A stretch of 64,000 bases of DNA from Candidatus Heimdallarchaeum aukensis. GTDB lineage: Archaea; Asgardarchaeota; Heimdallarchaeia; Heimdallarchaeales; Heimdallarchaeaceae. The notes under the pieces are model-generated. The model was not told the origin of the DNA and ran no database searches. It saw only the letters and a list, made by a program, of their open reading frames with translations. Made by a program: the position numbers and the translations under genes. This document shows, in pieces, positions 1 to 64,000 of this stretch. The DNA is taken from positions 1,088,001 to 1,152,000 of the forward strand of contig CP084166.1 in assembly GCA_021513695.1 (NCBI GenBank), read 5' to 3'. How positions within the stretch are numbered: position 1 is the first letter of the stretch; every line of letters begins with the position of its first letter.

Positions 1-1
1 A

Positions 2-289
2 TTATCAGGAGGAGAACAACAACGTGTCGCTATTGCTCGAGCATTAATCAAAAAACCGAAAATTATTGTTGCGGATGAACCCACAGGAAACTTGGATTTT
101 GTGACTGGCCAAAAAATAGCTGAATTAATGCGTAATTTGAATAAAGAAGAGAAAATAACCTTCATTGTTGTAAGTCATGATCTCAACATTACTCAATATG
201 CTGATAGAGTTTTTCATCTCCGCATGGGTAAAATAGAGAAGATAGAAGAACATCCAGGAACAGTAGTATCTAATAAAGTGGAGGGATAG
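2..289 (+). CDS. ABC transporter ATP-binding protein, C-terminal part (5' end outside window)
   Basis: Translation from nt 2 gives the ABC signature [15 protein letters not shown] and Walker B IIVADEPT, followed by the annotated 65-aa tail. It lies immediately upstream of an FtsX-type permease. Confidence 0.8.
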
Positions 290-292
290 TCA

Positions 293-2776
293 ATGAAAAT
301 CATGACTAAGAAGACACTAAGAGAGATAAAGAACAATAAATTCCGTAGTTTAAGCATCGTACTTATAGTTGCAATAACTTTAGCAATGCTAGTTGGTTTA
401 CGTGCAGCAGAACCAGGTCTTTTTGCTACCTATAATTTAAATATGAGAGAACAACATGTCGCAGATGGAACATTTTCATTTACTCAAATGATTGATGAAT
501 CAAATGTTACAGCAATTTCGAACAATCAAACTTTCCTTCAACAGTCAGACATCTCGGAGATTGAAGGAAGAATATTTTACAGTACTGAATTAATATTCAA
601 TGATGAACCTTTCAAAGCATATGTTATAGGAATAGATTTTCCAAATAAACTAAATGTACTAAATATAGAGGAAAAAGCCGATGATATAACTGATGATAAC
701 ACAATTTTAGATAAAAATAACAGCTGCTTAGTTGAAACAAGATTTGCTGGCCATAAAATCAAATTTCTGGGCCAAAATGTTCCTTTGAACGCTAATCTAA
801 CTGTTAATTTTATGGGGAATGATGTAAATTTAACAGTAAAAGGGATTGCACAAGATAGTTATTACACATATCTTGTTGATGAAATATCTAAAATCCCTCT
901 TCTTGGAAATCTGGCAGTAATATGGGTAAATATTGACACTGTTAGAAATTTGTTAAATGTAAGTGATACAGCAATTAACCAAGTTTTGTTCACAGTAAAA
1001 GACAGATTCAATAAAAATATGATATATAAAGCAGTAGGACATTTAACTAATTACTTTTCAGCAAACAACGTTGAAACAAGTACAATTAAATTTACTATTT
1101 ATGATGAAACTGATGAATATAATATGTTTTTAGGTGATGCAGGGGCAGCTGATAAGGCAGGAACATTTTTTGCAACTTTAGGTTTAATCATATGTGTAGT
1201 AATCATTTCTAATACCGTCTCTAAACTTATATATTCACAAAGAAAAAACATAGGATTATTCCTAGCAATGGGGTCAAAGAAGAGAGAGATAGTTTTTCAC
1301 TATTTAGGAATCGTTATGTTTCTATCAATTATAGGTATTCTTCTAGGAATTCCCCTCGCCTTGTATCTTATAATATCAATGGTTAAAGCTACGACAAAGG
1401 TCTATGGTTTTCATTTAGTAGCTAGAACTATCCCACTTGATGAGTTTATTATTGGTACTACCGTAACTTTTGTTATATGCGCTTTGAGTTCTGTTCTAAG
1501 TTCTTTACCCATTACTAAAACGACACCTAGAGAAGCAATGAGCGTAGCTTTCTCAAGAATCACAATTACTGAAAAGACTTTAATTGAAAAATCTTTAAGT
1601 TGGATTCCTGTTCTGAATTCAATTTTTCTACGTATCCCTCTTCGAGAAGTATTTCTAAAAAAGAGAAAATCTATGATTACTATTCTAGCTCTTACAACTT
1701 CTATGATCTTTCTTATAATCTCTGCTTCTATGACTTATAATACTATTAGTTCAATGGAGAAAAATTTCGATGTTTACAACAATTTCGATGTAAAAGTTAC
1801 TTTAAGCGTACCTGTCCCTACGCAAAAAATATCTACATTCTTTAAACAAAATAGTGATAAACTAGAAAATATAACATATCACGAAATATTCTTGAGCTTT
1901 TACACAAAAATAATAAGAAACGATGAACTACTAACATGGTCTCAATTTGAATGCTATCAAACAAACTCAACTTTACGTAATTACCATGTAGTTAAGGGAG
2001 ATGTTACTGAAAAAGAGGATTTAGGTAACAGTACTATTTTTTTGGGTAAATCGCTAGCTGGAAAATACGACATTAAGATTGGAGACAAGATTAACATTGG
2101 AATCTTAGGAAATTATACAGTAGAGGTAGTAGGATTAGTAGGTGAACTAGTAGATTACTCTGTATTGTGGACAATCGAATCATTTCAAGAAAGTGGAGCA
2201 AATGCGTATTTTGGCATTCCTAACAATTATGTTAATGGAATAACATTTAATGTTAAACCAGGCACAGATCTAAAGATACTAAGAAAGATTTTCGAAGAAA
2301 ATTTCTATATTGACACTTGGACTGATCAGCAAACAGCAAAAAATTCAAGTTTAGCCTTGCTCGAATCATCTTTAGGAATATTAATGGTTTTCTTAGGAAT
2401 TGGACTAGCTATTGGCATAATATTCTCTTTTCAAACTATGTATATGTCATTTATTGACAGGCACCTTGATTTCATCGCATTTAAGGCAATGGGAACAAAA
2501 CTAAAACTTATACGGAGGATAATCTTTATCGAAAATGGTATTTTGAGCCTATTTTCCTTAGTGTTATCTGTACCTATTGGATACATTACATATCGTTGGA
2601 GTATTGATTATATGATGGGAGATACATTCTATGTTCCTTACACCATTCCATTATTTATTTGGCCAATCATTCTCTTCCTTTCACTTTCGTCAATCTATTT
2701 AGCAACATTAAGACTGATGAGAAAAATCAAGAAGATGAAACTTGCTGATGAACTGAGACAAACAGGAGTATCTTAA
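293..2776 (+). CDS. MacB/LolE-like ABC permease (FtsX family, large extracytoplasmic domains)
   Basis: The 827-aa protein has TM helices at the N terminus, the middle and the C terminus flanking long soluble loops. Two FtsX-like 4-TM blocks are present. It sits 4 nt after the ABC ATPase gene. Confidence 0.65.
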   Translation: MKIMTKKTLREIKNNKFRSLSIVLIVAITLAMLVGLRAAEPGLFATYNLNMREQHVADGTFSFTQMIDESNVTAISNNQTFLQQSDISEIEGRIFYSTELIFNDEPFKAYVIGIDFPNKLNVLNIEEKADDITDDNTILDKNNSCLVETRFAGHKIKFLGQNVPLNANLTVNFMGNDVNLTVKGIAQDSYYTYLVDEISKIPLLGNLAVIWVNIDTVRNLLNVSDTAINQVLFTVKDRFNKNMIYKAVGHLTNYFSANNVETSTIKFTIYDETDEYNMFLGDAGAADKAGTFFATLGLIICVVIISNTVSKLIYSQRKNIGLFLAMGSKKREIVFHYLGIVMFLSIIGILLGIPLALYLIISMVKATTKVYGFHLVARTIPLDEFIIGTTVTFVICALSSVLSSLPITKTTPREAMSVAFSRITITEKTLIEKSLSWIPVLNSIFLRIPLREVFLKKRKSMITILALTTSMIFLIISASMTYNTISSMEKNFDVYNNFDVKVTLSVPVPTQKISTFFKQNSDKLENITYHEIFLSFYTKIIRNDELLTWSQFECYQTNSTLRNYHVVKGDVTEKEDLGNSTIFLGKSLAGKYDIKIGDKINIGILGNYTVEVVGLVGELVDYSVLWTIESFQESGANAYFGIPNNYVNGITFNVKPGTDLKILRKIFEENFYIDTWTDQQTAKNSSLALLESSLGILMVFLGIGLAIGIIFSFQTMYMSFIDRHLDFIAFKAMGTKLKLIRRIIFIENGILSLFSLVLSVPIGYITYRWSIDYMMGDTFYVPYTIPLFIWPIILFLSLSSIYLATLRLMRKIKKMKLADELRQTGVS

Positions 2777-2825
2777 TTTCTTTTTCTTTCAAAAATTTTT
2801 TATTCCCTTTACCTTTTTTAAAATT

Positions 2826-3545
2826 ATGACTGAACTTTTATTTCGAGATGATTCATATTTAACTGAATTTAAAGCAAAGATACTTGCCATTGAAGAAAAT
2901 GCAGTGATTTTAGATAAAACAGCTTTTTCTTTTCAAGGAGGAGGACTTAAATCTGATACTGGTGTTATCACAACTTCAGAGGGAGTAGAGTTTGAAGTTA
3001 CAAAAGTTTTATCTCAGAAGGGAAAAATTTTACATTTTCTTAATCCAGCCCCTTCAGAGGATTTAGTGGGAAAGGAAATAACTGGTAAAATTGATTGGGA
3101 GAGAAGATTTAGACAGATGAGGATGCATACATGCCTTCATGCCATCTCTGGTATACTTTACAAAAAATATGGAGTTCATGTCACAGGGGGAGATATTAAA
3201 CCAGAAAAAAGCAGAGTAGATTTTGAAATAGATCATCTTAGAGAAGAACGAGTAAAAGAGATTAAGGAAGCAATAGATAAGATAATAGAAGAAGACCATC
3301 CAATAACTGTATCATATATGAAAAGAGAAGAAGCTATCAAAAATCCTGATCTCATTCGTACAAAAGTTAACCTTATTCCCGAATCTGTAAAAATCCTCCG
3401 AATTGTTGAAATAGAAGGGGTAGACATTCAAGCTGATGGGGGAGTTCATGTTAAAAGCACGAAAGAGATAGGAGAATTTATTCCTCTTAAAGCTGAAAAC
3501 AGAGGTAAAAACCATAAAAGGTTATACTTTACTGTAAAGCCCTAA
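2826..3545 (+). CDS. alaX: AlaX-like tRNA(Ala) editing deacylase (AlaRS editing-domain homologue)
   Basis: It has the HTCLHAISG (HxxxH) zinc motif and a GGVHVKSTKEIGEF block typical of the AlaX/ThrRS second additional domain. Length is about 240 aa. Confidence 0.65.
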   Translation: MTELLFRDDSYLTEFKAKILAIEENAVILDKTAFSFQGGGLKSDTGVITTSEGVEFEVTKVLSQKGKILHFLNPAPSEDLVGKEITGKIDWERRFRQMRMHTCLHAISGILYKKYGVHVTGGDIKPEKSRVDFEIDHLREERVKEIKEAIDKIIEEDHPITVSYMKREEAIKNPDLIRTKVNLIPESVKILRIVEIEGVDIQADGGVHVKSTKEIGEFIPLKAENRGKNHKRLYFTVKP

Positions 3546-3875
3546 ATTACTTTACTTCACTTTTTAAAAAAATTTAGAAGCACAACAATTACTCTGATAT
3601 AACTTGCCTTAATAAATGAATAACTTAATTTTTTTTCCTGATTGGTTCAACTATCTTAAATCCTTAAATATTCGTTAAGAATTTTTCAAGAATTTCATTC
3701 TAAAGTACTTTTTTGAAATCCTTTTTTCAAGATTCAATACACTCAAACAATTTTTTATTAAAAATGCTATATTAAATAACTACATTATAATATAGTTCTA
3801 AAAATTCTAATCCAAACTTAACCAAAACCTTAAAAATGTTTGAAAAAAACCCAACAACAAGAATAAATAGATATT

Positions 3876-4802
3876 GTGATGTACATGAACAAGTCGAAAA
3901 TTTTCGGAACACTCTTAATATTAACAATGGTAGGTTTGAGTTTAACATCCTCTTCATTAAGTAGTCTAGCTTATGATCAACTTGAAGAAGCTAATTCATT
4001 AAGAGCTACAACAGTCATAAAACCTCACGACATCATCAGCCAAGATTATCTCAACGCTTTTTCTTACTCCAGCCAAATTAGGGTTGGAAAACTCATTAAG
4101 TTTAAAGTTACAGAGCTTGAACGAACAGAGAATATTCATGTTCAAGAAGGAGATAAAAAGATAAAGAAAGGAGACAACATTATTATTAGAATCGAAGCTG
4201 ATCCAGATTTGAACCTAAACCACCCAGACCAATGGGCTCTAATTTATGTTAATGACGTTAAAGCTCTTTACACTAGAGAATCCTATCAAATTGCTCGTTT
4301 CTTCCATTACATATTACCAAAAACAGTAAATATCTCGATGGTTGATTTTGCTCAAGATTTAGATGGTTCTATGTTTGGAGATTATCCAATTGGAACAGAA
4401 GTAATCAGTTTCTTTGATTTTGTAAAATATTTCAAAGAAACAGGTGACCCAGACTTCCAAACATGGGAATTCGAAGGAAACACAGCTATTTATGAATATG
4501 ACCAAGTTATAGAAACAGGAAACACCTCACATACAAAATTGATCTACGATATGGATACAAGTTTCTTAAATGAATACTATTACTCTGAAGTTCATACTGT
4601 CAATGGTGAGGTAGTTGCTAGTGCTAACATGACATTAATTAGAACACACGGTTGGGGACTTCCATATAATGTCAGTACTTTAGTTGTGTGGATACCCATT
4701 ATGGTTTTCACATTAGGTATCATCATTGCTATCAGACTAAGAGTTGCACAAAGAATAAAAATCTACTTTGAAGCTAAAAAACTAGCAAAAAGAGAAGAAT
4801 AA
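3876..4802 (+). CDS. secreted/surface protein with C-terminal TM anchor and basic tail
   Basis: It has an N-terminal signal peptide and a C-terminal hydrophobic helix followed by RLRVAQRIK...KKLAKREE. No recognisable enzymatic motif. Confidence 0.5.
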   Translation: MMYMNKSKIFGTLLILTMVGLSLTSSSLSSLAYDQLEEANSLRATTVIKPHDIISQDYLNAFSYSSQIRVGKLIKFKVTELERTENIHVQEGDKKIKKGDNIIIRIEADPDLNLNHPDQWALIYVNDVKALYTRESYQIARFFHYILPKTVNISMVDFAQDLDGSMFGDYPIGTEVISFFDFVKYFKETGDPDFQTWEFEGNTAIYEYDQVIETGNTSHTKLIYDMDTSFLNEYYYSEVHTVNGEVVASANMTLIRTHGWGLPYNVSTLVVWIPIMVFTLGIIIAIRLRVAQRIKIYFEAKKLAKREE

Positions 4803-4926
4803 ACTTTTTATCTTTCTTTTTTATTTCCAGATTATTTTTTTGATTTTTAAGTTAATTTAGAACAAAAATAATTTTTAAATATGCCTTTCTACATCGTATT
4901 ATTTCCCTAAAAAAAGAGGTGAACAA

Positions 4927-6465
4927 ATGCCAAACATGAAAGCTAAACAAATAGATGTTAACGTTGATAATAACATTGTAATAATAAACGAAAAGACTTT
5001 AGATAAAGAGAAAATTAAACACTCTTCATATGTGAAAGTGAGGAATAAAGACAAAGAAGTTTTATGTCAAGTTGTAGCTACATCTTCATTAGTACCTGAA
5101 GGTTATGCAGGTTTAACTAATAGTATTATTGAAACATTAAAAGTAAAAGAAGAAGATGTTGTAAATATTTTTTCTAGAAAAATTCCTCAGTCGATAGAAT
5201 ATGTAAAGAAAAAAAGAATGGGAACAGTCTGGACAGAGAACCAAATTAGGCAGATTGTAAATGACATATGTGCAGGTCAATATACAGATTTAGAAATAGG
5301 AATGTTTACTCTTTCACAATATTTTATTGGATTAACAATGGATGAAATAGCCTCCTTAACAAAAAATATGGCTGAATATGGTACCACATTACAATTTGGT
5401 GAACCAGTATATGATAAACATAGTATAGGAGGGGTTCCAGGAAACAAAGTTAGCTTACTAATTGTTCCTACTGTAGCTGCCGCTGGTCTTCTGATTCCTA
5501 AAACGAGTTCACGAGCTATTACAAGCCCATCTGGAACAGCTGATACTATGGAAGTTTTAGCTGAAGTTAACTTTTCAGCAGATGAGATATTAGAAATTGC
5601 ACCGAAAGTAAGAGGAATGCTTGTTTGGGGTGGTACTTTAGATCTTTCTCCATTGGATGAAATTGTTATACACAGAGTAGAACGACCATTAAGTATAGAT
5701 CCTCACAGTCAAATGCTTGCGAGTATATTTAGTAAAAAAATCTCCACAGGAGTTGACTACTTAGTCTTAGACATGCCTACTGGAGCTGGAACTAAAATGC
5801 CTACAAAAGAAGATGCAATAAACTACGCCCATGAAGCTACAGAACTAGGTAGAAGATTAGGTATCAGAGTCGAAGCAGCATTGAGTTATGGTGATCAACC
5901 TGTAGGAAGAGCTATTGGACCAGCCTTAGAAGCTAAGGAAGCTTTGCTAACATTAGAAGGAAAAGGTTCTAAGAGTGTTCTTGAGAAAAGTATAGAATTA
6001 GCAGGTATATTATTTGAGATGGCAGGTTTAGCTCCTCCAACAAAAGGATCAGAATTAGCTTTTAAATATATCAAGAGCGGTAAAGCTAAAGAAAAGATGG
6101 AAGAAATTATAGGAGTTCAAGGAGGAGATCCGGCTATAAAACCTGAAGACATCCCTGTAGGAAGTAAAACACAAACTATTGAATCTCCCCATGATGGATA
6201 TATAGTCAAGTTATCTAATTCAGCTATAAAGAAAATAGCTTTTACAGCTGGAGCTCCTAGACACAAAGAAGCGGGTGTTTATTTGCATAAAAAAATAGGC
6301 GAATTTGTAAGGAAGGGAGAACCCTTATATACAATTTATGCAAATAGTGAAGGAAGGCTCACAGATGCAGCGAATGTAGGAGCTAATCTTCGTCCATATT
6401 CAATTGAAGGGATGATAATCCAAAGGATTTCTTCTGGACCTAGAAATCAAGATATAAAAGAGTGA
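4927..6465 (+). CDS. deoA: AMP phosphorylase / thymidine phosphorylase family protein (archaeal DeoA type)
   Basis: The 512-aa protein has glycosyltransferase family-3 / pyrimidine-nucleoside phosphorylase blocks (SIGGVPGNKVSLL, TSSRAITSPSGTADT) plus the extra N-terminal domain typical of archaeal AMPpase. A GAGG-like SD (gaggtga) lies 6 nt upstream. Confidence 0.7.
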   Translation: MPNMKAKQIDVNVDNNIVIINEKTLDKEKIKHSSYVKVRNKDKEVLCQVVATSSLVPEGYAGLTNSIIETLKVKEEDVVNIFSRKIPQSIEYVKKKRMGTVWTENQIRQIVNDICAGQYTDLEIGMFTLSQYFIGLTMDEIASLTKNMAEYGTTLQFGEPVYDKHSIGGVPGNKVSLLIVPTVAAAGLLIPKTSSRAITSPSGTADTMEVLAEVNFSADEILEIAPKVRGMLVWGGTLDLSPLDEIVIHRVERPLSIDPHSQMLASIFSKKISTGVDYLVLDMPTGAGTKMPTKEDAINYAHEATELGRRLGIRVEAALSYGDQPVGRAIGPALEAKEALLTLEGKGSKSVLEKSIELAGILFEMAGLAPPTKGSELAFKYIKSGKAKEKMEEIIGVQGGDPAIKPEDIPVGSKTQTIESPHDGYIVKLSNSAIKKIAFTAGAPRHKEAGVYLHKKIGEFVRKGEPLYTIYANSEGRLTDAANVGANLRPYSIEGMIIQRISSGPRNQDIKE

Positions 6466-6466
6466 A

Positions 6467-6961
6467 CTATTTTTTAATTTCTTTCTTTTCTTTTTTTTCA
6501 AACATCATCCTATGCATGTAAAGTGATTGATCTATAAATTTCAGTTCAAAACCCAATTTTTCCCAAAAACCTGCAACAAAAGGAGTGCATGATAAAATGA
6601 CAGTATCACTCTCGATTACTTTTTCTATAAGGAGTTCAACACATTTTTTTCCATAACCTAACCCTCTCTTATCTTCTCTAACTTCAAAAACATAAATAAT
6701 TGGCGAACCATATGTGTAAAAACTCCCATTATTTAAATCACTATCTGGAATAACCGCTGAAACTGCAATCATCTCTTCATTTAAGAAAAAGCCATAAATT
6801 TGAATAGAATCATTAATAGAAAGTTTATAAGAAGTGAAAAAAGGAAAGATCATATCTGAAACATCATCTACTTTTATAAGTACAACGTTAATCTCTTCTC
6901 TTTTAGTAATAATATCCACTTTCTTAACCTCAAATATATAATCTTTCCTCTGTAATTTCAT
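6467..6961 (-). CDS. GNAT family N-acetyltransferase
   Basis: GNAT motif A-like RGLGYGKKCVELL and a C-terminal GFWEKLGFE block. Confidence 0.6.
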   Translation of the reverse strand: MKLQRKDYIFEVKKVDIITKREEINVVLIKVDDVSDMIFPFFTSYKLSINDSIQIYGFFLNEEMIAVSAVIPDSDLNNGSFYTYGSPIIYVFEVREDKRGLGYGKKCVELLIEKVIESDTVILSCTPFVAGFWEKLGFELKFIDQSLYMHRMMFEKKEKKEIKK

Positions 6962-7034
6962 CGTTTACGGCTCCACTTTTTAGTGTAGCTAAAGAGGAAA
7001 AGGTTTTTTACTTAAGAAATTTATTTTTATAAGA

Positions 7035-8228
7035 ATGTCTCCATTTAACTTCGTAGAAGAAGCAATGATTGGAAGATCAGTGTTTAGAAACGAGTCTTCC
7101 TTGTTCCCAGAATATGTTCCTCAAGAGCTTCCCTGTAGAGAAGAAGAAATAAAGCGTTTAGCACAAAATTTCAGAATTTTAATTGAAGATGAAGGTTCTT
7201 TTTCAGTAAATGTTGCAATAGTAGGACAAGCTGGAGTAGGAAAAACAGCATTATGTAAATATACAATGGAAAGAGTAGAAGAGATAGCAAATCAAAGAAA
7301 TAGAGCAGTAAAATTTGTTTATTATAATTGTCACTCATTTAGAAGTAAAACAGCAATATTAAGAAACATCTTGACTGAGCACTTTGGAATTAGGTCCAGA
7401 GGTTTTAGTGACGAAGAAATTTTAGAGATGCTTGTCAAGAGATTATCTAAAGAAGGAATCAGGCTAATTATTGCACTAGATGAGGCAAATATGCTCGATT
7501 CACAAGATATTCTGAGTATATTTCATGCAGGAGAGTATTTCGGTTCAAAACATAGTATGATATCAACGATAATCATTTCTCGTCCTGTAGAATGGTCTTC
7601 ACTCCTCAATGTCCCTCTTTCAGGTCATATTCATGATCAAATGGACATTCAAGGTTATACACGTGAAGAAATTTTGGAAATTCTGAAATACAGAGCAGAG
7701 ATTGCTTTATATGAAACTGCTTATTCAGAAGAAACTTTGCAATTAATTGCAGACATTTCTTCAAGTTCTAGAAATGCACGTCATGGCTTAGAGATTTTGT
7801 ATCGTGCAGGTAAAATAGCAGATAGAAAAAGAGAAAAGTTCATCAAACCAGATTATATACGTGCAGCAAAAGCAGATGTTTATCCTGAATTAAGAAGAGA
7901 TGTTTTCAAAGAGCTAAAAGAACAAGAATTAGTTGCAGCTTTAGGCGTTGGAAGAAGCCTAAGAGTAGAAGGAGTTACAGCAACAACAATTGATGAAGCG
8001 TACGAATATTATATTGTGGCATGCGAAGAATTTAACATCGAAGCTAAAAGCAAGTCAACTTTTAGAAGTTCCATTGAAATATTAAATAAAGTAGGCATCT
8101 TAAGTAAATCAGTTGGGCCTATAGAAACAGGAAAAAGAGGAAGAAGAGCAAAAATCACAACCTATGATATTCCGGTTTCAGTTCTGATTGAAAGAATAGA
8201 AAATATTCTTAAACAGAAAACAATGTAA
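7035..8228 (+). CDS. orc1: Orc1/Cdc6 replication initiator
   Basis: AAA+ Walker A VGQAGVGKTA, Walker B ALDEANML and a sensor region, followed by a C-terminal winged-helix domain. Length is 397 aa, typical for archaeal Orc1/Cdc6. Confidence 0.8.
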   Translation: MSPFNFVEEAMIGRSVFRNESSLFPEYVPQELPCREEEIKRLAQNFRILIEDEGSFSVNVAIVGQAGVGKTALCKYTMERVEEIANQRNRAVKFVYYNCHSFRSKTAILRNILTEHFGIRSRGFSDEEILEMLVKRLSKEGIRLIIALDEANMLDSQDILSIFHAGEYFGSKHSMISTIIISRPVEWSSLLNVPLSGHIHDQMDIQGYTREEILEILKYRAEIALYETAYSEETLQLIADISSSSRNARHGLEILYRAGKIADRKREKFIKPDYIRAAKADVYPELRRDVFKELKEQELVAALGVGRSLRVEGVTATTIDEAYEYYIVACEEFNIEAKSKSTFRSSIEILNKVGILSKSVGPIETGKRGRRAKITTYDIPVSVLIERIENILKQKTM

Positions 8229-8266
8229 AAAAGATCGATGTAAGAAAAAATTTATACCAAATAAAT

Positions 8267-8515
8267 CTATTCAACACAGATCATAGTCATTGAATCTTTA
8301 ACTCCCTCTACAATAACTTTGTTATTTAATACTTGATTCTTCAGTTCATCCATGCTATCAAAGGTAACTTTTACAATTAGGTCATAAATTCCATATACAG
8401 CATGAATTTCGTTTACACCTTTTAACATTGACAATTTTTCACGTACTTCTTCTAATTTTCCTGGTTGAACATTTAATAGTATATATGCTGATTGAGTCAT
8501 AATATCACATCTCAA
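8267..8515 (-). CDS. stand-alone Lrp/AsnC-type RAM (ligand-binding) domain protein
   Basis: The 82-aa protein matches the AsnC C-terminal domain pattern (NVQPGKLEEV...GVNEIHAVYGIYDLIVKV). Confidence 0.6.
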   Translation of the reverse strand: MRCDIMTQSAYILLNVQPGKLEEVREKLSMLKGVNEIHAVYGIYDLIVKVTFDSMDELKNQVLNNKVIVEGVKDSMTMICVE

Positions 8516-8812
8516 ACTTATAAATCAACAAAAAAAAATGAATATAAAAGTTTAAACATCTAGACATGACTTTTTTCTTTTTCTTTTTAACGACATAAAC
8601 TAAATAATTACTAACCATCACCCATTTTACACTGAAAAACAAGGTGTGGAGCATTTAATAGACAAAAAAGATTACCATAGTGCTGTTTAGTAGTTATTCT
8701 TATTAAAAAATAAATTGGATAACAATATTATTCAGATTATATCTTGTTCGTTGAATACAAAATATTTTTATTATTACTTCTATCTAACTCCAAAAAAAGA
8801 AAAAGAAGTTTT

Positions 8813-10117
8813 TTAGGTTGCTATACGTAATTTTGTTTTACAAGTTGGGCAAGTTCCTTTTTGAATAATCCATTGATAGAGATGATTTTTGTGGAAAATA
8901 TTATCACAAGAAGGACAACGAATAGAATTCTTAAGATTATTTATGCTTTGGAAGCAAATACTACATTTAGGTTTCATTTGAGACGTACCAACAATTCTAA
9001 AATCTTTTGGAATCGAAGAAAAGTCCACTCTAATAGCGTTCTCAGGTGCGTATTCTGCTTTTTTATATTTTATAGAAGGATAAGACTCAAAACTTTGATA
9101 CTTCTTATTCTTTCTTTTTCTAAGTACAATTGATACAATTATAACAGAAATAACTAGAAATGGTGGTCCAGCATAAAGCACTATTTTCAGAAATATTACT
9201 AAAATACTCAAAAAAGACAAAAATACATCACTTTCATACCATTTTTTAATTTTGAAACTATAATCTTTTCCAAAATCAATAGGTATAGAAAAAATAGAAC
9301 TTTTTACTTTAACAAAGAATAATCTTACAATGTTCAATTCTGTAGCATGATCATAAAAAAGCATTATTGAAGCAAAAGAAGAGGAGTTCGAGTATGTTTC
9401 ATTAAAACTAATAGAAAACCATTCAGCTTTTTGAATACTTTCAGAAAGCTTTAATGAAGCAGAAATCGACGATACTGGTCCTTGATAGGTTTCAGAAAAA
9501 ATTGCATTATTAGATTGATCACACACCATTATATCCAAATTCGAAATATTTTTTCCATAAAAATTAATGTTTACATATAGTTTTTTTAATTCAGTAAAAT
9601 GGTCTGGAATTCTTTCTAAACTAAAGTATAATCGGTTTGTCTGTGCTAAGTCTATAAAAGAGTTATAAGTCCAGATTATAGGTTCAGTGAGATTCAAGTT
9701 CCATGAAAAAACAATTTCCTGAACAAATTTATTAACAAATTGTAGTATATAAATTCCAGGTTTTAATTCTTCTGTAATTAAAAAGTGCTTTTCTTTGTCT
9801 CTAGCTGTTATTAACCAATTATTTAGATTTTGCATATCTTTTTCATGGATTAATAATATACCAAGTCCAGTGTAATCATCATCTAATATAATTTCTCCCC
9901 ATTCACCAACTATAACTGAAATTTCGAGAGTTGCAGGTTCATCTAAATAGACATAATACTCTGTTTCTGAGAATGTATCATCTAGTTTCAAAGAAAAAGA
10001 TGAAGAATTCGATTCTTTTTTAATATAATCTGTAGTTCTTTCTGAAATAGCATAAGTACAAAAAAAGTAAGAAGAAAAAAGAACTAATAGTACTAGCAAA
10101 GTAATTTTCTTTTTCAT
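8813..10117 (-). CDS. type-I membrane protein with cytoplasmic RING/PHD-like cross-brace zinc finger
   Basis: It has a signal peptide (MKKKITLLVLLVLFSSYFFCTYA), a ~270-aa ectodomain, one long TM segment, then a KR-rich stop-transfer and the motif CSIC-x12-CPSC-x4-HKNH-x10-CPTC. That is eight Zn ligands with RING-like spacing. Its start overlaps the stop of the upstream vWA gene by 4 nt. Confidence 0.6.
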   Translation of the reverse strand: MKKKITLLVLLVLFSSYFFCTYAISERTTDYIKKESNSSSFSLKLDDTFSETEYYVYLDEPATLEISVIVGEWGEIILDDDYTGLGILLIHEKDMQNLNNWLITARDKEKHFLITEELKPGIYILQFVNKFVQEIVFSWNLNLTEPIIWTYNSFIDLAQTNRLYFSLERIPDHFTELKKLYVNINFYGKNISNLDIMVCDQSNNAIFSETYQGPVSSISASLKLSESIQKAEWFSISFNETYSNSSSFASIMLFYDHATELNIVRLFFVKVKSSIFSIPIDFGKDYSFKIKKWYESDVFLSFLSILVIFLKIVLYAGPPFLVISVIIVSIVLRKRKNKKYQSFESYPSIKYKKAEYAPENAIRVDFSSIPKDFRIVGTSQMKPKCSICFQSINNLKNSIRCPSCDNIFHKNHLYQWIIQKGTCPTCKTKLRIAT

Positions 10118-12276
10118 TTTTTAGCTCCATTTTGTTTTAATATTAATGCACTTAAACTTATGAAACTTATTAGTATAACAAGAAATTGGAAGTCTGCTGT
10201 TACACCGTAATAATGTTCAAAAGGTTCATTCTTACTATCAAGGTTGAAAGAAACAAATATCTCACCTTCATGATATGAAGGATAGATTAGAACAAAGCAT
10301 TCGTCCTCTGGTAAAAGTACTTCAACAAATCCAGAAGCGATCTCTGTCCAATTCACGTCGTAAATAATAATTTTCATTTCTACATACTCTGAATCGGCTA
10401 ATATAGTTCTCTGCTCGCTGAGATTTAATCTATTATCGATGTACAGAAGAATTGATTGATTATATGTTAAAGTTATGGTCATATTCTGTTCAAATTCCAA
10501 GTTTATCTTTTCTACATTGTAAATATTAACATCGATTGCAATGTTTGTCCAAATTTTTATCTTGTAGAGAGAAAGAGATGAAAGACTCAAGTTGATGAAA
10601 TCTTGGCCTGTTTTTTCATAAACTATTTCTCCTTTCTTAACATCTAAACAAATAATATTTACTGGAGATTCTGCATCAATGAGCCCAATTGTACTATTTT
10701 CTTTAGCTTCTAGATAGAATATGGTACTTTGGTTTTCATAAAGATGGAATGTGAATCGCTCATTTGGTAAAAGATTCAAGTACTCAACATTTTCTCCTAA
10801 AGGAGCTGTATATATGCCTGTTACAATATCATTACCTAGATAATCTTCGGTGTAAATATAATAACTCAGTAGCTCATCTTCATCATCATATTTTAATGAT
10901 AAAATAAAGGTATCACCAGATTGATTGGTAGCTTGAGCAATAACCCAAGTAAGATTGTCATTATAACGGTAAAAAACTTCAACAAAAGGTACTCGGGAAA
11001 CATCTAAAACCTCAACTATGATATTAACATACTTTTGTTCAGTGTTGAAATCTTCAGTGTAAGAAGCCCAAGCTCTTATTTCAGGTGGTAAATCATCAAC
11101 TAAGACTCGAAAAACTTTTTCAATTGTTTGAGTAGATGAAGTATCACTTTCAATTGTTAAATAGGTAACAGTAAGGAATATTTTAAGAGCTTTCTCAACA
11201 GAGTAAGTCTCGATGAAATATTTAATTATTCTTGGTAGATCAGCAGTTGAAGGAAATTCTTCTGTACCAATTCTGACATAGGTTCCATGAGTAATTTCAG
11301 CACCTAAACTTAATCTTTCAATAGTCAATTCATCTGAACCTTTCGCTGCAACAGTACACAAAATAAACTTTTCTTCAGCTAATTGTTCATACAAGTTTTG
11401 TAAATCTCTTGTAGAAACCTTTATTCCATCATCTCCAGCTTCATCAGTAATTAAGACAATAAGATTAGGAACATCCTCTCTCCAATCCATTTGATACATA
11501 GCCACCCATAAAGCATCACCCCAAGGTTCAATAGAGCCAGAAGCTTTCGTTTTTTTCAATTTTTTAACGATTTGTTGAACATCAGAGGTTAAAGGTGTAA
11601 CTAGTTCTTCAAAAAGGTAAGGATTTTCTTTTTCTCCTCCGAAAAGAACTAGACCTATTCGTAAATCATTTATTGTATCTGAAAGTTCATTCACTACTGA
11701 GATTAAGTCAGAAGTTAAAGCTTCAATTTCATCGTCCATCGAACCAGATTGATCTAAAACAATAACTAAATCCAGAGATTCACTTATAGTTTCATTTGTT
11801 GTTACATTTACTTTATATTCTTTTGAAAGGTAGGTTTCATGTCCATTTAAAGTCCCTACAGTTTCAAAGGCACTGTTACTTTCTTCGCCACCATCACTCA
11901 CTAAAACGCCTAAATCATTCAAAGAGAAGTTTAATTTCACATCATAAGCTGCAGTTTCATTAATATTGGTTATATTGAAGTAAAATGAGAACTGATTTTG
12001 AGATTTTATACTTGGCATCTTATCTTCTCTGTGACTTTCTAAATTAGTATTGAAAGATACCTTAAGTTCAGGTTCATCTCTCTCTTGTGTAGTAGTAATT
12101 AAACTTTTGATTTCGTTTTCTGTATCACCAATATTTTCAATATTTCCATCAATCTTTATCCCGCCCAATATAAATCCAGCTATCAAAAGAAGGATTAATA
12201 CTTTTTTTAACTTACCAGTAATCATATATATCAAGATATCGATATACATACAACTATATAAAAGTTTCTCTTTCAC
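10114..12276 (-). CDS. membrane-anchored von Willebrand factor A (vWA) domain protein
   Basis: It has an N-terminal TM helix and a vWA domain with the MIDAS motif VLDQSGSMDD (DxSxS). The downstream T and D residues expected of the fold are present. A long beta-rich C-terminal region follows. Confidence 0.65.
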   Translation of the reverse strand: MKEKLLYSCMYIDILIYMITGKLKKVLILLLIAGFILGGIKIDGNIENIGDTENEIKSLITTTQERDEPELKVSFNTNLESHREDKMPSIKSQNQFSFYFNITNINETAAYDVKLNFSLNDLGVLVSDGGEESNSAFETVGTLNGHETYLSKEYKVNVTTNETISESLDLVIVLDQSGSMDDEIEALTSDLISVVNELSDTINDLRIGLVLFGGEKENPYLFEELVTPLTSDVQQIVKKLKKTKASGSIEPWGDALWVAMYQMDWREDVPNLIVLITDEAGDDGIKVSTRDLQNLYEQLAEEKFILCTVAAKGSDELTIERLSLGAEITHGTYVRIGTEEFPSTADLPRIIKYFIETYSVEKALKIFLTVTYLTIESDTSSTQTIEKVFRVLVDDLPPEIRAWASYTEDFNTEQKYVNIIVEVLDVSRVPFVEVFYRYNDNLTWVIAQATNQSGDTFILSLKYDDEDELLSYYIYTEDYLGNDIVTGIYTAPLGENVEYLNLLPNERFTFHLYENQSTIFYLEAKENSTIGLIDAESPVNIICLDVKKGEIVYEKTGQDFINLSLSSLSLYKIKIWTNIAIDVNIYNVEKINLEFEQNMTITLTYNQSILLYIDNRLNLSEQRTILADSEYVEMKIIIYDVNWTEIASGFVEVLLPEDECFVLIYPSYHEGEIFVSFNLDSKNEPFEHYYGVTADFQFLVILISFISLSALILKQNGAKK

Positions 12277-12305
12277 AGAGTATAAGAGAAATATATCAAA
12301 ATATC

Positions 12306-12320
12306 GAAATATTTATAACA
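12306..12320 (+). promoter_or_regulatory. putative archaeal TATA box/BRE for a leaderless transcript of the wHTH-ParA operon
   Basis: The sequence atatTTATAAca is centred about 26 nt upstream of the ATG at 12341. No SD is present. Confidence 0.3.
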
Positions 12321-12340
12321 TGTATAAATGATTCTTAAAT

Positions 12341-12694
12341 ATGGAAAAACTACTGAACAGAGTAGTTGAGCTTTTAGAAGAGATCAACACAAAATTGAGT
12401 AGAATAGAAAAAAAATTAGAAGGAGAAGGAGAGATTAATATACCTTCTTCAATTGATTTATTAACAAAAATGACTAAAGCGCAAAGATTGACTTATTTTG
12501 CTGTACAAAAAATCGGAGAAGCGACTTGTTCAGAAGTAGCAGAAGAGACAGGAAGAAGTATGAATTTAGAGTCAAGGTATTTAAGGAGATTATATGAAAT
12601 GGGAGTTTTAGGAAGAAAACGTGTTCCTGTTTCAGATAAAGAAGAAGAATGGAAGGGGACAGAAGTGAAGTATTTCATAAAGGAGGAGAAGTAA
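12341..12694 (+). CDS. small coiled-coil + winged-helix DNA-binding protein
   Basis: N-terminal coiled coil (LEEINTKLSRIEKKLEGEGE), then a MarR/TrmB-like wHTH (LTYFAVQKIGEATCSEVAEETGRSMNLESRYLRRLYEMGVL). Confidence 0.5.
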   Translation: MEKLLNRVVELLEEINTKLSRIEKKLEGEGEINIPSSIDLLTKMTKAQRLTYFAVQKIGEATCSEVAEETGRSMNLESRYLRRLYEMGVLGRKRVPVSDKEEEWKGTEVKYFIKEEK

Positions 12695-13462
12695 ATGAAA
12701 ACAATAAGTGTTCATAGTTATAGAGGAGGAACAGGAAAAACAACTTTTTTGTTAAATATTGCAGGAGAGTTAGTAACAAGAGGAAAAAAAGTTTTAGCTA
12801 TAGACTTTGATTTAAGAGCACCAGCATTTCAATCTTATTTTAAAATTGATAAACTGAACTATTTGAGTGACTACCTGTTAAATAAAAAGCATTTAGAAGA
12901 AGTTATTGTTCAAGCAGAAGAAAGAGGAAATGGAAGAATAGATTTGATTTTTTCATCTATGGAATTTTTAAAGCAACATTCAAAACAAAGAGATAAGCTT
13001 GTGAGAGATGATACAGTTTATCTTTCAAAGTTGTATCAATTGCAAAAAGAAGTAGAAGAGAATTATGATTATTTATTAATAGATACAACCCCAGGTTTCT
13101 TTTATAGATCAATTGATGCAATGATGATATCAGATATTCTCTTGATTGTTTCTACACCAACCATTTCTAATGTTCAAGGATTAGAAGAGTTATGGAGAAA
13201 TGTCTATTCTATGCTTAAAGAAGATGTAAATATGTACTTATTAATTAATATGATAGAAAAAGAGGGAGAAAAAGTAGATAAAGAATTAGTAGAAAAAAGT
13301 ATAGAAGAGCTAAAAAAAATGGGGAAGAAATATTTTGCAAATAAGTTGATAGAAATACCAGATTATGGAGCAATGGGAGAAAGAATACATTCGTTTGAAC
13401 AAGAACCAAATAAAGAATTTCTAAATAAGATATCAGAATTAATAGATTTACTAAATGGATAA
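12695..13462 (+). CDS. ParA/MinD/SIMIBI-family P-loop ATPase
   Basis: Deviant Walker A YRGGTGKTT, a LAIDFD block and DTTPG (Walker B-like). Its start codon is adjacent to the stop of the wHTH gene. Confidence 0.65.
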   Translation: MKTISVHSYRGGTGKTTFLLNIAGELVTRGKKVLAIDFDLRAPAFQSYFKIDKLNYLSDYLLNKKHLEEVIVQAEERGNGRIDLIFSSMEFLKQHSKQRDKLVRDDTVYLSKLYQLQKEVEENYDYLLIDTTPGFFYRSIDAMMISDILLIVSTPTISNVQGLEELWRNVYSMLKEDVNMYLLINMIEKEGEKVDKELVEKSIEELKKMGKKYFANKLIEIPDYGAMGERIHSFEQEPNKEFLNKISELIDLLNG

Positions 13463-13475
13463 TAGAGGGAAATAG

Positions 13476-14840
13476 GTGAAAGGTGAGAAGGAAAAAGTAA
13501 AGGATTTAAAAAAGGTCCAAAGTTATTTGAAAGATTCTAAAAAAAATCTTTTACTTTTAAAAAGAGGAAAGAAGCCAAGAAGAAAGCTTAAGTTTCTCAT
13601 TAAAGATCACCTTTTTTTCACAATTTTATTCTTAGTCCTAATAGTAGGAGCAACAACTATTCCCCTCTTAATTAAAGAGAAGACAGATGATAAAATAGAG
13701 CAACCAGAAGAGAAAAAAGTAAAGGAAACGCTTACTCTTCTATCGACAAATTTCACAGATAGTGAAGGTATTCCTATAAACGAGTTAGGTAATTACACTG
13801 AATCATCTAAATTAATTATCCTCTCCACTCTTTCATTTTCAATGCTATATCTGGCAGGCTTTAACATAACAATTGAGCAGTTATCACTTCAGAAAGACAA
13901 TATTCTTTCAATTCTTAATGATGGTTCCTTTGTTCAGTTTAACAACAATAGTCAAAAACTTTCTATTTTCTATCAATTTTTGGGCTTATATGCTCTAATC
14001 CAGCTTCTATATGCAACAAAAAACACTGAGATCGGCTTTAGTATTGATATCTTATTCAACAGTTTGAACAAACAATTGAGGGAATATTACAATAAAGAAA
14101 ATAGGCTATTTATTGATAAAAACGCTACAGAAGCTTTTTTGGTTGACCAATCTTTAGCTTTGTGGGTTATTGCTATCACAATACTCTACTTTAATGTAGA
14201 ATCAATATTTGAATTTTATTTACCTGATATAATTCAAGATGTGTTATACAGTTTAAATCAAGATTATAGAAACGCAACAACTAATAAAATTGTGAGCTCA
14301 ATAAGCAATAAGACAAAAGAGCCAATACAATTAGAAGTGACTTCCTTTGATTTATTAATCTTAGTAGCAGCATTATCCAGAGTAAACTTGCTATATGATT
14401 ACTTCTTTGATAATGATTTAAGTAGTATAAATTTGTTTGAAAATATTATTAACCAGTATACAGATGAGAAACTGATAGTTTACGAAAAAAGATTTCTTAA
14501 TGGACATCTACTAATAAGAAATCAGTGTTTTTTTACTCTAACATCATACCTTTTACACTTAACAGTTACAGGAAATCAAAGTTTGAATGTTGTAACAACA
14601 AACTATTGGAAAGATAATAAGGGTTTCATTGAGGAAATTAATGCAAATAAGTTTTCAGCAGAAGCAAACTACTATGGATTGATAACTTTAGCTAGCCCAG
14701 AATGGAGTAAAGGAGAATATTTCTATATTCAAGACAATTATAAGGGAAATGCCGTAACCTCTAGAGCAGATGTGTTAACGATATTCGTATCATTAGTGAT
14801 AGTATTCATCATAAATAAGAGAAGAAAAAGAATAAAATAA
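13476..14840 (+). CDS. membrane protein (N-terminal TM, large extracytoplasmic domain, C-terminal TM + KRRKRIK tail)
   Basis: Hydropathy pattern only. It lies 13 nt downstream of the ParA-like gene. Confidence 0.45.
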   Translation: MKGEKEKVKDLKKVQSYLKDSKKNLLLLKRGKKPRRKLKFLIKDHLFFTILFLVLIVGATTIPLLIKEKTDDKIEQPEEKKVKETLTLLSTNFTDSEGIPINELGNYTESSKLIILSTLSFSMLYLAGFNITIEQLSLQKDNILSILNDGSFVQFNNNSQKLSIFYQFLGLYALIQLLYATKNTEIGFSIDILFNSLNKQLREYYNKENRLFIDKNATEAFLVDQSLALWVIAITILYFNVESIFEFYLPDIIQDVLYSLNQDYRNATTNKIVSSISNKTKEPIQLEVTSFDLLILVAALSRVNLLYDYFFDNDLSSINLFENIINQYTDEKLIVYEKRFLNGHLLIRNQCFFTLTSYLLHLTVTGNQSLNVVTTNYWKDNKGFIEEINANKFSAEANYYGLITLASPEWSKGEYFYIQDNYKGNAVTSRADVLTIFVSLVIVFIINKRRKRIK

Positions 14841-14844
14841 CAAT

Positions 14845-15495
14845 TTAATTACCAATTAGCCCTTGAGTAATAGAAAAACTAGTTTCATCTTTAATTTGAT
14901 TGTAAAATTGTTTTAGTATTTTTAATCGTCGTCTCGCAAGCCTTTTGGTGAAACAGAAATGCATTCTTGAAGGAAGAAGAAAAAGTTTATCATCAAAATG
15001 AAGTAACATCTCATCTATATCTCTATTGTGCTCTAAACTGAAAGAAATTACACGAAAAAGGCCGATAGAACCTAAAGCATCCAACATATCTGCATCTTGT
15101 AAGATTTTGCCTTCAATACTCGTAGGCTCTCTACTTTTACTGAAACGGTGTTCAAGAATATTAACACGAACTTCCTCTGCTAAATCAGGAAAACCTCGCT
15201 CAGAAAGAAAGTCAAAAGCTATTTTTGAACCCATTTCAGCATGACACTCTCCTGTTTTAGACTCTTCTGGGCGAGCAACATCATGAAAAAGGGCACTTAA
15301 TAAACAAACATCAAGAAAAACATGGAGCTTGACTCCAATAGAATAACACAAGTCAATAACACGAATAGTATGCTCTAAAGAGTGAGTAGAAGAATCATTG
15401 TCTAATTTAGAAGAAACAAAAGAATATCCTTCTTTAAAGATTTTAAGAAATAAAGAATAGTCTTTAATATACTTGGCTTTGTAATGAGAAATCAT
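14845..15495 (-). CDS. HD-domain metal-dependent phosphohydrolase
   Basis: H...HD motif (HSLEHTIRV ... ALFHDVARPE) with downstream H and D residues. It lies 33 nt downstream of the 545-aa unknown gene on the same strand. Confidence 0.65.
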   Translation of the reverse strand: MISHYKAKYIKDYSLFLKIFKEGYSFVSSKLDNDSSTHSLEHTIRVIDLCYSIGVKLHVFLDVCLLSALFHDVARPEESKTGECHAEMGSKIAFDFLSERGFPDLAEEVRVNILEHRFSKSREPTSIEGKILQDADMLDALGSIGLFRVISFSLEHNRDIDEMLLHFDDKLFLLPSRMHFCFTKRLARRRLKILKQFYNQIKDETSFSITQGLIGN

Positions 15496-15527
15496 TAAAC
15501 AATTAAAAAACCTCAGCTATTAATAAT

Positions 15528-17165
15528 TTATGAATAGGCATTTTCATATTCTTCATTATTTGCAGTTAAGCATGAAATTCGGCTATAAATTTCTTCAAAA
15601 TATGATCGTGAATAAATAGTTTCAGAAATGTTATAGTGGTCTTGAATCACACTTAAAGCTTTGTAATAAATTTCCTGAATCAGAAAAAATATATTAACAT
15701 CAAACATGTTTTTTCCAAATGATTTTGGAATCTTATGTAAACCATGAAGTGGATTAATGCAAAACTCTGTATTGAGCTCTGTTAATCCAGACCAATCACT
15801 GTGACTAATACCAGCTGTTGGACCGTAAAACAAATCATAGTATTTTTTGTCTCCAATGTCTTCAGCCATTTTTCTAATACTAGTTTTATCAGCCCAACTA
15901 CCTGTGAGCTTTATTTTTATTAGATCTGATAAACCTTTTTCTGTTAAAATTCTATCAATTTGCTTAATTTTTTTTTCATATCCTTTTGGTTTATATTCCT
16001 CTAATTTCATTTTTTCATTCTTTTTTTCACCATAACCATATTCTTTAAACTTTGCATATAATTCTTCATCATCTTTTAGTAATAACCACTTTAAAACAAA
16101 ATATGTTTCTAAATGGTTTCTTAGTAGAATATAGCCAATAGATGGTTCTTGGAAAACTAAATAATTGGAAAAAAATTGAAAATTTGACGCTAGTCTAGAA
16201 ATAAGTCCAGCAACGATATCCTCTTTGGATGGATTATATATGTTAATTTTGATTTTTTTCCACATTTGATTGATTTCAAGATCAATACTATCAATCAAAT
16301 AAAGTCGCATTTCGGTAAGTTCATACCAAACTTGATTATATTCTTGAATATTTATCTTTCTCATGGAAGGAATACAAGGAGATAATAGTCCATTTTTCAT
16401 CCAGAATTTTTTTGACCAATTTTGATCAATAAAATTATCTAAAAATATAGCTGATATGCTTCGCGCCGATGATTCAACCAATTTTTTGTCTCCCTGCGGA
16501 TATACCGATAGTGCTTTAATAATCCTCGAACAAGTTTCTTGTTCTAACCCGATTATTTTTCTCTCTTCCATCATTCTCATTAGAACAAGTACTCGCATTA
16601 ATGATGCAAGATCACCATGACTCTCATATAACTCGATAATAAGATTAGAAATAACATCTAAAATCTCATCTTTTTGACTCTCGGAAAATGGTTTTACGTT
16701 AAATAAATAATTAAGAGAATCTTCTTGATAAATATTCATTATATCCTCAAAACGCGTTCTAATAAAAATAGACGCAAAAATGTGTTGAATTTCATTTAAG
16801 AAATCTTTTTGATGCTCTAAAGGAATATTAGAAAATTCGCTTACCAAGCCAAATGAGACAGCATCAGATTGAAGATATTTTTGAATTAATTGAGTAGTCT
16901 TTCTGTAAAGATAAAGAGCTTTATGATGATCATAAGTAGTGAATAAACTAGCTACCCAAAGAAACTCAGGAAGTTGTTTTTTTGACCAATCAACTTCTAT
17001 TATCTTATCCTCTCCTAACAGATATAAGAGGGGGGAAATCAAATGTTTCTTATATCGTTTGTGTTTTAAATACTTATCTTTTTTGTGTTTCATAAAAGAT
17101 ATTATTGAAAAATATAATATAAAATATTCGAAATTTAATTTTTTAATATTAATAAAATAAAGCAT
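15528..17165 (-). CDS. uncharacterised 545-aa protein (no recognisable motif)
   Basis: The ORF is long, with complex composition and no low-complexity bias. The true start may be the internal Met (MKHKKDKY) roughly 25 codons in. Confidence 0.5.
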   Translation of the reverse strand: MLYFINIKKLNFEYFILYFSIISFMKHKKDKYLKHKRYKKHLISPLLYLLGEDKIIEVDWSKKQLPEFLWVASLFTTYDHHKALYLYRKTTQLIQKYLQSDAVSFGLVSEFSNIPLEHQKDFLNEIQHIFASIFIRTRFEDIMNIYQEDSLNYLFNVKPFSESQKDEILDVISNLIIELYESHGDLASLMRVLVLMRMMEERKIIGLEQETCSRIIKALSVYPQGDKKLVESSARSISAIFLDNFIDQNWSKKFWMKNGLLSPCIPSMRKINIQEYNQVWYELTEMRLYLIDSIDLEINQMWKKIKINIYNPSKEDIVAGLISRLASNFQFFSNYLVFQEPSIGYILLRNHLETYFVLKWLLLKDDEELYAKFKEYGYGEKKNEKMKLEEYKPKGYEKKIKQIDRILTEKGLSDLIKIKLTGSWADKTSIRKMAEDIGDKKYYDLFYGPTAGISHSDWSGLTELNTEFCINPLHGLHKIPKSFGKNMFDVNIFFLIQEIYYKALSVIQDHYNISETIYSRSYFEEIYSRISCLTANNEEYENAYS

Positions 17166-17183
17166 AATTTTTATAATAGTTAA

Positions 17184-17576
17184 GTGAATAGTTTAGTTAT
17201 GAACAATAAAAAAATAAACAAGAATCAAGGAGAAAAACAAGAGTCTCAAGCTTTTACCATGTCAATTTTTTCTAGACGCTGGGGACATGAAGATAACTAT
17301 ATTGTATTTATGTGGGAAGAAGGTTGGAAAATATCATCACATAGTGGTATTGTTGAATGTAATAAAAGATTTGAACCAGGATTATATGACATACTTAAAC
17401 ATGACTCGATTAATTACCCTAAAAATCTTCCTCTATATTTCGAATGGTTTTGGGAAGAAGCTCAAGAACAAGGATTAAACCATGAAGAAATTCAAGAAGG
17501 ATTGACAGAACTTACTAACTGGATAAACAGATGTGAAATTTCAACTCCTTCAAAAGGAATATTTGAAAGATTTTAA
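17184..17576 (+). CDS. hypothetical 130-aa protein
   Basis: ORF only (W-rich, acidic). It is divergent from the 545-aa gene. Confidence 0.35.
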   Translation: MNSLVMNNKKINKNQGEKQESQAFTMSIFSRRWGHEDNYIVFMWEEGWKISSHSGIVECNKRFEPGLYDILKHDSINYPKNLPLYFEWFWEEAQEQGLNHEEIQEGLTELTNWINRCEISTPSKGIFERF

Positions 17577-17670
17577 AATTTGCATGTAAAATCAAAGGCT
17601 ATATTAGACAACATAAAATGATGTCTCCATATGATTGCTAAGATTGACACAATATATAAAAAGAATTTTT

Positions 17671-19815
17671 CTAATTTAAATTACCTAAGAATTCTAAAAA
17701 AGCTAAAAATTCAGTATTTTTATTTTTAATTAATTTTATAACTAAATTGAAACATTCTTCAAATGTCATATCTTTCCAGTCGTCTTTTTTGAATTTTGTT
17801 ACTGTCTTTTTAATCATACCTTCTAAATCATTCTCCCAAGAGAAAATATTGTAATTCTTTGCAAAACTAATAATCTCCTTTTTCCTTTCTTGTATATTAG
17901 TTGTTTTTGAAGAAAAAATTTCATCTAAATTTATATTACACCGTTGTTTCAAAATTTTACTAATATAACTATTAGTCAAAGAATTTTTAGGTTTAAGAAA
18001 TGCATCAAAATCACATATTAAAACATACTTAATATCAAAGAAATCTGCTATCGATAAAGCCTTGGAAATATCACCGGTACCATCAATTGAAATAACATCC
18101 CAATTTAAGAAATTCGTGCTTGAAAGATTAAGTTCTTTTTGAATATGATGATTCTCCAGAACAGAGAATAAAGTTGTAACAATTTTATTGTCATATGTTC
18201 CTTCAACAAAAATAACATTGGAAGCAAAAAATATGCTTTTTATGTTAGGATCCAAGAGAAAACGATTATAACGCTCTTCATCTTTAAGTCCTTCAAGAAA
18301 AGATCTTAAATATTTAATCTGACTTCCAGTTTTTGTTTTTAAACATCGAAGAATTGAATATAGAAGTTCATTAGATATCAAATCAGGACTATGAGTGACA
18401 ACTAAATAAGAATGCTCATTATCTTGTTTAATATAATTACCAAGTTTCTTTCTAAAAGAAGGATGAAGAGTTTTACCAGGTTCATCTAATATTATAGTAT
18501 CAGCTTCAAATCCATAAATGGAACATAAAACCATTAAAATCTCATAAGCTCCTCCAGGCGAGCAATTTAATCTAAAAGCTTTATTATTTTGCAAGTCGTG
18601 AAATTGAATATCAGGACGTTTACCTGTTAATACTGCACCTTCATCTAATTTAATAGAATAGGAGTTTTGTTGAGAATAAGAAGAATCAGGTTCAATTAAG
18701 AGAACAGGAGCTTTTTTTTCATGAACCTTTTCGTCAACAAGGACAATGTTAAAATTATATTTTTCTTCAGTCATAGTTTTGAAATGTTCTCTGATACGTT
18801 CAAAAATTTCTTGCTCTTTGGGATTTGAACTCATTTTCTTTTGAAATAGTGCATATTTGATTCTTTCAAGAGTTAGTACATTTGTAATGTTTTCTCTCCA
18901 AGGATAACTAAAACCATTTTCTAATAATCCTCTATCTTCTCTTAAAATAACAACTTTTTGTCTAATGATTTTTGAAATAAAATTGCCAAAATATTTGTAG
19001 TAATTATAAATTTCAATTTTATAACCCATTTTTCGAAGCAAAATTCTAAAATCTGCAGATAAATTATGAAGTTCAGGTAAAAAATCAATATTACTGAAAT
19101 CTAATTCAGATAAATATAAAATTAAGGCTTTTTCAAATATATATTGAAAAAAAATATTTTTTAGAAAATCTTCATTATTTTTAACAAGTTCTTTAATATC
19201 TTCTCCAGGATATAAATCATTAAAGGATTTGACGAAAGAAGTAATATTTCGAAAATCTAGATATTGATTTTTACTTAATGTTAAAATTTCATCTAATTTT
19301 TTCTCTTTGTCAACTAAAATAATTATATTTGTTGAAGGATTACTTAAGTAAATGTTTAAAGATTCATTAAATGAAAGTATTAAAAAATATTTTAATCTCT
19401 CAGGATTGTTGCTTTCAGAACAAAAGCCTATTGTTAAATCAGAAAAAGAATCCTTGAGAAAATTCTCCCAATTGTTAAAGAAAGAATAGATTAATGCTCT
19501 ACCGAATTCTTGATCTGAACTTAAATGCATTGAACAAAAAGATAAGACAAGAAATTTACGTAAAAAAATACGTTCATCTTCACTTAGTTCAAAGGTTAAA
19601 TAAATTTTAGATTGAGTTTTGGTGTCCCAAAAAGGAAAATAAGACCAATCTAAGTTAGAGGTTGCAGAGTTGGATAATATAAAATCAATTATTCTAACAA
19701 GATTAGATTTTCCAGAACCATTCTCGCCAACAATAATAGACTTTTGATTAAGATTTATTTCTTGTTCTTCAGAATAAGAAAGAAAGTTCTTGATATAAAT
19801 CTTCTTAAGAATCAT
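17671..19815 (-). CDS. OLD-family / PARIS-like nuclease: N-terminal ABC-type (AAA_15/21) ATPase fused to C-terminal Toprim domain
   Basis: Walker A IVGENGSGKSNL near the N terminus, Walker B IILDEPG, an H-loop VVTHSPDLI, then a Toprim region with VFVEGTYD (Glu) and LICDFDA (DxD). Length is 714 aa. Confidence 0.7.
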   Translation of the reverse strand: MILKKIYIKNFLSYSEEQEINLNQKSIIVGENGSGKSNLVRIIDFILSNSATSNLDWSYFPFWDTKTQSKIYLTFELSEDERIFLRKFLVLSFCSMHLSSDQEFGRALIYSFFNNWENFLKDSFSDLTIGFCSESNNPERLKYFLILSFNESLNIYLSNPSTNIIILVDKEKKLDEILTLSKNQYLDFRNITSFVKSFNDLYPGEDIKELVKNNEDFLKNIFFQYIFEKALILYLSELDFSNIDFLPELHNLSADFRILLRKMGYKIEIYNYYKYFGNFISKIIRQKVVILREDRGLLENGFSYPWRENITNVLTLERIKYALFQKKMSSNPKEQEIFERIREHFKTMTEEKYNFNIVLVDEKVHEKKAPVLLIEPDSSYSQQNSYSIKLDEGAVLTGKRPDIQFHDLQNNKAFRLNCSPGGAYEILMVLCSIYGFEADTIILDEPGKTLHPSFRKKLGNYIKQDNEHSYLVVTHSPDLISNELLYSILRCLKTKTGSQIKYLRSFLEGLKDEERYNRFLLDPNIKSIFFASNVIFVEGTYDNKIVTTLFSVLENHHIQKELNLSSTNFLNWDVISIDGTGDISKALSIADFFDIKYVLICDFDAFLKPKNSLTNSYISKILKQRCNINLDEIFSSKTTNIQERKKEIISFAKNYNIFSWENDLEGMIKKTVTKFKKDDWKDMTFEECFNLVIKLIKNKNTEFLAFLEFLGNLN

Positions 19816-19961
19816 TGATTAAAAATGAATTTTAACTATAAGTATTTTTCTTTTATAATTAAAGAAAATAGTAAGAAGAAAAAGATTAAACAAAATTTAG
19901 AATAGATAGAAAATTTTAAATGAGAAAATAAAAAGAGAACTGTAGATAGAAACAGCAAATT

Positions 19962-20038
19962 GACCGGGTAGTCTAGCTTGGTACGATACATGCTTGGGGT
20001 GCATGTGATCCTGGGTTCGAATCCCAGCTCGGTCACCA
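19962..20038 (+). tRNA. tRNA-Pro (anticodon GGG), CCA encoded
   Basis: Cloverleaf: acceptor GACCGGG/CTCGGTC, anticodon stem CATGC/GCATG with loop TTGGGGT, T arm CTGGG-TTCGAAT-CCCAG, discriminator A, then CCA. Confidence 0.8.
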
Positions 20039-20385
20039 TGTATTATTCTCCAATTACAGCAAACATAGATGAAATATGCGAAATTTCTTTTTTTCATTGA
20101 ATTATTTGTACTATTTTTTTTACTATAAGATAAATTTACATGTAATTACTTATCTATATTAATGTAGTAAATATTGTTTGTTTAAAATCACATTATTTTA
20201 AGAACTATTATAAAAAATGTTGTAAATGATAATTTATTTTCTTGTTATTGAAAAATAGGAACAAATAAGGATTTCTTCATTAAGTACAAAGTCTTAAATA
20301 TTGAGCAAAATAAACACAAATAATTACACATAGAAAAAACTAAACAATAATGTCAAATTAAGCGTTGATACTCTATAATATGTAA

Positions 20386-20785
20386 TTGTCCCCAAATTTC
20401 CTTGCTTTGTTTGGCATTTGTGTTGGAATGAGTAGTATGAAACTTATCAAGGTATCAATTCTGACCACTTTATTTTCTCTATATCTATTTTTTTCAAGTT
20501 CACAACATTTAGTTTTTGCAGCTAATCTGGAACTTAATTCACAATTGCCGTTATTATGGACTTTTACAACTGACAGTCAATTCTATTCAAGCCCTGCTAT
20601 TGGAGATTTGGATGGAGATAACATATATACGTAAAACAAATCCTTGGAAATGGGATACAGATTGGGATACATTACCAGATGGATATGATATATTTCCCCT
20701 ATTTCCAGATGGATGGATCTATTATGGGATACTTGGTTCAGTTATTGTATTAGTTGTGGTAAAATTATACAAAAAGAAAAGATAA
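20386..20785 (+). pseudogene. possible frameshifted remnant of a surface protein (signal peptide ... FG-GAP-like SSPAIGDLDGDN ... C-terminal TM + KKKR)
   Basis: Two overlapping ORFs in different frames (82 aa and 89 aa). Together they resemble the N and C termini of a much larger anchored protein. The location is right beside a tRNA. Confidence 0.25.
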
Positions 20786-20901
20786 ACTAATAAAACAGAA
20801 TATTGGTCTATATCCTTGTTTGAAATACTAATCTGTTATCTATCATTTTTTTATGCTTGATAAAAAAGTGAATAGAATATCTGAATTCTTTTTTCTTTTT
20901 T

Positions 20902-21444
20902 TTACATTTTTCTTATTATTTCTATTGCTTCTTCTACTTCTTTTACTTTTATTATTTTTTCTCTTTCTTTTTCATCTATTTTTTCTTCTTTTGCTATTTT
21001 TTCGCTCCACCCACCTGATTTTTCTATTAATATTATTTTTTTACCATATTGCCACGCCATTGCTATTTCTGATAATGTCCCTGCTCCTCCTCCTATCCCT
21101 ACCACCACATCTGCGGACAGTACTATTATTTGATTTCTCGCGTAACTCATTCCTGTTGGTATTATGATATCCACGTATTCATTTGCTTGTTCTTTTTTTG
21201 TTGTCGGCAATATTCCTATAGTCATTCCTTCTCTGTATTTTTTTGCCTTTTTTGCTCCTTTACACACTTCTTTCATTATTCCGTCTTTTCCTCCACATAT
21301 TATTCTGCAATTATTTTCTACTAGTTTTTCTCCTAGTTCCTCTGCTATTTTTTTCAGTTCTTCTTTTATTTCTCCCCCTTTGCCTATTACTGCTACTTGC
21401 TTTATTTTATTCACCTTCGTCCCTCCAAATGTTATTATTTTCAA
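20902..21444 (-). CDS. LOG/TIGR00725-family Rossmann-fold protein (SLOG superfamily)
   Basis: IGGGAGTLSEI (PGGxGTxxE-like) motif and an upstream GGKDGIM block. Length is 180 aa. Confidence 0.6.
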   Translation of the reverse strand: MKIITFGGTKVNKIKQVAVIGKGGEIKEELKKIAEELGEKLVENNCRIICGGKDGIMKEVCKGAKKAKKYREGMTIGILPTTKKEQANEYVDIIIPTGMSYARNQIIVLSADVVVGIGGGAGTLSEIAMAWQYGKKIILIEKSGGWSEKIAKEEKIDEKEREKIIKVKEVEEAIEIIRKM

Positions 21445-21500
21445 AAAGTTGTCCTAGTTTTTATGTTTAAGCTTTCTTCTTTTCTTTATTTAATTATTCT

Positions 21501-22403
21501 TTAATTATATCTTTTTGACATTGCTTTCATTAGTTTTGCTTGGAACTTTGTTCTTTTGTTAAAGGGTATATTTAGCTGATATCTTTTTGTAAACAGTTTT
21601 TGCAATTCTCTATGTTCGTTATGGTACATTCCTATTACAAACTTTGCTTGTTCTTCAAGTAATGTTTCATAATTTTCATTTAATATTAAGTCTATATAGT
21701 AATCTAGGAAATATTTTTCTTCTTTTGCTATTTTTTCTACTTTTGACTGCTTATTTTTTACTATTACTTTTTCTTCTCTTGCTTTTTCATGTTTTCCAAA
21801 GAAGTACAATACGTTGTGAACTAGTTGGTTTTGGCATGTTTTATCTGAATACGAAATTAGGGAAAAGTCATAGCTTGCTTCGTATGGTATTGCTTTATCT
21901 ACTAGTGCTGCTAGTTCAATTAGTCCTTTTTCACTTAAATTTGGTTGTAATATTACTTTATCCTGTATCATTGCTGATACAACAATTTCTCTTAGAGTTT
22001 TATCGTCTATTTTTTCATAGATTTTGTTTTTTTCTTTCCTAAAATGCTTTTCTGTGAGAATTTGTGGTTCTTGTTCTATTGAATCAAATAAATCTGAATA
22101 AATTAGAGGAGAAGCATAATAAAATAATGAATTAAAATTATACTCTTCTGACGGAACTATTATATTTTGTGCAAGTGCTTTTGGTCTTCCAAACGGATCT
22201 ACCCCATCACTTCTTACTAGTTTTACTACTATATCTCCTGTGTTTTGCATTGTAAATTTAGAAACGTATTTTATATGCTTTTTTTGCTTGGATGACAATT
22301 CTGGTAGAAAAATAATTGAATTTTCCTTTAATTCTTCTGGAATATTGGCTAACCAGATTTTATATCCATACTTGTCATCTCTCTTAGTTACAACTTGATA
22401 CAT
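21501..22403 (-). CDS. hypothetical 300-aa protein
   Basis: ORF only. Confidence 0.4.
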   Translation of the reverse strand: MYQVVTKRDDKYGYKIWLANIPEELKENSIIFLPELSSKQKKHIKYVSKFTMQNTGDIVVKLVRSDGVDPFGRPKALAQNIIVPSEEYNFNSLFYYASPLIYSDLFDSIEQEPQILTEKHFRKEKNKIYEKIDDKTLREIVVSAMIQDKVILQPNLSEKGLIELAALVDKAIPYEASYDFSLISYSDKTCQNQLVHNVLYFFGKHEKAREEKVIVKNKQSKVEKIAKEEKYFLDYYIDLILNENYETLLEEQAKFVIGMYHNEHRELQKLFTKRYQLNIPFNKRTKFQAKLMKAMSKRYN

Positions 22404-22528
22404 CTACAGTTCATCTTTTTGATTTTCAGTTATTTTGCCTTTATTCAATAAATATCTTTCTCTTGTAAAAATTTTTCCTCTTTCTTTTTGAAAATATTCT
22501 TATAGTTTTTTTAGTTAATTAGTATATC

Positions 22529-23560
22529 TTGAAAAAGAACTATGATTTATCTGAATTATTTTCTGTTATCGACAATCAACTAGTTAACTCTCCTCTCAAA
22601 GCAATTGAACTTTTAGAAGATAATTCAGAGCACTTCGAGGACAATATCCTTTTTTTCTTGCGTTTAGGAGAACTTTATTTCAATCAAAAAAAATATGACA
22701 GTGCTTTACTTTCTTTTTCCCGAGCACTAGAGCTTGAACCAGAGAATGTGGAAGTATTATCACATATCAGTGATGTTTACATCAAGAAAAGAGATTACAC
22801 CCAAGCTGAAGTTGCTCTCCTAAAGGCTATAGAATATGAACCTAAGAACACTCTATTACTAAGTAAACTTGCTAATTTGTATTTTGATATTGGTAAATAT
22901 TACGAGTCTCAACAATTGCTCATTCAAGCAATAGAAGAAGAACCTAAAGCTGAATACTATTCTTTACTTGCTACTATCTATAAGAAAATGGATAATGATA
23001 TTGCTTGTTGGAACACTTTAGTAAAAGCAGAACAATTGTTTCCAGATGATATAAACATACTTAACCAGATTGGAGCTTATTATTTTGATTTGGACAATTT
23101 CTCAAAAGCTTTATCTTATTTTCAACGAGCTCTTTCTTTAGACCCTGAAAACCAGCATTCTCTTTTTCAGTTAGCAAAAACTTTTGAGAAAATGAACGAT
23201 CCTTACAATGCTATTGATATGTATTCAAAAATTGTAGAGATTAATCCTGATCATGCTTTAGCTTATTTTTATTTAGGAAAACTTTATTCTTCTCTTGGCG
23301 ACTTCGCTCAAGCACTTATTTGCTATTCTAAATGTTTAGAACTTGATCCTTCCTTCTCTGATGCTGCTTTAGATTTAGCTTCTATACACTGGGTATCAAA
23401 AGAATATAACAAAGCTTTATCTATTTTGAAAGAAGCATTAAAATTTTCAAAAGACAAGGAGATTTATAAGATGATGAGCAATATTTACGAAGAAACAGGC
23501 AATGAAAATAAAGCTAAATATTATAGAGAACTATCTAGAACAAATAATAACGAGGATTAA
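22529..23560 (+). CDS. TPR-repeat protein
   Basis: Multiple 34-aa repeats with the A/L/Y...NP pattern (e.g. ALSYFQRALSLDPEN, ALICYSKCLELDPS). Confidence 0.65.
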   Translation: MKKNYDLSELFSVIDNQLVNSPLKAIELLEDNSEHFEDNILFFLRLGELYFNQKKYDSALLSFSRALELEPENVEVLSHISDVYIKKRDYTQAEVALLKAIEYEPKNTLLLSKLANLYFDIGKYYESQQLLIQAIEEEPKAEYYSLLATIYKKMDNDIACWNTLVKAEQLFPDDINILNQIGAYYFDLDNFSKALSYFQRALSLDPENQHSLFQLAKTFEKMNDPYNAIDMYSKIVEINPDHALAYFYLGKLYSSLGDFAQALICYSKCLELDPSFSDAALDLASIHWVSKEYNKALSILKEALKFSKDKEIYKMMSNIYEETGNENKAKYYRELSRTNNNED

Positions 23561-23562
23561 GA

Positions 23563-23970
23563 TTGTTACTTCTTCCTATTGTCTCTTTTTCACAAGGACT
23601 AAAAGGTACATATCTTCTTTTCATTAGTCTAGACAAAAAATTAACTATTAACCTAAGTAATAAACAATTTTCCCTCGAAAAAGCTAACTATATTTATGTT
23701 GGGAGTGCTTTTGGCTCTGGAGGACTAAAATCTCGGGTTTCTCGCCATCTTTTAAAAACAAAGAATAAACGCTGGCACATAGATTTTTTGACTAGTTCTG
23801 ATCATTCTGAAGTTGTAGGAGTAGTTTATTTTATTAATCAAAAAATTGAGTGCTATTTAGGTAAGCTTCTTTCTACTTTCTCTTCTTTAGAACCTGTTTT
23901 TGGTTTTGGAAACTCTGATTGTAAAGAAAATTGTGATAGTCATTTATTTAAAATTGTAAAAAAGGAATAA
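23563..23970 (+). CDS. GIY-YIG nuclease-superfamily protein (DUF123-like)
   Basis: GTYLLFI then YIYVGSA ... SRVSRH, which fits GIY-x(10-30)-YIG...R...H. It starts 3 nt after the TPR gene stop. Confidence 0.5.
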   Translation: MLLLPIVSFSQGLKGTYLLFISLDKKLTINLSNKQFSLEKANYIYVGSAFGSGGLKSRVSRHLLKTKNKRWHIDFLTSSDHSEVVGVVYFINQKIECYLGKLLSTFSSLEPVFGFGNSDCKENCDSHLFKIVKKE

Positions 23971-24037
23971 AATGAAGTTTTAATGATACCTTCAAATATC
24001 TTTTTGGGGTAAGATTTAATAAACAAATAATAAAAAT

Positions 24038-24445
24038 ATGTTTATGGCAAGTGCAGTTGTCGAGCAATTACTTAATCTTGCTGTTGAAATAGTTCTATTC
24101 TATGCTGCAGCAGCGATTATAAGCGCTTCAATGTTTTCTAAAAAAGCTAAGAAGTGGAGTTGGGTTAACCTGATCATGGCTATTATTGTAAGCTTAGCTT
24201 GGACTTTTTCAATCAATCTCTTTAACGGGCGAGCCGCCGCAGCGACTTTCGGTATCATACTATTTATTATTTGTTTCTTCTTGTGGACTATTGCTGCTGA
24301 TGTTTCTGATAGACGTGCAGCATATGCAGCTCTCTTATCGCTTCTACTATGGTTCCTTTTCTGTTGGGTTTTAATTATTATCCTCCACTTATTCGAAGTA
24401 CACTTATTTGACAGTATACCTTACTTATTTAGCTATTTCACATAA
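24038..24445 (+). CDS. small 4-TM membrane protein
   Basis: Hydropathy only. Confidence 0.4.
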   Translation: MFMASAVVEQLLNLAVEIVLFYAAAAIISASMFSKKAKKWSWVNLIMAIIVSLAWTFSINLFNGRAAAATFGIILFIICFFLWTIAADVSDRRAAYAALLSLLLWFLFCWVLIIILHLFEVHLFDSIPYLFSYFT

Positions 24446-25859
24446 AGAAATCAACAAATTGGTTAATATCCAAAGAATAATTAATTTTATTCTTTACCTT
24501 TTTTTCTTTCTCATACTTATCAAAAAAAAGAGGAAAACGCTCTTTCACTGTATCAATGAAGTAAATAAGTAATTCTACCAACCTAATATTTAATTCACAC
24601 TCTATTTTGTTAACATCACCTTCAACAGCTTGCTTTTCTTTCCAATCAACACAAGGTCCTCCGCAAATATACCTTATGGGACAAGAAGAACATTCTTGTA
24701 TTAAATCTACAAGTTTCACTACATCGTTTTCAAGATCTTTCATGGACAAATTCTTTTTCCATTCTCCAAGTTTGTATTTTTTGTTTCCAATAAGGCTAGA
24801 ACAAGGATAGATTTCTGAATTTGGGCTTAAACTCAGAGCTGTTTTCCCTGCGGGGCAACGAGTAATCAGTTTTTCTCTTGATAATAGTCTATTCAAATAA
24901 CGTGAGATATAATCAGTAGGGCCGATTTTCTTTAAAAAGGATAGTAGTTCTCCTTCATTTAAGTTGAGTAAATGATCTACTAAATCTTCAACCCTTTCTA
25001 GAAAAGAGTCTAATTTTCTTTTATCCCATGCTCGATAATGATTATTATCTATTCTAAGAAGCCTTAAAGAAACATAGTCAAAATATTCTGAATAATAAGA
25101 ATAGAGAATGAACAAGTCTTCTATGTTAGGATGAACAGGTATAATTAAGTGTTTTACTACATTTTTCTTTACTAGAGACAAATTATCTATTACTCTTCTT
25201 TTTACTTTTTCATTTTCGATATCAAGTGTAACAGTCAAAAAACCATATTTATTTACAAAATCAATAAAACTTTGTTTTGGTGAAAAAAAGTTAGTGGAAG
25301 GGAGGAAATAGTAAATGGGAAAAGAGTATTTATTTTTAATCTGTTCAATAAACAGAACCATTTCATTAAAATATTCAAAGTTAAGCGTAATTTCACTTGT
25401 ATAGAAAAAGCTTATTCCTAGCGCTGTTTCTGATTTAGCTTTCCTTTTTAAATCTGCAAAATGTATAATTATTTCTTTAGCTCTTTCTACATCTAACTTT
25501 TCGTTCTCTTTTTTTCTCTCATTTCTTGCATAACAAAACCAACAATTTAAATTACATTCATTTGAAGGATTAATTACCAAATGGTCAAAAGTAACAATTT
25601 CTTTATCGAAACTTGCTCTTTCTTTCTCAGTTTCTACAATAAATTTTCTTTTCTTTAACAATCCCATTTGTGTTAGGATATTTTGATACTCTTTTTCTGA
25701 ATAATACTCCTTTAAGTCCTTTAAAGACAAAAATCTTTTCTTTTCAGAACATAACTCTGAATTACTAATTCTCCAAAAAAATCTAGTTTCAGGAGTATAA
25801 AGATAGGATTTACCATTATAAGAAAAAATCAAGATGTTAGTATTTTCTAGATTTAGCAT
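24438..25859 (-). CDS. radical SAM / SPASM-domain peptide-modifying enzyme with N-terminal RRE-like extension
   Basis: CNLNCWFCY (Cx3Cx2C) after a ~95-aa N-terminal extension. The C-terminal auxiliary cluster cysteines (CPAGKT...YPCSS...CSSCPIRYICGGPC) are typical of SPASM/twitch domains. Confidence 0.7.
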   Translation of the reverse strand: MLNLENTNILIFSYNGKSYLYTPETRFFWRISNSELCSEKKRFLSLKDLKEYYSEKEYQNILTQMGLLKKRKFIVETEKERASFDKEIVTFDHLVINPSNECNLNCWFCYARNERKKENEKLDVERAKEIIIHFADLKRKAKSETALGISFFYTSEITLNFEYFNEMVLFIEQIKNKYSFPIYYFLPSTNFFSPKQSFIDFVNKYGFLTVTLDIENEKVKRRVIDNLSLVKKNVVKHLIIPVHPNIEDLFILYSYYSEYFDYVSLRLLRIDNNHYRAWDKRKLDSFLERVEDLVDHLLNLNEGELLSFLKKIGPTDYISRYLNRLLSREKLITRCPAGKTALSLSPNSEIYPCSSLIGNKKYKLGEWKKNLSMKDLENDVVKLVDLIQECSSCPIRYICGGPCVDWKEKQAVEGDVNKIECELNIRLVELLIYFIDTVKERFPLFFDKYEKEKKVKNKINYSLDINQFVDFFM

Positions 25860-26059
25860 ACAGATCCTGTCTCTTCATAGTCAGCTTCTTCATCATCACT
25901 TTCTTCATCTTGCATAAAGAAAGCTACTTTATCTAACGCAGAATTTTTATCTATAAATTTGCCCAACCTTTTATTCTTTTTAGTATCATAAACCACCCAC
26001 CACCCATCGCTTTCATCTCTGTAAATTTCAAAATCCCCACACTTTTCCCTTTCTGACAT
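25853..26059 (-). CDS. 68-aa acidic peptide translationally coupled to the rSAM/SPASM gene (candidate precursor or DUF1508-like)
   Basis: Its stop overlaps the rSAM start by 7 nt. The C-terminal stretch is DEESDDEEADYEETGSVC. The N-terminal half (FEIYRDESDGWWVVY) resembles a YegP/DUF1508 repeat. Confidence 0.4.
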   Translation of the reverse strand: MSEREKCGDFEIYRDESDGWWVVYDTKKNKRLGKFIDKNSALDKVAFFMQDEESDDEEADYEETGSVC

Positions 26060-26250
26060 ATAGCAAAGTTCAGTTCAATATTTTAAAAATTTTTAGATAA
26101 CTAGCTTCTTATACTTACGAATAATTTTTATTAATTAAAACAAAGAATAGTAATAACAGATATTATTTAACTACTGTTAAGTAATTTAATTAAGATAAAA
26201 ATCAACTATATTTAGAAATTATCAGATAGTGTAATAAGGAGTAAATAAGA

Positions 26251-27762
26251 TTGACCAATGAGGAAATAGAGCAATTAAATCAAGTTAATTTGTTAATATA
26301 TCAAAATAAAGATTTTTTTTCTTCAGATATTTTTCCTACAGAAATCATAGAAGATTCAAAACGTAAAGAGATTAAAAAAGACATAAAGGAATTATTAAAT
26401 GTTGATTTCTTTACTAAAAGTGAGATTTACCCTCTTGTTAGTTATTTCAAGGGGTGGAACTATTCAACTAAAACTTTTTCTACCGAGAATCTTTTTGCGA
26501 TAAGAAAAAATAATGAATCATCTAGTTTGGTTAATATAACACTAATTAAAGAAGAGGTTAATTTAATTAAGTCTCTTCAAGAGATCGGTTTTATTCTTGA
26601 TACACTTGATGGTATTTATAATAAAATCGTCCTATTACAATCTCAGCTCTCAACAATGGAAAGAAGTAAAGAAGAAGAACCTTATTTAGAATTAGAAAAA
26701 AAACTCGACCTCCTTGGAAAATACTATCATTGGATGCTTTCTGAAGAGAAGTCTTTGTCTACTAAAGAAAAAGAAAACATAGTCCAAAAAACAATGTTAA
26801 CAACTGTTCTTTTACTTAGATTAAAAATTCGTTCAGATAGACTTCAATGTTTAGGTGCTTGTAATAAAACTTTCTCAAAAGAAGAATATGCTTCAAAGGA
26901 AGATTGTGACTGTAAAGGTGAAATTGTTTCTGCCCCACCATATTTTGAAATAACTGATATTTCATTTGTTTATCCTGAACAATATAGCGACATAATTCAA
27001 GAAGAAAGGGAATCTTCACCTAAAGGGATTATCGAAAAAGTCAATCGGGCGACTTTTCCTTATCCTCTATTATTATTATTGAACCAAATTAATCATTCAT
27101 ACTTCAGTAAAAATCTAATATTTCCAAAGTATAGTCTTTGGGAATATACAAGTACAAGAGACATAACAAAAATCAATTTTGACTTCTTATCGATAACAGA
27201 TACTGAAGCTTTCTTAGTAGCTTATGTTAGTGATTCAAGATTTTATCATGAAAATTTAGAATCCTCGGTAATAATTCCTGTTCTCTCAAGAAAAATAACA
27301 AGTAATCTTAAAGAAGGATATAGTTGGCATTCTACTATAGAAAATACTCAAATAAATCATTGGAAGATTACACCGTTCATTCCTCTCTCTGATATTAGAA
27401 AATACATGAAGTTAGAAGACATTCGATTAATAAAAGTTGAAGAAAAAACAGAAGAAGTTTTAGATAAAATAACTCAAGAAGAGGAAATACCACTTTCCCA
27501 AAGTCAATTAGAAGAAAAAGAAGATAATAAAGAGAAAATAGTTGAATTTCAAGAGGAGAGCATAACAAGGCCTTTAGAAAAAAAAGTTGTTTATGGATCT
27601 AGAATTAATGTTATAAAAAGAGAAGAAGAAAAAGAAGAAATAGAAATTCCACAGTTTGAAAGACCTATTGGAGAACAAGAAACTACAAAGCTGGAAGAAC
27701 AAGAAACTACAAAGCTGGAAGAACAAGAAGAACAAAAAGAGGAGGAAGAGAACAATGAGTAA
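26251..27762 (+). CDS. hypothetical coiled-coil protein with KE-rich C-terminal tandem repeat (TTG start in ORF track)
   Basis: ORF only. The C terminus is EQETTKLEEQETTKLEEQEEQKEEEE. The stop overlaps the next gene's ATG (ATGAGTAA). Confidence 0.45.
   Translation: MTNEEIEQLNQVNLLIYQNKDFFSSDIFPTEIIEDSKRKEIKKDIKELLNVDFFTKSEIYPLVSYFKGWNYSTKTFSTENLFAIRKNNESSSLVNITLIKEEVNLIKSLQEIGFILDTLDGIYNKIVLLQSQLSTMERSKEEEPYLELEKKLDLLGKYYHWMLSEEKSLSTKEKENIVQKTMLTTVLLLRLKIRSDRLQCLGACNKTFSKEEYASKEDCDCKGEIVSAPPYFEITDISFVYPEQYSDIIQEERESSPKGIIEKVNRATFPYPLLLLLNQINHSYFSKNLIFPKYSLWEYTSTRDITKINFDFLSITDTEAFLVAYVSDSRFYHENLESSVIIPVLSRKITSNLKEGYSWHSTIENTQINHWKITPFIPLSDIRKYMKLEDIRLIKVEEKTEEVLDKITQEEEIPLSQSQLEEKEDNKEKIVEFQEESITRPLEKKVVYGSRINVIKREEEKEEIEIPQFERPIGEQETTKLEEQETTKLEEQEEQKEEEENNE
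27673..27735 (+). repeat. 24-bp tandem direct repeat (gaacaagaaactacaaagctggaa x2 plus a partial third) inside the CDS
   Basis: Read directly. It encodes EQETTKLE twice. Confidence 0.7.
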
Positions 27763-29038
27763 AATATTTCAACTAACAAGTCATTTGAAATACGTTCCCA
27801 AAGACACTATTGATTTGATTAGTGAGTTTGATCAATTATTCTCATCGTTTAAATCTCAAATAAAGAAATTTATCTTAACTCAACCTACTTTTCTTCAAGA
27901 GATTAGAAATCAAATTAAATCAGAGATAGGATTCCTTTCTCCTCAGCAAAAGAATATGGCTTTAGCTTTATATGGTATTATTATCACAGAAGATATTCTA
28001 AAGGAATATTCTCCTTCTCAATACGTAAATGATATTTCTTTTCTCCTAGAAGCTACAGAAAAGAAGAACAAATGCACAGATGACGAATTTATTGGAATTG
28101 TTACAACCTACATCAATTGCTTAAAAGTAGCTCAAACATCTACTAATGCCGTTATCAACAGTTTCATTGAATTAAAAGGTGTTGGAATTGATGATGAAAT
28201 AATAACTGGAATATTAATCAGAAGATACTATTACTATATTTTTACTGAGATTAATGAAATGTTTGAGATTGCAGAGTTTCCTATTGATATAAGATGGATT
28301 ACAGCTTTGCTTGCTTATTCATTAGAAACAGCTGTTCAAAAAACAAAACAGCAGGATGATTCGAAATCCATTTCTGGGATTTATCGTAAGATATTAAACA
28401 AGTATCCCCCTTGTGATGGTTCAAAATATATTTTTGATTTGATTTATGAATTTGTAATCAAAGAGTACTATGACATATTAGATAGAACCTTCAAACAGAG
28501 AGCAGAACTAAAGAAAATTGAAAGAGGGCTTTTAAAGAAAGAAGACTCTTCTAAGGAAGTAAAAGAAGCATCCAAAGAAGAAGCGAAAAGAAAAACAGAA
28601 CATCTCATTACAGTTATTGAAAAGGCTATTTCTGAAACTTTGAAATTTAACAGGGATTTTGACGAAAGAAAGCGTAAAAATTTGGAAGCAAATATTGAAA
28701 CATCATTAAAAAGGCTAGCTTTTGACGAATTTGGTGTTCAAGATATAGCTGATGAGGAAAAATACATGACCTATCTGTTAGAAAGTTGGTTCAAGTTATT
28801 TTTAGAATGGCCTCAAATGGTTATTCCTATTATAAACTTGACTGCTTACTCACGATTCCTAAATGATCCTGTAAATTATATTAAAAAGCACAAAGATGAA
28901 ATTGAAAGGCAACTTCAATTTAAAATAAGAAGACAAATAGGAGGGGAAAGAATGACACCCAAGAATTTATCTGAAGCTTTTTCAAAACTACTTTATGAAA
29001 TTCTTAACAATTCTTCTGTTAGAACACTTACAATTTAA
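27755..29038 (+). CDS. hypothetical 427-aa protein (start revised to the ATG preceded by ggaggaagag)
   Basis: The ORF track begins at 27656, but those 33 codons are read-through of the upstream gene's repeat region. A GGAGG SD sits 6 nt before ATG 27755. Confidence 0.45.
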   Translation: MSKIFQLTSHLKYVPKDTIDLISEFDQLFSSFKSQIKKFILTQPTFLQEIRNQIKSEIGFLSPQQKNMALALYGIIITEDILKEYSPSQYVNDISFLLEATEKKNKCTDDEFIGIVTTYINCLKVAQTSTNAVINSFIELKGVGIDDEIITGILIRRYYYYIFTEINEMFEIAEFPIDIRWITALLAYSLETAVQKTKQQDDSKSISGIYRKILNKYPPCDGSKYIFDLIYEFVIKEYYDILDRTFKQRAELKKIERGLLKKEDSSKEVKEASKEEAKRKTEHLITVIEKAISETLKFNRDFDERKRKNLEANIETSLKRLAFDEFGVQDIADEEKYMTYLLESWFKLFLEWPQMVIPIINLTAYSRFLNDPVNYIKKHKDEIERQLQFKIRRQIGGERMTPKNLSEAFSKLLYEILNNSSVRTLTI

Positions 29039-29040
29039 AA

Positions 29041-30147
29041 TTATATTTTTTCTTTAGATATAGCTAATTTTTCAATTTTTTCTTGGATTACATTAACACC
29101 TATTCCATTTTCTTTAGGAACCCCTAACTCTCCGTTATTGTCTAGTTTGAAGATAGGATCAATTATGTATTCTGTAAAGTATCTTTCACTTTCACTTATA
29201 TCATTTGGTAAGGTGAAATTTTTCATACTCGCTACTGCAACATTCTTTGCTCTACCAATCCCTGTTTCTAACATCCCTCCAACCCATAGAGGTACTTTGA
29301 ATTCTTCTGCCAATCTATGAATTTCTAAAGTTTCAGTTATTCCTCCCACTCGTGAAGGTTTAATATTGATTATTCTTGTTGCATCCATTTCTAAAGCATG
29401 TTTAGCATCATCAAAACTTTTTATTGACTCGTCTAGACATATGGGGGTAGATATCATTTTTTGTAATTTTGAATGCTCTATTATATCCTTATAATGTAAA
29501 GGCTGTTCGATCATCATTAAATCATATTTATCCAATTTTTTGAATATTTCAGCATCTTTCAAACTATAAGCTGCATTAGCATCTACCATCAAACCTAAAT
29601 CTGGAAAATGATCTCTTATTTGTTTTATTATCTCTACATCCCAACCAGGTTCTATTTTGATTTTTACACGTTTGTATTTTTTTTCAATTGCATATTCTAT
29701 TTTTTGAAGTAAAACTGCGAAATCATTTTCAATCCCTAAGCTAATTCCAGAAGGAATTTTGTTTTTCGTTCCTCCTAGAAGCTCTGAAAGAGATTTACCT
29801 TTTATCGTACCATATAAATCCCACAAAGCATCTTCTACACAAGCTTTTGCCATTGGGTTTCCACGTATTTTAGAAACAATAGAAGTAAAATCTTTTGGAT
29901 GCTCAATTTCTTTTTCTTTTTTCAACCATGGGCCAATGAATTTCTTAATAATGTATGTAACTGAATTATTTGTTTCTGGGGAATACCAAGGTCCTGTATC
30001 AGTTACACTTTCTCCCCACCCACATAGGTCTCCAGATTGAAGTTTAGTTAAGACAATTTCTCTTGTTTTTTGAACGCCAAAACTTGTTCTAAAAGGTCTT
30101 TTCAAGTTCATAATTATTTTATAAATAGTTACAGAGTCTATTTTCAT
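29041..30147 (-). CDS. enolase-superfamily enzyme (o-succinylbenzoate synthase / N-acylamino-acid racemase-like)
   Basis: Mandelate racemase/MLE-family blocks (KIKIEPGWDVE, LMVDANAAYS, IEQPL) with metal-ligand D/E/D spacing. Length is 368 aa. Confidence 0.65.
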   Translation of the reverse strand: MKIDSVTIYKIIMNLKRPFRTSFGVQKTREIVLTKLQSGDLCGWGESVTDTGPWYSPETNNSVTYIIKKFIGPWLKKEKEIEHPKDFTSIVSKIRGNPMAKACVEDALWDLYGTIKGKSLSELLGGTKNKIPSGISLGIENDFAVLLQKIEYAIEKKYKRVKIKIEPGWDVEIIKQIRDHFPDLGLMVDANAAYSLKDAEIFKKLDKYDLMMIEQPLHYKDIIEHSKLQKMISTPICLDESIKSFDDAKHALEMDATRIINIKPSRVGGITETLEIHRLAEEFKVPLWVGGMLETGIGRAKNVAVASMKNFTLPNDISESERYFTEYIIDPIFKLDNNGELGVPKENGIGVNVIQEKIEKLAISKEKI

Positions 30148-30277
30148 TTCAAGATAACACTCTATCTTGTTTTATAACAATTACGTATATTTTTTGCAAA
30201 CAACTCTTTTAAGTGTCGATAAAAAGTATAGACAGTTCTTGAAAATGTCGAAAAAAATATCGACATTTCTCTAAAAA

Positions 30278-31120
30278 TTAAAGTTCAAAATTTTTTTGCA
30301 GGACATAATAAGACTCTATTTCCTCTGGATTCTTTATTACATAGAGATCCACGATTGTATAATTCTTCTTCAAGTAATGTTGGAAAACTTTTCTTGTCTT
30401 CATTCTCCATTCTATTGCTAAAGAGTTATTTTCTTTCTTTATTTCATTAATGTTCGGGGGTATTCTTACAAATAGTAAATCTTTGCTAGCATTTAGTTTC
30501 AAATCCTTAGGGTGTAAAAATTTGTCTTTTTTTTCAGCAGATAAGACTAAATTTACAGATTTTAATGAGCTAGAATAATCATCAAATTTACTTTGAAGTC
30601 TATCTTCCACTCTTCTGCTTTCTATATACCAGTTTACATAGAATCTATCTGTCGGTAATCCTATGTTCTCTGCATCATGCATTTCTCCCCAGTAATTCTC
30701 CTTGTAAGTGTTACATACCGCCCCTAACTTGTGAAGATTTAGAAAAGCGTTCTTGCTTTGTAGAGGATCAAAAGTCCAATTAATTAGTTTAAACCCTTTT
30801 TTTATAGCCCATTTTCTCTGCTCTAGCTTTAACTTAAAACCTAAGCCTAGATTCTGATAATCTTTTTTAACTGCGTTATGGTGTGAGTAAATGAAAAACC
30901 CATATTCTGAAAGATTTCCAATCCATCCCCACACATAACCTATAAGTTCATCCTTTTTATATGCACCAATGAGAACAGCGCCACTCCTTTTAGTTGCTTT
31001 AAATAATCTCCTTGGAACTAATTCTAGATCAGGCATACCCCAAGCTTCTCTCTCAATAGCTTCTATTTCACTGAAACTTTTTTCATCTTCTATCTCTTTG
31101 AAAATGATTTCACTAGACAT
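30278..31120 (-). CDS. GNAT-fold acyltransferase-like protein
   Basis: HHNAVKKDYQNLGLGFKLK (motif A-like) in a 280-aa protein, upstream of the enolase-superfamily gene on the same strand. Confidence 0.4.
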   Translation of the reverse strand: MSSEIIFKEIEDEKSFSEIEAIEREAWGMPDLELVPRRLFKATKRSGAVLIGAYKKDELIGYVWGWIGNLSEYGFFIYSHHNAVKKDYQNLGLGFKLKLEQRKWAIKKGFKLINWTFDPLQSKNAFLNLHKLGAVCNTYKENYWGEMHDAENIGLPTDRFYVNWYIESRRVEDRLQSKFDDYSSSLKSVNLVLSAEKKDKFLHPKDLKLNASKDLLFVRIPPNINEIKKENNSLAIEWRMKTRKVFQHYLKKNYTIVDLYVIKNPEEIESYYVLQKNFEL

Positions 31121-31298
31121 AAAATCAAATTAAAAATAATAAAAGAAGATATAAACGTTTACGATGGTTTACTTTTTCTGAAATACGAAATCATAGGAAA
31201 AAGTGAAAAAAGAAGAGAAGAAAGAAAAAAAAGAGGAAGGAGAAGAGGAGAGGAGAGGGAAAATGAGGGTTTTATATAGGGGAAAAAAGTAAGAAGAA

Positions 31299-32559
31299 AT
31301 GAAAGAAAAAATGAGTAGAAAGGTGTGGCGAACTGAGGAAATATGGGTGAAGGATTCGATCACTCTAAAACAGTTGGCACACAAGGTAAAAAACTTGTAT
31401 AATCAAGCAAATTATATTATTAAGTATCAGTTAAGAAAAAGTAAATATTTCACAAAAGAGTTTGAACTGATGAATATTTTAAGGTATCACCCGACTTACA
31501 CAGCTTTACCTGGTCATACGGCACAACGGACGATAAAGTTTCTATGTTTAGCGTGGAAAGGGTATTTTAGGTCTTTAGAAGAATGGAAAAAGGAACCAGA
31601 AAAGTTTAACGGTAAACCCTGTCCTCCAAGATATAAGAAGAAAGAAGGACTTGCTATAATCTATTTTACTAACTCTCAAGTGAAAATTAAAGAAGAAAAA
31701 GAACAAGAAAAAGAAAAATTTTTTATCTCTTTCCCTAAACGTGTAGGACTAAAGATAGTTACAAGACTGTCTCCTTCAACGAAAGTGAAGTTTGCCCGTC
31801 TCATACCTATGGGGACGAAGTTTAAATTAGAGATAGTTTACGAGAAAGAGGTAGAAGAACAAAAAAAAACGACATGCAGAAAGAGTTCTAGCTCTTGATC
31901 TGGGAGTGAATAATTTAGTCGCAGGTTTAACCACTATTCCAGGTGAAAAAGGTTTTCTGATAAATGGTAGACCCATTAAAGCTGTTAACCAGTGGTTTAA
32001 TAAACGTAGGGCAAAGTTACAGTCAATCTATGACAAGCAAGGATTAACCACCTGGGGAAGAAAAATGTTTCAACTCCAGTTAGAACGAATGTGTAAAATC
32101 ACCAACTATTTCCATAAAGCAAGTAGAAAAATAGTAGACTATTGTTCAGAAAAAAACATTGATACGATAGTTATAGGTTACAACCCCCGATGGAAACAAG
32201 AAGTGATTATGGGTAAAAAGAATAATCAAACCTTTGTTTTTATACCCTTCAAATCGCTAATTGACAAAATCACTTACAAAGCAGAAGAAAAAGGAATAAA
32301 AGTTCTTCCTACCGAAGAGTCCTACACCTCTGTCTACAGTTTCTTGGATAATGAAGAGATAGCTTTCCACCTCCATTATGCTGGTAAAAGAATCCATCGT
32401 GGACTATTTATCAGTACCAGAGGATTAAAAATTAATGCTGATATCAACTCTGCAGGTAATATCGGTCGCAAAGTATTCCCCACGTTATTCTCTGTTATGT
32501 CTAACTACGGGATAGTCTGGGGTGCAGTGGTTCACCCCGTCCGTTGGAAAATAAGTTAG
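31299..32559 (+). pseudogene. tnpB: tnpB (RuvC-like RNA-guided nuclease family), frameshifted in an A9 run near 31860
   Basis: Split across two ORFs (199 aa and 217 aa). RuvC-I ALDLGVNNL is visible in copy 2, and the RuvC-I region is at the frameshift in copy 1. RuvC-II is EESYTS and RuvC-III is NADINSAGNI. No CxxC...CxxC zinc finger lies between RuvC-II and RuvC-III. Confidence 0.6.
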
Positions 32560-32639
32560 TTAGTTGAGTTAGTTAGTCCAGCTCTTACGCTGTTCTTTCT
32601 TTCTCTTTATTTTTCGACCGACTAAACTTACTCTTTCTT

Positions 32640-32660
32640 CCGATTTTTAATCAAAATCGG
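32640..32660 (+). repeat. IS right-end subterminal hairpin CCGATTTT-TAATC-AAAATCGG
   Basis: Perfect 8-bp inverted repeat. The same hairpin is at 42803..42823 in copy 2. Confidence 0.6.
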
Positions 32661-32687
32661 AATTTGGGAAAAGGTAAACCATAAGGA

Positions 32688-33677
32688 TTAAGGTATAAGT
32701 CCCCAGAAAAAGGCTTCCAAAAGTTTTGTTTTGAACTCTTTAGTTGTAGAGTAACAGGAAGAGAAGAAAGCTACATTATCGAGTATATCTTGCAAATTGC
32801 TGAAAAATGCACCATATTCTACACTTAGCTTTTCAATATCGACGTTATAACGAATCAATACACCTATTTTCTTCAAGTTCTTTTTCTTAAGCAATGAATC
32901 CTTGAGTGATTGATATTTCTCTTTCATGATGTCTAGCATCAACAAGAGAACTTCTTGTTCATTAGCAATATCGCTATCAATCTCTTCTAAAGGAATAATT
33001 GAAAACTGGAAAGTTTTAGTTTTTATTATTCCTACCTCATCTTCAAATTTAACAAAGGTAAAAGGTAATGTTAAGAGCAAAGAGGCGAATGAGTTCTTTA
33101 TCTTTTCAACTTCTTTCTTTGAGTAAAGTAGAGCTATTTTTTTAACTTTAGTTTTAAATAATCCTTTACTAATAAGTTCTTTTAGTTCTTGAGTAAGAAG
33201 ATTTGCTTGTGAAACACTTAACAACTCTCTTACAATCCTTTCATATTCGTTAACAATACTTGTCAATAGTTTTTCATCTACTTGATCAATAGATTTAATG
33301 TTATGAAACTTATAAATGAGCAATTTAGCAAACTCTTCTCTAAAATCATCTATTTTGCTTACTATTTCAGGAACAAGACACAATAACAATCCTATGGTTT
33401 TCTTTTTCATTCTTTTATCTTGCATCGTAGGATCGTCAACTAGGAAAGAAAACGCATATTGAACAAATCCTTCAGAGAAGGCAAAAGGGAATGGTCCATA
33501 CAGTTCAGAAGATATTTCATCAATGTCAACTACACCTTGAAAAACAAGTGAATAGGTCATAGCTCCAGAGAACTCAAACTTATCTATTATCTCTTCTTCA
33601 AATTGAGTCTCTTCAGATGTTACCATTTGAGTTAATGCTGGACCTATATCTTCAAGTTTAAACAATGCTATAAGCAT
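32688..33677 (-). CDS. hypothetical 329-aa protein
   Basis: ORF only. Confidence 0.4.
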   Translation of the reverse strand: MLIALFKLEDIGPALTQMVTSEETQFEEEIIDKFEFSGAMTYSLVFQGVVDIDEISSELYGPFPFAFSEGFVQYAFSFLVDDPTMQDKRMKKKTIGLLLCLVPEIVSKIDDFREEFAKLLIYKFHNIKSIDQVDEKLLTSIVNEYERIVRELLSVSQANLLTQELKELISKGLFKTKVKKIALLYSKKEVEKIKNSFASLLLTLPFTFVKFEDEVGIIKTKTFQFSIIPLEEIDSDIANEQEVLLLMLDIMKEKYQSLKDSLLKKKNLKKIGVLIRYNVDIEKLSVEYGAFFSNLQDILDNVAFFSSCYSTTKEFKTKLLEAFFWGLIP

Positions 33678-34045
33678 AATTATAACTATTTAAAAAAGAA
33701 TATTAAAACTTTACATATGCTTGACCTGTCTGTTTACTCAATAGACCTAGGTTACACTTTTGGGCACTAGAGAAACACAGAGGTGATTCATAAGTTTTTT
33801 TCCAGGAGTAGGGAGGTTAAGAGACTAGTGAAGGAGACTAAAATTGTAGTAAGAGCGGTAGAAGGAGAGGTCGGGGGAGCAGTAGGTTAGTCCTAGTCTT
33901 TTCGCTCACGGATGATCATTTACCCTCGTAACCCACTTTCTATTTGTTTGTTACCAACGTAGGTAGAGTAAATAGTTCAAAGAAATAAGGCTTTTATTAA
34001 ATAGAGAATCTTTTAGACTATTCTCTATGTAAAAAAAAAAGAAAA

Positions 34046-36817
34046 TTAATTCTTTTTTCTCTTTAGGACTGCTAAGCTAAAGAATGAAAGAATAGTAATA
34101 GTAATAAGAGGATGAAAACTTAAAATCATTGTATTATCATTCGAGGTCGTATTTTCATCTTGGGATTCAACAACTTCAAAAGAATAATAGTTTCCATTAT
34201 TATCTGCAATGGCTTCATTTGGATTAGCAGCAATGTCTACAGCTTTGATATAATATTCTACATAATCTCCAGCGTCTAGAGGACTTAACGTTTTAGTATA
34301 GAGATATCCATCGGAAGAACTCATTGATTTAGCATCCCAAGCTCCACCATTAATTCTTATATAGAGTGTAACTGAAGCGATACCAACATTATCTGTAACC
34401 TCTGCAGAAATTTTTACATAATCTTGAGATGTTGGATTTGAAGGGCTATGAAATACATTTTGGATTGTAGGTTTTTGAGTATCTGGTTCTAATACGGTAA
34501 AAGAGTAATATAGACCATCGTTGTCGTAGGTAATTGTGTTGGAATTTTCTGAATTATCAGCACAAGTAATATAATAATCTATTTTCTCATTTGCTAAAAA
34601 TGATCCTATGTTTTTTGTAAATTTGTTCTGAATTTGAGAATCCACTTCCATTTGTGCTTCATTCCAGGCTGAACCATCAACCCGATAGTACAAAGTAACT
34701 GAAGCTATTCCTGAAGCATCTTCTAAATAAGCTAGAATAGTAACATTTTGACCTTCAAAAGGATCAGCTGGACTATGAGTTATTTCTACAAGCTCAGGAG
34801 GAGTAGAATCTGGTAAAAGTTCAAAGATAGATAGACCAAAAGTTTTCGAACCTACATATACCATTGAATTATTTACAAAAATTGTATCACATTGAGCATA
34901 TCCACCATATTCCCAACCTAAGGAATTGGAACTAGCAATCTTTTCAAGATTTGAAGGGTCAACAGTGACATTAAAGACTTCTAAACCATATCTGAAAGAA
35001 GTTACATAGAGTAGGCCATTTTTATAATAGAAATTAGACGGATAATAATCTGTAAATTCTTTTAGCTTCATTATACTAGTTATATTTGATATATCAAACA
35101 CTTTGAATGATGACCCACATGCAAGATAAAGGTAGTTTCCAACTATTTTAAAGTTAAGAGTATTCTCATTATCGGAGAAATATGATAACACTTGAGGATT
35201 ATATAAATCAGAAACGTTTACGAAAACTAATTCATTGTAATCGTAATACCTGCTTCCAAGAACAACTATATCCCCATATTTATCTATGTCAGTTAAAATC
35301 GCAGAAGATACGCTTATTGAAGAGATTTCGTATGGGGTAGTTGGTTCTGTCATGTTAACAATAAGCAGTTTACCATCTTCGTCAGATACTAAGAATCCAA
35401 TGCCATTTTCAACTACGATATCTTTAATTCTTTTGTGTGTTCCTACAAATTGTCCTATTTTATTTGGACTAAGAGGGTCTGTGATATTCAAAATATCTAT
35501 TCCATCCCAAGATTTTGCAATATAGGCTCTATCATCCTCAACCTCTAGTGCAAAAATCTCTCGATACATACCTTCATTAGTTAAGTATTGAGAAATTATT
35601 TTTGGAGATGAGGGATTTATAACATCAATAAATGTGATATCACCTTCTCCATTTGCGACAACAACATTTGATTTATAAGTAGAAATATCAGTAATCCAAC
35701 CCCATTGGGTAGTAATATCTAAGAGCTCTGGATTGTATATATCGGTAACATTAACTGTTATCAATCCTCCTCCCCCTCCAGCGATGTATGCAAATTGTTG
35801 ATTATATACAATAAGGTCATTAATTCTATTGTATTTAACATTACAACTTGAAATTAAAGTAGGATTCGAAAGAACAGATACATTAAACAATCTCATATCC
35901 ATGTAAGTACAAGTAACATAAAGAATCTGATTTTCAAGGTAAAGCCCCGTCATTCCTGCATAAGGTTCAGAATACTCTCCGATCTTTACGGGATTAGATG
36001 GATTTGTACAATCTAGAATAATGAGATGATCTTGTCTGTCTGCAATATATACGATATCATTATCCGCAATGACATCACAAGCATAACAATTATAAGTTGC
36101 TAATAAAGCTGGTGATGAGGGATTTGAGACATCAAAAATTTTCACGCCTAAATTTTGATCCGCGGCAAATATAGTTGAACCTTCACCTGTGATACTTTGA
36201 GGAAATTCAAAATTACTTGTCATTGCAAGAAATTCAGGATATTGGGGATCAGAAATATCATAAACACAAAGACCTTTGTTAACATCAGTTATATATGCAT
36301 ATGAATCATTTAGATATATAGAAGTGGGTCTTTGTAAACTCGATTCAGAAGCAATGAGTTGTGGATTAGCTAAATCAGTTGACATATCTAGTACAATCAA
36401 TCCCTTTCCATCAACAACTAAGTAAGCATAAGGATAGTCAATCTTTACATCTAAGACACGACCATCAAAATCTAATTCATTAGAGATCGTAGGGTGAATT
36501 TCATTTTCAATATTGAAAATAGTTAATCCCCTTGCATCATTAGCAGCATAGATGTAGTTTCCATATTGTTCAATTGAAATTGTTGTACCTTTGTAATAAG
36601 TAGATAAGTGATTTAGTTCCCGTTTAGGTGCATTTTTTTGTTTTTCAATGTCTTGAAGTTTTATCGTTGTTTTATCTTGTTCCATGCTTGCTCCATCCGT
36701 CAATTTAACTAATTTGGAAGTTTCATCCAACAAATTATTATTTAAATTAGATCCAATAACAAAAATGAAGCTTAAAGCAATTAATTTATAGATTTGGTTC
36801 TTTTTTATAGTTTTCAT
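34046..36817 (-). CDS. large surface protein with LVIVD beta-propeller repeats, Ig-like C-terminal domains and a C-terminal TM anchor
   Basis: It has a signal peptide and repeated motifs YAYLVVDGKGLIVLDMS..NP, YAYITDVNKGLCVYDISDPQYP and GVKIFDVSNPSSP (LVIVD/PF08309-like). The C-terminal helix is followed by a KRKKN tail. Confidence 0.65.
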   Translation of the reverse strand: MKTIKKNQIYKLIALSFIFVIGSNLNNNLLDETSKLVKLTDGASMEQDKTTIKLQDIEKQKNAPKRELNHLSTYYKGTTISIEQYGNYIYAANDARGLTIFNIENEIHPTISNELDFDGRVLDVKIDYPYAYLVVDGKGLIVLDMSTDLANPQLIASESSLQRPTSIYLNDSYAYITDVNKGLCVYDISDPQYPEFLAMTSNFEFPQSITGEGSTIFAADQNLGVKIFDVSNPSSPALLATYNCYACDVIADNDIVYIADRQDHLIILDCTNPSNPVKIGEYSEPYAGMTGLYLENQILYVTCTYMDMRLFNVSVLSNPTLISSCNVKYNRINDLIVYNQQFAYIAGGGGGLITVNVTDIYNPELLDITTQWGWITDISTYKSNVVVANGEGDITFIDVINPSSPKIISQYLTNEGMYREIFALEVEDDRAYIAKSWDGIDILNITDPLSPNKIGQFVGTHKRIKDIVVENGIGFLVSDEDGKLLIVNMTEPTTPYEISSISVSSAILTDIDKYGDIVVLGSRYYDYNELVFVNVSDLYNPQVLSYFSDNENTLNFKIVGNYLYLACGSSFKVFDISNITSIMKLKEFTDYYPSNFYYKNGLLYVTSFRYGLEVFNVTVDPSNLEKIASSNSLGWEYGGYAQCDTIFVNNSMVYVGSKTFGLSIFELLPDSTPPELVEITHSPADPFEGQNVTILAYLEDASGIASVTLYYRVDGSAWNEAQMEVDSQIQNKFTKNIGSFLANEKIDYYITCADNSENSNTITYDNDGLYYSFTVLEPDTQKPTIQNVFHSPSNPTSQDYVKISAEVTDNVGIASVTLYIRINGGAWDAKSMSSSDGYLYTKTLSPLDAGDYVEYYIKAVDIAANPNEAIADNNGNYYSFEVVESQDENTTSNDNTMILSFHPLITITILSFFSLAVLKRKKN

Positions 36818-37006
36818 TTATAAAGCACCATTCGTGTACTATTCTATGTTAAATAAATTAGATTATAAAAATATTATGGAAAACTAAATAGTTAAAATGT
36901 TCTATATTTTTTTCTTCATTTGAATATGTTATTATTTTCTTCCACATGTTTCTGTTGGTTAAAATTGCCTTTATAAAAAAGAAAATGAGTGAATATTTAT
37001 CATAAA

Positions 37007-38029
37007 CTATTTTTTCTTTTTCATCAAAATCCATGAAGTCAATGAAAGTAGTATTAGAGAGAAAATAGCACCAATGAACGGAAATGAAGCACTCTCTGCT
37101 AAATTTTCTGGATTTTGAAGTGCATAAATATCATATTCAATTAATGAAATATATGAAGTTAATCCAAAAGCTGGTAACAATGGTGACAAAGAAGCAATTT
37201 TCGCTCCTGTTTCGCTCACAATCTGACTTATTACATTTGCATCAAATTGTGGTTGAACAACAATAGTTTTCACATTTTCTTCTTTCATCTCATTTATTAC
37301 ATTCTGTATATGCTCGGGACTGGGCTCTGTTTCATGTTGTTCTTCAATTATTGCAACTCTTTCAATACCTAAAAGATCAAAAAGATACATAAAAGAGGGG
37401 TGATGTACAACAACTTTCATTCCTTCAACTTCAGGTCTGTATTCATCATTTATTCTTTTTATTAAGTCATCAAGATCATACAGATAGTTATCTCTATTAG
37501 AGAGGTATTTTTCTTCATTTTCAGGGTCTAAGGAAATAATTGTTGTAGTAATATTTTTCACAAAACTTTTTGCATATATTGGACTCATCCATACATGAGG
37601 ATTAAGAAAACTCTCATCTGCTGCAGGATCCTCTCTCATTATACTCTCATTAGCCAATGTAATAACTACCAAATTAGGATTATCTTCTAATATTGAATCC
37701 ATAGCTGAAGAAAGCCAAGATTCTAGTCCTTCTATCCCTAAACGTATGAGAACATCTGCTTCTGAAAGCAATTCTCGTTCTTGAGTAGTCATTTCATATG
37801 TATGAGGATCTTCAAGACCAGAAACAATAGAGATAGGAGTGAACAAACCTTTCCCAATTTCATAAGCCCAATTTTGTACTATACCTATAGTTGTAACGAC
37901 GTTTAAAGTGTCATTAGGGTCAAATTCTTGTTTTTGCAGTGCTAAAGCGAGATTCCTCTCAGTATTAAGATTTGCGAACATTAACGCTGTGAAGAATAAG
38001 AGAAAAGCCATCATTCTTTTTTTATTCAT
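37007..38029 (-). CDS. metal ABC transporter substrate-binding protein (ZnuA/TroA family), membrane-anchored
   Basis: Cluster-9 SBP blocks (VVTTIGIVQNWAYEIG, DPHTYEMT, NPHVWMSP) and a C-terminal TM helix + KKKK tail. It is divergent from the DtxR-permease-ATPase operon. Confidence 0.7.
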   Translation of the reverse strand: MNKKRMMAFLLFFTALMFANLNTERNLALALQKQEFDPNDTLNVVTTIGIVQNWAYEIGKGLFTPISIVSGLEDPHTYEMTTQERELLSEADVLIRLGIEGLESWLSSAMDSILEDNPNLVVITLANESIMREDPAADESFLNPHVWMSPIYAKSFVKNITTTIISLDPENEEKYLSNRDNYLYDLDDLIKRINDEYRPEVEGMKVVVHHPSFMYLFDLLGIERVAIIEEQHETEPSPEHIQNVINEMKEENVKTIVVQPQFDANVISQIVSETGAKIASLSPLLPAFGLTSYISLIEYDIYALQNPENLAESASFPFIGAIFSLILLSLTSWILMKKKK

Positions 38030-38117
38030 TTGTTTTACCTCCGATTTACGACTCTTCGTAAATATTTCAATAAAACAAAATTTATAAACTTTACTTTATT
38101 TCAATTTATTAGAAAAG

Positions 38118-38573
38118 GTGAAAAGCTTGATCTTAGAAGATGATCAACAGATAGATATTTCTATCAATGAAAAAATAATTCTAGATTTTCTCTATCGCTG
38201 GATTCGTCCTATTCGCGTAGGAGACCTGAAAGATTATTTGAATGTTAAACATTCTACACTTAATTCACAGCTTCAAAATTTAGAAGAAAAACAACTGATT
38301 AGATGGAAAAGATATGGTAGTGTAGAACTTACAGAAAAGGGAAAGAAGTATTCATCTCATTTAACTCGTCATCACAGGATTTTAGAACTATTTCTTGTTG
38401 AAACTCTTTCCATTTCTATATCTGAAGCACATGAGATTAGTACAGAGATAACTCCTGTGGCTAGTTGTAAGTTTATTCAACACATAGTCCAACGATTTGG
38501 TGAACAAGAAAAATGTCCTTGTGGGAATGAAATCCCCAAGATTGAGGGTAAATGTTCAATTGGAGGGGTCTAA
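38118..38573 (+). CDS. DtxR/MntR-family metal-dependent transcriptional repressor
   Basis: wHTH then HLTRHHRILELFLVETL, the dimerisation/metal-site helix typical of DtxR. Confidence 0.65.
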   Translation: MKSLILEDDQQIDISINEKIILDFLYRWIRPIRVGDLKDYLNVKHSTLNSQLQNLEEKQLIRWKRYGSVELTEKGKKYSSHLTRHHRILELFLVETLSISISEAHEISTEITPVASCKFIQHIVQRFGEQEKCPCGNEIPKIEGKCSIGGV

Positions 38574-39596
38574 ATGGGTTCGTTTCTAGATTTTTTCTAT
38601 GCATTAGCAAATTATAGTTGGATGCAAAGGGCCTTTTATACTGCTTTGATAGTAGGAATTGTTGGTGGAATTATTGGAGTTTTTATTTTGTTGAAGGGAA
38701 TGGTATTTCTAGGTCAAGCAATTGCTCATACGGCTTTTGCTGGTGCAGCTCTTGCTATTTTATTAGGGATAGAACCTTTATACATAATAATTATTTTTGG
38801 AGTTATTGCTGCATTGGGTGTAGGGTACGTTAATGAGAAGAAAATTATGAAGGAAGATATAATCATCGGTGTAATTTTCACTTTTTTCATGGCATTAGCT
38901 ATAATATTCATCACTCTAAATAAGCAATATAGTACTGATGTCAATGCTATTTTGTTTGGAAACATCTTATTGGTTTCAAAGCTTAATTTTGTCGTCTTAA
39001 TTATAACTTTAGGAATAGTTGGGGTGTTGATTCTTGGATTAAAGAAAGAGTATTATCTTATAACATTCAATTCTGATATAGCTACAGTTTCTGGAATACC
39101 TGTAAAATTATTAGAATATCTTTTACTTATATTACTTGCATTAACAATAGATGTATCTCTTAAAGCTATTGGAGCGATTTTAGTTTTTGCCATGATTGTT
39201 ACTCCAGCTGCAGCAGCTTATCAATGGACTTTCAAGATTAACAAAATGCTACTGCTATCGTCATTGATCGGAGTGATTTCTAGCATAGGAGGGTTGTTCC
39301 TTTCCTATCTCTTAAATCTGTCAAGTGGTGCAACTATAGTAAGCTTATCTACCTTGATTTTTCTCTTTTCTTTCATAATGTCACCAAAACGTATCAAAAC
39401 AGGTTTTACTACAGCTGAATGTAAATTCTGTAGACATGTGATTAATGGAGAAAGTTACTGTTTAGATGAACCAGAGTGTAGAGCTTTAGATATTCCTCAT
39501 TACCATGATGATAAGGGAATAATTATTTTGAAAAAGGACATTAAACCTCTCTCCACTCCAACAAAACATAAACATGACAAAGAGGAGGAGAAATAG
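38574..39596 (+). CDS. metal ABC transporter permease (ZnuB/TroC, ABC-3 family) with Cys/His-rich C-terminal tail
   Basis: An 8-9 TM ABC-3 pattern (QAIAHTAFAGAALA). The tail is CKFCRHVINGESYCLDEPEC...HYHDD...KHKHD. Confidence 0.7.
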   Translation: MGSFLDFFYALANYSWMQRAFYTALIVGIVGGIIGVFILLKGMVFLGQAIAHTAFAGAALAILLGIEPLYIIIIFGVIAALGVGYVNEKKIMKEDIIIGVIFTFFMALAIIFITLNKQYSTDVNAILFGNILLVSKLNFVVLIITLGIVGVLILGLKKEYYLITFNSDIATVSGIPVKLLEYLLLILLALTIDVSLKAIGAILVFAMIVTPAAAAYQWTFKINKMLLLSSLIGVISSIGGLFLSYLLNLSSGATIVSLSTLIFLFSFIMSPKRIKTGFTTAECKFCRHVINGESYCLDEPECRALDIPHYHDDKGIIILKKDIKPLSTPTKHKHDKEEEK

Positions 39597-40367
39597 ATGC
39601 AGCTCAAACAAGAATCTAATAACTTAACTTCAAATAGAGATCACTCAGATGTAATTGTATGTCTCAAAGATGTTTCTGTTGCTTATGGGAAGAACATAGC
39701 TTTATACAAAATTAACTTAGATATAGAAAAAGGAGAATTTATTGGAATTGTTGGCCCTAATGGAAGCGGGAAAACTACCTTACTCAAAACTGTTCTTGGG
39801 TTAATTAAACCTATTCAAGGAAATATACGCCTTTTCAATCAAAACATAGATGGAAAGATACCCAGAGAGATTAAGAATAAAATAAGCTATATTCCTCAAT
39901 TTACACCCTTTGATAAGAACTTTCCTGCTTTAGTTGAAGATGTTGTTATGATGGGAAGATATAACAAAATAGGTATGTTCAGGGTTCCTTCTAAAGAAGA
40001 TAGAGAGAGAGTAAAACACGCTTTAGAGCTTGTAAAAATGGATAACATGGCACATAGACCTATAGGACATTTAAGTGGAGGTCAACAACAGAAGGTAATG
40101 ATTGCACAAGCTCTTGCTACTTCTCCATCCATACTCCTACTTGATGAACCAACATCAGCATTGGACTTTAAAATGACTAAAAACGTGATGGACATACTTA
40201 CCCAACTTAATAAGACATATGGAATTACAATAGTAACAATTCACCATAATTTAAGAATAATTAAAGAATATACAAAACGAGTAATAGCAATCAACAAAAC
40301 TCTTGTTTATGATGGATCACCCAATGACTCCCAATTTGATGAGATAATTGATGAAATGTACATCTAA
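39597..40367 (+). CDS. metal ABC transporter ATP-binding protein (ZnuC/TroB-like)
   Basis: Walker A GPNGSGKTT, signature LSGGQQQKV, Walker B LLLDEPTSALD and an H-loop IHHN. Confidence 0.85.
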   Translation: MQLKQESNNLTSNRDHSDVIVCLKDVSVAYGKNIALYKINLDIEKGEFIGIVGPNGSGKTTLLKTVLGLIKPIQGNIRLFNQNIDGKIPREIKNKISYIPQFTPFDKNFPALVEDVVMMGRYNKIGMFRVPSKEDRERVKHALELVKMDNMAHRPIGHLSGGQQQKVMIAQALATSPSILLLDEPTSALDFKMTKNVMDILTQLNKTYGITIVTIHHNLRIIKEYTKRVIAINKTLVYDGSPNDSQFDEIIDEMYI

Positions 40368-40572
40368 CCTTTTTTTATTTTATTTTTTTCAAAAATATTT
40401 ATATTCCACCTTCTAATAGTTATCAAATCAGTAAAATATATGCAAAAAATGATTGCAATGGATAGTGGATTTGTTGCTTTATTAGTTATTATCGTCATTA
40501 GTGGATCATTGTTAATTTATGATCTATTTAAATTCGTAATTACAATAAAAAAAGAGATCGCGAGAAGAAAAA

Positions 40573-41349
40573 ATGTCCCAGAAAAAAACTGAATTCCTTG
40601 AACCTGTTTTATCTAATGATTTAATAGTCACATTAAACGCTGCAATTGGTGAGCGAATGCTAATTTTAGCAGGCAGCTGTACAGCTTTTTTTGATGGAAG
40701 AATAAAGTCTACTTTAGAATTAGGAGAGAGGATATTAATAATTAAAAAAGACCTATCCATATTAATGCATGGAGTTTCAGGGGTAAAACCTTTAAATTGG
40801 CAAAAGCCAAATCAAGGGCCAATTTCATTTCTAAAAGAGAAAAATGAATTAGTTATGTACACAAAAAGGAAAAAAACAGAAGAAGAGTTATGGATTAGAT
40901 TTCGTTCTATTGATTTTGTTATTTTATGGTCAGGTAGCGATTTTTCTTCTTTAGAGATTTATGGGGATGAATCTGACCTTGTTCAATATCTCGTAAAACA
41001 TCCCTCAATAATTGAAAAGGATTTGCAAATTCTTTCTACAGAATACCCAACTGATGTAGGATTTGTTGACATTAAAGCTCTTGATAGCAAGAAAAGACTG
41101 ATTATTATTGAAGTAAAAAAACGTAACGCTACACCTTCAGATGCTTTTCAGTTAAAAAGATATAAGGACTATTTTGAAAATATCGAAAATAAAAAAATTA
41201 GAGCTATACTTGTTGCTCCTTCTTTCCCTGACAAAGTAAAAAAATATTTAGAGATAAATAACTTAGAATTTCAAGAAGTAGATTGGAAAAACATCTTTCC
41301 CACTATTTCTAGAGAAAAAAATATGAAAATTGATGATTTCTTTTTCTGA
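40573..41349 (+). CDS. nucS: NucS/EndoMS mismatch-specific endonuclease (RecB-like nuclease C-terminal domain)
   Basis: The 258-aa protein's C-terminal GFVDIKALDSKKRLIIIEVKKRNAT...FQLKRY matches the NucS D...E.K and QxxxY motifs. Its last codons and stop lie inside the left end of IS copy 2. Confidence 0.6.
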   Translation: MSQKKTEFLEPVLSNDLIVTLNAAIGERMLILAGSCTAFFDGRIKSTLELGERILIIKKDLSILMHGVSGVKPLNWQKPNQGPISFLKEKNELVMYTKRKKTEEELWIRFRSIDFVILWSGSDFSSLEIYGDESDLVQYLVKHPSIIEKDLQILSTEYPTDVGFVDIKALDSKKRLIIIEVKKRNATPSDAFQLKRYKDYFENIENKKIRAILVAPSFPDKVKKYLEINNLEFQEVDWKNIFPTISREKNMKIDDFFF

Positions 41350-42844
41350 AATTATGAAGTTATAGAAAAAGTTGAAAAAAGAAGAAAGAAAGGGAGAGGA
41401 AAGAAAGCGGAGGAGAGAGGAAAGGAGGGAAAATGAGGAGTTTAAATAGTGAAAAAAAGTAAAAATGAATGAATGAGAAAATGAGGAAAAAGGTGTGGCG
41501 AACTGAGGAAATATGGGGGAAAGAATCGATCACTCTAAAGCAGTTGGCACACCAGGTAAAAAACTTGTATAATCAAGCAAATTACATTATTAAGTATCAG
41601 TTAAGAAAAAGTAAATATTTCACGAGAGAGTTCGAACTGATGAATATTTTAAGGTATCACCCGACCTACACAGCACTACCTGGTCATACGGCACAACAGA
41701 CGATAAAGTTTCTATGTTTAGCGTGGAAAGGGTATTTTAGGTCTTTAGAAGAATGCAAAAAAGAACCAGAAAAGTTTAATGGTAAACCCCGTCCTCCAAA
41801 ATAGAAGAAGAAAGATGGACTTGCTATAATCTATTTTACTAACTCTCAAGTGAAAATTAAAGAAGAAAAAGAGCAAGAAAAAGAAAAATTTTTTATCTCT
41901 TTCCCTAAACGTGTAGGACTAAAGATAGTTACAAGACTGTGTCCTTCAACGAAAGTGAAGTTTGCCCGTCTTATACCTATGGGAACGAAATTTAAATTAG
42001 AGATAGTTTACGAGAAAGAGATAGAAGAACGAAAAAAACGACATGCAGAAAGAGTTCTAGCTCTTGATCTGGGAGTGAATAACCTTGTAGGCGGGTTAAC
42101 CACTATTCCTGGTGAAAAAGGTTTTCTGATAAATGGTAGACCCATTAAAGCTGTTAATCAGTGGTTTAATAAACGTAGGGCAAAATTACAGTCAATCTAT
42201 GACAAGCAAGGATTAAACACCTGGGGAAGAAAAATGCTTACTCTCCAGTTAGAACGAATGTGTAAAATAGCTGACTATTTCCATAAAGCAAGTAGGAAGA
42301 TAATAGACTACTGTTTAGAAAAAAACATTGATACGATAGTTATAGGTTACAACCCCAGATGGAAACAGAAAGTGAATATGGGAAAGAAAAATAACCAAAC
42401 CTTTGTTTTTATCCCCTTTAAATCCCTCATTGATAAAATCACTTACAAAGCAGAAGAAAAAGGGATAAAAGTTATTCCTACCGAAGAGTCCTACACCTCT
42501 GTCTGCAGTTTCTTAGATAATGAAGAGATAGCTTTTCACCCCCATTATGCTGGCAAAAGAACTCACCGTGGACTGTTCATCAGTACCAGAGGATTAAAAA
42601 TTAATGCTGATATCAACTCTGCAGGTAATATCGGTCGCAAAGTATTCCCCACGTTATTCTCTGTTATGTTTAACTACGGGATAGTCTGGGCTGCAGTGGT
42701 TCACCCCGTCCGTTGGAAAATAAGTTAGCAAGTTAAGTTAGTCCAGCTCTTATGCTGTTCTTTCTCTTTCTTTTTTTCCACCGACTAAACTTCCTCCTCC
42801 TTCCGATTTTTAATCTAAATCGGAATTTAGGAAAAAGTAAACCA
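41338..42844 (+). mobile_element. TnpB-only IS200/IS605-like element, copy 2
   Basis: Paralogous to 31172..32682. It has the same purine-rich left end and the right-end hairpin at 42803..42823. Confidence 0.65.
41469..42728 (+). pseudogene. tnpB: tnpB copy 2, interrupted by an in-frame TAG (PPK* instead of PPRYKKK) near 41802
   Basis: ORFs of 111 aa and 292 aa. RuvC-I LDLGVNNL, RuvC-II EESYTS and RuvC-III NADINSAGNI are intact, with no zinc finger. A 3-nt deletion plus substitution creates a stop relative to copy 1. Confidence 0.6.
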
Positions 42845-42860
42845 TGATTTTTTTTAAGAA

Positions 42861-43172
42861 TCATTCTGTTATACATTCTGCTTCAGGAATAATTATCCAA
42901 GCAATAACATATGCTATAAATAATGATGTCCCACTAGCAAAAAAAAGCAATATTGCCAGCAATCTAACCAATGAAACATCCATATTAGAATAGATCGCAA
43001 GTCCAGAACACACTCCGCCTAGTACTTTATTGTTAGCACATCTAAATAATTTATTTGATTGAGGGTAATAAGTCGAAGATGGAACGGTTTGCTCTTCTTC
43101 AAATTGGCGCCCACATTTTTGACAAAACAATGACCCCGGGGGGTTATCTGTACCACATTGTTCACAAATCAC
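42861..43172 (-). CDS. zinc-ribbon + PspC-domain membrane protein
   Basis: N-terminal CEQCG...CQKCG ribbon, then a PspC motif (NKVLGGVCSGLA-Y-N-DV-LVRLLAILL) and a TM helix. Confidence 0.6.
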   Translation of the reverse strand: MICEQCGTDNPPGSLFCQKCGRQFEEEQTVPSSTYYPQSNKLFRCANNKVLGGVCSGLAIYSNMDVSLVRLLAILLFFASGTSLFIAYVIAWIIIPEAECITE

Positions 43173-43377
43173 ACAATCACCACTATCTAATGAATTTCTA
43201 GAGATATAAATCTATTCAAATAAAACAGGATAAATTCTTTTCAAACTTAAAATTAAGCATTTTTTAGCTAGTATATGAAATTGAAATTAATTATTTTTGT
43301 AGCAAGTTTTTGCTTATTATTATAAGCCTCTAATTAACAAATAGTAAAATTTTAAATAAAAGTGATAATTCTGTCAT

Positions 43378-44394
43378 TTGATGTCTGATATTCCTTTTAT
43401 TATTATTAACCCCCAAGCTCGTTCTGGTAAAATAGGTAAAAAACTTGAAGAGATAAAGAAAAAGTTCAAACAATATCTTGGGGAATTTGAGTATGAGTTA
43501 ACACAAGGTCCTTTAGATGAAATAAGAATAGCAACAGAAGCTATAGAAAAAGGATTTAAGAAAATACTTGTTTGTGGCGGAGATGGTACAGCAACAAACA
43601 CTGGAGATGCAATCATAAATTCAGGAAATAAAGATGTGGTTCTAGGTTTAATAAGTGCAGGAAGCATGTGTGACTGGCATAAAACCCATTCAATTCCCTT
43701 TAATATGGATGAAAGTTTACAAATTATCGCAGAAGGACATTACGAATCTTTTCCTGCTATGAAATGCATAGGAGACAAAACTTACTACTCTTTTGACATG
43801 GCTGATGGTGGTTTCACTGGCGCAGCAGCTGCAGCAGCACATCATGAAGTGAAATGGATCAAGAATGGAGACATAAAATACTTATGGTTAGCTCTTAAAT
43901 ATGTTCTAGTATCAAAAAACACTAAAGCCAAAATTACTATTGACGACAGAGAACCAATAGAAATAAATGATTTCACAAATCTTATCGTTGCCTTTGGAGA
44001 TGAAATTGTAGGATTTAAAGTTCTTCCTGGAAATGACTATTTCTCAAGAGTTAACAAAGATTTAGGTGTTTTTGTTCTTCACAAACTCAAAGGGTTTAGA
44101 AGAATTATTATGCTAATTAGGGCATTAAGCGCAAAGCATGTAGGTAAAAAAGGTGTTTGGTTAACAAGAGGAAGAAAAGTAGTCATAGAAACCGAGAGAC
44201 CTATTCCCTGGGAAGCAGAAGGAGAGATATTTAACGAAAAATCTCACACAGTAACAATTGAATATGTAGAAGATGCTCTGAAACTATTCGTTCCAAAGAA
44301 CAGAACTTACAATGATAAAATAGACGAAAATATCTACAATGAGCCTTTTGAAAATTCATTCAAAAAAAGAAAAGTAGAAATTTATAAAAAATAA
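43378..44394 (+). CDS. DAGK_cat-family lipid kinase (YegS/BmrU-like)
   Basis: It begins IIINPQARSGK and has the VCGGDGT catalytic motif. Length is 338 aa. Confidence 0.6.
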   Translation: MMSDIPFIIINPQARSGKIGKKLEEIKKKFKQYLGEFEYELTQGPLDEIRIATEAIEKGFKKILVCGGDGTATNTGDAIINSGNKDVVLGLISAGSMCDWHKTHSIPFNMDESLQIIAEGHYESFPAMKCIGDKTYYSFDMADGGFTGAAAAAAHHEVKWIKNGDIKYLWLALKYVLVSKNTKAKITIDDREPIEINDFTNLIVAFGDEIVGFKVLPGNDYFSRVNKDLGVFVLHKLKGFRRIIMLIRALSAKHVGKKGVWLTRGRKVVIETERPIPWEAEGEIFNEKSHTVTIEYVEDALKLFVPKNRTYNDKIDENIYNEPFENSFKKRKVEIYKK

Positions 44395-44396
44395 TT

Positions 44397-46352
44397 CTAC
44401 TTTTTATTTTCTAACTTTTTTGACCAAGTATCTTTTAATGTAATTATTCTGTTGAAAACTAAATTGTCTTTTGTCGTATCATTATCAATAATGAAATAGC
44501 CCAGTCTTTCGAATTGATATCTTGACCCGATTTCTGCTTTTGCGAGGAATGATTCAACAAAACCCTTGACGATTCTTAATGAATCAGGGTTTATGTAATC
44601 AGTGAAATCTTTTCCTTCCTCTACATCTAAAGGATTTTCTTTCATGAATAATCTATCATATAACCTTATTTCAGCTGGAATAGCATTCTTCTCAGATATC
44701 CAATGGATACTTACTTTTACTTCTGGGTCGTCTTTAGTAGAATTTGATTTTGAATCTGGGTCATAAGAACAGTGTAACTCTTTGATTTTGCCTGTTTTTT
44801 CATCTTTTATTACTTTCTCACATTTTATTGTATAGCTGTATTTTAACTTAACTTTTCGTCCAGGTGCGAGTCTGTAGAAATCTTCAGGAGGTTCTTCTTC
44901 AAAGTCGCTATTATCGATATAGATTACTTTACTGAAAGTTATCGTTCTTTTACCCATTTCTTTGTTTCGAGTATGGTTATCAACTTCGATTTTTTCTTCT
45001 TTATCTTCTGGATAATTAGTTATTATAACTTTTAAGGGTTCAATTACACTCATAACTCTTGGACATCGTTCTTCTAGATCTTCTCTTATGTAATGTTCTA
45101 AAATTGATAAATCAACTATTCTTTCTCTTTTGGATACACCTATACCATCGGTGAACTTCTTTATTGCTTCAGGAGTAACTCCTCGTCTTCTGAAGGCAGC
45201 TATCGTAGGCATACGGGGGTCATCCCAACCATCAACATATCCTTCATTTACTAAGCGTAGCAATTTTCTTTTACTCATCACAGTATAAGAAAGATTTAAT
45301 CTGGCAAACTCTATTTGCTGTGGATGAAAGATTGGATTACCTTCTTCATCTTCTAATTGATCAAGAAACCAATCGTACAATTCTCTATGTACCTCAAATT
45401 CCAAGGTACAAATAGAATGAGTTATTCCTTCAATAGAGTCTTCTAAACCATGAGCCCAATCATATAATGGATATATACACCATTTATCCCCAGTGTTATG
45501 GTGAGTTTTATGTAATATTCTGTAAATTATAGGATCCCTCATTAAGAGGTTAGGGTGTGACATATCAATTTTAGCTCGTAAGACTTTTTCTCCATCAGCG
45601 AACTCTCCGTTCTTCATTCTTTCAAATAAATCGAGATTTTCTTCTATGCTTCTATTTCTATATGGGCTCTCTTTTCCTGGTTCTGTTACTGTCCCTCTTA
45701 ATTTCCTTATTTCCTCAACACTCAAATCGTCAACATACGCTTTCCCTTTTTTAATTAGTTGAACTGCATACCCATATAATTGGTCAAAATAATCAGAAGC
45801 AAAGAAGAGTCTATCTTCCCAATCAGCTCCTAGCCATTTAACATCCTCAATAATTGATTTCACGTATTCTTCCTCTTCAGTAATAGGATTAGTGTCATCA
45901 AACCTGAGGTTGAATTTACCATTATACTCTTTTGCTATCCCATAATTGAGGTTAACAGAAACAGCATGTCCAATATGTAGGTACCCATTTGGTTCTGGAG
46001 GAAAACGAGTATGAACTCTTCCATTATATTTACCCGTTTTCATATCTTCGTTTATTATTTTACGGATGAAATCAACTTCTTTTGTCTCTTTTACTTCTTC
46101 TTTTTCTTCCGAAAGTAGCTCAGGGTATTTGCGTTGAATAAGTTGCTTAGTTTCATCTAGAGGTTGTGCATTGAGTTTTTCTATCATTTTATGTGCAATT
46201 TCCTTCAATTCTTTTGCACGACCTCGAAACTCTGGATGGTTTGACATTAATTTACCCATCACAGCGCTAAGTTTCGCGTTGCCAAATTCTAGAATATTCT
46301 CTAGTACATATTTTTCAATGATGTCTTCTTCGGAATTCATTGTGACATACAT
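44397..46352 (-). CDS. glnS: glutaminyl-tRNA synthetase (class I, GlnRS-type) with ~100-aa N-terminal extension
   Basis: [44 protein letters not shown] is nearly identical in pattern to the bacterial/eukaryotic GlnRS HIGH region. A KMSKR motif (VMSKRK) is also present. Length is 651 aa. Confidence 0.7.
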
Positions 46353-46513
46353 TAAATTTTCATCAAATTAAAATCTTTAGTCTTTAGTTAAAAGAGAGTT
46401 AAACATAAAGGTGTTTAAATTACTTTTTCCTCCTTAGGAAGTTTTGACTTAGATATCACTATTTTGCAAAAAAAAGAATGAATTATTACAAGTTAAACAA
46501 GAAACACTTCGTA

Positions 46514-47713
46514 CTACCCTATTAGTGGTTGAGGAGCATGAGTTAATTGTTTTACTTTTGATTGTTCAATCGCATAAGTATTTTCTGAACCCAAAGTCAT
46601 CCTATTTGGAAAGATCAATTTGGGTTCAACTGCGAGAACATTTCCTTCTTGAATCACATAGTCAGACCTTTTAATTATAACTGGCAAATCATTTAACTCT
46701 AAACCAACTCCATGAGCAAGAAAGGGTATTTGTCCTCCTAACATCATTGTTTTATCTAATCCTAGTTCTTTAGCGAATTCATAGGACGCCATATAAATTT
46801 CAGAAACTTTCTTTCCTACTTTTAATAACTCTGCTACCTTTTTCTCACACAGCCAAGACTGATAGTATAATTCTTTGATAGAATCAGATGGATTACCAAA
46901 AACATAGCATCTTGTTTCATCAGCAATGTAGCCTTTATAGGTTGCAGAAATGTCAACGAGCACTATTTCATCTTGTTTTATCTTTTTCTTACTAGGTCCC
47001 CAAGGATTTGATTGATGTAGCCCTGGGCCAGCAGTTGCAGTTAATGTATAGCTAGAAATACCTGTGTTAATTCCTGATAGAACAATTCCATTTCCACCTG
47101 CTTCTGTATAAAAATCTCTGCTTCGTACTGAAGCTTGAGCTCCATTTTTCCTCATTTCGGCATATAATAATCCACTTGCTTCTATCTCTGTCATCCCAGG
47201 TTTTATTATTTCTAGGACTTTTGAATGAACTTCATCTAAAATTTTAGCAGCTTTAGCAATCTGATTGATTTCATTTTTAGACTTTGATGCACGTAATTCT
47301 CGTAATACTCTACCAATAGATGTAGTCTTTTTCTCAGGAAATAGTTTTGCTAATTTTTGAAATAGATCATAGGGTAAAACATCTCCTTCCAGACCGATTA
47401 ATCCTTCTTTTCCAAGCTCAAACTCTTTTTTTTCTAAATGGTTAATTATCTCATTTGTTCTTCGAATTGGGACAATATTCTCGATAATTGTTTCTTCTTT
47501 TATTCTATCTAGCACCCTTCTAGCAAAAAGTATACTCTCTCCTTCTTGGGGAATGAATAACAGACAGGATTGTCCTGTTCCTGAATAATAATAGAGATCT
47601 GACTTATATTGAATGATAGAAAAGTCAATATCTAGTTCAGCCAATTTTTTTTGCAAACGTTGAATCCTTTCTTCAAACTCTTCTTTTGGAATATCATCTT
47701 TTTCTAAAATCAT
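46514..47713 (-). CDS. M24-family metallopeptidase (Xaa-Pro aminopeptidase/prolidase-like)
   Basis: N-terminal creatinase-like domain plus a C-terminal pita-bread domain (DISATYKGYIADETRCY, HGVGLELND). Confidence 0.65.
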   Translation of the reverse strand: MILEKDDIPKEEFEERIQRLQKKLAELDIDFSIIQYKSDLYYYSGTGQSCLLFIPQEGESILFARRVLDRIKEETIIENIVPIRRTNEIINHLEKKEFELGKEGLIGLEGDVLPYDLFQKLAKLFPEKKTTSIGRVLRELRASKSKNEINQIAKAAKILDEVHSKVLEIIKPGMTEIEASGLLYAEMRKNGAQASVRSRDFYTEAGGNGIVLSGINTGISSYTLTATAGPGLHQSNPWGPSKKKIKQDEIVLVDISATYKGYIADETRCYVFGNPSDSIKELYYQSWLCEKKVAELLKVGKKVSEIYMASYEFAKELGLDKTMMLGGQIPFLAHGVGLELNDLPVIIKRSDYVIQEGNVLAVEPKLIFPNRMTLGSENTYAIEQSKVKQLTHAPQPLIG

Positions 47714-47765
47714 TAAGTTTCAAAAAAAAATGTATGTTAAAATACTTTCGAAAGGTATTTTGTTC

Positions 47766-48425
47766 TTAAACTATCTTTACCCATCTGGGTTCATACTCAT
47801 ATTTTGCAAATTTCACTCTTATTAGCTGAGTTGGACCTTTTTCTAGGTCATCTTCTCTTCTTGTTTCAACCATCATATCGGCAATACTATGAAGAGAACG
47901 CTCTATTTGCTCATCCATTACGCCTTTGTCCAATACTAGTAAAGCACATTGGTTTCTAAGTCTAATTCTAGCTGCAACAGTTTGGATAAAATTAATCACT
48001 TGCATGGGATCATTATAGAGCATTAATAGAGAAAATTGATCAAAAACTATTCTTAACTTATCACTCTGTTGAGAACGCTCGTTAATACTTACAGAAATTG
48101 ACAACAGATCATTTGCTTTCTCAACAATTATGGTATTAGGCGTTTTCTCTTTGGGTAGGGCCCTAAATGAAAAAACATCAATAAAATTTAATCTTCCTTT
48201 CTCTATATGTTCGTCTATGTTATCTATACGCTTTTTTAGAATATTGAGTGTATCAAGAGCAGAGTTAGCATATAATACTAAAAGAACAGAATCACCATTA
48301 TTCAATCCATCTTCTATGAATCTGTACATCATTTCTCTTTTAGACGTACCAGATTCTCCTGTCATTAAAATGAGTGAGGAATCTATGGATCGTGTTAAGA
48401 TATCTATTCTTGTTTTAACTGACAT
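47766..48425 (-). CDS. KaiC/RadA-like RecA-superfamily ATPase with degenerate P-loop
   Basis: GESGTSKREM (Walker A-like, lacking the usual GKT) and DGLNNGDSVLLV blocks. Length is 219 aa. Confidence 0.45.
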   Translation of the reverse strand: MSVKTRIDILTRSIDSSLILMTGESGTSKREMMYRFIEDGLNNGDSVLLVLYANSALDTLNILKKRIDNIDEHIEKGRLNFIDVFSFRALPKEKTPNTIIVEKANDLLSISVSINERSQQSDKLRIVFDQFSLLMLYNDPMQVINFIQTVAARIRLRNQCALLVLDKGVMDEQIERSLHSIADMMVETRREDDLEKGPTQLIRVKFAKYEYEPRWVKIV

Positions 48426-48442
48426 ACATACTAACCCTCTAT

Positions 48443-49177
48443 TTATTTGCTCATAGCTTTATAAGCTTCTTGACAGAATGTTAATGCTTCTGAAATGAGA
48501 TTACTTTTATCTACGTTTTGAGAACCTAAACGTAGTTTGAAACAAGTATGTACTACTTCAGAAGGTAAGTTATCAGCATACTTTTCTTTGATAAGGTCTT
48601 GAACATTGCTTCTATAGAATTCTGTTTCACCATTATAATACATAAAAGCACAAGCGCAGCCTAAAACAGCATCTACAGTCATATAAATTGCTTGATATTC
48701 ATCTTCTGGAGGATATAACACTAGATCTTTCATTTGGTTATAAAATTCTGTTCCCATTGCTCTTGCTGATTCTTTTATTGCATCTTCAGTAACCTTTAAA
48801 GCTGAAAATGGGTTTTTTCCAATCAGTTCTCTTCCTTTTTGGGCTAAAAGGATTTGAGTAGCAGGTAACGATGAAATTGAAGAAGCTTCTAAAACTTTAA
48901 CATCAATTAATGAAGCAAATAATGGGTCTTCCAAATATTTAGTAATTATTTTACCCAATTTACTAATTGTTTTTTCCCACTTATTTTTTGTTGCAAATTT
49001 TTCATCAATTATTACTAAAAAGTCACAGTCGGATTCTCCTGCGATGTGTACGTTGTCAACTACACTTCCAACTAGAAGAAGACTTTTTACTTCTTTCTCA
49101 AGTTGCTCTTTTATATCCTTAGAAAACTCATCGATCAAACTTTGATATTCATCTCTTGTAAAGCCCATTTCTTTCAC
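48443..49177 (-). CDS. Pol-beta-type nucleotidyltransferase-domain protein
   Basis: LLLVGSVVDNVHIAGESDCDFLVIID fits GS-x(9-13)-DxD. Confidence 0.5.
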   Translation of the reverse strand: MKEMGFTRDEYQSLIDEFSKDIKEQLEKEVKSLLLVGSVVDNVHIAGESDCDFLVIIDEKFATKNKWEKTISKLGKIITKYLEDPLFASLIDVKVLEASSISSLPATQILLAQKGRELIGKNPFSALKVTEDAIKESARAMGTEFYNQMKDLVLYPPEDEYQAIYMTVDAVLGCACAFMYYNGETEFYRSNVQDLIKEKYADNLPSEVVHTCFKLRLGSQNVDKSNLISEALTFCQEAYKAMSK

Positions 49178-49418
49178 CTTTTTATTTATGCGAACATGTT
49201 TTTATATACTATAAATAATTTACTGATTATAATAATTTTTTCTGTTTTACCGTAAAAATAGAGAAAAAAAGTATAATGACGAAGGAATAATAGGCAAAAA
49301 CAGTTTTTTCTCAATACTGGAAGCAAAAAACAAATAACCCCCACAATTTAGCATATCATATTAGGGAAAACGCTTAATTATATTATGATAAAATTAATTA
49401 ATATACAGCTTTTTCTAT

Positions 49419-52346
49419 GTGATTACTATGGGCAAAAAGAAGAAGTCTATTCAAATCAACCAAGAGATTATTTATGGACACACGCTTACCCCAGACGAAG
49501 TTGCTCTTAAATTAGGGACAGATCTTAAATTTGGGTTAAAAGAAAAAGATATCGAAAAAAGGCAAGATATGTTTGGAAAAAATGTTATTCCTCCTGTTAA
49601 AGGAAACATTTGGGATGTTTACTTAGCTCCTCTTTTTAATTGGTTGATTAATATTTACTTAATCGTTGCCGCAATTTTAGCCATTTTAGCAATTTGGGTT
49701 CCTGGTCAATGGTCCCAGATAGGTTTTTGGATGATTATTATATTATTTAATGTTGCATTCACCATTTTTCAGCAAGTTAGAGCACAGTTTAAGCTTGATG
49801 CTTTACACAAGTTAACAGCTCCTACCTCTGTTGTAATTAGAGATGCTATTCCTGATACCGTAGAAGCTGCAGAACTTGTCCCTGGGGACTTAATAGAACT
49901 AGATCAAGGAGATAGGGTACCTGCAGATGCTAGAATAATTCAAGCAAATAATTGTTTAGTTAATGAATCAGCACTAACTGGCGAATCTATTGCTGTTGAA
50001 AAAACAAACAACACAAAAATTACTTTACCTATGGATACACCTATCGGTCAAAGAAGCAATATGCTTTTTACTGGTACATATATAGAGAGTGGGAGAGCTG
50101 TAGCTGTTGTAACCAATACTGGTATATTCACTGAACTTGGAAAACTATCAAAAGAGCTTGAGAATATAAGTACAAACGAGATTCCAATTAGAGCTAAGGT
50201 TAATAGATTAGCAATGTGGTTAGGAATAGCTGTAGTTTCATATTTGATTATCTCTGTTATTTACAAAGTCATTTATCATCTAAAAAGAGGAACGTTAGAA
50301 AACATTGATATCTTTCTTCAAGATATCGTTTCTTCTCTTACAACTTCAATGGCAATAATGCCAATTACCATCCCTCTTCTAACTACACTTATTTTAATTA
50401 CAGGAGTTCTCTCAATGGCTAAAAAAAGAGTAATCATAAGAAATTTGTCAGCAGTGGAGACTCTTGGTAGAAGTTCTGTTTTATGCACTGACAAAACGGG
50501 AACTATTACAGCTAATCAGATGACTATTCAGAGGATTTGGGATACATCTTTATTTTATGGTGTTTCGGGTTCAGGCTATAGTATTCAAGGAGCAATTTTC
50601 CCAATTGGCGAAGAGAAAGAAGTAAAAATCGAAGAATATATGATTCCAGATTATTCAAGACCTTTTACAAAAGGTTCTCCTCTACAAGATATTCTAATTG
50701 GAGGTTTCTTAAATAATAATGCTCACTTAGTTGTTGAAGAAGTGTTTGAACCTTTTCATCAAACTTCTTGGAAAACAACAGGAGATCCTACTGATGGAGC
50801 TTTTCTTGCATTATTCAACAAGTCAGGATTAAGAGAAGAGGAAGTTAAAAAGGAATTCGGTTTTCTTAAGGAATTCAATTTTGATTCCACAATTAAAAGG
50901 ATGAGTAAACTTTACGAAATAGAAGAAGGTTATATTCTATTCTGTAAAGGTGCAACAGAAACTATCTTACCCTTATGTAATAGTATAGGTTCATCTTCAG
51001 GCTCTACTCCTTTGACTGAAGAAAAAAGGAAAGAGATTATAGAAAATGTTAACTACTTTGCATCTCAAGGTTATAGGGTAATTTCACTAGCTTTACGGAT
51101 TTTGCCCAAAGGAGAGCTAATTCCTGATGAAAGAGAAGAAGTAGAAAAAGATCTGGTTTACAATGGTTTTGTTGCCATGCTTGACCCTCCCAGATATGGT
51201 GTTAAAGAAGCAGTGGAAGAATGTTATAATGCTCAGATAACTCCAATTATGATCACTGGTGATTCTCTCTTAACTGCTAAAGCAATAGGTAAAGAAGTAG
51301 GAATAATAAAAGAGGGACAATTGGCAGTAGAAGGAAATAAAATTTCAGAACTATCAGATGAAGAATTCTTTAACACAAGAATTTTTGCTAGAGTTTCTCC
51401 TCAACATAAACAGGAGATTGTTGCAAAGTACCAGAGTAAAGATAAAATCGTTAGTATGACAGGAGATGGAGTAAACGATGCTTTAGCTTTGACTAATGCA
51501 GATGTAGGAATATGTATGGGCATTGCAGGAACAGATGTGGCTAAACAAGCTTCTGATGTTGTTATTGCAGACGATAGTTTTACAAGTACGGTTTTAGGAA
51601 TAAGAGAAGGAAGAGGGTTATTCGAAAAAATAAGAGTAATGATCTTTTTCTACATTTCATTAAATGTCGCCGAAGCTCTAGTTTACTTTACTAGTTCGTT
51701 TATCCCTGGCTTTCATTTATTAAATGACTATCAAAGAGTAATTATTTTTTCAACTGCCCACGCTATTCCCCCTCTTGCTTTCATAGTTGATTCGATAGCA
51801 AGCGATATCATGAATTATCCACCAAAAGATAACGAAGATATATTCAACAAAAGATATGTCATTGCGTTAGCTTCTCTGGCTACTACACTTGCTCTATCCT
51901 CTGGATTAATTTATATCTTGGCTTATACTGGAATTATTCCTGTATTCTCTTTTAATCAAGCAATACCTCTGGCTGAAGATACCCTAAACGCTGCGCAATC
52001 TTGGGAACAAGCAAAAGCTAGAACCATGTTTGTAATGGTTTTAGTTATTAGCGAAAGTTTAGTTGTTTTATCTCTACGAAGATTCAACAAGAGTTTAATA
52101 AAATCATTAAAAGAAGATTGGAAAAACATAGTTATGATTTTAGTCTTTGTAGTTCCTATCGGTCATATTTTAACTATGTACATCTTACCTTTCCAGAATT
52201 TCCTTAAAAACGCCATTGGGTTCAACTTAGAATATCTTCCTTTGTCAATTATAGATTGGTTAATTTTGATACCGGCTATTCTTTTTCCAATAATTGCTCT
52301 AGAGACAACAAAATGGCTAGTTAGAAAAAGGAAAAAATATTTCTGA
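49419..52346 (+). CDS. P-type cation-transporting ATPase (type II, Ca2+/Mg2+-like)
   Basis: Motifs TGES, CTDKTGTIT (phosphorylation site), MITGD and GDGVNDALAL, with 10 TM segments. Length is 975 aa. Confidence 0.85.
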   Translation: MITMGKKKKSIQINQEIIYGHTLTPDEVALKLGTDLKFGLKEKDIEKRQDMFGKNVIPPVKGNIWDVYLAPLFNWLINIYLIVAAILAILAIWVPGQWSQIGFWMIIILFNVAFTIFQQVRAQFKLDALHKLTAPTSVVIRDAIPDTVEAAELVPGDLIELDQGDRVPADARIIQANNCLVNESALTGESIAVEKTNNTKITLPMDTPIGQRSNMLFTGTYIESGRAVAVVTNTGIFTELGKLSKELENISTNEIPIRAKVNRLAMWLGIAVVSYLIISVIYKVIYHLKRGTLENIDIFLQDIVSSLTTSMAIMPITIPLLTTLILITGVLSMAKKRVIIRNLSAVETLGRSSVLCTDKTGTITANQMTIQRIWDTSLFYGVSGSGYSIQGAIFPIGEEKEVKIEEYMIPDYSRPFTKGSPLQDILIGGFLNNNAHLVVEEVFEPFHQTSWKTTGDPTDGAFLALFNKSGLREEEVKKEFGFLKEFNFDSTIKRMSKLYEIEEGYILFCKGATETILPLCNSIGSSSGSTPLTEEKRKEIIENVNYFASQGYRVISLALRILPKGELIPDEREEVEKDLVYNGFVAMLDPPRYGVKEAVEECYNAQITPIMITGDSLLTAKAIGKEVGIIKEGQLAVEGNKISELSDEEFFNTRIFARVSPQHKQEIVAKYQSKDKIVSMTGDGVNDALALTNADVGICMGIAGTDVAKQASDVVIADDSFTSTVLGIREGRGLFEKIRVMIFFYISLNVAEALVYFTSSFIPGFHLLNDYQRVIIFSTAHAIPPLAFIVDSIASDIMNYPPKDNEDIFNKRYVIALASLATTLALSSGLIYILAYTGIIPVFSFNQAIPLAEDTLNAAQSWEQAKARTMFVMVLVISESLVVLSLRRFNKSLIKSLKEDWKNIVMILVFVVPIGHILTMYILPFQNFLKNAIGFNLEYLPLSIIDWLILIPAILFPIIALETTKWLVRKRKKYF

Positions 52347-52413
52347 AAACCATTTAAATTCATTTTTTCTTTTTTTCTGCGTAAATGTTATTAAGGGAGA
52401 AGTTGAAAAACGA

Positions 52414-52794
52414 ATGAAAATGATTGGAGTAAATTATCATATTAAAATGATAATACCTAATAAAGGAGAAATAAATGCAGAATTAATAAGAATCAAAGCT
52501 CCTCAGTTAACTGAGCAGTTGGTTAGAATACTTCCCTTGAACACAAGAGCCATCAGGAGAGAAAATATTTTCTTAATTCCTATAAACCAGACTTTTGGTA
52601 TTGAAAAACCAATGAAAAAAGTAAAGAAGGGAGATCTAGTTTATGACCCAAAATCTCAAGCAATATTAGTTATTTTGGAAGATTCAGAACTAGACTTCAG
52701 AGTAGCACAAATAGGAATAGTTGTTAAAAACCTTGATTTAATTCAAGAGATAAAAACAACCGTGGGAGTAAGAATTGAAAGCCTTAGCCAATAA
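52414..52794 (+). CDS. hypothetical 126-aa protein
   Basis: ORF only. Confidence 0.35.
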   Translation: MKMIGVNYHIKMIIPNKGEINAELIRIKAPQLTEQLVRILPLNTRAIRRENIFLIPINQTFGIEKPMKKVKKGDLVYDPKSQAILVILEDSELDFRVAQIGIVVKNLDLIQEIKTTVGVRIESLSQ

Positions 52795-52830
52795 TAAATT
52801 AGATTGACCTTGTAATCAAATTTTATTTGC

Positions 52831-53031
52831 TTATTTTTCATCTTCAACTATAATTCTTTGAAGAAAAATGTTACACTCCTTACAAACTAAAAAATCAAAA
52901 GTTTCTTTTTCTTTATAGTAAATTTGGAAATGCATTGGTTTGTTACATTTTCCGCACTTTACTTCTGTCTCTTGCTCTTCAATTAGAATCAATTCATTTA
53001 CATCCACTCTCGGAGAAACATATTTCTGCAT
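52831..53031 (-). CDS. small zinc-ribbon protein
   Basis: CGKCNKPMHF ... CKECN, two CxxC knuckles in 66 aa. Confidence 0.35.
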   Translation of the reverse strand: MQKYVSPRVDVNELILIEEQETEVKCGKCNKPMHFQIYYKEKETFDFLVCKECNIFLQRIIVEDEK

Positions 53032-53152
53032 TAGACAACAACCCTTAGATTCTCAATGAAAAAATGTATATTTATTAATAAAGCTTTTTAAACAAAATAT
53101 AGTAAAAATGGATTCTAAAAGAATCCTTTAGTTTGCTTTGATTTTTAGTTGT

Positions 53153-53440
53153 TTAGCTTCTTCGGAGTGTAATGTCGATAGTACTTACAGTCTTTACTCC
53201 AGTGTCAGTTTCTATCTCTTCAGAGCCTATTTTGATGTCATCAATTTTGATTTGTTCAGCTAGGAATTTGCGAGTACTAATTTCTGCTACATCTACAGCT
53301 TTGCTTATTGAACGACCACGAGCTTTGAGAATACATTCATCAGCTCCTTTGTTAAAGATAGTCACTACCACTAGACAGTAAGACATTGTTCCTTTTCTAC
53401 CGATGTAAATTACTTGTTGATCTTGTTGTTCTTCAGACAT
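53153..53440 (-). CDS. albA: Alba (Sso10b) chromatin/RNA-binding protein
   Basis: VIYIGRKGTMSYCLVVVTIFNKGADECILKARGRSISKAVDVAEI is a close match to the Alba consensus (KARGRAISKAVD). Length is 95 aa. Confidence 0.85.
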   Translation of the reverse strand: MSEEQQDQQVIYIGRKGTMSYCLVVVTIFNKGADECILKARGRSISKAVDVAEISTRKFLAEQIKIDDIKIGSEEIETDTGVKTVSTIDITLRRS

Positions 53441-53541
53441 GTTTATCCATCCTCGTTAATTGGTTTTAATGATTTTTTCAAATTGATATTTATAAAGTTT
53501 ATTAACTGGTAAACATTGAGACTAAAGAGAAAAAAAAATAC

Positions 53542-54153
53542 TTAAGGCTTATATCTATCAAATAAGAAAAAGTGCAGTTTTCCTTTCATTTTTGTGGCTA
53601 AAACAAAGTTTTTTCTTACTGTGGTTGCAAGCCGTCCAGCTCTAACTAATTCAATTGGATTAATAGAGCCTTCTTTCTTTATAATTTGAACAAGATAAGG
53701 AGAGTGTTCTAATCCTGGGCCTTTAGTATAAACAGCAAAGTCAGTACCAAACTTCAATCCAGGTTTAACAACATAACCTTTTTCTCTTAAATGGTTGTAA
53801 ACCTCCATTTTCTGGTCAAAATTGATGTGATTTTCGCGACATCGTTTAAGAAACTGCTCTTTATCCAAAAGATTACCCTCTTCATCAAAGATCTCAATTA
53901 TCTTCTTTTCTTGGAGATAAAAAGCTTCAAAGTAAGACAACTCTAAAGGGTCTCTAAATTCATCACCGATATTAGGCTTTCTGACACCTATGGGCTTACC
54001 ATAAAAACCATTATTGTATAGCCAAGTTCCTTTTTCTAAGTCCCATACGACTACTCGGTTGCCAATAAATTGAGCTTTAATTAGTTCATTCATTCTTGTT
54101 ACTAGTGATATAACCATTTTTATTTTTATGTTTTTTAGTGAAAAAAACCACAA
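53542..54153 (-). CDS. endA: tRNA-splicing endonuclease EndA
   Basis: The C-terminal catalytic domain has LREKGYVVKPGLKFGTDFAVYTKGPG..HSPYLV and a basic RLATTVRK region. The true start may be the internal Met (MVISLV...). Confidence 0.7.
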   Translation of the reverse strand: MWFFSLKNIKIKMVISLVTRMNELIKAQFIGNRVVVWDLEKGTWLYNNGFYGKPIGVRKPNIGDEFRDPLELSYFEAFYLQEKKIIEIFDEEGNLLDKEQFLKRCRENHINFDQKMEVYNHLREKGYVVKPGLKFGTDFAVYTKGPGLEHSPYLVQIIKKEGSINPIELVRAGRLATTVRKNFVLATKMKGKLHFFLFDRYKP

Positions 54154-54188
54154 AAAATAAAGATAATGACGATTTTATTTAATTATAG

Positions 54189-55382
54189 ATGACCAATACT
54201 AACGATTTTCCCTTATCTATTGAGAAATATGTCCAACAATGCATTTACTGTGGATATTGTTCTGTATGCCCAACATATAAAGAAATAGGTTGGGAGAGTA
54301 ATCATCCCCGAGGAATTCTTAAACAGATTGAAAAATACATCAATGAGGATACAAGTAGAGAAGAACAAAAAACTTTGTTTCAAGCAGTTTTTGATTGTAC
54401 TTTGTGTGGAGCGTGTCAAAATATTTGTTTGTCTGACATCCCGATCATAGATATTTGGATACAGATGAGAAAAGAAGCATTTGATAAAGGTCTTTGGAAA
54501 CAAGAATTAGTTCAAGTAACAGAATTTGTTAAAACAACCCATAATATATATGGATTAGAACCAGAGGACAGATTAAAATGGACAGAATATGTGAATATTA
54601 ACCTTAATCGAAGAGTGAAAAAGAATAAACCAGTCCTATTCTTTTTTGGTTGCCAAGCTTCTTATTCAGGAAAAATGATGAAAATAGCAGAAAGTGCAGT
54701 AAAAGTCCTTCGTAAAGCAAAAGTCGATTTCACAGTACTAGGAGAAGATGAATGGTGTTGTGGTTCACCCATATTCCTGGGAGGAGGATTTGATCTAGGA
54801 AAATCTTTAGCGAAACACAATCTAGAAGAAATAAAAAAACTAGGTATAAAGACACTTGTAACTGCATGTTCAGGATGTTATAGAACTTTCAAAAACGTTT
54901 ATCCAAATATCTTAGGTGAAGAATGGAACATAGAAGTACTTCATTTCTCAGAACTTATTTCCAAATTGATAAAAGAAGGGAAAATAGAGTTTAAAAAGGA
55001 ATTATCAGAAAAAATTACTTACAAAGACCCATGTGAGTTAGTAAGGCATACTGGAGTAATTCAAGCTCCAAGAGATGTAATTTTAAACATCAAAAACGTT
55101 CGCTATGAAGAGTTAATCTCCAATAAAGAAAATGCACTTTGTTGTGGGGGAGGAGGTTTACTAAAAATCAATAATCGTCCTTTAGTTGAGCAAGTAAATG
55201 ATAGATTAATGGACGAAATTGCTTATTCTGAAGCAGATATTGTGGTAAACAATTGCCCTCTTTGTCTAGACACAATTAGCCTAGGTGTGAAGAAGAAAAA
55301 CCTGAATGTAGAAGTCATAGATATGACAGAACTTGTAGCGCGAGCTATGGGAATAAAGGAGAAGGAGGAGGATAAGGATTAA
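54189..55382 (+). CDS. HdrD/GlcF/LutA-like iron-sulfur oxidoreductase (2x[4Fe-4S] + two CCG domains)
   Basis: CIYCGYCSVCP and CTLCGACQNIC ferredoxin motifs, followed by cysteine-rich CCG domains (CCGSP, CCGGGG). Confidence 0.7.
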   Translation: MTNTNDFPLSIEKYVQQCIYCGYCSVCPTYKEIGWESNHPRGILKQIEKYINEDTSREEQKTLFQAVFDCTLCGACQNICLSDIPIIDIWIQMRKEAFDKGLWKQELVQVTEFVKTTHNIYGLEPEDRLKWTEYVNINLNRRVKKNKPVLFFFGCQASYSGKMMKIAESAVKVLRKAKVDFTVLGEDEWCCGSPIFLGGGFDLGKSLAKHNLEEIKKLGIKTLVTACSGCYRTFKNVYPNILGEEWNIEVLHFSELISKLIKEGKIEFKKELSEKITYKDPCELVRHTGVIQAPRDVILNIKNVRYEELISNKENALCCGGGGLLKINNRPLVEQVNDRLMDEIAYSEADIVVNNCPLCLDTISLGVKKKNLNVEVIDMTELVARAMGIKEKEEDKD

Positions 55383-55539
55383 AGACAATGAAAGAGCGCA
55401 ATTTAGAAGATTCTTTAAAAAGAGATTCGAAGAAGGAGAACATATTTTAGAACTTTATACAAGAGATTTTGCTAAAGTTCCAAATTTAGTAAAAAAACTA
55501 GTTATTGCTAAACCAGAAGCAGTAATATTAGTAGAAACA

Positions 55540-56781
55540 GTGGAAGACATTAAGAAAGCATTTGAGATAGCAAATAAAACAAAAATACCTCTTATCCCTC
55601 GCGCAGGAGCTACTTCAGGACATGGAGGAACACTAGTTTATAAAAAAGGAATAATAGTCGATCTAACAAAACTTAACAGGATAATAGATATAGAGTTGAT
55701 GGATCAATCAGTAACAGTAGAACCAGCAGTAACTTTCCACGACCTAGAAAAAGCTCTAACAATGCAAAGTTTAGCTCTTTGCTCCTATCCATCAAGTATC
55801 TACTCAGGAACAATAGGAGGGTGGATAGCACAAGGAGGAGAAGGTATAGGGAGTTTGAAATATGGAAGCATTATAGACCTATTACTGGGTTTAGAAGTAG
55901 TTTTACCCAATGGAAGTGTAAAATACTACACTGAGAAAGAAGATTTTGAAATGTTTGTAGGAGCACAAGGAACAACGGGAATAATAACAAAAATAAAAAT
56001 GAAGTTTAGATTTGATATACCTCTAAAACATATAGCTTTTACATTTGATAACTTCACAGACATGCTAAAAGGGTTATCAAGATGTAGAGAAGTAGAACCA
56101 TTTTCAGTTTGGTTCCTAAATAAACATAAAGTAGATTACCTAAATAAAACACTAGGATATATCTTACCTTCACGTCATCTAGTAATTGTTTCAAAAGAGA
56201 TAAGCTATGATGAAGAAGAAAAAGAGTTCAGAGAAAAAATATACAAGATAGTAAGAGAAGAAAAAGGACAGCTAATTTCAGATTATTATATTCAAGGAAT
56301 TTGGAAAGCAAGATTCAAAATCTTTTCAATATTAAAAGAAATGGACAACTATATTTTGGGAGAAGTAAGCATACCCTTAGATTACGGAGCAGCGTATATA
56401 GAGAATCTACCAAAGAAAATAGATAGAAAAATATTGATAGAAGGAACAATGGTCTCTTTTTCCACTGTATCAATAATCTTGAATTTGGTGCTAAAAACAG
56501 ACCAATCAAAAATTAAACAATATAAAAAATTCTTGAAAGTCTATAAATGGATACTAAAAGCAATAAAAATAGGTGGATTCCCCTCAGCAACAGGGTTGTG
56601 GTTCGGAGGATATTACCACACTATTTATGGAAAAGAAAGAGAAGAGAAATTATTGAAATTTAAGAAAGAAGTAGATAAAAACAATATTTGCAATCCGGAT
56701 AAAGTATGGTCGCCTAAAGTAAAACAATTACCCTTAATCTCTTTGAAAACAGCGATAAAAATTATTGGTGGATTATTTTGA
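55540..56781 (+). CDS. FAD-linked oxidase (GlcD / D-lactate dehydrogenase-like); true N terminus is upstream in this frame from ~55357 with an apparent frameshift
   Basis: FAD-binding type-4 motif IPLIPRAGATSGHGG. The conserved PEAVILVETVEDIK start of the FAD domain lies upstream of the GTG at 55540, with no in-frame ATG. The ATG at 55388 is in another frame. Confidence 0.6.
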   Translation: MEDIKKAFEIANKTKIPLIPRAGATSGHGGTLVYKKGIIVDLTKLNRIIDIELMDQSVTVEPAVTFHDLEKALTMQSLALCSYPSSIYSGTIGGWIAQGGEGIGSLKYGSIIDLLLGLEVVLPNGSVKYYTEKEDFEMFVGAQGTTGIITKIKMKFRFDIPLKHIAFTFDNFTDMLKGLSRCREVEPFSVWFLNKHKVDYLNKTLGYILPSRHLVIVSKEISYDEEEKEFREKIYKIVREEKGQLISDYYIQGIWKARFKIFSILKEMDNYILGEVSIPLDYGAAYIENLPKKIDRKILIEGTMVSFSTVSIILNLVLKTDQSKIKQYKKFLKVYKWILKAIKIGGFPSATGLWFGGYYHTIYGKEREEKLLKFKKEVDKNNICNPDKVWSPKVKQLPLISLKTAIKIIGGLF

Positions 56782-57212
56782 AAATAAAGGAATACTTTTT
56801 TCCTGAAGATTTACTGTATGATATAAGTAAACCAGGACACATTTGGATAAGGAAAATAGAAGAAAATAAAATAGAGATAGGAATAGACGATTATGCAGCT
56901 AAACGTGCAGGAGAAATAGAGTTTATTAGAACAATGAAAGTTGGAAAACAAATTACAAAAGGGGGAACAATAGGAACATACGAAACAGGAAAATGGATAG
57001 GACAAATAAAAAGTCCAGTATCAGGAAAAATAGTAGAGAAAAATGAACTACTAAAAAAGCAACCAGAGTTGGTAAATAAAGCACCCTATAGTGCATGGAT
57101 AGTGAGAATAGAAGGAGCAAAAATAGAAGAAGAACTAAAAGAAAATGAGTTGATAGTAGAAGCAGGAGAAAAACTGAAAGAGCACATATTATTTAGAATC
57201 TCAAAAGAATAA
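56778..57212 (+). CDS. GcvH-like lipoyl-domain protein (glycine-cleavage H-protein family)
   Basis: GIDDYAAKRAGEIEFI ... GTYETGKWIGQIKSPVSGKIVEKNELL ... PELVNKAPYSAWIV fits the GcvH pattern, including the lipoyl-Lys position. It overlaps the FAD-oxidase stop by 4 nt. Confidence 0.6.
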   Translation: MKIKEYFFPEDLLYDISKPGHIWIRKIEENKIEIGIDDYAAKRAGEIEFIRTMKVGKQITKGGTIGTYETGKWIGQIKSPVSGKIVEKNELLKKQPELVNKAPYSAWIVRIEGAKIEEELKENELIVEAGEKLKEHILFRISKE

Positions 57213-57245
57213 AGAAAAAAAAAGAAAATTCCTGGAAAAGAACAA

Positions 57246-58067
57246 TTAAAGTAAAATTCCTAAAAGGAAGAAAAGAATAATTATTAAACCAAGAACTAAA
57301 CAAACAAAAGCAAAACTGTATTTTTTAGCAACACGAAGAAGTAATTCAATGGTTAAGAAGCCAATTATAGCTGTAACCAAAATAGCTAAACTTATCTCCC
57401 ACCATTTGAAGAGAAGAACAGGTTCGTGAGTGATAAGTGACCAAGATAAGTTGAGTGTAAAACCTCCAAGAACAGCAGGAATGCTCATAATAAAACTGCC
57501 TTTAAGAGCTTCCTCTTTATCCACACCAAGAAAAAGCAACCCACCAACAGTGGTACCAGAACGACTGATACCAGGAATAATAGTAAAACCCTGCAATAAA
57601 CCAACAATAAGCATACGTTTCTTACTCAGTTCAGCGATAGTAACACCTTCTTTCTCAACCTTACGTGAAAAATAAAGAACAAAAGCTGTAACTAAAAGAG
57701 CAAGACCAATAATTAAGGTAATGTACTCGCCAAAAACAGGATTCTCACCTAAATAGGATAATAAAAGATAACAAGGAATACCAGTGATAGCTGTACCAAA
57801 AGTAGTAACTAAAATAAACCAACGCCATTGAACAACCTCAGGAGAACGAACGCGAAAATCAATAAAAAAGAAAAGCTCCTTGTAATATTTTAAAACAACA
57901 GCAATAAGAGTACCTAAATGAAGCCACAAAGAAAGAGAAATAGCTTCTTGAGAACCAATATGCAAAAAAGAAACAAGTAAAGTAACAGATTGACCTTCAG
58001 AACTGACAGGTAACCACTCCAATAAACCTTGAAGGACAGCAAAAAGAAGTAAAAACCAGAAGAGCAT
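57246..58067 (-). CDS. uppP: undecaprenyl-diphosphate phosphatase (UppP/BacA)
   Basis: N-terminal QGLLEWLPVSSEGQ and the IIPGISRSGTT signature, with 8 TM segments. Confidence 0.8.
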   Translation of the reverse strand: MLFWFLLLFAVLQGLLEWLPVSSEGQSVTLLVSFLHIGSQEAISLSLWLHLGTLIAVVLKYYKELFFFIDFRVRSPEVVQWRWFILVTTFGTAITGIPCYLLLSYLGENPVFGEYITLIIGLALLVTAFVLYFSRKVEKEGVTIAELSKKRMLIVGLLQGFTIIPGISRSGTTVGGLLFLGVDKEEALKGSFIMSIPAVLGGFTLNLSWSLITHEPVLLFKWWEISLAILVTAIIGFLTIELLLRVAKKYSFAFVCLVLGLIIILFFLLGILL

Positions 58068-58208
58068 GAGGTAAAAAAAAGAGAGACAGATAAAAATATA
58101 TCTATTAAATAAGAAAAGATGAAAAAGGAAAATAGCAAAATATAATAAAAAAAAGTAATCATTTAGTACAAAAAAAGAAAAAGTCTAGAATGAAAAAAAA
58201 GGGAGGGG

Positions 58209-59114
58209 TTAAAAAACAAAGCTAGGCAGGAGAGAAATAATAAATAAAAGAGTAAATATCATGTGCAACTGTGCAGTGTGAACATCGATAATAGAAAAAA
58301 TCTTTTCATTTTCATTTTTAAGAGCAATGATGTTCTTTAACGCAAGTGGAAAAGTCAAAAAAGTCAAAAGAGACCAATAATCAACTATGTCCAACAACAA
58401 ATAAACAAAAACAAGAATAAAAGGTAAGACAACTAATAAAACATACTCAAAGAAAGCAAAGCGTTTACCAAATAAAATAGAGAGAGATTTCATACCAAAA
58501 CCAGCATCGATTTCAAGATCACGGTAGTTATTGCCCTGTAGAACAGCCAAAATAAGCAAAGCTTGAGGAAGAGATAAGAAGAGAGATAACCAAGAAAAGA
58601 AACCTGATTGAACAATAAAAGTACCAAGAGTTATGCCAATACCAAAAGTAAAAAATATAGCAAACTCACCAAGACCACGATATTTTAACTCAAAAGGAGC
58701 TAAACCATAGAAAAAAGCAAGAATAACACCTAACAAACCTAAATATAAAACCCAAAAAATCCTGGTAAGATAGAAAATATACAAACCAACAAAAATACCA
58801 ACTAAAAAAGAAAAAAATCCAACCCAAAAAACATGTTTTGGAATAAGTAAACCCCTAACAAGAATCCTACCTTGGGTGTGAATATTAGAAACATCAATGC
58901 CTTTCTTGAAATCAACATATTCGGAAACAAGATTAGCACCTAAATGTAAAAGAAAAATACCAATGAAAGTTAAAAAAGCAAGAAACCAATTAATGTAACT
59001 AATTTCGTACCAGGAAATAATAAGACCAAGTGTAACAGTAAATAAACTAAGAGTAAAAGAAAAAGGACGAGAAACAATAAACCATAATTTAAATCTGGAA
59101 AGAAAAGTTAACAT
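58209..59114 (-). CDS. UbiA-family prenyltransferase
   Basis: A 9-TM protein with Asp-rich motifs (NLVSEYVDFKKGID and NNYRDLEIDAGFG). Confidence 0.6.
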   Translation of the reverse strand: MLTFLSRFKLWFIVSRPFSFTLSLFTVTLGLIISWYEISYINWFLAFLTFIGIFLLHLGANLVSEYVDFKKGIDVSNIHTQGRILVRGLLIPKHVFWVGFFSFLVGIFVGLYIFYLTRIFWVLYLGLLGVILAFFYGLAPFELKYRGLGEFAIFFTFGIGITLGTFIVQSGFFSWLSLFLSLPQALLILAVLQGNNYRDLEIDAGFGMKSLSILFGKRFAFFEYVLLVVLPFILVFVYLLLDIVDYWSLLTFLTFPLALKNIIALKNENEKIFSIIDVHTAQLHMIFTLLFIISLLPSFVF

Positions 59115-59496
59115 CTGAAATCACAACTAAAAAAAAACATTTGACCGATTAAAAAAAGATTGTTGTTAAAATAAAAAAAGGAAATGATATAGGAAGAAGA
59201 AGAGTAGAAAAGAAGGAAAATTAAAAGGAAATAATAAATAAATACAAAACAAACTGTGAAAAAAAAAGAGCAAAAAGGAAAACAAACCAATGAAACGATA
59301 GAAATACATAAGAATTTTAGCCCAGGAAGCTTCAGGAAAAATCTTTTCTACGCATTAAGAGATTAAAATCAATTTTAATCCTACCAAATCGATGAGAAAT
59401 AATAGGATATAAGAATTCTACAAAAATATAAGTAAAAAGGATAAGAATAGAAAAACCTAGACAAAGCAAATAGATTAAACTCTTAAGAAAACAGAT

Positions 59497-59571
59497 TGGT
59501 AGTCCCCAGGAGATTTGAACTCCTGCCCCCGGATCCAGAGTCCGGGATCCTTGCCACTAGACTAGGGGACT
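59497..59571 (-). tRNA. tRNA-Gln (anticodon CUG)
   Basis: The reverse complement folds as AGTCCCC/GGGGACT acceptor, CCGGA-CTCTGGA-TCCGG anticodon arm and AGGAG-TTCAAAT-CTCCT T arm, followed by ACCA. Confidence 0.8.
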
Positions 59572-59606
59572 CTAAATTACAAGCGGTAACAAAGGATTGG
59601 AAAAGA

Positions 59607-59681
59607 TGGTAGTCCCCAGGAGATTCGAACTCCTGCCACCGGATTCAAAGTCCGGAATCCTTGCCGCTAGACTAGGGGACT
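59607..59681 (-). tRNA. tRNA-Gln (anticodon UUG)
   Basis: Same scaffold as the neighbouring tRNA, with anticodon loop CTTTGAA and T loop TTCGAAT. It lies 35 nt from the first tRNA-Gln. Confidence 0.8.
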
Positions 59682-59868
59682 TTTTATCTTAACTATTAGT
59701 CTTCTGTCGATTCTTTTTTTTAATTGTGTTTTAAACTTTTCTTTATCTACTATGCTTTATAAACTATTAAATTTTTTTGATTTTTTTCGACTTTTTTCTT
59801 TTTTTCTTTCTCTCATTCTTTTTCCTTATCAAAAAATAAATAAGAGTAAACTTACATTTTATATTATT

Positions 59869-61266
59869 ATGCTTATAAAAACTGGTATTAATGAGCTTGA
59901 CCAGATGATTGATGGTGGTTTACGTACCCATTATTGTTATTCTATCAAGGGTTCTGCTGGTGCTGGTAAGACTGTTTTATCTATTTTTCTTGCTTGGGGT
60001 GCTCTCAATCAGGACATCCCTGTTGTTTTTATTAGTACTGAGATTGAACCTGATCGTATTATTCATTATTTTCACTCTTTTGGTCTTCCTGTTGAGGACT
60101 ACATTGACCGAGGGTTATTAGTCATTGATAAGATGTCTTTGAAGTCTTCTGGTGAGGAGATTATCCAGACTAACAGTTTTGATTTATCAGGTATTATTTT
60201 ACGTGTTACTAAGAAGATTGAGCGTATTCGAGCTAAGTTGGTTATTTTTGATTCTCTTTCTGCTTTTATTGCTGACTTTGAGTATAAAGACACTGCCCGT
60301 AGTAAGTATATTGATTTTATTAAGCGCATTACTAGTTTAGATACTTCTTTAATTATTACTATTGAGTGTGACCCTATTACTAGCAGTTCTCAGATTGACT
60401 ATTTAGTTGACGGTGTTATTGCTTTAAAGACCGAATTAATCAACAATCAGCTAATCAAGAAGATTTCTGTTCCTAAATTAAGAGAAGCCAAGCCTTTAGT
60501 TTATGAAAACCGTTATACTATTACTCAGAAAGGTTTTAGGATTTTCAAATCTGAGAGCGAGCCTTTGTTTACCGTTGATCGTTCTACTGGTATTAAGGTT
60601 TTGGACAATCTTTTAGGTGGAGGTATTGCTCGAGGTTCTGTTGTTTTAGTTGAGATCAATGGTGAGATTAATTATTTTCCTTTCTTCTTGACTCTTCTTT
60701 ACAATTATTTAACTCTAAACCATGGTGTTATCATTCATTCCAATGTTCAGATGAATGTTAATCGTATTTTGGAGGAGTTTGAGCGAGGTCAGTGTGACAT
60801 TTCTGACTACTTACGTGATGGTAATATTGTCTTTTTGGATAAGTACAATCGTTCTGTCACTGCTGTTGAAGCTAAAGAGATTCGTGATATGATTAACTTA
60901 GATGACATGTTAGCTATTACTGTTGAGATGATGCAGGCTTTTGGTTCTGACACTGAAGTTGTTGTTTTTGGTGATCTTACTGATGATGTTAACATTTTGA
61001 ATGAGCGTGATTTCTTAAAATTGTTTGCTCTTCAGTCTTACAACATTAAGGAGCATAATGCTATTTCCTTTTCTTTTATCAATTACAATGCTGTTGACAA
61101 AAAAATTCTCGCTCGTTTACGTACCACCTCTGATGTTATCATTCGTTTATCGCGTGAAAATTATTCTAACTACATTGAATGTTTGAAGAGCACTACTGGT
61201 GCTACATTTCTTGCTAAGAATATTGAATTTAAAAAAAGTTATCCTATGATTGAAATTGTTGAGTGA
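59869..61266 (+). CDS. KaiC-family double RecA-domain ATPase
   Basis: First domain is GINELDQMIDGGL ... IKGSAGAGKTVLS. Second domain is GIKVLDNLLGGGIARGSVVLVEINGE. The ORF track starts at 59752, but the first 39 codons are a hydrophobic low-complexity stretch. Confidence 0.65.
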   Translation: MLIKTGINELDQMIDGGLRTHYCYSIKGSAGAGKTVLSIFLAWGALNQDIPVVFISTEIEPDRIIHYFHSFGLPVEDYIDRGLLVIDKMSLKSSGEEIIQTNSFDLSGIILRVTKKIERIRAKLVIFDSLSAFIADFEYKDTARSKYIDFIKRITSLDTSLIITIECDPITSSSQIDYLVDGVIALKTELINNQLIKKISVPKLREAKPLVYENRYTITQKGFRIFKSESEPLFTVDRSTGIKVLDNLLGGGIARGSVVLVEINGEINYFPFFLTLLYNYLTLNHGVIIHSNVQMNVNRILEEFERGQCDISDYLRDGNIVFLDKYNRSVTAVEAKEIRDMINLDDMLAITVEMMQAFGSDTEVVVFGDLTDDVNILNERDFLKLFALQSYNIKEHNAISFSFINYNAVDKKILARLRTTSDVIIRLSRENYSNYIECLKSTTGATFLAKNIEFKKSYPMIEIVE

Positions 61267-61275
61267 GGAAGTATT

Positions 61276-61524
61276 ATGCACAAGATTTTATACTTCAAGA
61301 GCAAAACTTGTAACTGGTGTCCTTTTGTCGAATCGATTTTAAAGAAGATTGTTTCTGAAAAATCTACTTTAGAGTTAGAAGTTATTGATATTGAAGAAAA
61401 TTATGAAATCGCTGAAAAGTATAATATTATCGCTGTTCCTACTATTATTCTTCCTAACTCTACTAAAATTGTTGGTGCTACCGATGAAACTTTTCTACGC
61501 CAGCAGTTATCATTTTTTTTGTGA
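61276..61524 (+). CDS. small thioredoxin/glutaredoxin-fold protein (CNWC active site)
   Basis: An 82-aa protein with KTCNWCPF CxxC and a cis-Pro region AVPTIIL. Confidence 0.55.
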   Translation: MHKILYFKSKTCNWCPFVESILKKIVSEKSTLELEVIDIEENYEIAEKYNIIAVPTIILPNSTKIVGATDETFLRQQLSFFL

Positions 61525-61641
61525 TTGGTGAGAACTGCTTTCTTTTTGTTCTTTTTTTTGGTAAATTGTTTTTTTCGTTCTTTAATTCTACTTTCATCTC
61601 TATAAGAAAACTCTTTAAATTCTTTTCTTTTTTGTAAATTA

Positions 61642-63373
61642 ATGACTTGGTCCTTAAATGATTCAAAGCTTATCTATGGTGTTGATCAAAACGATCTTTA
61701 TTTTTTAGATATTAATGATCAAGGTGAACTTTTACTTAAGCTTAAGGATCAATCTATTTCTTTTAATGAAATCATCAATCTTGTTAAGTCTCAGTTTAAC
61801 TCTTCTTCTCTCTCTTCTGTTCCTTCATTTACTCTTCGCATTCCTCAATTAATAACTGAACAAATTTCCAAACTTAACACTTGTTTCCAGTCTGCTATTC
61901 ATCAATATCAATATTCTGGCAATTTTCAAGGCATCTATCCTATTAAAGTTAATTCTTTGAGTTATGTTCTTGAAACTATTAAAGCGAACAGTCCTTCCTA
62001 TGCTTTTGAAGCTGGAACTGTTAATGAATTAGATGTTTTGCTTTCTCTTCTTCGTGATGATAAAACTCGTATGATAATGTGTAACGGTGTTAAAGATTCA
62101 GACTATATAGATAAGATTAGAGGAGCTCTTAACGATGGTTATTCTATTGTTATTAGTTTGGAGTCATGCTCTGAGTCTACTACCATTCTTGATTTAATAG
62201 ACCATGATTTACTTAAACTTGCTTTGAGAATCAAACCCTATCCCACTGTTAAATCTCATTGGGGAAGTTCTTCTGGTCGCGATTCTAAATTTGGTTTATC
62301 TATTCATGAATTTAAGCGCATTATTAATTTGTTAGAAAAAAGAGGAGTAAAGGATAAAGTTATTGCTATTCACGCTCATCCTGGTTCTCAGATTATTGAT
62401 ATTGATGGTTTAAGGTTCTTTGTTCTGTATCTTTCAAACAGGTATTTAGAACTTAAGCGTCTTGGTTTCACCAACCTTAACAATATAGACTTTGGTGGAG
62501 GTATACCTATTAATTATGATAATAGGTTACCCTCTGACATTTTAGATAATTATGTTAAAACGCTTGTATTAACTCTAAAAGAGACTATCACCGATTCTGA
62601 CGTTCAACCTAATATTTGGATTGAAGCAGGAAGGTTTCTTACTGCTCCCTCTTCCTTAATTATTGTTGAAACTATTGCTCTTTACTCTATTTTCCCCTCT
62701 GAAGAGAGTTTAAATGACCATAAGGCTATGATTAGCTCAATGCTTGAAAAAATCACTCATCCTTCTTCGATACTTAATTTATTTTCTCATTGGACTGAAT
62801 TACAATCTCCTACAATCGACTCAAATGTTAACGAAATCTTGAAGACTGAAATTTTGATGAAACACTTAAAATTAGCTATCAGAGAAAAAATGATGAATTT
62901 TGATGATGAGCAAAAGTTCAACAGGATTTTTGATTTAGATTTGGATGAGATATTCTATGAGATTTATTCCCCTGAACATATCTTAATCGGTAATTTCAGT
63001 GTTTTCAATACTATTATTGATTGGTTACTTGTTGGTCAATATTTTCCTATTCTTCCTATAGACAATCTTGATCATCAACCTGTTTCTTTAGCTAGATTGG
63101 TGGATAAAACATGTGATTCTGATGGTGAGATATCTATTTACCATCCTGTCTTTAATGAAGAAAAGATTTTGTATACCAAGGATGGTTTTCCATTAACAGT
63201 CAAAGACAAGAAATTTAATCTCATGGGCTTTCCTATTGGTTGTTTGCCTACTAATTTCCCATATTATTTAGTTATTGCTTTAACAGGTGCCTACCAAGAT
63301 AACATTAAGATGCATCACAATCTAATTGAGCCATTAAGTAGTATTATTATCAAGCATGAGAATGGGCAGTGGA
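61642..63373 (+). CDS. speA: biosynthetic arginine decarboxylase (SpeA, PLP fold-III), 3' end replaced by or fused to duplicated KaiC sequence
   Basis: Not in the ORF track because there is no stop before the window end. Translation gives MTWSLNDSKLIYGVDQNDLYFLDINDQGELLL ... YQYSGNFQGIYPIKVNSLSYVLETIK...YAFEAGTVNELDVLLSL ... IDFGGGIPINYD ... ALTGAYQDNIKMHHNLIEP, matching SpeA blocks. The reading frame continues in frame into the repeat at 63374. Confidence 0.6.
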
Positions 63374-64000
63374 CTATTACTAGCAGTTCTCAGATTGACT
63401 ATTTAGTTGACGGTGTTATTGCTTTAAAGACCGAATTAATCAACAATCAGCTAATCAAGAAGATTTCTGTTCCTAAATTAAGAGAAGCCAAGCCTTTAGT
63501 TTATGAAAACCGTTATACTATTACTCAGAAAGGTTTTAGGATTTTCAAATCTGAGAGCGAGCCTTTGTTTACCGTTGATCGTTCTACTGGTATTAAGGTT
63601 TTGGACAATCTTTTAGGTGGAGGTATTGCTCGAGGTTCTGTTGTTTTAGTTGAGATCAATGGTGAGATTAATTATTTTCCTTTCTTCTTGACTCTTCTTT
63701 ACAATTATTTAACTCTAAACCATGGTGTTATCATTCATTCCAATGTTCAGATGAATGTTAATCGTATTTTGGAGGAGTTTGAGCGAGGTCAGTGTGACAT
63801 TTCTGACTACTTACGTGATGGTAATATTGTCTTTTTGGATAAGTACAATCGTTCTGTCACTGCTGTTGAAGCTAAAGAGATTCGTGATATGATTAACTTA
63901 GATGACATGTTAGCTATTACTGTTGAGATGATGCAGGCTTTTGGTTCTGACACTGAAGTTGTTGTTTTTGGTGATCTTACTGATGATGTTAACATTTTGA
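63374..64000 (+). repeat. exact direct duplicate of 60374..61000 (internal KaiC-like gene segment), offset exactly 3000 bp, truncated by window end
   Basis: Base-for-base identity over 627 bp. The antisense ORFs 60807..60995 and 63807..63995 are identical. Confidence 0.9.

What the first reader, a model, noticed from the sequence alone, without database searches (positions are those of the whole stretch)
24438..26059. Radical-SAM/SPASM maturase with N-terminal RRE-like extension translationally coupled to a 68-aa acidic peptide: candidate RiPP locus
The enzyme has Cx3Cx2C after a ~95-aa N-terminal extension, as in PqqD/RRE-fused RiPP maturases. It also has C-terminal auxiliary-cluster cysteines typical of SPASM or twitch domains. 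Immediately upstream, with a 7-nt stop/start overlap, is a 68-aa ORF ending in a highly acidic core (QDEESDDEEADYEETGSVC) with Cys only near the N terminus and at the last residue. A precursor-plus-rSAM pairing with this core composition does not match sactipeptide, ranthipeptide, PQQ or mycofactocin precursors. A small 4-TM protein lies next door on the opposite strand and overlaps the rSAM gene's 3' end by 8 nt.
Basis: partly seen in the sequence, partly recalled or inferred. Interest (0 to 1): 0.6.

Follow-up and report, generated by a model that had tools for sequence, protein, structure and literature searches.

The report
Heimdallarchaeal radical-SAM enzyme with its small substrate protein
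A small protein whose last three residues are almost always Ser-Val-Cys is encoded directly in front of a peptide-modifying iron-sulfur (radical SAM) enzyme in this and about 40 related Heimdallarchaeia (Asgard archaea) sequences, so this is very likely an undescribed substrate-enzyme pair whose chemistry is still unknown.

Summary
A 473-aa radical SAM/SPASM gene (24438-25859, minus strand) overlaps by 7 nt the end of a 68-aa ORF (25853-26059, minus strand), and a convergent 4-TM gene overlaps its 3' end by 8 nt.

The window comes from a Heimdallarchaeaceae (Asgard) genome. The enzyme has the architecture of CteB, the SCIFF thioether maturase: an N-terminal RRE-like domain, Cx3Cx2C, and a seven-Cys SPASM domain that matches CteB cysteine for cysteine. 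It reaches no curated family cut-off.

The small ORF is a real, conserved gene. There are 34 protein clusters, all from Heimdallarchaeia-type MAGs. An exhaustive search of 1.84 billion representatives found no relatives elsewhere. Its predicted structure is a four-strand-plus-helix domain, a variable acidic linker and a conserved C-terminus E-x-x-S-[V/T]-C.

In about 40 loci with enough downstream DNA the small gene sits directly before the enzyme gene. One short contig is an exception.

Best reading: a RiPP-like substrate-maturase pair that modifies the C-terminal tail, most likely by forming a thioether from the terminal Cys. No protease or exporter is conserved nearby, and the pair is single-copy in conserved synteny. 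That favours an intracellular, SCIFF- or cofactor-like role over an antibiotic. It is a new family of a known kind.

The parts
25853..26059 (-). 68-aa small protein, the presumed substrate or precursor. It has a folded N-terminal domain (residues 4-51), an acidic linker (about 52-62) and a conserved C-terminal tail.
   Evidence: ORF. There are 34 homologous clusters, nearly all ending ...SVC, with 17 invariant columns. AlphaFold gives strands 4-7, 10-14, 21-25 and 30-35, helix 38-51, and a disordered tail.
25856..25873 (-). Codons for the conserved C-terminal tail E63-T-G-S66-V67-C68 (family consensus E-[ST]-x-S-[VT]-C, then stop). This is the proposed site of modification.
   Evidence: E63, S66, V67 and C68 are invariant in the 26-sequence alignment A2. 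Tail counts over 32 loci are ESESVC 16, ETESVC 5, ETGSVC 4, ESESTC 3 and others 4.
26039..26041 (-). Codon for Cys7, the second invariant cysteine, in the motif E-[KQ]-C-G-D-[FY].
   Evidence: C7 and G8 are invariant in A1 and A2.
24438..25859 (-). 473-aa radical SAM/SPASM enzyme with CteB-type architecture.
25635..25859 (-). N-terminal RRE-like domain (about residues 1-75): three strands (10-14, 17-22, 27-32) followed by helices (46-49, 55-70).
   Evidence: AlphaFold secondary structure. The HMMER alignment to CteB residues 6-108 covers it. Foldseek gives a full-length match to CteB. No Pfam PqqD match was listed.
25533..25556 (-). The C102-x3-C106-x2-C109 motif that binds the SAM-cleaving [4Fe-4S] cluster.
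   Evidence: Invariant in 13 of 13 family members. It aligns to the CteB segment C104/C108/C111 (numbering from PMC10177961).
24597..24857 (-). SPASM domain cysteines. C335, C353 and C403 are the predicted ligands of auxiliary cluster I, which leaves one open iron site. C390, C393, C399 and C421 are the predicted ligands of auxiliary cluster II.
   Evidence: All seven are invariant. TIGR04085 scores 43.4 bits, above its cut-off of 27. They align one-to-one with the CteB cysteines. The cluster assignment is taken from CteB in PMC10177961.
26078..26094 (-). A-rich run plus TATA-like element (AAAAATTTTTAAAATAT), 19-35 nt upstream of the small ORF's ATG. This is the inferred archaeal promoter of a leaderless or nearly leaderless two-gene transcript.
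   Evidence: Sequence. Related loci carry GAAAAnnATTTATA-like elements at about -38 to -27. Promoter function is inferred, not tested.
24038..24445 (+). Convergent 135-aa hydrophobic protein (about 4 TM by inspection) that overlaps the enzyme's 3' end by 8 nt. It is a frequent neighbour and probably not a core part of the system.
   Evidence: ORF; no family match. By tblastn it is detectable in 23 of the 33 loci with enough DNA beyond the enzyme gene and undetected in L006, L007, L016, L023, L025, L028, L029, L038, L041 and L015, where only about 210 nt remain.

Best explanation
This is a two-gene operon, specific to Heimdallarchaeia, that encodes a substrate protein and the enzyme that modifies it.

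The small protein consists of a folded recognition domain of about 50 residues, a flexible acidic linker of variable length, and a conserved C-terminal tail E-x-x-S-[V/T]-Cys. The enzyme is a CteB-type radical SAM/SPASM maturase.

Proposed mechanism:
1. The enzyme's N-terminal RRE-like domain docks the substrate.
2. The tail reaches the active site.
3. The terminal Cys thiolate binds the open iron site of auxiliary cluster I.
4. The 5'-deoxyadenosyl radical made from SAM abstracts a hydrogen from a nearby tail residue. Invariant Glu-5, Ser-2 and Val/Thr-1 (counted back from the terminal Cys) are the candidates.
5. A small C-terminal thioether ring forms.

The product most likely stays inside the cell as a modified small protein, as is presumed for SCIFF peptides in clostridia, rather than being cleaved and exported as an antibiotic.

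Shown here: the gene pair, its conservation and coupling, the enzyme's architecture and cysteine pattern, and the tail conservation. Inferred: that the small protein is the substrate, which residue is modified, the thioether chemistry and the intracellular fate.

The confidence of 0.45 is for the whole statement. I put about 0.85 on the substrate-enzyme relationship alone and about 0.4-0.45 on the thioether chemistry.
For: - Tight coupling. The junction is a 7-nt overlap or a 5-nt gap, and in most loci an in-frame ATG or TTG lies 7 nt before the end of the small ORF.
- Co-occurrence. The small gene is directly followed by the enzyme gene in 31 of 31 genome loci with downstream DNA and in 9 of 10 metagenome loci with enough DNA, although enzyme identity falls to 32-37%.
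- Restricted distribution. An exhaustive profile search of 1.84 billion representatives found only three clusters of true relatives. The other hits were spurious matches to FG-GAP or RanBP repeat proteins.
- Tail conservation. E63, S66, V67 and C68 are invariant across the A2 alignment while the linker length varies.
- Predicted structure. The small protein has a folded domain and a disordered tail.
- Enzyme similarity. The only solved relative by sequence is the thioether-forming SCIFF maturase CteB (E = 2e-24, RRE region included). It is also the best structural match (TM 0.69-0.74).
- Nearest curated families, in 13 of 13 members: PapB ranthipeptide maturase, nif11-peptide rSAM maturase, SCIFF maturase, CbpB and QhpD. 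PapB, the SCIFF maturase and QhpD are thioether formers.
- Cysteine count. Exactly seven SPASM cysteines are invariant. This is the CteB, PapB and Tte1186 pattern, in which auxiliary cluster I has three Cys ligands and binds the substrate's Cys or SeCys (PMC10177961).
- A conserved TATA-like element lies upstream of the small ORF.
- The pair is single-copy in the window and lies in a syntenic region. No gene with a recognisable peptidase or transporter domain is among the conserved neighbours.
Against: - No biochemical data exist, and no curated maturase family cut-off is met: best scores are 70-74 bits against cut-offs of 340-519.
- Seven SPASM cysteines do not prove an open iron site. TigE has the same seven and uses a Tyr as the fourth ligand of auxiliary cluster I (PMC10878394). 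This family has its own invariant motif, G-P-x-D-Y-x3-Y, 14-22 residues before the first SPASM Cys, which could play that role.
- In the characterised CteB/Tte1186 and PapB substrates the donor Cys lies N-terminal to its acceptor (PMC10177961; the same for QhpC from my own knowledge). Here the invariant Cys is the last residue, so an acceptor would have to lie upstream. NxxcB works that way, which I know from memory only.
- Cys7 is equally invariant and unexplained.
- RREs normally bind linear leader peptides, whereas this 'leader' is predicted to be folded.
- One short contig (L042) has the small gene without the enzyme gene directly downstream.
- The enzyme diverges faster than its neighbours. 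It is 75% identical to Ca. Heimdallarchaeum endolithica, against 90-95% for the flanking genes. That is not typical of a housekeeping enzyme.
Confidence: 0.45

Rival explanations
1. A cofactor made on a scaffold peptide, by the same logic as mycofactocin. The enzyme would oxidatively decarboxylate the C-terminal Cys and cross-link it to the preceding Val or Thr, as MftC does with the C-terminal Val-Tyr of MftA. This would give a small thiol-bearing or heterocyclic molecule, or a protein-bound prosthetic group, used inside the cell.
For: The conserved residues are the very last ones (S-[V/T]-C, then stop), with a beta-branched residue before the terminal one. This echoes the G-V-Y terminus of MftA, which I recall from memory. 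The pair is single-copy, found across the clade and syntenic, with no exporter. That fits a cofactor better than an antibiotic. A GNAT acetyltransferase and an enolase-superfamily (MR_MLE) gene are syntenic within about 4 kb in nearly all loci and could in principle process a released fragment.
Against: The MftC model TIGR03962 scores only 16.8 bits against a cut-off of 265, far below the thioether-forming families. No homologues of MftB, D, E or F and no peptidase are recognisable in the conserved neighbourhood. The RRE is fused to the enzyme, not a separate protein as in mycofactocin. The GNAT and MR_MLE genes are inverted relative to the cluster in the window's lineage, so their linkage may be synteny only.
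Confidence: 0.15
2. The same substrate-enzyme pair but a different radical chemistry on the tail. Options are epimerisation of a tail residue, anSME-like oxidation of Cys (or Ser66) to formylglycine, a C-C cross-link, or cyclopropanation of Val67 as done by TvgB and TigE.
For: RRE-rSAM-SPASM enzymes with the same fold carry out all of these reactions. TigE (8VPO), SuiB (5V1S) and ChlB (9GM3) are the next best structural matches after CteB. The anSME model TIGR03942 gives sub-threshold hits in 4 of 13 members. Val/Thr67 and Ser66 are conserved.
Against: The GYW motif reported as unique to cyclopropyl synthases (PMC10878394) is absent from all 13 members. There is no sulfatase or C/S-x-P-x-R motif, and anSMEs lack an RRE domain (from my own knowledge). 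The strongest sequence and structure similarity is to thioether formers, and the invariant terminal Cys fits a sulfur donor.
Confidence: 0.2
3. A conventional secreted RiPP (antimicrobial or signal). The N-terminal 50 residues would be a leader that is cleaved off, the acidic C-terminal peptide would be exported, and the convergent 4-TM protein would serve in export or immunity.
For: This is the general logic of precursor-plus-radical-SAM clusters. A small membrane protein lies next door in 23 of the 33 loci with enough DNA beyond the enzyme gene. The enzyme evolves faster than the flanking genes.
Against: No peptidase, ABC transporter or other export gene is recognisable in the conserved neighbourhood. 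The 4-TM gene is convergent, not co-transcribed, and undetected in about ten loci. The tail is nearly identical across the whole clade while the pair is single-copy and syntenic, which is unlike fast-diversifying bacteriocins. No double-glycine or other cleavage motif is apparent (by inspection).
Confidence: 0.1
4. The small protein is not the substrate. It would be an accessory or regulatory partner, for example of the Ras-family GTPase encoded divergently upstream in most relatives, or a redox or thiol partner of the enzyme. The adjacency would then reflect co-regulation or inherited synteny.
For: The whole region of about 12 kb is syntenic across the clade, so adjacency alone is weak evidence. 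A Ras-like GTPase lies about 100 nt upstream, divergently, in most loci. In L042 the small gene stays next to the GTPase gene but not next to the enzyme gene. The N-terminal domain is predicted to be folded and weakly resembles UPF0339/AP2-like domains.
Against: Translational coupling to the enzyme gene is conserved. The GTPase gene is absent from the window's lineage and from L003, where the pair persists. An invariant tail on a disordered linker that ends in Cys is what a substrate of a Cys-binding SPASM enzyme should look like. The enzyme carries its own peptide-recognition domain and has no other candidate substrate nearby.
Confidence: 0.1

Closest known systems
SCIFF system: the CteA/Tte1186a precursor with the CteB/Tte1186 (ScfB) maturase of Clostridia
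   Same: Both enzymes have the architecture RRE, then radical SAM, then a seven-Cys SPASM domain. CteB is the only solved structure found by sequence (E = 2e-24) and the best structural match. Both pairs are single-copy, conserved across a clade and made of a small gene followed by the maturase gene, with no protease or exporter, and with a product whose function is unclear.
   Different: The SCIFF maturase model scores 70.8 bits against a cut-off of 425. The precursor is unrelated: two Cys in 60-68 residues rather than six in about 45, a predicted folded N-terminal domain, and a conserved Cys at the extreme C-terminus. The host is an archaeon (Heimdallarchaeia), not a bacterium.
Ranthipeptide maturase PapB with PapA (Cys to Asp C-beta thioethers in CX3D motifs), and QhpD with QhpC (Cys to Asp/Glu thioethers in a protein subunit)
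   Same: These are the best NCBIfam similarities across all 13 family members (PapB best E = 1.2e-23, QhpD 8.9e-18). The substrate tail is rich in Asp and Glu and has an invariant Glu five residues before the Cys. QhpD shows that such enzymes can act on a protein rather than a short peptide (from my own knowledge).
   Different: All scores are far below the family cut-offs (70 against 340, and 62 against 453). There is no repeated CX3D motif. The donor Cys would be C-terminal to its acceptor, the reverse of the order in PapA and QhpC. No amine dehydrogenase genes are nearby.
Mycofactocin (MftA ending Val-Tyr, MftB, MftC)
   Same: Conservation is concentrated on the last residues of a small ribosomal product (beta-branched residue plus terminal residue). 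The enzyme is radical SAM/SPASM. The context looks intracellular and cofactor-like.
   Different: The MftC model scores only 16.8 bits against a cut-off of 265. The terminus is Ser-Val-Cys, not Gly-Val-Tyr. The RRE is fused to the enzyme. No MftD, E or F equivalents are present.
UPF0339 / DUF1508 (YegP) small proteins, e.g. HVO_2922 of Haloferax volcanii

Membership tests
Radical SAM superfamily (PF04055) | A CX3CX2C motif binding the SAM-cleaving [4Fe-4S] cluster, in a partial TIM barrel | tested here: met
   C102/C106/C109 are invariant in 13 of 13 members. PF04055 matches all 13 members, best E = 6.9e-9. The window protein itself scores 27.4 bits, just under the gathering score of 29.5. The AlphaFold model matches radical SAM structures.
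SPASM subfamily (TIGR04085) | A C-terminal seven-Cys motif including CX2CX5CX3C, binding two auxiliary [4Fe-4S] clusters | tested here: met
   TIGR04085 scores 43.4 bits against a cut-off of 27. Seven invariant Cys (335, 353, 390, 393, 399, 403, 421) align with the CteB cysteines. Cluster binding itself was not tested.
RRE (PqqD-like RiPP recognition element) fused maturases | An N-terminal winged helix-turn-helix domain of three strands plus three helices that binds the precursor | tested here: inconclusive
   At the fold level the AlphaFold model has strands 10-14, 17-22 and 27-32 and helices 46-49 and 55-70. The CteB alignment covers its RRE. At the sequence level no Pfam PqqD match was listed in any of 13 members. 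Some members have a domain shorter by about 30 residues, with fewer helices. Binding was not tested.
SCIFF maturase (TIGR03974) and SCIFF precursor | Enzyme score at or above 425 bits; precursor with six Cys in about 45 residues | tested here: not met
   The enzyme scores 70.8 bits. The small protein has two Cys and no NCBIfam match.
PapB-type ranthipeptide maturase (NF047865) | Enzyme score at or above 340 bits; precursor with CX3D motifs | tested here: not met
   The enzyme scores 70.4 bits. The only CX3[DE] is C7-G-D-F-E11, and E11 is not conserved in all clades.
Mycofactocin system (MftC TIGR03962, MftA) | MftC score at or above 265 bits; precursor ending Gly-Val-Tyr; separate MftB | tested here: not met
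   The enzyme scores 16.8 bits. The terminus is S-[V/T]-C. No separate RRE gene is among the called neighbours.
Anaerobic sulfatase-maturating enzyme (TIGR03942) | Family-level score; a sulfatase substrate with a C/S-x-P/A-x-R motif encoded nearby | tested here: not met
   It is not among the window protein's matches at E up to 1e-5 nor among the 25 best listed, and only 4 of 13 members give sub-threshold hits. No sulfatase is among the neighbours.
Radical SAM cyclopropyl synthases (TvgB/TigE) | A GYW motif whose Tyr ligates auxiliary cluster I; a repeated TVGG or TIGSVS precursor motif | tested here: not met
   There is no GYW in the 13-member alignment; the motif is defined in PMC10878394. 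The precursor has no repeats. TigE is nevertheless the third-ranked structural hit, after two CteB entries.
DUF1508 / UPF0339 (YegP) | A match to the Pfam DUF1508 profile | tested here: not met
RiPP biosynthetic cluster (general definition) | A ribosomal precursor that is modified by a dedicated enzyme, usually with proteolytic release of a core peptide | not testable with these tools
   Gene pairing and conservation are shown. Modification and cleavage need mass spectrometry.

The most novel reading that the evidence does not exclude
Heimdallarchaeia carry a clade-wide, housekeeping-type system in which a CteB-like radical SAM enzyme remodels the genetically encoded C-terminal Ser-Val-Cys of a small folded protein. 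The product would be a new protein-bound or released thiol or thioether cofactor, made by mycofactocin- or PQQ-like logic but with new chemistry and a new scaffold. In most lineages the pair shares a promoter region with a Ras-family GTPase gene, which hints at a regulatory link in the closest archaeal relatives of eukaryotes.
Probability: 0.15. Interest if true: 0.8.

Novelty: new member of a known kind. Interest (0 to 1): 0.55.

Why it matters
Systems that pair a radical SAM/SPASM enzyme with a peptide have yielded new chemistry (thioethers, cyclophanes, cyclopropanes) and new cofactors (PQQ, mycofactocin).

My searches found this pair undescribed. The enzyme is annotated only as 'SPASM domain-containing protein' and the substrate as 'hypothetical protein', and neither reaches a specific curated family beyond the generic radical SAM and SPASM domain models. 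The literature searches found no paper linking Heimdallarchaeia to such a system.

The pair is confined to Heimdallarchaeia, the archaea closest to eukaryotes. It is conserved as a single syntenic copy, and its substrate has an unusual design: a folded domain, an acidic tether and a conserved terminal Cys.

The experiment is small and well defined, two genes and one mass measurement, and could reveal either a new C-terminal modification or a new cofactor. If the result is only another thioether peptide, it still extends CteB/SCIFF-type systems to Asgard archaea.

Tried and rejected
- **Known precursor or small-protein families.** Pfam and NCBIfam gave nothing for the small ORF. Only DUF2188 and HEWD appeared, at E about 0.01 in a minority of members.
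- **Distant relatives outside Heimdallarchaeia.** The exhaustive profile search gave only three true clusters. The five longer hits were FG-GAP or RanBP repeat proteins, which are spurious matches.
- **Selenocysteine or read-through at the terminal Cys-TGA.** Most relatives end TGT/TGC-TGA, but the window ends TGC-TAA and L001 ends TAG, so this was rejected.
- **Programmed frameshift fusing the two ORFs.** The frame relationship is conserved, but there is no slippery heptamer, and an in-frame ATG, GTG or TTG start is present. This was rejected in favour of ordinary coupling.
- **anSME, MftC and cyclopropyl synthase membership.** All fail their defining tests. PqqE does not appear in either NCBIfam listing.
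- **Literature.** The searches found no description of this system.
Full report
**Observation**

- A 473-aa ORF lies at 24438..25859 on the minus strand.
- A 68-aa ORF lies at 25853..26059 on the same strand. Its stop codon overlaps the larger ORF's start in the sequence ATGCTAA, a 7-nt overlap.
- A convergent 135-aa hydrophobic ORF at 24038..24445 overlaps the 3' end by 8 nt.
- The small protein ends QDEESDDEEADYEETGSVC. Its only cysteines are C7 and C68, the last residue.

**Organism**

The window has 31% G+C. The closest proteins come from Candidatus Heimdallarchaeaceae MAGs: the enzyme is 99% identical to P0001. The complete genome of Ca. Heimdallarchaeum endolithica PR6 carries the same locus, with the small protein 88% and the enzyme 75% identical (L008). 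The window is therefore from an Asgard archaeon of the Heimdallarchaeum group.

**The enzyme**

- *Domain assignments.* Pfam sees only a borderline Radical_SAM domain starting at residue 96 (27.4 bits against a gathering score of 29.5). All 13 family members match that model. NCBIfam's SPASM model passes its cut-off (43.4 against 27).
- *No specific family.* No curated maturase family cut-off is met. The best matches are the nif11-peptide maturase (74 against 519), the SCIFF maturase (71 against 425), PapB (70 against 340), CbpB and QhpD. MftC scores 17 bits. Across all 13 members, PapB, the nif11 maturase, the SCIFF maturase, CbpB and QhpD are again the nearest.
- *Invariant residues.* In the family alignment the invariant cysteines are C102/C106/C109 and exactly seven further Cys: 335, 353, 390, 393, 399, 403 and 421.
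- *Solved relatives.* A profile search of all PDB sequences finds one relative, CteB (5WGG/5WHY), at E = 2e-24. The alignment runs from about residue 6 of both proteins and pairs all seven SPASM cysteines.
- *Cluster assignment.* Using the CteB assignment in PMC10177961, C335, C353 and C403 correspond to auxiliary cluster I, which has three Cys ligands and one open site. C390, C393, C399 and C421 correspond to auxiliary cluster II.
- *Predicted structure.* The AlphaFold model (pLDDT 83.7, pTM 0.87) has three N-terminal strands followed by helices, then the barrel and the SPASM domain. Its best PDB matches are CteB (TM 0.69-0.74, full length), then TigE, SuiB and ChlB.
- *The N-terminal extension.* It is RRE-like at the fold level. 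No Pfam PqqD match was listed, and in some clades the domain is about 30 residues shorter.
- *Motifs.* The GYW motif that marks cyclopropyl synthases (PMC10878394) is absent. The family instead has its own invariant motif, G-P-x-D-Y-x3-Y, 14-22 residues before the first SPASM cysteine.

**The small protein**

- *Family size.* A single-sequence search found one cluster. A profile of seven orthologues taken from neighbouring loci found 34 clusters, all 60-68 aa. All but one end in SVC; P0049 ends differently and may be truncated or mis-called.
- *Conserved positions.* The invariant positions are M1, E5, C7, G8, W20, W21, G33, K34, F35, K38, A41, L42, A46, E63, S66, V67 and C68.
- *The tail.* Over 32 loci the last six residues are ESESVC (16), ETESVC (5), ETGSVC (4), ESESTC (3) and four single variants. 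The rule is E-[ST]-x-S-[VT]-C followed by stop.
- *The linker.* The acidic stretch between the domain and the tail varies in length. The window's lineage has seven extra residues.
- *Predicted structure.* AlphaFold predicts four strands and a helix for residues 4-51 (pLDDT 79-89) and a disordered tail.
- *Distribution.* An exhaustive HMMER search of 1.84 billion representatives found three true clusters. Five longer hits were repeat proteins (FG-GAP or RanBP) and are spurious. The family therefore appears confined to Heimdallarchaeia.

**Linkage**

- *Genome loci.* Seven loci were found through enzyme homologues and 25 through the small protein in one-genome-per-species contigs. In all 31 that have downstream DNA, the enzyme gene follows the small gene directly. 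L032 ends inside the small gene.
- *Metagenome loci.* In twelve further loci the adjacency holds wherever enough DNA follows. L035 and L037 end within 300 nt of the small gene.
- *The exception.* L042 is a 2.5-kb contig in which the small gene is followed on the same strand by a Ras-like GTPase gene, with no enzyme gene in the remaining 900 nt.
- *The junction.* It is a 7-nt overlap or a 5-nt gap, and in most loci an in-frame ATG or TTG lies 7 nt before the end of the small ORF.
- *The promoter.* A purine-rich run plus a TATA-like element lies about 19-38 nt upstream of the small ORF's ATG in nearly all loci. This suggests a leaderless or nearly leaderless bicistronic transcript, which is an inference.
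- *The pair is single-copy in the window*.

**Wider context**

The surrounding 12 kb is syntenic across the clade. It contains two large proteins of unknown function, a GNAT acetyltransferase, an enolase-superfamily (MR_MLE) protein, DUF123, a TPR protein and a conserved 300-aa protein. Adjacency alone would therefore be weak evidence. The coupling and the persistence of the pair at 32-37% enzyme identity are the stronger arguments.
- The convergent 4-TM gene is detectable by tblastn in 23 of the 33 loci that extend far enough beyond the enzyme gene.
- No gene with a recognisable peptidase or transporter domain is conserved in the neighbourhood.
- In most lineages, but not the window's, a Ras-family GTPase gene lies divergently about 100 nt upstream of the small gene.

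**Interpretation**

The best-supported reading is a substrate-enzyme pair of the RiPP type.
1. The RRE-like domain recruits the small protein.
2. The flexible acidic linker delivers the conserved tail to the active site.
3. The terminal Cys is the likely ligand of the open iron site of auxiliary cluster I, as shown for the PapB and Tte1186 substrates (PMC10177961).
4. A thioether to an upstream tail residue is the most likely product, because every close sequence and structure relative with known chemistry is a thioether former.

I put about 0.85 on 'the small protein is the enzyme's substrate' and about 0.4-0.45 on thioether chemistry.

Caveats:
- The seven-Cys pattern also occurs in TigE, where a Tyr fills the open site.
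- The donor Cys would be C-terminal to its acceptor, unlike in CteA, PapA and QhpC.
- Cys7 is invariant and unexplained.
- The 'leader' is predicted to be folded.
- The enzyme diverges faster than the flanking genes (75% against 90-95% identity to Ca. H. endolithica).

The rivals are mycofactocin-like remodelling of the terminal Val-Cys, other radical chemistries, a secreted peptide, and a non-substrate partner. Each makes a distinct mass-spectrometric prediction.

**Novelty**

The kind of system is well known: an RRE-radical SAM-SPASM enzyme with a small substrate. This family is not. Neither protein reaches a specific curated family, public annotations are generic, and the literature searches found nothing on it. 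I classify it as a new member of a known kind. It has three unusual features: a folded scaffold, conservation of the extreme C-terminal Cys, and restriction to a clade of Asgard archaea. Together these leave room for new chemistry or a new cofactor.

Noticed in passing
Related loci, e.g. L004:5182-5706 (-), L006:5199-5711 (-) and L042:1706-2224 (+). Absent from the window.: A Ras-family small GTPase gene (170-174 aa; Pfam Ras 136 bits) lies divergently about 100 nt upstream of the small ORF in most related loci. It is missing in the window's lineage (L001, L002, L008, L033) and in L003. In the short contig L042 it follows the small ORF on the same strand and no radical SAM gene is present. A functional link between the small protein and the GTPase is possible but untested.
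   Followed up: partly
window 26251-27762 (+) and 27755-29038 (+): Two large proteins (503 aa and about 427 aa) have no Pfam or NCBIfam match. They overlap by 8 nt if the second starts at the ATG at 27755. They are transcribed divergently from the small ORF and are conserved in every related locus (24-46% identity in distant lineages). In the window the first ends in an acidic tandem repeat (EQETTKLE, twice, then a Glu-rich stretch) at about 27650-27760.
   Followed up: partly
window 24438-25859 compared with its flanking genes, against L008 (Ca. H. endolithica): Divergence within the genus is uneven. The radical SAM enzyme and the first large protein are only 75-76% identical and DUF123 is 79%. 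The 4-TM protein, TPR protein, MR_MLE, GNAT and the 300-aa protein are 90-95% identical. The enzyme therefore evolves faster than its neighbourhood.
   Followed up: no
Junction of the small ORF and the enzyme gene in 32 loci (window 25853-25859): An in-frame ATG or TTG lies inside the Val-Cys codons, 7 nt before the end of the small ORF, in most loci. In the loci with TTG there, an ATG or GTG lies four codons further downstream. The true start codon of the enzyme is therefore ambiguous in most relatives.
   Followed up: partly
L004:7940-9073 (+), also L005, L007, L009-L014, L017-L020, L022, L024, L025, L027, L036 and L040: A second, unrelated radical SAM gene (377 aa; Radical_SAM plus Fer4_12) lies just beyond the enzyme or the 4-TM gene in many related loci. 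It gives no tblastn match in the window.
   Followed up: partly
window 31906-32559 (+): A 217-aa ORF matches OrfB_IS605 and the Cas12f1-like TNB domain. It looks like a TnpB-type transposon protein that is probably truncated.
   Followed up: no
window 17671-19815 (-), 19962-20038 (+) and 20902-21444 (-): An OLD-family nuclease-like protein (AAA_15 plus OLD-like TOPRIM, 714 aa) lies next to tRNA-Pro(GGG), and a SLOG cluster-4 protein (180 aa) follows. This may be a defence or mobile island at a tRNA gene.
   Followed up: no
window 23563-23970 (+) and 22529-23560 (+): A DUF123 protein (135 aa, 93 bits) and a 343-aa TPR protein abut each other. The pair is syntenic with the locus in nearly all relatives.
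   Followed up: no
window 29041-30147 (-) and 30278-31120 (-): An enolase-superfamily (MR_MLE) gene and a GNAT acetyltransferase gene are syntenic with the locus in all relatives. In most lineages they lie in one same-strand array with the two large unknown genes. In the window's lineage they are inverted.
   Followed up: partly
window 59497-59571 (-) and 59607-59681 (-): Two tRNA-Gln genes (CTG and TTG anticodons) lie in tandem, 35 nt apart.
   Followed up: no

What the first reader, a model, noticed from the sequence alone, without database searches (positions are those of the whole stretch)
31172..32682. Two diverged copies of a TnpB-only IS200/IS605-type element whose TnpB lacks the canonical zinc finger; both copies are inactivated differently
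Copies at 31172-32682 and 41338-42844 share about 90% identity including their non-coding ends. These comprise a purine-rich left end and a right end with a perfect subterminal hairpin (CCGATTTT-TAATC-AAAATCGG), where the reRNA/omegaRNA scaffold of TnpB systems would be encoded. TnpB has intact RuvC-I (DLGVNNL), RuvC-II (EESYTS) and RuvC-III (NADINSAGNI), but no CxxC...CxxC finger between RuvC-II and RuvC-III. Copy 1 carries a frameshift in an A9 homopolymer. Copy 2 carries a 3-nt deletion plus substitution creating TAG. That means independent decay, or possibly programmed slippage in copy 1. Copy 2 has inserted so that its left end supplies the last codons and the stop of the NucS gene.
Basis: seen in the sequence. 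Interest (0 to 1): 0.5.

Follow-up and report, generated by a model that had tools for sequence, protein, structure and literature searches.

The report
Decayed TnpB-only transposon copies in Heimdallarchaeum
Two broken copies of a small mobile element that carries only an RNA-guided nuclease gene (TnpB) sit in this Asgard archaeon's genome; the missing zinc finger is normal for their whole TnpB clade, so the finding is largely ordinary, apart from inverted-repeat ends that fit neither textbook transposon family.

Summary
The two copies are real: 31166-32682 and 41335-42845, 90.6% identical overall. The window comes from Ca. Heimdallarchaeum aukensis. Each copy encodes a 419-aa TnpB with one lesion. 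Copy 1 has an extra A in an A9 run. Copy 2 has TAT>TAG at codon 112, with no 3-nt deletion. dN/dS of 0.16 shows both lineages were functional until recently.

The zinc finger is absent, but across the whole clade: 60 of 60 relatives lack CxxC, and such losses are already published. The canonical RuvC-II glutamate is replaced by glycine. "EESYTS" holds the relocated glutamate, as in the published RIIr-5/Ealt type.

Relatives are linked to IS607-type serine recombinases (16-17 of 80 loci) and never to Y1 TnpA. The ends form a 15-21 bp terminal inverted repeat flanked by AT. An orthologous empty site holds a single AT.

The 3' end folds into a three-hairpin omegaRNA-like scaffold that distant relatives share. 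The genome holds at least four copies, all broken, and one shares copy 2's stop codon. An intact copy exists in H. endolithica.

Copy 2 does supply NucS's last codons and recreates its PCNA-binding motif. Overall this is a decaying member of a known kind with modestly unusual ends.

The parts
31166..32682 (+). Copy 1 of the TnpB-only element (1517 nt), lying in a ~50-nt spacer between two minus-strand genes
   Evidence: Homology with four other independent insertions starts and ends here. Pairwise alignment with copy 2.
31161..31165 (+). Left flank of copy 1, ACGAT. This is the TAM-like position. Its last two bases (AT) are the dinucleotide shared by both junctions.
   Evidence: The five left flanks read ACGAT, TTGAT, TTGAT, TTGAT and AGGAT.
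31164..31184 (+). Left terminal inverted repeat, ATGGTTTACTTTTTCTGAAAT (includes the flanking AT)
   Evidence: It matches the reverse complement of 32662-32682 at 14/15 (18/21) positions. Only 1 of 62,481 window positions at that spacing reaches 13/15 or more. The pattern scan found 6 matches against 1.1 expected by chance.
31196..31262 (+). Purine-rich (GA) spacer of the left end. It evolves fast (left non-coding part 70% identical between the copies).
   Evidence: Read directly from the sequence; identity.
31271..31278 (+). TTTATATA, a candidate archaeal TATA box about 25 nt upstream of the tnpB ATG. Copy 2 has TTTAAATA at 41441-41448.
   Evidence: Read from the sequence. Its role as a promoter is inferred, not tested.
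31299..32559 (+). tnpB pseudogene of copy 1. It gives 419 aa once one A is removed.
   Evidence: Repair and translation. Pfam OrfB_IS605 and Cas12f1-like_TNB; NCBIfam guided_TnpB 147 bits against a cut-off of 100.
31861..31869 (+). A9 homopolymer carrying the +1 frameshift
   Evidence: Copy 2 has GAAAAAAA here, and L001 has GAAAAGAAGAG.
31897..31899 (+). RuvC-I Asp200 (LALDLGVNNL)
   Evidence: Invariant in alignment A2.
32176..32178 (+). Gly293, at the position of the canonical RuvC-II glutamate (TIVIGYN)
   Evidence: Invariant in A2. G in 45 of 45 relatives where the motif was detected. It aligns with the E of MEDL in AsCas12f. Lies in model strand 289-294.
32317..32319 (+). Glu340, the relocated (Ealt-type) RuvC-II glutamate in TEESYTS
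   Evidence: Nearly invariant in A2. Relatives show E.[YH]TS. It lies just beyond model strand 334-339. The arrangement is described in PMC10691335 and PMC10711439.
32320..32427 (+). Former zinc-finger region (aa 341-376) without CxxC pairs
   Evidence: The CxxC pairs of 8j12 align to YSFLDNEE and FIS-TRG. Model confidence here is low, pLDDT 55-70.
32440..32442 (+). RuvC-III Asp381 (NADINSAGNI, the NADxN type)
   Evidence: The NADXN motif marks the 'derived' clade in PMC10691335.
32519..32682 (+). Predicted omegaRNA scaffold: HP1 (inside the ORF's 3' end), HP2 (long-range stem), HP3 (hairpin at 32640-32660) and a single-stranded tail AAACCAU
   Evidence: Consensus fold of five copies, and a single-sequence fold with z = -3.0. 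Eighteen distant relatives fold independently into the same topology. Covariance model R1 matches both copies.
32662..32682 (+). Right terminal inverted repeat, ATTTGGGAAAAGGTAAACCAT
32683..32702 (+). Flank that would be read as copy 1's guide (AAGGATTAAGGTATAAGTCC). It overlaps the stop codon of the 329-aa minus-strand gene.
   Evidence: Position relative to the right end. The guide role is inferred from known TnpB systems.
41335..42845 (+). Copy 2 of the element (1511 nt), inserted in the last codons of nucS
   Evidence: Comparison of the filled site with the empty site in L007/L008; boundaries.
41330..41334 (+). TTGAT left flank of copy 2, the inferred TAM
   Evidence: The empty site reads AAAATTGAT|GATTTTTTTTAATC.
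41335..41349 (+). Degenerate left end GATTTCTTTTTCTGA, which encodes NucS residues D-F-F-F plus the stop
   Evidence: ORF 40573-41349. The native C-terminus is KIDDFF* in ortholog P0122. The left inverted repeat matches at only 10/15 here.
41469..42728 (+). tnpB pseudogene of copy 2: 419 codons, in frame throughout
41802..41804 (+). Premature TAG at codon 112 (TAT in copy 1)
   Evidence: TAG is an ordinary stop codon here, ending 7 of 40 long ORFs. Genome copy 3 (P0205) stops at the same codon.
42688..42845 (+). Predicted omegaRNA scaffold of copy 2 (hairpin 42803-42823, one mismatch) and the right inverted repeat at 42825-42845
42846..42865 (+). Flank that would be read as copy 2's guide (GATTTTTTTTAAGAATCATT). 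It is the displaced native 3' end of nucS.
   Evidence: In the empty site, TTGAT lies directly 5' of this sequence.

Best explanation
These are two old, separately diverged copies of a non-autonomous insertion sequence in Ca. Heimdallarchaeum aukensis. The element is about 1.5 kb and carries only tnpB.

The nuclease belongs to a large, already described TnpB clade with three marks:
- The canonical RuvC-II glutamate is replaced by glycine.
- A relocated glutamate sits on the next strand (the 'Ealt' / RIIr-5-like arrangement), while RuvC-I keeps the ordinary D-hydrophobic-G form (DLG).
- The C4 zinc finger has been lost.

By analogy with studied TnpB systems, the likely workings are as follows (inferred):
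1. The gene is transcribed from a TATA box about 25 nt upstream of the ATG.
2. The 3' part of the transcript (three hairpins plus the tail AAACCAU) becomes the omegaRNA scaffold.
3. The flanking 16-20 nt serve as the guide.
4. The complex cuts empty sites that carry TTGAT next to the guide match, which helps the element to be retained.

The element cannot move itself. It would be moved in trans, most likely by an IS607-type serine recombinase that crosses over at the AT dinucleotide between the inverted-repeat ends (inferred, about 50% confident).

Both window copies are now dead or crippled by single recent lesions: a +1 A, and TAT>TAG. The TAG arose before that lineage was copied again elsewhere in the genome.
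For: Shown:
- The copies and their boundaries come from five independent insertions and one orthologous empty site.
- TnpB family membership. The fold resembles Cas12f, TnpB and Fanzor2.
- dN/dS is 0.16 (dS 0.21), and 52 of 82 differences fall at third codon positions. The divergence therefore happened under purifying selection and the lesions are recent.
- Gly at the canonical Glu position, the relocated Glu, no CxxC and NADxN hold across the clade. The published descriptions match.
- The only recurrent neighbour of related tnpB genes is a Resolvase + MerR-HTH serine recombinase, in 16-17 of 80 loci. No Y1 family appeared.
- The terminal inverted repeat matches at 14/15 (18/21), unique among 62,481 window positions at that spacing. 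AT sits at both junctions in 5 of 5 insertions, and the empty site has one AT.
- The three-hairpin 3' structure folds with z = -3.0, and 18 relatives of 35-46% protein identity share the topology with different stem sequences.
- The genome holds at least four copies, all broken. Copy 3 stops at the same codon 112. An intact copy exists in H. endolithica (L001 = P0204).
- Widespread disruption of solo tnpB genes in archaea has precedent in Haloquadratum.
Against: - No transposase of any kind is present in the element or in the window.
- None could be tied to Heimdallarchaeum; the TnpA profile search was uninformative.
- Described IS607 elements end in GG and have no terminal inverted repeats, so the serine-recombinase reading rests on relatives at only 35-46% identity and on the symmetry of the ends.
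- The closest Heimdall relatives examined are all solo.
- omegaRNA, TAM, promoter and nuclease activity are predictions. Covariance model R1 found only weak matches in distant loci, and no formal covariation statistic was obtained.
- TTGAT is present at only 3 of 5 left flanks.
Confidence: 0.8

Rival explanations
1. This is a classical IS200/IS605 (IS1341-group) element, moved as single-stranded DNA by a Y1 (HUH) TnpA encoded elsewhere. It inserts 3' of the motif TTGAT, and the right-end hairpin is the TnpA recognition structure.
For: - There is no target-site duplication beyond AT.
- Insertion lies next to NNGAT/TTGAT in 5 of 5 and 3 of 5 cases. TTGAT is also the ISDra2 motif (own knowledge).
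- The right end has a strong subterminal hairpin.
- Solo tnpB elements are conventionally filed in this family.
- IS200/IS605 is the commonest IS family in Asgard genomes (PMC13343696).
Against: - The ends are 15-21 bp terminal inverted repeats. IS605-type elements are described as lacking them.
- The left-end DNA hairpin is weak, with z from -0.4 to -2.0.
- The right-end hairpin is equally well explained as omegaRNA hairpin 3, which distant relatives also have.
- None of 80 related loci has a Y1 gene, while 16-17 have a serine recombinase.
Confidence: 0.25
2. The lesions are assembly or sequencing errors, and both genes are intact and active.
For: - Homopolymer length is error-prone.
- Nanopore reads were used to scaffold this genome, and the DNA for those reads was amplified by MDA (PMC8813620).
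- The strong purifying-selection signal shows the genes were functional until recently.
Against: - The H. aukensis contigs were assembled from Illumina reads with SPAdes. Nanopore reads served only for scaffolding.
- The TAG is a substitution, not a homopolymer change, and an independently assembled third copy has a stop at the same codon.
- All four copies seen in this genome are broken, and related copies in other assemblies carry their own deletions.
Confidence: 0.08
3. The lesions are bypassed. Transcriptional or ribosomal slippage on A9 restores copy 1's frame, and the TAG of copy 2 is read through or recoded, or the two halves work as a split protein. The copies would then still make some active TnpB.
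For: - Long A-runs are known slippage sites in IS elements (own knowledge).
- The TAG-bearing lineage was copied at least once after it gained the stop.
Against: - The A-run is not conserved. Copy 2 has GA7 and L001 has a different sequence. A programmed site would be conserved.
- TAG ends 7 of 40 long ORFs in the window, so it is a normal stop codon.
- TnpB is not needed for transposition in studied families (PMC6188088), so copying of a dead gene needs no read-through.
Confidence: 0.05
4. The copies are domesticated TnpB derivatives with a host function, such as regulation, rather than transposon genes.
For: Exapted TnpBs are known (PMC10691335). Some Heimdall relatives, such as P0030, sit at one fixed locus in many samples.
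Against: - The catalytic residues are kept.
- The ends are conserved, there are several insertion sites, and an empty site exists.
- The genes are interrupted, and no partner gene is conserved next to them.
Confidence: 0.02

Closest known systems
TnpB clade with a rearranged RuvC-II: 'RIIr-5' of Altae-Tran et al. 2023 (PMC10691335), and the 'Ealt' clade with a D-hydrophobic-G RuvC-I of Yoon et al. 2023 (PMC10711439)
   Same: - Glycine at the canonical RuvC-II glutamate.
- An alternative glutamate a few residues before the zinc-finger position.
- RuvC-I reads DLG.
- Members are associated with IS607-type serine recombinases.
   Different: The C4 zinc finger is absent here and in all sampled relatives. 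[quoted passage not shown] The Heimdall members are solo genes. I inferred clade membership from motifs and built no phylogeny.
IS607-family transposons (serine recombinase TnpA plus TnpB; IS607, IS1535, ISXfa1)
   Same: - No target duplication.
- The same dinucleotide at both junctions, and once in the empty site.
- An inverted repeat between the two ends.
- Related TnpBs have such a TnpA directly upstream.
   Different: - There is no tnpA in the element.
- The dinucleotide is AT, not GG.
- The inverted repeat is exactly terminal and 15-21 bp long, whereas IS607 elements are described as having no terminal inverted repeats.
ISDra2 TnpB-omegaRNA (IS200/IS605; PDB 8EXA, 8H1J)
   Same: - Size, domain order and fold (Foldseek E 1e-10).
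- The guide RNA is encoded across the gene's 3' end and the right end.
- The inferred flanking motif TTGAT equals the ISDra2 TAM (own knowledge).
   Different: ISDra2 has the canonical glutamate, DRDxN in RuvC-III, a C4 zinc finger, a Y1 TnpA partner and no terminal inverted repeats.
IS1341-type solo tnpB elements of haloarchaea (Haloquadratum walsbyi, Natronomonas; PMC3119063)
   Same: They are solo tnpB genes in several diverged copies. In Haloquadratum most are disrupted by frameshifts, in-frame stops and internal deletions: 83 of 100 and 77 of 82.
   Different: Those elements have IS605-type palindromic ends without inverted terminal repeats, and Y1 TnpA genes are present in the same genomes.
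Fanzor2 and cyanobacterial 'pro-Fanzor' TnpBs
   Same: Relocated RuvC-II glutamate. IS607 lineage. Structural similarity to Fanzor2 9b0l (E 1.6e-9).
   Different: Fanzors have DPG at RuvC-I and keep the zinc finger. This protein has DLG and no finger. Fanzors did not appear in the sequence-level PDB searches.

Membership tests
TnpB (OMEGA RNA-guided nuclease) | Sequence-family membership (OrfB_IS605 and TNB domains; the NCBIfam guided_TnpB model) | tested here: met
   PF01385 E 3.7e-20. PF07282 31.6 bits, above its cut-off of 26.3. NF040570 147 bits, above its cut-off of 100.
TnpB (OMEGA RNA-guided nuclease) | RuvC D-E-D catalytic triad | tested here: met
   D200 and D381 sit at the canonical positions. 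The glutamate is present only at the relocated position (E340), and the canonical position is G293. The triad is therefore met in the published 'rearranged' form, not the canonical one. Catalysis was not tested.
TnpB (OMEGA RNA-guided nuclease) | C4 zinc finger between RuvC-II and RuvC-III | tested here: not met
   There is no CxxC pair in either copy, in the 22-sequence alignment, or in 60 of 60 relatives. The literature treats the finger as common but dispensable.
TnpB (OMEGA RNA-guided nuclease) | Structured guide RNA encoded over the gene's 3' end and the right end, ending at the transposon boundary | tested here: inconclusive
   The predicted three-hairpin fold has z = -3.0, and 18 relatives share the topology. 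There is no expression data and no formal covariation test. Rfam has no match.
TnpB (OMEGA RNA-guided nuclease) | Conserved motif (TAM) in the left flank, which in the empty site lies directly 5' of the sequence matching the guide | tested here: inconclusive
   NNGAT in 5 of 5 and TTGAT in 3 of 5 left flanks. The empty site shows TTGAT directly 5' of the sequence that flanks the right end. Cleavage specificity was not tested.
IS200/IS605 (Y1 transposase family, including the IS1341 group) | Y1 (HUH) TnpA in the element or linked to relatives | tested here: not met
   None in the element. No recurrent Y1-like neighbour in 80 related loci.
IS200/IS605 (Y1 transposase family, including the IS1341 group) | No terminal inverted repeats; asymmetric ends | tested here: not met
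   The terminal inverted repeat matches at 14/15 (18/21).
IS200/IS605 (Y1 transposase family, including the IS1341 group) | Subterminal hairpins at both ends | tested here: inconclusive
   The right-end hairpin is strong. The left end has only a weak A/T stem, -3 to -5.5 kcal/mol with z from -0.4 to -2.0.
IS200/IS605 (Y1 transposase family, including the IS1341 group) | No target-site duplication; insertion 3' of a short motif | tested here: met
   Filled-site versus empty-site comparison. Only the AT dinucleotide is common to both junctions.
IS607 (serine recombinase family) | Serine recombinase TnpA (N-terminal HTH plus Resolvase domain) upstream of tnpB | tested here: not met
   Absent from the element and from the window. 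Present next to 16-17 of 80 related tnpB genes.
IS607 (serine recombinase family) | Identical dinucleotide at both transposon-host junctions, once in the target, and no duplication | tested here: met
   AT in 5 of 5 insertions, and a single AT in the empty site. Described members use GG.
IS607 (serine recombinase family) | [quoted passage not shown] | tested here: inconclusive
   Here the repeat is exactly terminal. In relatives L024/L031 and L066/L080, the inverted copy of the right terminus lies about 7-20 nt inside the left end, as described for IS607.

The most novel reading that the evidence does not exclude
The element may represent an undescribed subgroup of serine-recombinase-mobilised TnpB transposons in Asgard archaea.
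- Its ends are symmetric: a 15-21 bp terminal inverted repeat.
- The joined ends (GTAAACC-AT-GGTTTAC...) would form a near-perfect palindromic crossover site centred on AT, unlike the asymmetric GG-ended IS607 elements.
- It carries a compact nuclease with no zinc finger and a relocated glutamate.

A second, smaller novelty is possible. Copy 2's left end may have mutated after insertion so that it rebuilds the PCNA-binding tail of the mismatch-repair nuclease NucS.
Probability: 0.35. Interest if true: 0.45.

Novelty: new variant of a known kind. Interest (0 to 1): 0.3.

Why it matters
Mostly it does not change anything. Solo tnpB elements, their decay in archaeal genomes, zinc-finger-less TnpBs and relocated RuvC glutamates are all published.

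Three points have modest value:
1. They correct the family assignment. This widespread Asgard and methanogen TnpB clade travels with IS607-type serine recombinases, not Y1 transposases, and the Heimdall members have true terminal inverted repeats. If a serine recombinase is confirmed, that would widen the known range of end architectures for such transposons.
2. A 419-aa TnpB with no zinc finger, an inferred TTGAT motif and an intact relative (P0204 in H. endolithica) is a concrete candidate for testing whether the finger is dispensable for RNA-guided cleavage.
3. The nucS junction is a tidy natural example of an insertion tolerated because the transposon end recreates an essential C-terminal motif.

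Tried and rejected
- Programmed slippage at A9 was rejected, because the run is not conserved in other copies.
- TAG recoding was rejected, because TAG ends 7 of 40 long ORFs.
- A 7-bp target duplication (ATGATTT) is seen at copy 2 only. It was rejected because no other insertion has it.
- A TA duplication of the IS630/mariner type was rejected, because the flanks read AT, not TA.
- Covariance model R1, built from the close copies, found only weak matches at the tnpB 3' ends of distant loci L050 and L071 (E about 0.01).
- MAFFT plus RNAalifold on distant right ends recovered only hairpin 1, because the stems are too diverged to align by sequence. I used independent folds instead.
- Fetching the DNA of genome copies 3 and 4 failed: P0213 and P0212 are 'not on record'.
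- L089 and L090 turned out to be one locus, so they gave no boundary information.
- I looked for an inverted copy of the L011 right terminus upstream of its tnpA and found none.
- A generic inverted-repeat scan of the serine-recombinase loci was no better than chance.
- A profile search with the serine TnpA returned 7879 IS607-like proteins, but no Heimdallarchaeum name appeared among the 120 listed. It was uninformative.
- A near match to the inverted repeat at 33394-33408 is a chance T-rich stretch inside an ORF.
- Rfam had no family match within either element.
Full report
**What is there.** The window holds two direct copies of a ~1.5-kb element on the + strand. NucS from the window is 100% identical to the protein of Ca. 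Heimdallarchaeum aukensis, on a 3,081,793-bp contig, so that is the source genome.

Related copies were recovered from H. endolithica (L001) and from Heimdallarchaeaceae metagenome contigs (L002-L006). Together they give five independent insertion sites. All five share the same first and last bases:
- left junction: ...GAT | G(G/A)TTT...
- right junction: ...GTAAACCAT | flank

A NucS ortholog (P0122, 88% identical) lies in the same gene neighbourhood as in the window (ZnuA, Fe-dependent repressor, ABC-3, ABC ATPase, NucS, PspC-like, DAGK). It has no element, so it is an empty site. It reads AAAATTGAT|GATTTTTTTTAATC. This fixes copy 2 at 41335-42845 and copy 1 at 31166-32682.

Identity between the two copies:

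| Region | Identity |
|---|---|
| Whole element | 90.6% |
| CDS | 93.5% |
| Left non-coding part | 70% |
| Right non-coding part | 85% |

**The gene and its lesions.** Removing one A from the A9 run at 31861-31869 gives a 419-aa ORF in copy 1. Copy 2 is in frame over all 419 codons but has TAG at codon 112, where copy 1 has TAT.

The repaired proteins match OrfB_IS605, the TNB domain and NCBIfam 'guided_TnpB' above their cut-offs.

Between the copies, 52 of 82 nucleotide differences fall at third codon positions. dN/dS is 0.16 (dN 0.034, dS 0.21), and it is similarly low before, between and after the two lesions. The two lineages therefore diverged as working genes, and the lesions are late events.

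- The A-run is not conserved. Copy 2 has GA7 and L001 has GAAAAGAAGAG. This argues against programmed slippage.
- TAG ends 7 of 40 long ORFs in the window, so it is an ordinary stop codon.
- The H. aukensis contigs were assembled from Illumina reads and only scaffolded with Nanopore reads (PMC8813620). A homopolymer error is therefore possible but not likely.

**Other copies.** Cluster look-ups show at least four copies in the H. aukensis genome, all split.

| Copy | Proteins | State |
|---|---|---|
| 1 (window) | P0208 | +1 frameshift in A9 |
| 2 (window) | P0203 | stop at codon 112 |
| 3 | P0205 + P0213 | N-terminal fragment ends at the same ...GKPRPPK; the C-terminal fragment differs from copy 2's by only two residues |
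| 4 | P0212 | split, and also has LALVLG (RuvC-I Asp to Val) |

The stop at codon 112 therefore predates the split of copies 2 and 3. A dead tnpB was still copied. This fits the known fact that TnpB is not needed for transposition (PMC6188088).

H. endolithica has an intact copy (L001 = P0204; only in-frame indels). The metagenomic copies L002, L004, L005 and L006 each carry their own deletions. Mass decay of solo tnpB genes has been described in Haloquadratum, where 83 of 100 and 77 of 82 are disrupted (PMC3119063).

**The catalytic site and the zinc finger.** D200 (DLG) and D381 (NADINSAGNI) sit at the usual RuvC-I and RuvC-III positions. There is no CxxC...CxxC between them. In alignments to Cas12f structures, the two CxxC pairs fall on YSFLDNEE and FIS-TRG.

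This is not special to the element. The 22-sequence alignment spans Heimdall, Promethearchaeota, Methanophagales, Methanohalobium and a spirochaete, and it shows the same pattern. Among the 80 metagenomic relatives (35-56% identical), all 60 with a recognisable RuvC-III motif had no CxxC. Altae-Tran et al. [quoted passage not shown]

The canonical glutamate position is in fact TIVIGYN:
- Gly293 is invariant.
- It is G in 45 of 45 relatives.
- It lies in strand 289-294 of the AlphaFold model (pLDDT 82).

Glu340 of TEESYTS lies just beyond the next strand (334-339). This is the published rearrangement. RIIr-5 is described as 'glutamate replaced with glycine' with an alternative glutamate on beta-5. 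Yoon et al. call the same thing 'Ealt'. With DLG rather than DPG at RuvC-I, the protein belongs to the Ealt group with a D-hydrophobic-G motif, not to the pro-Fanzor group.

Foldseek puts AsCas12f, ISFba1 TnpB, ISDra2 TnpB and Fanzor2 among the best matches, with no special closeness to Fanzor.

**Which transposon family?** I clustered every ORF in the 80 related loci.
- One neighbour family recurred: a ~200-aa protein directly upstream of tnpB on the same strand, in 16-17 loci. It has MerR-type HTH and Resolvase domains, and its homologs are named IS607 family transposase.
- No Y1 family appeared.
- L012 and L014 are 5'-truncated derivatives that still carry the 3' end of that tnpA.
- The Heimdall relatives P0005 and P0030 are solo genes.

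The ends of the window element are inverted repeats:
- left end with its flanking AT: ATGGTTTACTTTTTCTGAAAT
- reverse complement of the right end: ATGGTTTACCTTTTCCCAAAT

They match at 14/15 (18/21) positions. Copy 2's right end matches copy 1's left end at 15/15. Only one of 62,481 window positions at that spacing reaches 13/15, and it is the element itself.

AT lies at both junctions in all five insertions and once in the empty site. Joined ends would read ...GGTAAACC-AT-GGTTTACY..., a near-palindrome centred on AT. That is the geometry of a serine-recombinase crossover site; gamma-delta resolvase also cuts at a central AT (own knowledge).

Neither textbook family fits fully:
- IS200/IS605 elements have no inverted terminal repeats. 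The left-end DNA hairpin here is weak.
- IS607 elements are described as ending in GG, with no terminal inverted repeats, only an imperfect inverted repeat at varying distances from the ends.
- Relatives L024/L031 and L066/L080 show that IS607-like pattern.

I therefore file the element as a solo-TnpB transposon of an IS607-linked TnpB clade with an unusual, exactly terminal inverted repeat. The transposase remains unidentified.

**The guide RNA.** The last ~164 nt of each copy fold into four parts:
1. a hairpin inside the end of the ORF (GGGGUG...CACCCC);
2. a long-range stem (GUC.GU.GGAAAA / UUUUCC.AC.GAC);
4. a free tail, AAACCAU.

The z-score is -3.0 against shuffles. Among the five close copies only one pair shows a double change, because they are too similar.

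Eighteen relatives of 35-46% protein identity were folded one by one. All give the same order of three hairpins plus a short tail (AUAACCU or AACUAUA), with quite different stem sequences. This supports a conserved RNA but is not a formal covariation test.

By analogy with ISDra2 and ISXfa1, the flank after CCAT would be the guide. In the empty site, TTGAT lies directly 5' of that sequence, as the homing model requires. The left flanks read TTGAT three times, ACGAT once and AGGAT once. A TATA-like box sits about 25 nt before the ATG in all copies. Promoter, RNA, TAM and cleavage are all inferences.

**The nucS junction.** Nearly all NucS orthologs carry K(L/I)(D/E)(D/E)FF at or near the C-terminus. 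This is the PCNA-binding tail needed for NucS activation (PMC8228993). The closest ortholog ends KIDDFF*.

In the window the insertion falls after KID, and the element supplies DFFF*. Copy 2's left end (GATTTC-TTTTTCTGA) differs from the family consensus (GGTTTACTTTTTCYGA) by a G>A change and a 1-nt deletion. Those two changes are exactly what creates Asp-Phe-Phe-Phe-stop. With the consensus end, the protein would run on as KIDGLLFLKYEII....

The same changes degrade the inverted repeat to 10/15. Selection for a working NucS tail after insertion is a reasonable reading, but it is unproven.

**Verdict.** The interpretation needs correcting on the RuvC-II motif, on the transposon family, on the novelty of the missing zinc finger, and on the history of the TAG. 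The element is a decaying member of a known kind with modestly unusual ends.

Noticed in passing
window 60374-61000 and 63374-64000: An exact 627-bp repeat with a start-to-start spacing of exactly 3000 bp. The second copy runs off the end of the window. The first copy lies inside a 504-aa KaiC/RecA-like ORF (59752-61266). No tandem array was detected, and the sequence upstream of 60374 is unrelated at that offset. It could be a recent partial gene duplication or an assembly artefact.
   Followed up: partly
window 32640-32660 and 42803-42823; L001 about 4319-4339; L006: The right-end hairpin is present as exact reverse complements in different copies. Copy 1, copy 2 and L005 have CCGATTTTTAATCAAAATCGG. 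L001, L002, L003 and L006 have CCGATTTTGATTAAAAATCGG. The loop is flipped while the stem is kept. This suggests hairpin-templated inversion, and that the loop sequence is not important.
   Followed up: partly
window 41324-41349 (end of nucS) and 42846-42857: Copy 2's mutated left end recreates the conserved C-terminal PCNA-binding motif of NucS: KIDDFF* natively, KID+DFFF* now. The displaced native end, GATTTTTTTTAA, still lies just after the right end.
   Followed up: partly
L004, L005 and L006, relative to CDS nucleotides 726-1011: Related copies carry different internal deletions in one region: 70 nt from position 899 in L006, 111 nt from 901 in L005 and 91 nt from 726 in L004. L004 and L005 sit at the same insertion site, and L004 also lacks 18 nt of the right end. 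This may be recurrent repeat-mediated deletion, as proposed for Haloquadratum, or assembly noise.
   Followed up: no
L012 2432-2500 and L014 214-260, compared with L011 1581-1666: Two apparently solo tnpB loci keep different lengths of the 3' end of an IS607-type tnpA. They are 5'-truncated remnants of a full two-gene element, not complete solo transposons.
   Followed up: partly
window 59497-59571 and 59607-59681 (minus strand): Two adjacent tRNA-Gln genes (anticodons CTG and TTG), 92% identical and 110 nt apart.
   Followed up: no
window 31196-31262 and 32585-32640 (likewise in copy 2): The left end is a long purine (GA) tract and the right end a pyrimidine (CT) tract, so the two are partly complementary, for example GAAGAAAGA / TCTTTCTTC. 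The purine tract lies upstream of the putative TATA box, so pairing at the RNA level seems unlikely. Its purpose is unknown.
   Followed up: no
L089 about 1560-1660 and L091 about 2232-2305: In more distant Heimdall relatives (P0005, P0030) the solo tnpB sits next to a sequence that looks like a tRNA gene. P0030 occupies the same locus in six samples, so it looks fixed rather than mobile.
   Followed up: no

What the first reader, a model, noticed from the sequence alone, without database searches (positions are those of the whole stretch)
60374..64000. 627-bp exact duplication at precisely 3000-bp spacing fuses speA in frame to an internal KaiC-like gene fragment
Positions 63374-64000 are identical base-for-base to 60374-61000 (inside the KaiC-like ATPase gene). 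The duplicated block begins mid-codon in the same phase as the arginine decarboxylase ORF. As a result SpeA (complete N-terminal ~575 aa, all PLP-fold blocks present) reads straight into KaiC residues (..HENGQW|TITSSSQIDYLVDGVIALK..) and loses its own C-terminal ~50 aa. Exact identity and a round-number offset point to an assembly or concatenation artefact or an extremely recent tandem segmental duplication. Either way the annotation of both genes here is unsafe.
Basis: seen in the sequence. Interest (0 to 1): 0.5.

Follow-up and report, generated by a model that had tools for sequence, protein, structure and literature searches.

The report
Recent 3-kb tandem duplication, chimeric gene
The last 627 bases of the window are the start of a second, identical copy of a 3,000-base segment in the published genome of the Asgard archaeon Candidatus Heimdallarchaeum aukensis; it is most likely a real, very young tandem duplication, it fuses two genes in frame while intact copies of both remain, and it is an ordinary kind of event.

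Summary
Window 63374-64000 equals 60374-61000 base for base, and speA reads in frame into the KaiC-like gene. It is not a window or concatenation artefact. The window comes from the closed genome of Ca. Heimdallarchaeum aukensis PM71. GenBank lists, in consecutive order, an intact KaiC-like protein (465 aa), a thioredoxin-family protein (82 aa), an 874-aa protein identical to the fusion I predicted, one locus I could not retrieve, and an intact 585-aa SpeA. That order means two full tandem copies of a 3,000-bp unit.

An independent k=31 assembly of a sequencing run (Logan, SRR15988954) breaks exactly at both ends of the unit. A simulation gives these breaks for two copies and none for one copy. 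Several contigs from ~96-99% identical relatives are single-copy.

The fusion replaces only 8 SpeA residues, not about 50. The junction has no microhomology. Read depth and spanning reads could not be checked, so a subpopulation variant or a library chimera is not excluded. This is a known kind of event and of low interest.

The parts
59869..61266 (+). Intact KaiC-family ATPase gene (465 aa; GenBank UJG41780.1, K9W45_04785). Walker A GSAGAGKT lies at aa 28-35. The duplication boundary falls in codon 169.
   Evidence: Exact match. Pfam PF06745 at 148.5 bits. Walker A position.
60374..63373 (+). Copy 1 of the 3,000-bp duplicated unit. It holds the 3' two-thirds of the kaiC-like gene, the thioredoxin-family gene, and speA codons 1-577 plus one base.
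   Evidence: Identical to Logan contig SRR15988954_9443 (L007), which is exactly 3000 bp.
61276..61524 (+). Thioredoxin-family gene (82 aa; UJG41781.1). It resembles KaiB only weakly.
   Evidence: PF13192 scores 41.6 bits. PF07689 KaiB scores 26.5 bits, below its cut-off of 27.
61642..64000 (+). Chimeric gene speA(1-577)::kaiC-like(170-465), 874 aa in the full genome (UJG41782.1, K9W45_04795). It runs off the window end; by extrapolation of the repeat its stop codon would lie at about window position 64266.
   Evidence: P0133 is identical to the predicted fusion. Pfam finds PF02784 plus the C-terminal part of PF06745.
63373..63374 (+). Novel junction between the end and the start of the unit (..GGCAGTGGA|CTATTACTAG..). 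It is blunt, with 0 nt of microhomology.
63374..64000 (+). First 627 nt of copy 2 of the unit.
   Evidence: The rest of copy 2 is inferred from GenBank proteins UJG41782.1 and UJG41784.1.

Best explanation
This is a genuine and very recent head-to-tail tandem duplication of a 3,000-bp segment (window 60374-63373) in the Ca. Heimdallarchaeum aukensis PM71 population that was sequenced. It formed by illegitimate, non-homologous joining of a point 8 codons before the speA stop to codon 169 of the upstream kaiC-like gene. The resulting gene order is kaiC-like (intact), trx, speA'::'kaiC-like (chimera), trx, speA (intact). No gene is lost. The trx gene and most of speA are present in two doses. One new in-frame open reading frame of 874 aa sits behind the normal speA upstream region. 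Its KaiC-derived part lacks the only P-loop, so it should not be an ATPase. Shown here: the junction, the two-copy structure in the deposited genome, the loop in the read graph, and the single-copy state in relatives. Inferred: that the junction is present in a large fraction of the cells, how it formed, and that the chimera is expressed.
For:: the 627-nt identity is exact.
GenBank proteins of Ca. H. aukensis carry consecutive accessions. UJG41780.1 is the KaiC-like protein (465 aa), UJG41781.1 the Trx protein (82 aa), UJG41782.1 an 874-aa protein identical to the predicted fusion, and UJG41784.1 an intact 585-aa SpeA. UJG41786.1 is the conserved 467-aa downstream gene. This order fits exactly two copies.
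the Logan k=31 contigs of SRR15988954 are 100% identical to the window. Contig _159 (17,594 bp) ends at 60403. Contig _9443 is exactly 60374-63373. Contig _10170 (12,142 bp) starts with 63344-63373 and then continues with ATGTTTTATATT.., which encodes NVLYYRDK*. Neighbouring contigs overlap by k-1 = 30 nt.
in a simulation, a single-copy sequence gives no unitig break over about 31 kb, and a two-copy sequence gives breaks at exactly 60403/60374 and 63373/63344.
L004, L006, L016/L018, L017 and L019 (~96-99% id) and the more distant L020 run through the speA 3' end without the junction. L004, L005, L006, L008, L009 and L010 run through the kaiC-like site without it.
the Illumina library (NEBNext Ultra) is not described as MDA-amplified, and coverage was 346x.
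Against: The junction unitig itself (60 nt) could not be retrieved, and no read depth or spanning long reads were available. The copy number and the fraction of cells that carry the duplication are therefore unknown.
The deposited genome and the Logan contigs almost certainly derive from the same DNA sample and library, so a chimera formed in that library would affect both.
The genome was assembled with metaSPAdes and scaffolded with LRScaf using Nanopore reads from MDA-amplified DNA. That route resolves loops by heuristics rather than by spanning evidence.
The unit length of exactly 3000 bp is an odd coincidence (about 1 in 1000 a priori).
A junction with zero microhomology is also what blunt ligation of two fragments would give.
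That SRR15988954 is the Illumina run of sample FW4588 is my inference from the run series and the 100% identity; no record states it.
Confidence: 0.72

Rival explanations
1. Technical chimera plus assembler loop. A chimeric DNA fragment made during library preparation or amplification joined 63373 to 60374. Its k-mers created a loop in the graph, and metaSPAdes/LRScaf traversed that loop once more than the real genome does. The true genome would then be single-copy.
For: The junction has no microhomology, as blunt ligation would give. There was a single DNA sample of low yield, and the Nanopore reads came from MDA-amplified DNA. At 346x coverage, even rare junctions pass a k-mer abundance threshold of 2. 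Two copies is the minimal traversal of a loop.
Against: Library chimeras are random and individually rare, yet this one had to survive graph cleaning in two different assemblers. From memory, Minia removes short connections with under about a quarter of the neighbouring coverage, and metaSPAdes disconnects edges with under about a tenth. A chimera between two points 3 kb apart, in direct orientation on the same strand, is not the common type. From memory, MDA chimeras are mostly inverted and use microhomology. The Illumina library is not described as MDA-based.
Confidence: 0.13
2. Real junction but minority variant. Only part of the enrichment population carries the duplication, or it carries more than two copies. 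The deposited two-copy sequence would then be one arbitrary representation of a mixed population.
For: Tandem duplications are unstable and usually polymorphic (general knowledge). The graph topology is the same for any frequency and for any copy number of two or more.
Against: Nothing in hand argues against it. It is a sub-case of the best explanation, and survival of the junction in two assemblers suggests the variant is not rare.
Confidence: 0.3
3. Extrachromosomal 3-kb circle. The segment 60374-63373 exists as a circular molecule beside a single-copy chromosome, which would give the same junction.
For: A circle and a tandem duplication give the same de Bruijn loop. Recombination between the two copies of a duplication releases such circles.
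Against: The boundaries carry no repeats, att sites, integrase or replication gene. They lie inside two housekeeping-type genes. Nothing is present that could maintain a circle.
Confidence: 0.03
4. Artefact of window construction or concatenation, such as padding, a stale buffer or tiling with a 3000-base overlap.
For: Only the round numbers 3000, 61000 and 64000.
Against: GenBank holds the 874-aa fusion protein and a downstream intact SpeA. Independent Logan contigs end at the same bases. '61000' follows automatically from a 3000 offset that runs to the window end.
Confidence: 0.01

Closest known systems
Spontaneous tandem segmental duplications in prokaryotic chromosomes (duplication-amplification; Roth/Andersson literature, cited from memory)
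   Same: Head-to-tail copies without a spacer, identical copies, one novel join point, a single-copy state in close relatives, and an increase in gene dosage without gene loss.
   Different: The join point has no homology at all, whereas many known cases use IS elements, rRNA operons or short repeats. It was seen in an uncultured Asgard archaeon from an enrichment metagenome, and its frequency in the population is unknown.
Chimeric gene birth by tandem duplication (described mainly in Drosophila and other eukaryotes; cited from memory)
   Same: The duplication boundaries fall inside two neighbouring genes on the same strand. The join therefore creates a 5'-gene::3'-gene chimera while both parent genes stay intact at the outer edges.
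   Different: Here the genes are archaeal, intronless and densely packed, and the fusion is in frame only because the unit length is a multiple of 3. There is no evidence of expression or selection.
False duplications and loop artefacts in genome assemblies
   Same: Exact identity, a simple loop in the assembly graph, and short-read contigs joined by a scaffolder.
   Different: The loop edges exist in an independent assembly of the sequencing run, and the boundaries are not at contig or scaffold ends filled with N.
Cyanobacterial KaiC/KaiB clock pair
   Same: A two-domain KaiC-family ATPase gene is followed by a small gene for a protein with a thioredoxin fold.
   Different: Scores are far below the equivalog cut-offs (KaiC 144.7 vs 408; KaiB 17.6 vs 110 and 145.3). 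The second domain has no P-loop. The small protein scores best as a thioredoxin.

Membership tests
Tandem segmental duplication | Two adjacent direct copies with no spacer | tested here: met
   The window shows copy 1 plus 627 nt of copy 2. GenBank proteins UJG41782.1 (874-aa fusion) and UJG41784.1 (intact SpeA) show that copy 2 is complete.
Tandem segmental duplication | A single novel junction that joins the end of the unit to its start, with the flanks otherwise colinear with the ancestral order | tested here: met
   Junction at 63373|63374. The Logan contigs for left flank, unit and right flank overlap by k-1 and reconstruct the ancestral order.
Tandem segmental duplication | Single-copy arrangement in close relatives | tested here: met
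   L004, L006, L016/L018, L017 and L019 (~96-99% id) and the more distant L020 show kaiC-like, trx, speA and the downstream gene without the junction.
Tandem segmental duplication | Junction present in raw reads | tested here: inconclusive
   The support is indirect but precise. The k=31 contig breaks fall at 60403/60374 and 63373/63344, as the simulation predicts for a loop. The junction reads themselves were not seen.
Tandem segmental duplication | Doubled read depth over the unit, and long reads spanning both copies | not testable with these tools
   No access to reads or coverage.
Assembly false duplication | Junction unsupported by the read graph, or duplication at a scaffold join or gap | tested here: not met
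   The read graph branches exactly at both unit ends. The window contains no N.
Biosynthetic arginine decarboxylase SpeA (NCBIfam NF003763 / TIGR01273) | Score above the equivalog cut-off | tested here: not met
   301.8 vs 369 and 283.5 vs 624.1. The Pfam PLP-binding domain PF02784 is met at 84.9 vs 23.4. It is best called a SpeA-like PLP-dependent decarboxylase, common in Asgard archaea.
Circadian KaiC (NF006799 / TIGR02655) | Score above the equivalog cut-off, and two P-loop domains | tested here: not met
   144.7 vs 408. There is only one Walker A, at aa 28-35. The Pfam KaiC-family domain PF06745 is met at 148.5 vs 26.6.
KaiB (PF07689) | Score above the gathering cut-off | tested here: not met
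   26.5 vs 27. The thioredoxin families score higher.

The most novel reading that the evidence does not exclude
A gene fusion caught at birth in one of the closest archaeal relatives of eukaryotes. A homology-independent tandem duplication rose to high frequency during a 9-month enrichment. It would produce an expressed SpeA-KaiC-like chimera that tethers a polyamine-synthesis enzyme to the oligomerisation half of a KaiC-family ATPase, and it may have been selected for the extra dose of trx and speA.
Probability: 0.1. Interest if true: 0.45.

Novelty: new member of a known kind. Interest (0 to 1): 0.2.

Why it matters
For users of this reference genome, K9W45_04795 (874 aa; UniProt names it arginine decarboxylase) should not be read as a conserved SpeA-KaiC domain architecture. 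It is a strain-specific product of a duplication. No other protein among the 120 best hits of a search of 5.8 billion protein clusters covers more than 69% of it. Gene-family counts for KaiC-like, thioredoxin and SpeA genes in this genome are inflated by one partial or complete copy each. In biological terms it is an example of how tandem duplication creates multidomain chimeras in Asgard archaea, but one unselected, unverified event is of limited significance.

Tried and rejected
The source genome appears to be absent from or masked in that index.

2. The 30-mer before the junction gave no hit in genome contigs. In metagenome contigs it gave one hit, a relative with the normal continuation.

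3. The accession SRR15988954 is not mentioned in the searchable papers.

4. I suspected that the 150-aa gene downstream of speA was missing in this strain. This was rejected: it lies at the start of L021, and translation shows it intact.

5. A stale-buffer or tiling artefact (64000 - 3000 = 61000) was considered first and rejected on the GenBank and Logan evidence.

6. A second strain that shares the 3-kb segment with different flanks was considered as the cause of the contig breaks. It cannot produce the junction from unit end to unit start seen in the deposited genome, and the known relatives stay identical to the window for more than 30 nt to the left of 60374.

7. The source paper does not mention KaiC, arginine decarboxylase or this duplication.
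Full report
**Observation.** Window 63374-64000 is identical, base for base, to 60374-61000 (627 nt). The identity stops sharply on the left (60373 = C, 63373 = A) and runs to the window end. No other round offset gives more than an 11-nt run (also family D1). speA starts at ATG 61642 and the KaiC-like gene at ATG 59869. The boundary is the second base of a codon in both genes, so speA reads in frame into the KaiC-like gene (..HENGQW-T-ITSSSQIDYLV..).

**Source of the window.** A search with the predicted full-length fusion found only ordinary SpeA-like proteins of about 585-650 aa. They cover at most 69% of the query, and the best hits are from Candidatus Heimdallarchaeaceae, which are Asgard archaea. 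Listing the members of the best cluster identified the source:
- UJG41782.1 (K9W45_04795, Ca. Heimdallarchaeum aukensis, 874 aa) is identical to the fusion I had predicted by joining window 61642-63373 to 60374-61266.
- UJG41784.1 (K9W45_04805, 585 aa) is an intact SpeA. Its first 577 residues are identical to the window's, and it ends NVLYYRDK.
- The intact KaiC-like protein (465 aa, window 59869-61266) is UJG41780.1 / K9W45_04785, and the 82-aa protein is UJG41781.1.
- The conserved 467-aa downstream gene is UJG41786.1 / K9W45_04815.

The consecutive accessions and locus tags give the order kaiC-like, trx, speA'::'kaiC-like, [one locus not retrieved, presumably trx], speA, [one locus], 467-aa gene. 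That order means exactly two complete tandem copies of a 3,000-bp unit in the closed 3,081,793-bp genome. The duplication therefore continues beyond the window end, and an intact speA follows it.

**Is the junction in the reads?** The genome was assembled with metaSPAdes from one Illumina PE150 library (NEBNext Ultra). It was scaffolded with LRScaf using Nanopore reads from MDA-amplified DNA and polished with Pilon at 346x (PMC8813620). Such a route could in principle create a false duplication.

An independent k=31 assembly of run SRR15988954 (Logan) has three contigs that are 100% identical to the window:
- Contig _159 (17,594 bp) ends at window 60403.
- Contig _9443 is exactly 3,000 bp and equals window 60374-63373.
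- Contig _10170 (12,142 bp) begins with window 63344-63373. It then continues ATGTTTTATATTATAGAGATAAATAA, which is the normal speA end NVLYYRDK*, followed by the conserved downstream genes.

Neighbouring contigs overlap by 30 nt (k-1). Joined in order, the left-flank contig, the unit contig and the right-flank contig give the ancestral single-copy sequence. The graph nevertheless branches at both ends of the unit, to the base.

I built the k=31 graph for both models. The single-copy model gives no break anywhere in about 31 kb. The two-copy model gives breaks at 60403/60374 and 63373/63344, exactly as observed. The extra in-edge at 60374 and the extra out-edge at 63373 are explained together by the junction seen in the window.

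The round length of 3000 is therefore a property of the read graph and not of window construction. I take it as a coincidence. That SRR15988954 is the Illumina run of sample FW4588 is my inference, from the run series (SRR15988958 and SRR15988961 also hold Heimdallarchaeum contigs) and from the error-free contigs.

**Ancestral state.** Contigs from ~96-99% identical relatives in environmental metagenomes (L004, L006, L016/L018, L017, L019) and from the more distant L020 run kaiC-like (465 aa), trx (82 aa), speA (584-585 aa), a gene of about 150 aa and a 467-aa gene, without any junction. Six contigs cross the kaiC-like boundary site uninterrupted. The duplication is specific to the PM71 enrichment population. 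The unit assembles as a single variant-free contig, so the two copies carry no differences and the event is very recent.

**Anatomy and likely mechanism.**
- The junction (..GGCAGTGGA|CTATTACTAG..) shares no base with either ancestral partner sequence. There is no microhomology, which points to illegitimate end-joining rather than recombination between repeats.
- Both genes lie in the same absolute frame and the unit is a multiple of 3, so the fusion is in frame. That has a 1-in-3 chance and is not evidence of selection.
- The chimera keeps SpeA residues 1-577 of 585, including the whole PLP-binding domain (PF02784, residues 90-335).
- To this it adds KaiC-like residues 170-465. That is the last third of the first KaiC domain plus the second domain.
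- The only Walker A motif (GSAGAGKT, aa 28-35) and the Walker B-like strand (about aa 124) are absent from the fragment, and the fragment has no GK[ST]. The added part should therefore be ATPase-dead. Whether it still oligomerises with the intact KaiC-like protein is speculation.
- The chimera keeps the speA upstream region, so it is probably transcribed (inference).

**Family assignments**.
- The ATPase is a KaiC-family protein (PF06745, 148.5 bits) but not a circadian KaiC (144.7 vs cut-off 408).
- The 82-aa protein is a thioredoxin-family protein (KaiB 26.5 vs cut-off 27).
- The decarboxylase is SpeA-like but scores below the equivalog cut-off (301.8 vs 369).
The native archaeal protein is 585 aa.

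**What remains open.** I could not see reads, depth or the 60-nt junction contig. The graph topology is the same for a fixed duplication, a subpopulation variant, more than two copies, or a circle. A library chimera that reached sufficient multiplicity would also produce it, although it would have had to survive error-removal in both Minia (Logan) and metaSPAdes, and it would be of an unusual type: direct orientation, 3 kb apart, no microhomology. The thresholds of those tools are cited from memory. The deposited genome and the Logan contigs share the same library, so they are independent as assemblies but not as data.

**Novelty.** The source paper does not mention this locus. It is one more instance of a well-known process and of low general interest. 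Its practical value is as a warning: the 874-aa 'arginine decarboxylase' is a strain-specific chimera and not a conserved domain architecture.

Noticed in passing
window 31163-32682 and 41332-42845: A dispersed direct repeat of 1.5 kb at 91% identity. ORFs 31906-32559 and 41850-42728 match OrfB_IS605 (PF01385) and the Cas12f1-like TNB domain (PF07282). These are two diverged TnpB/IS605-family copies, each apparently split into two ORFs, with a conserved ~80-nt tail (32602-32682 / 42765-42845) after the gene.
   Followed up: partly
window 59497-59571 and 59607-59681 (- strand): Two tandem tRNA-Gln genes (anticodons CTG and TTG), 92% identical to each other and 35 nt apart, just upstream of the kaiC-like gene.
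   Followed up: no
L004 about 729-5608 (Ga0366833_1024442), relative to window about 59770-59786: The ~97% identical relative carries about 4.9 kb of extra DNA between the tRNA-Gln pair and the kaiC-like gene. It holds four ORFs without Pfam hits. L005 shows the same genes and L008 a variant. This may be a small integrated element or an indel next to the tRNA genes.
   Followed up: partly
window 59752-59868: The longest ORF of the kaiC-like gene (504 aa, ATG 59752) is not the annotated one. GenBank and all relatives use ATG 59869 (465 aa), and the 504-aa form is absent from the protein collection.
   Followed up: yes
window 53566-56582: A second run of the same series (SRR15988958, contig _336, 3,017 bp) carries sequence 100% identical to the window. 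The same strain is therefore present in at least two runs of the project.
   Followed up: no
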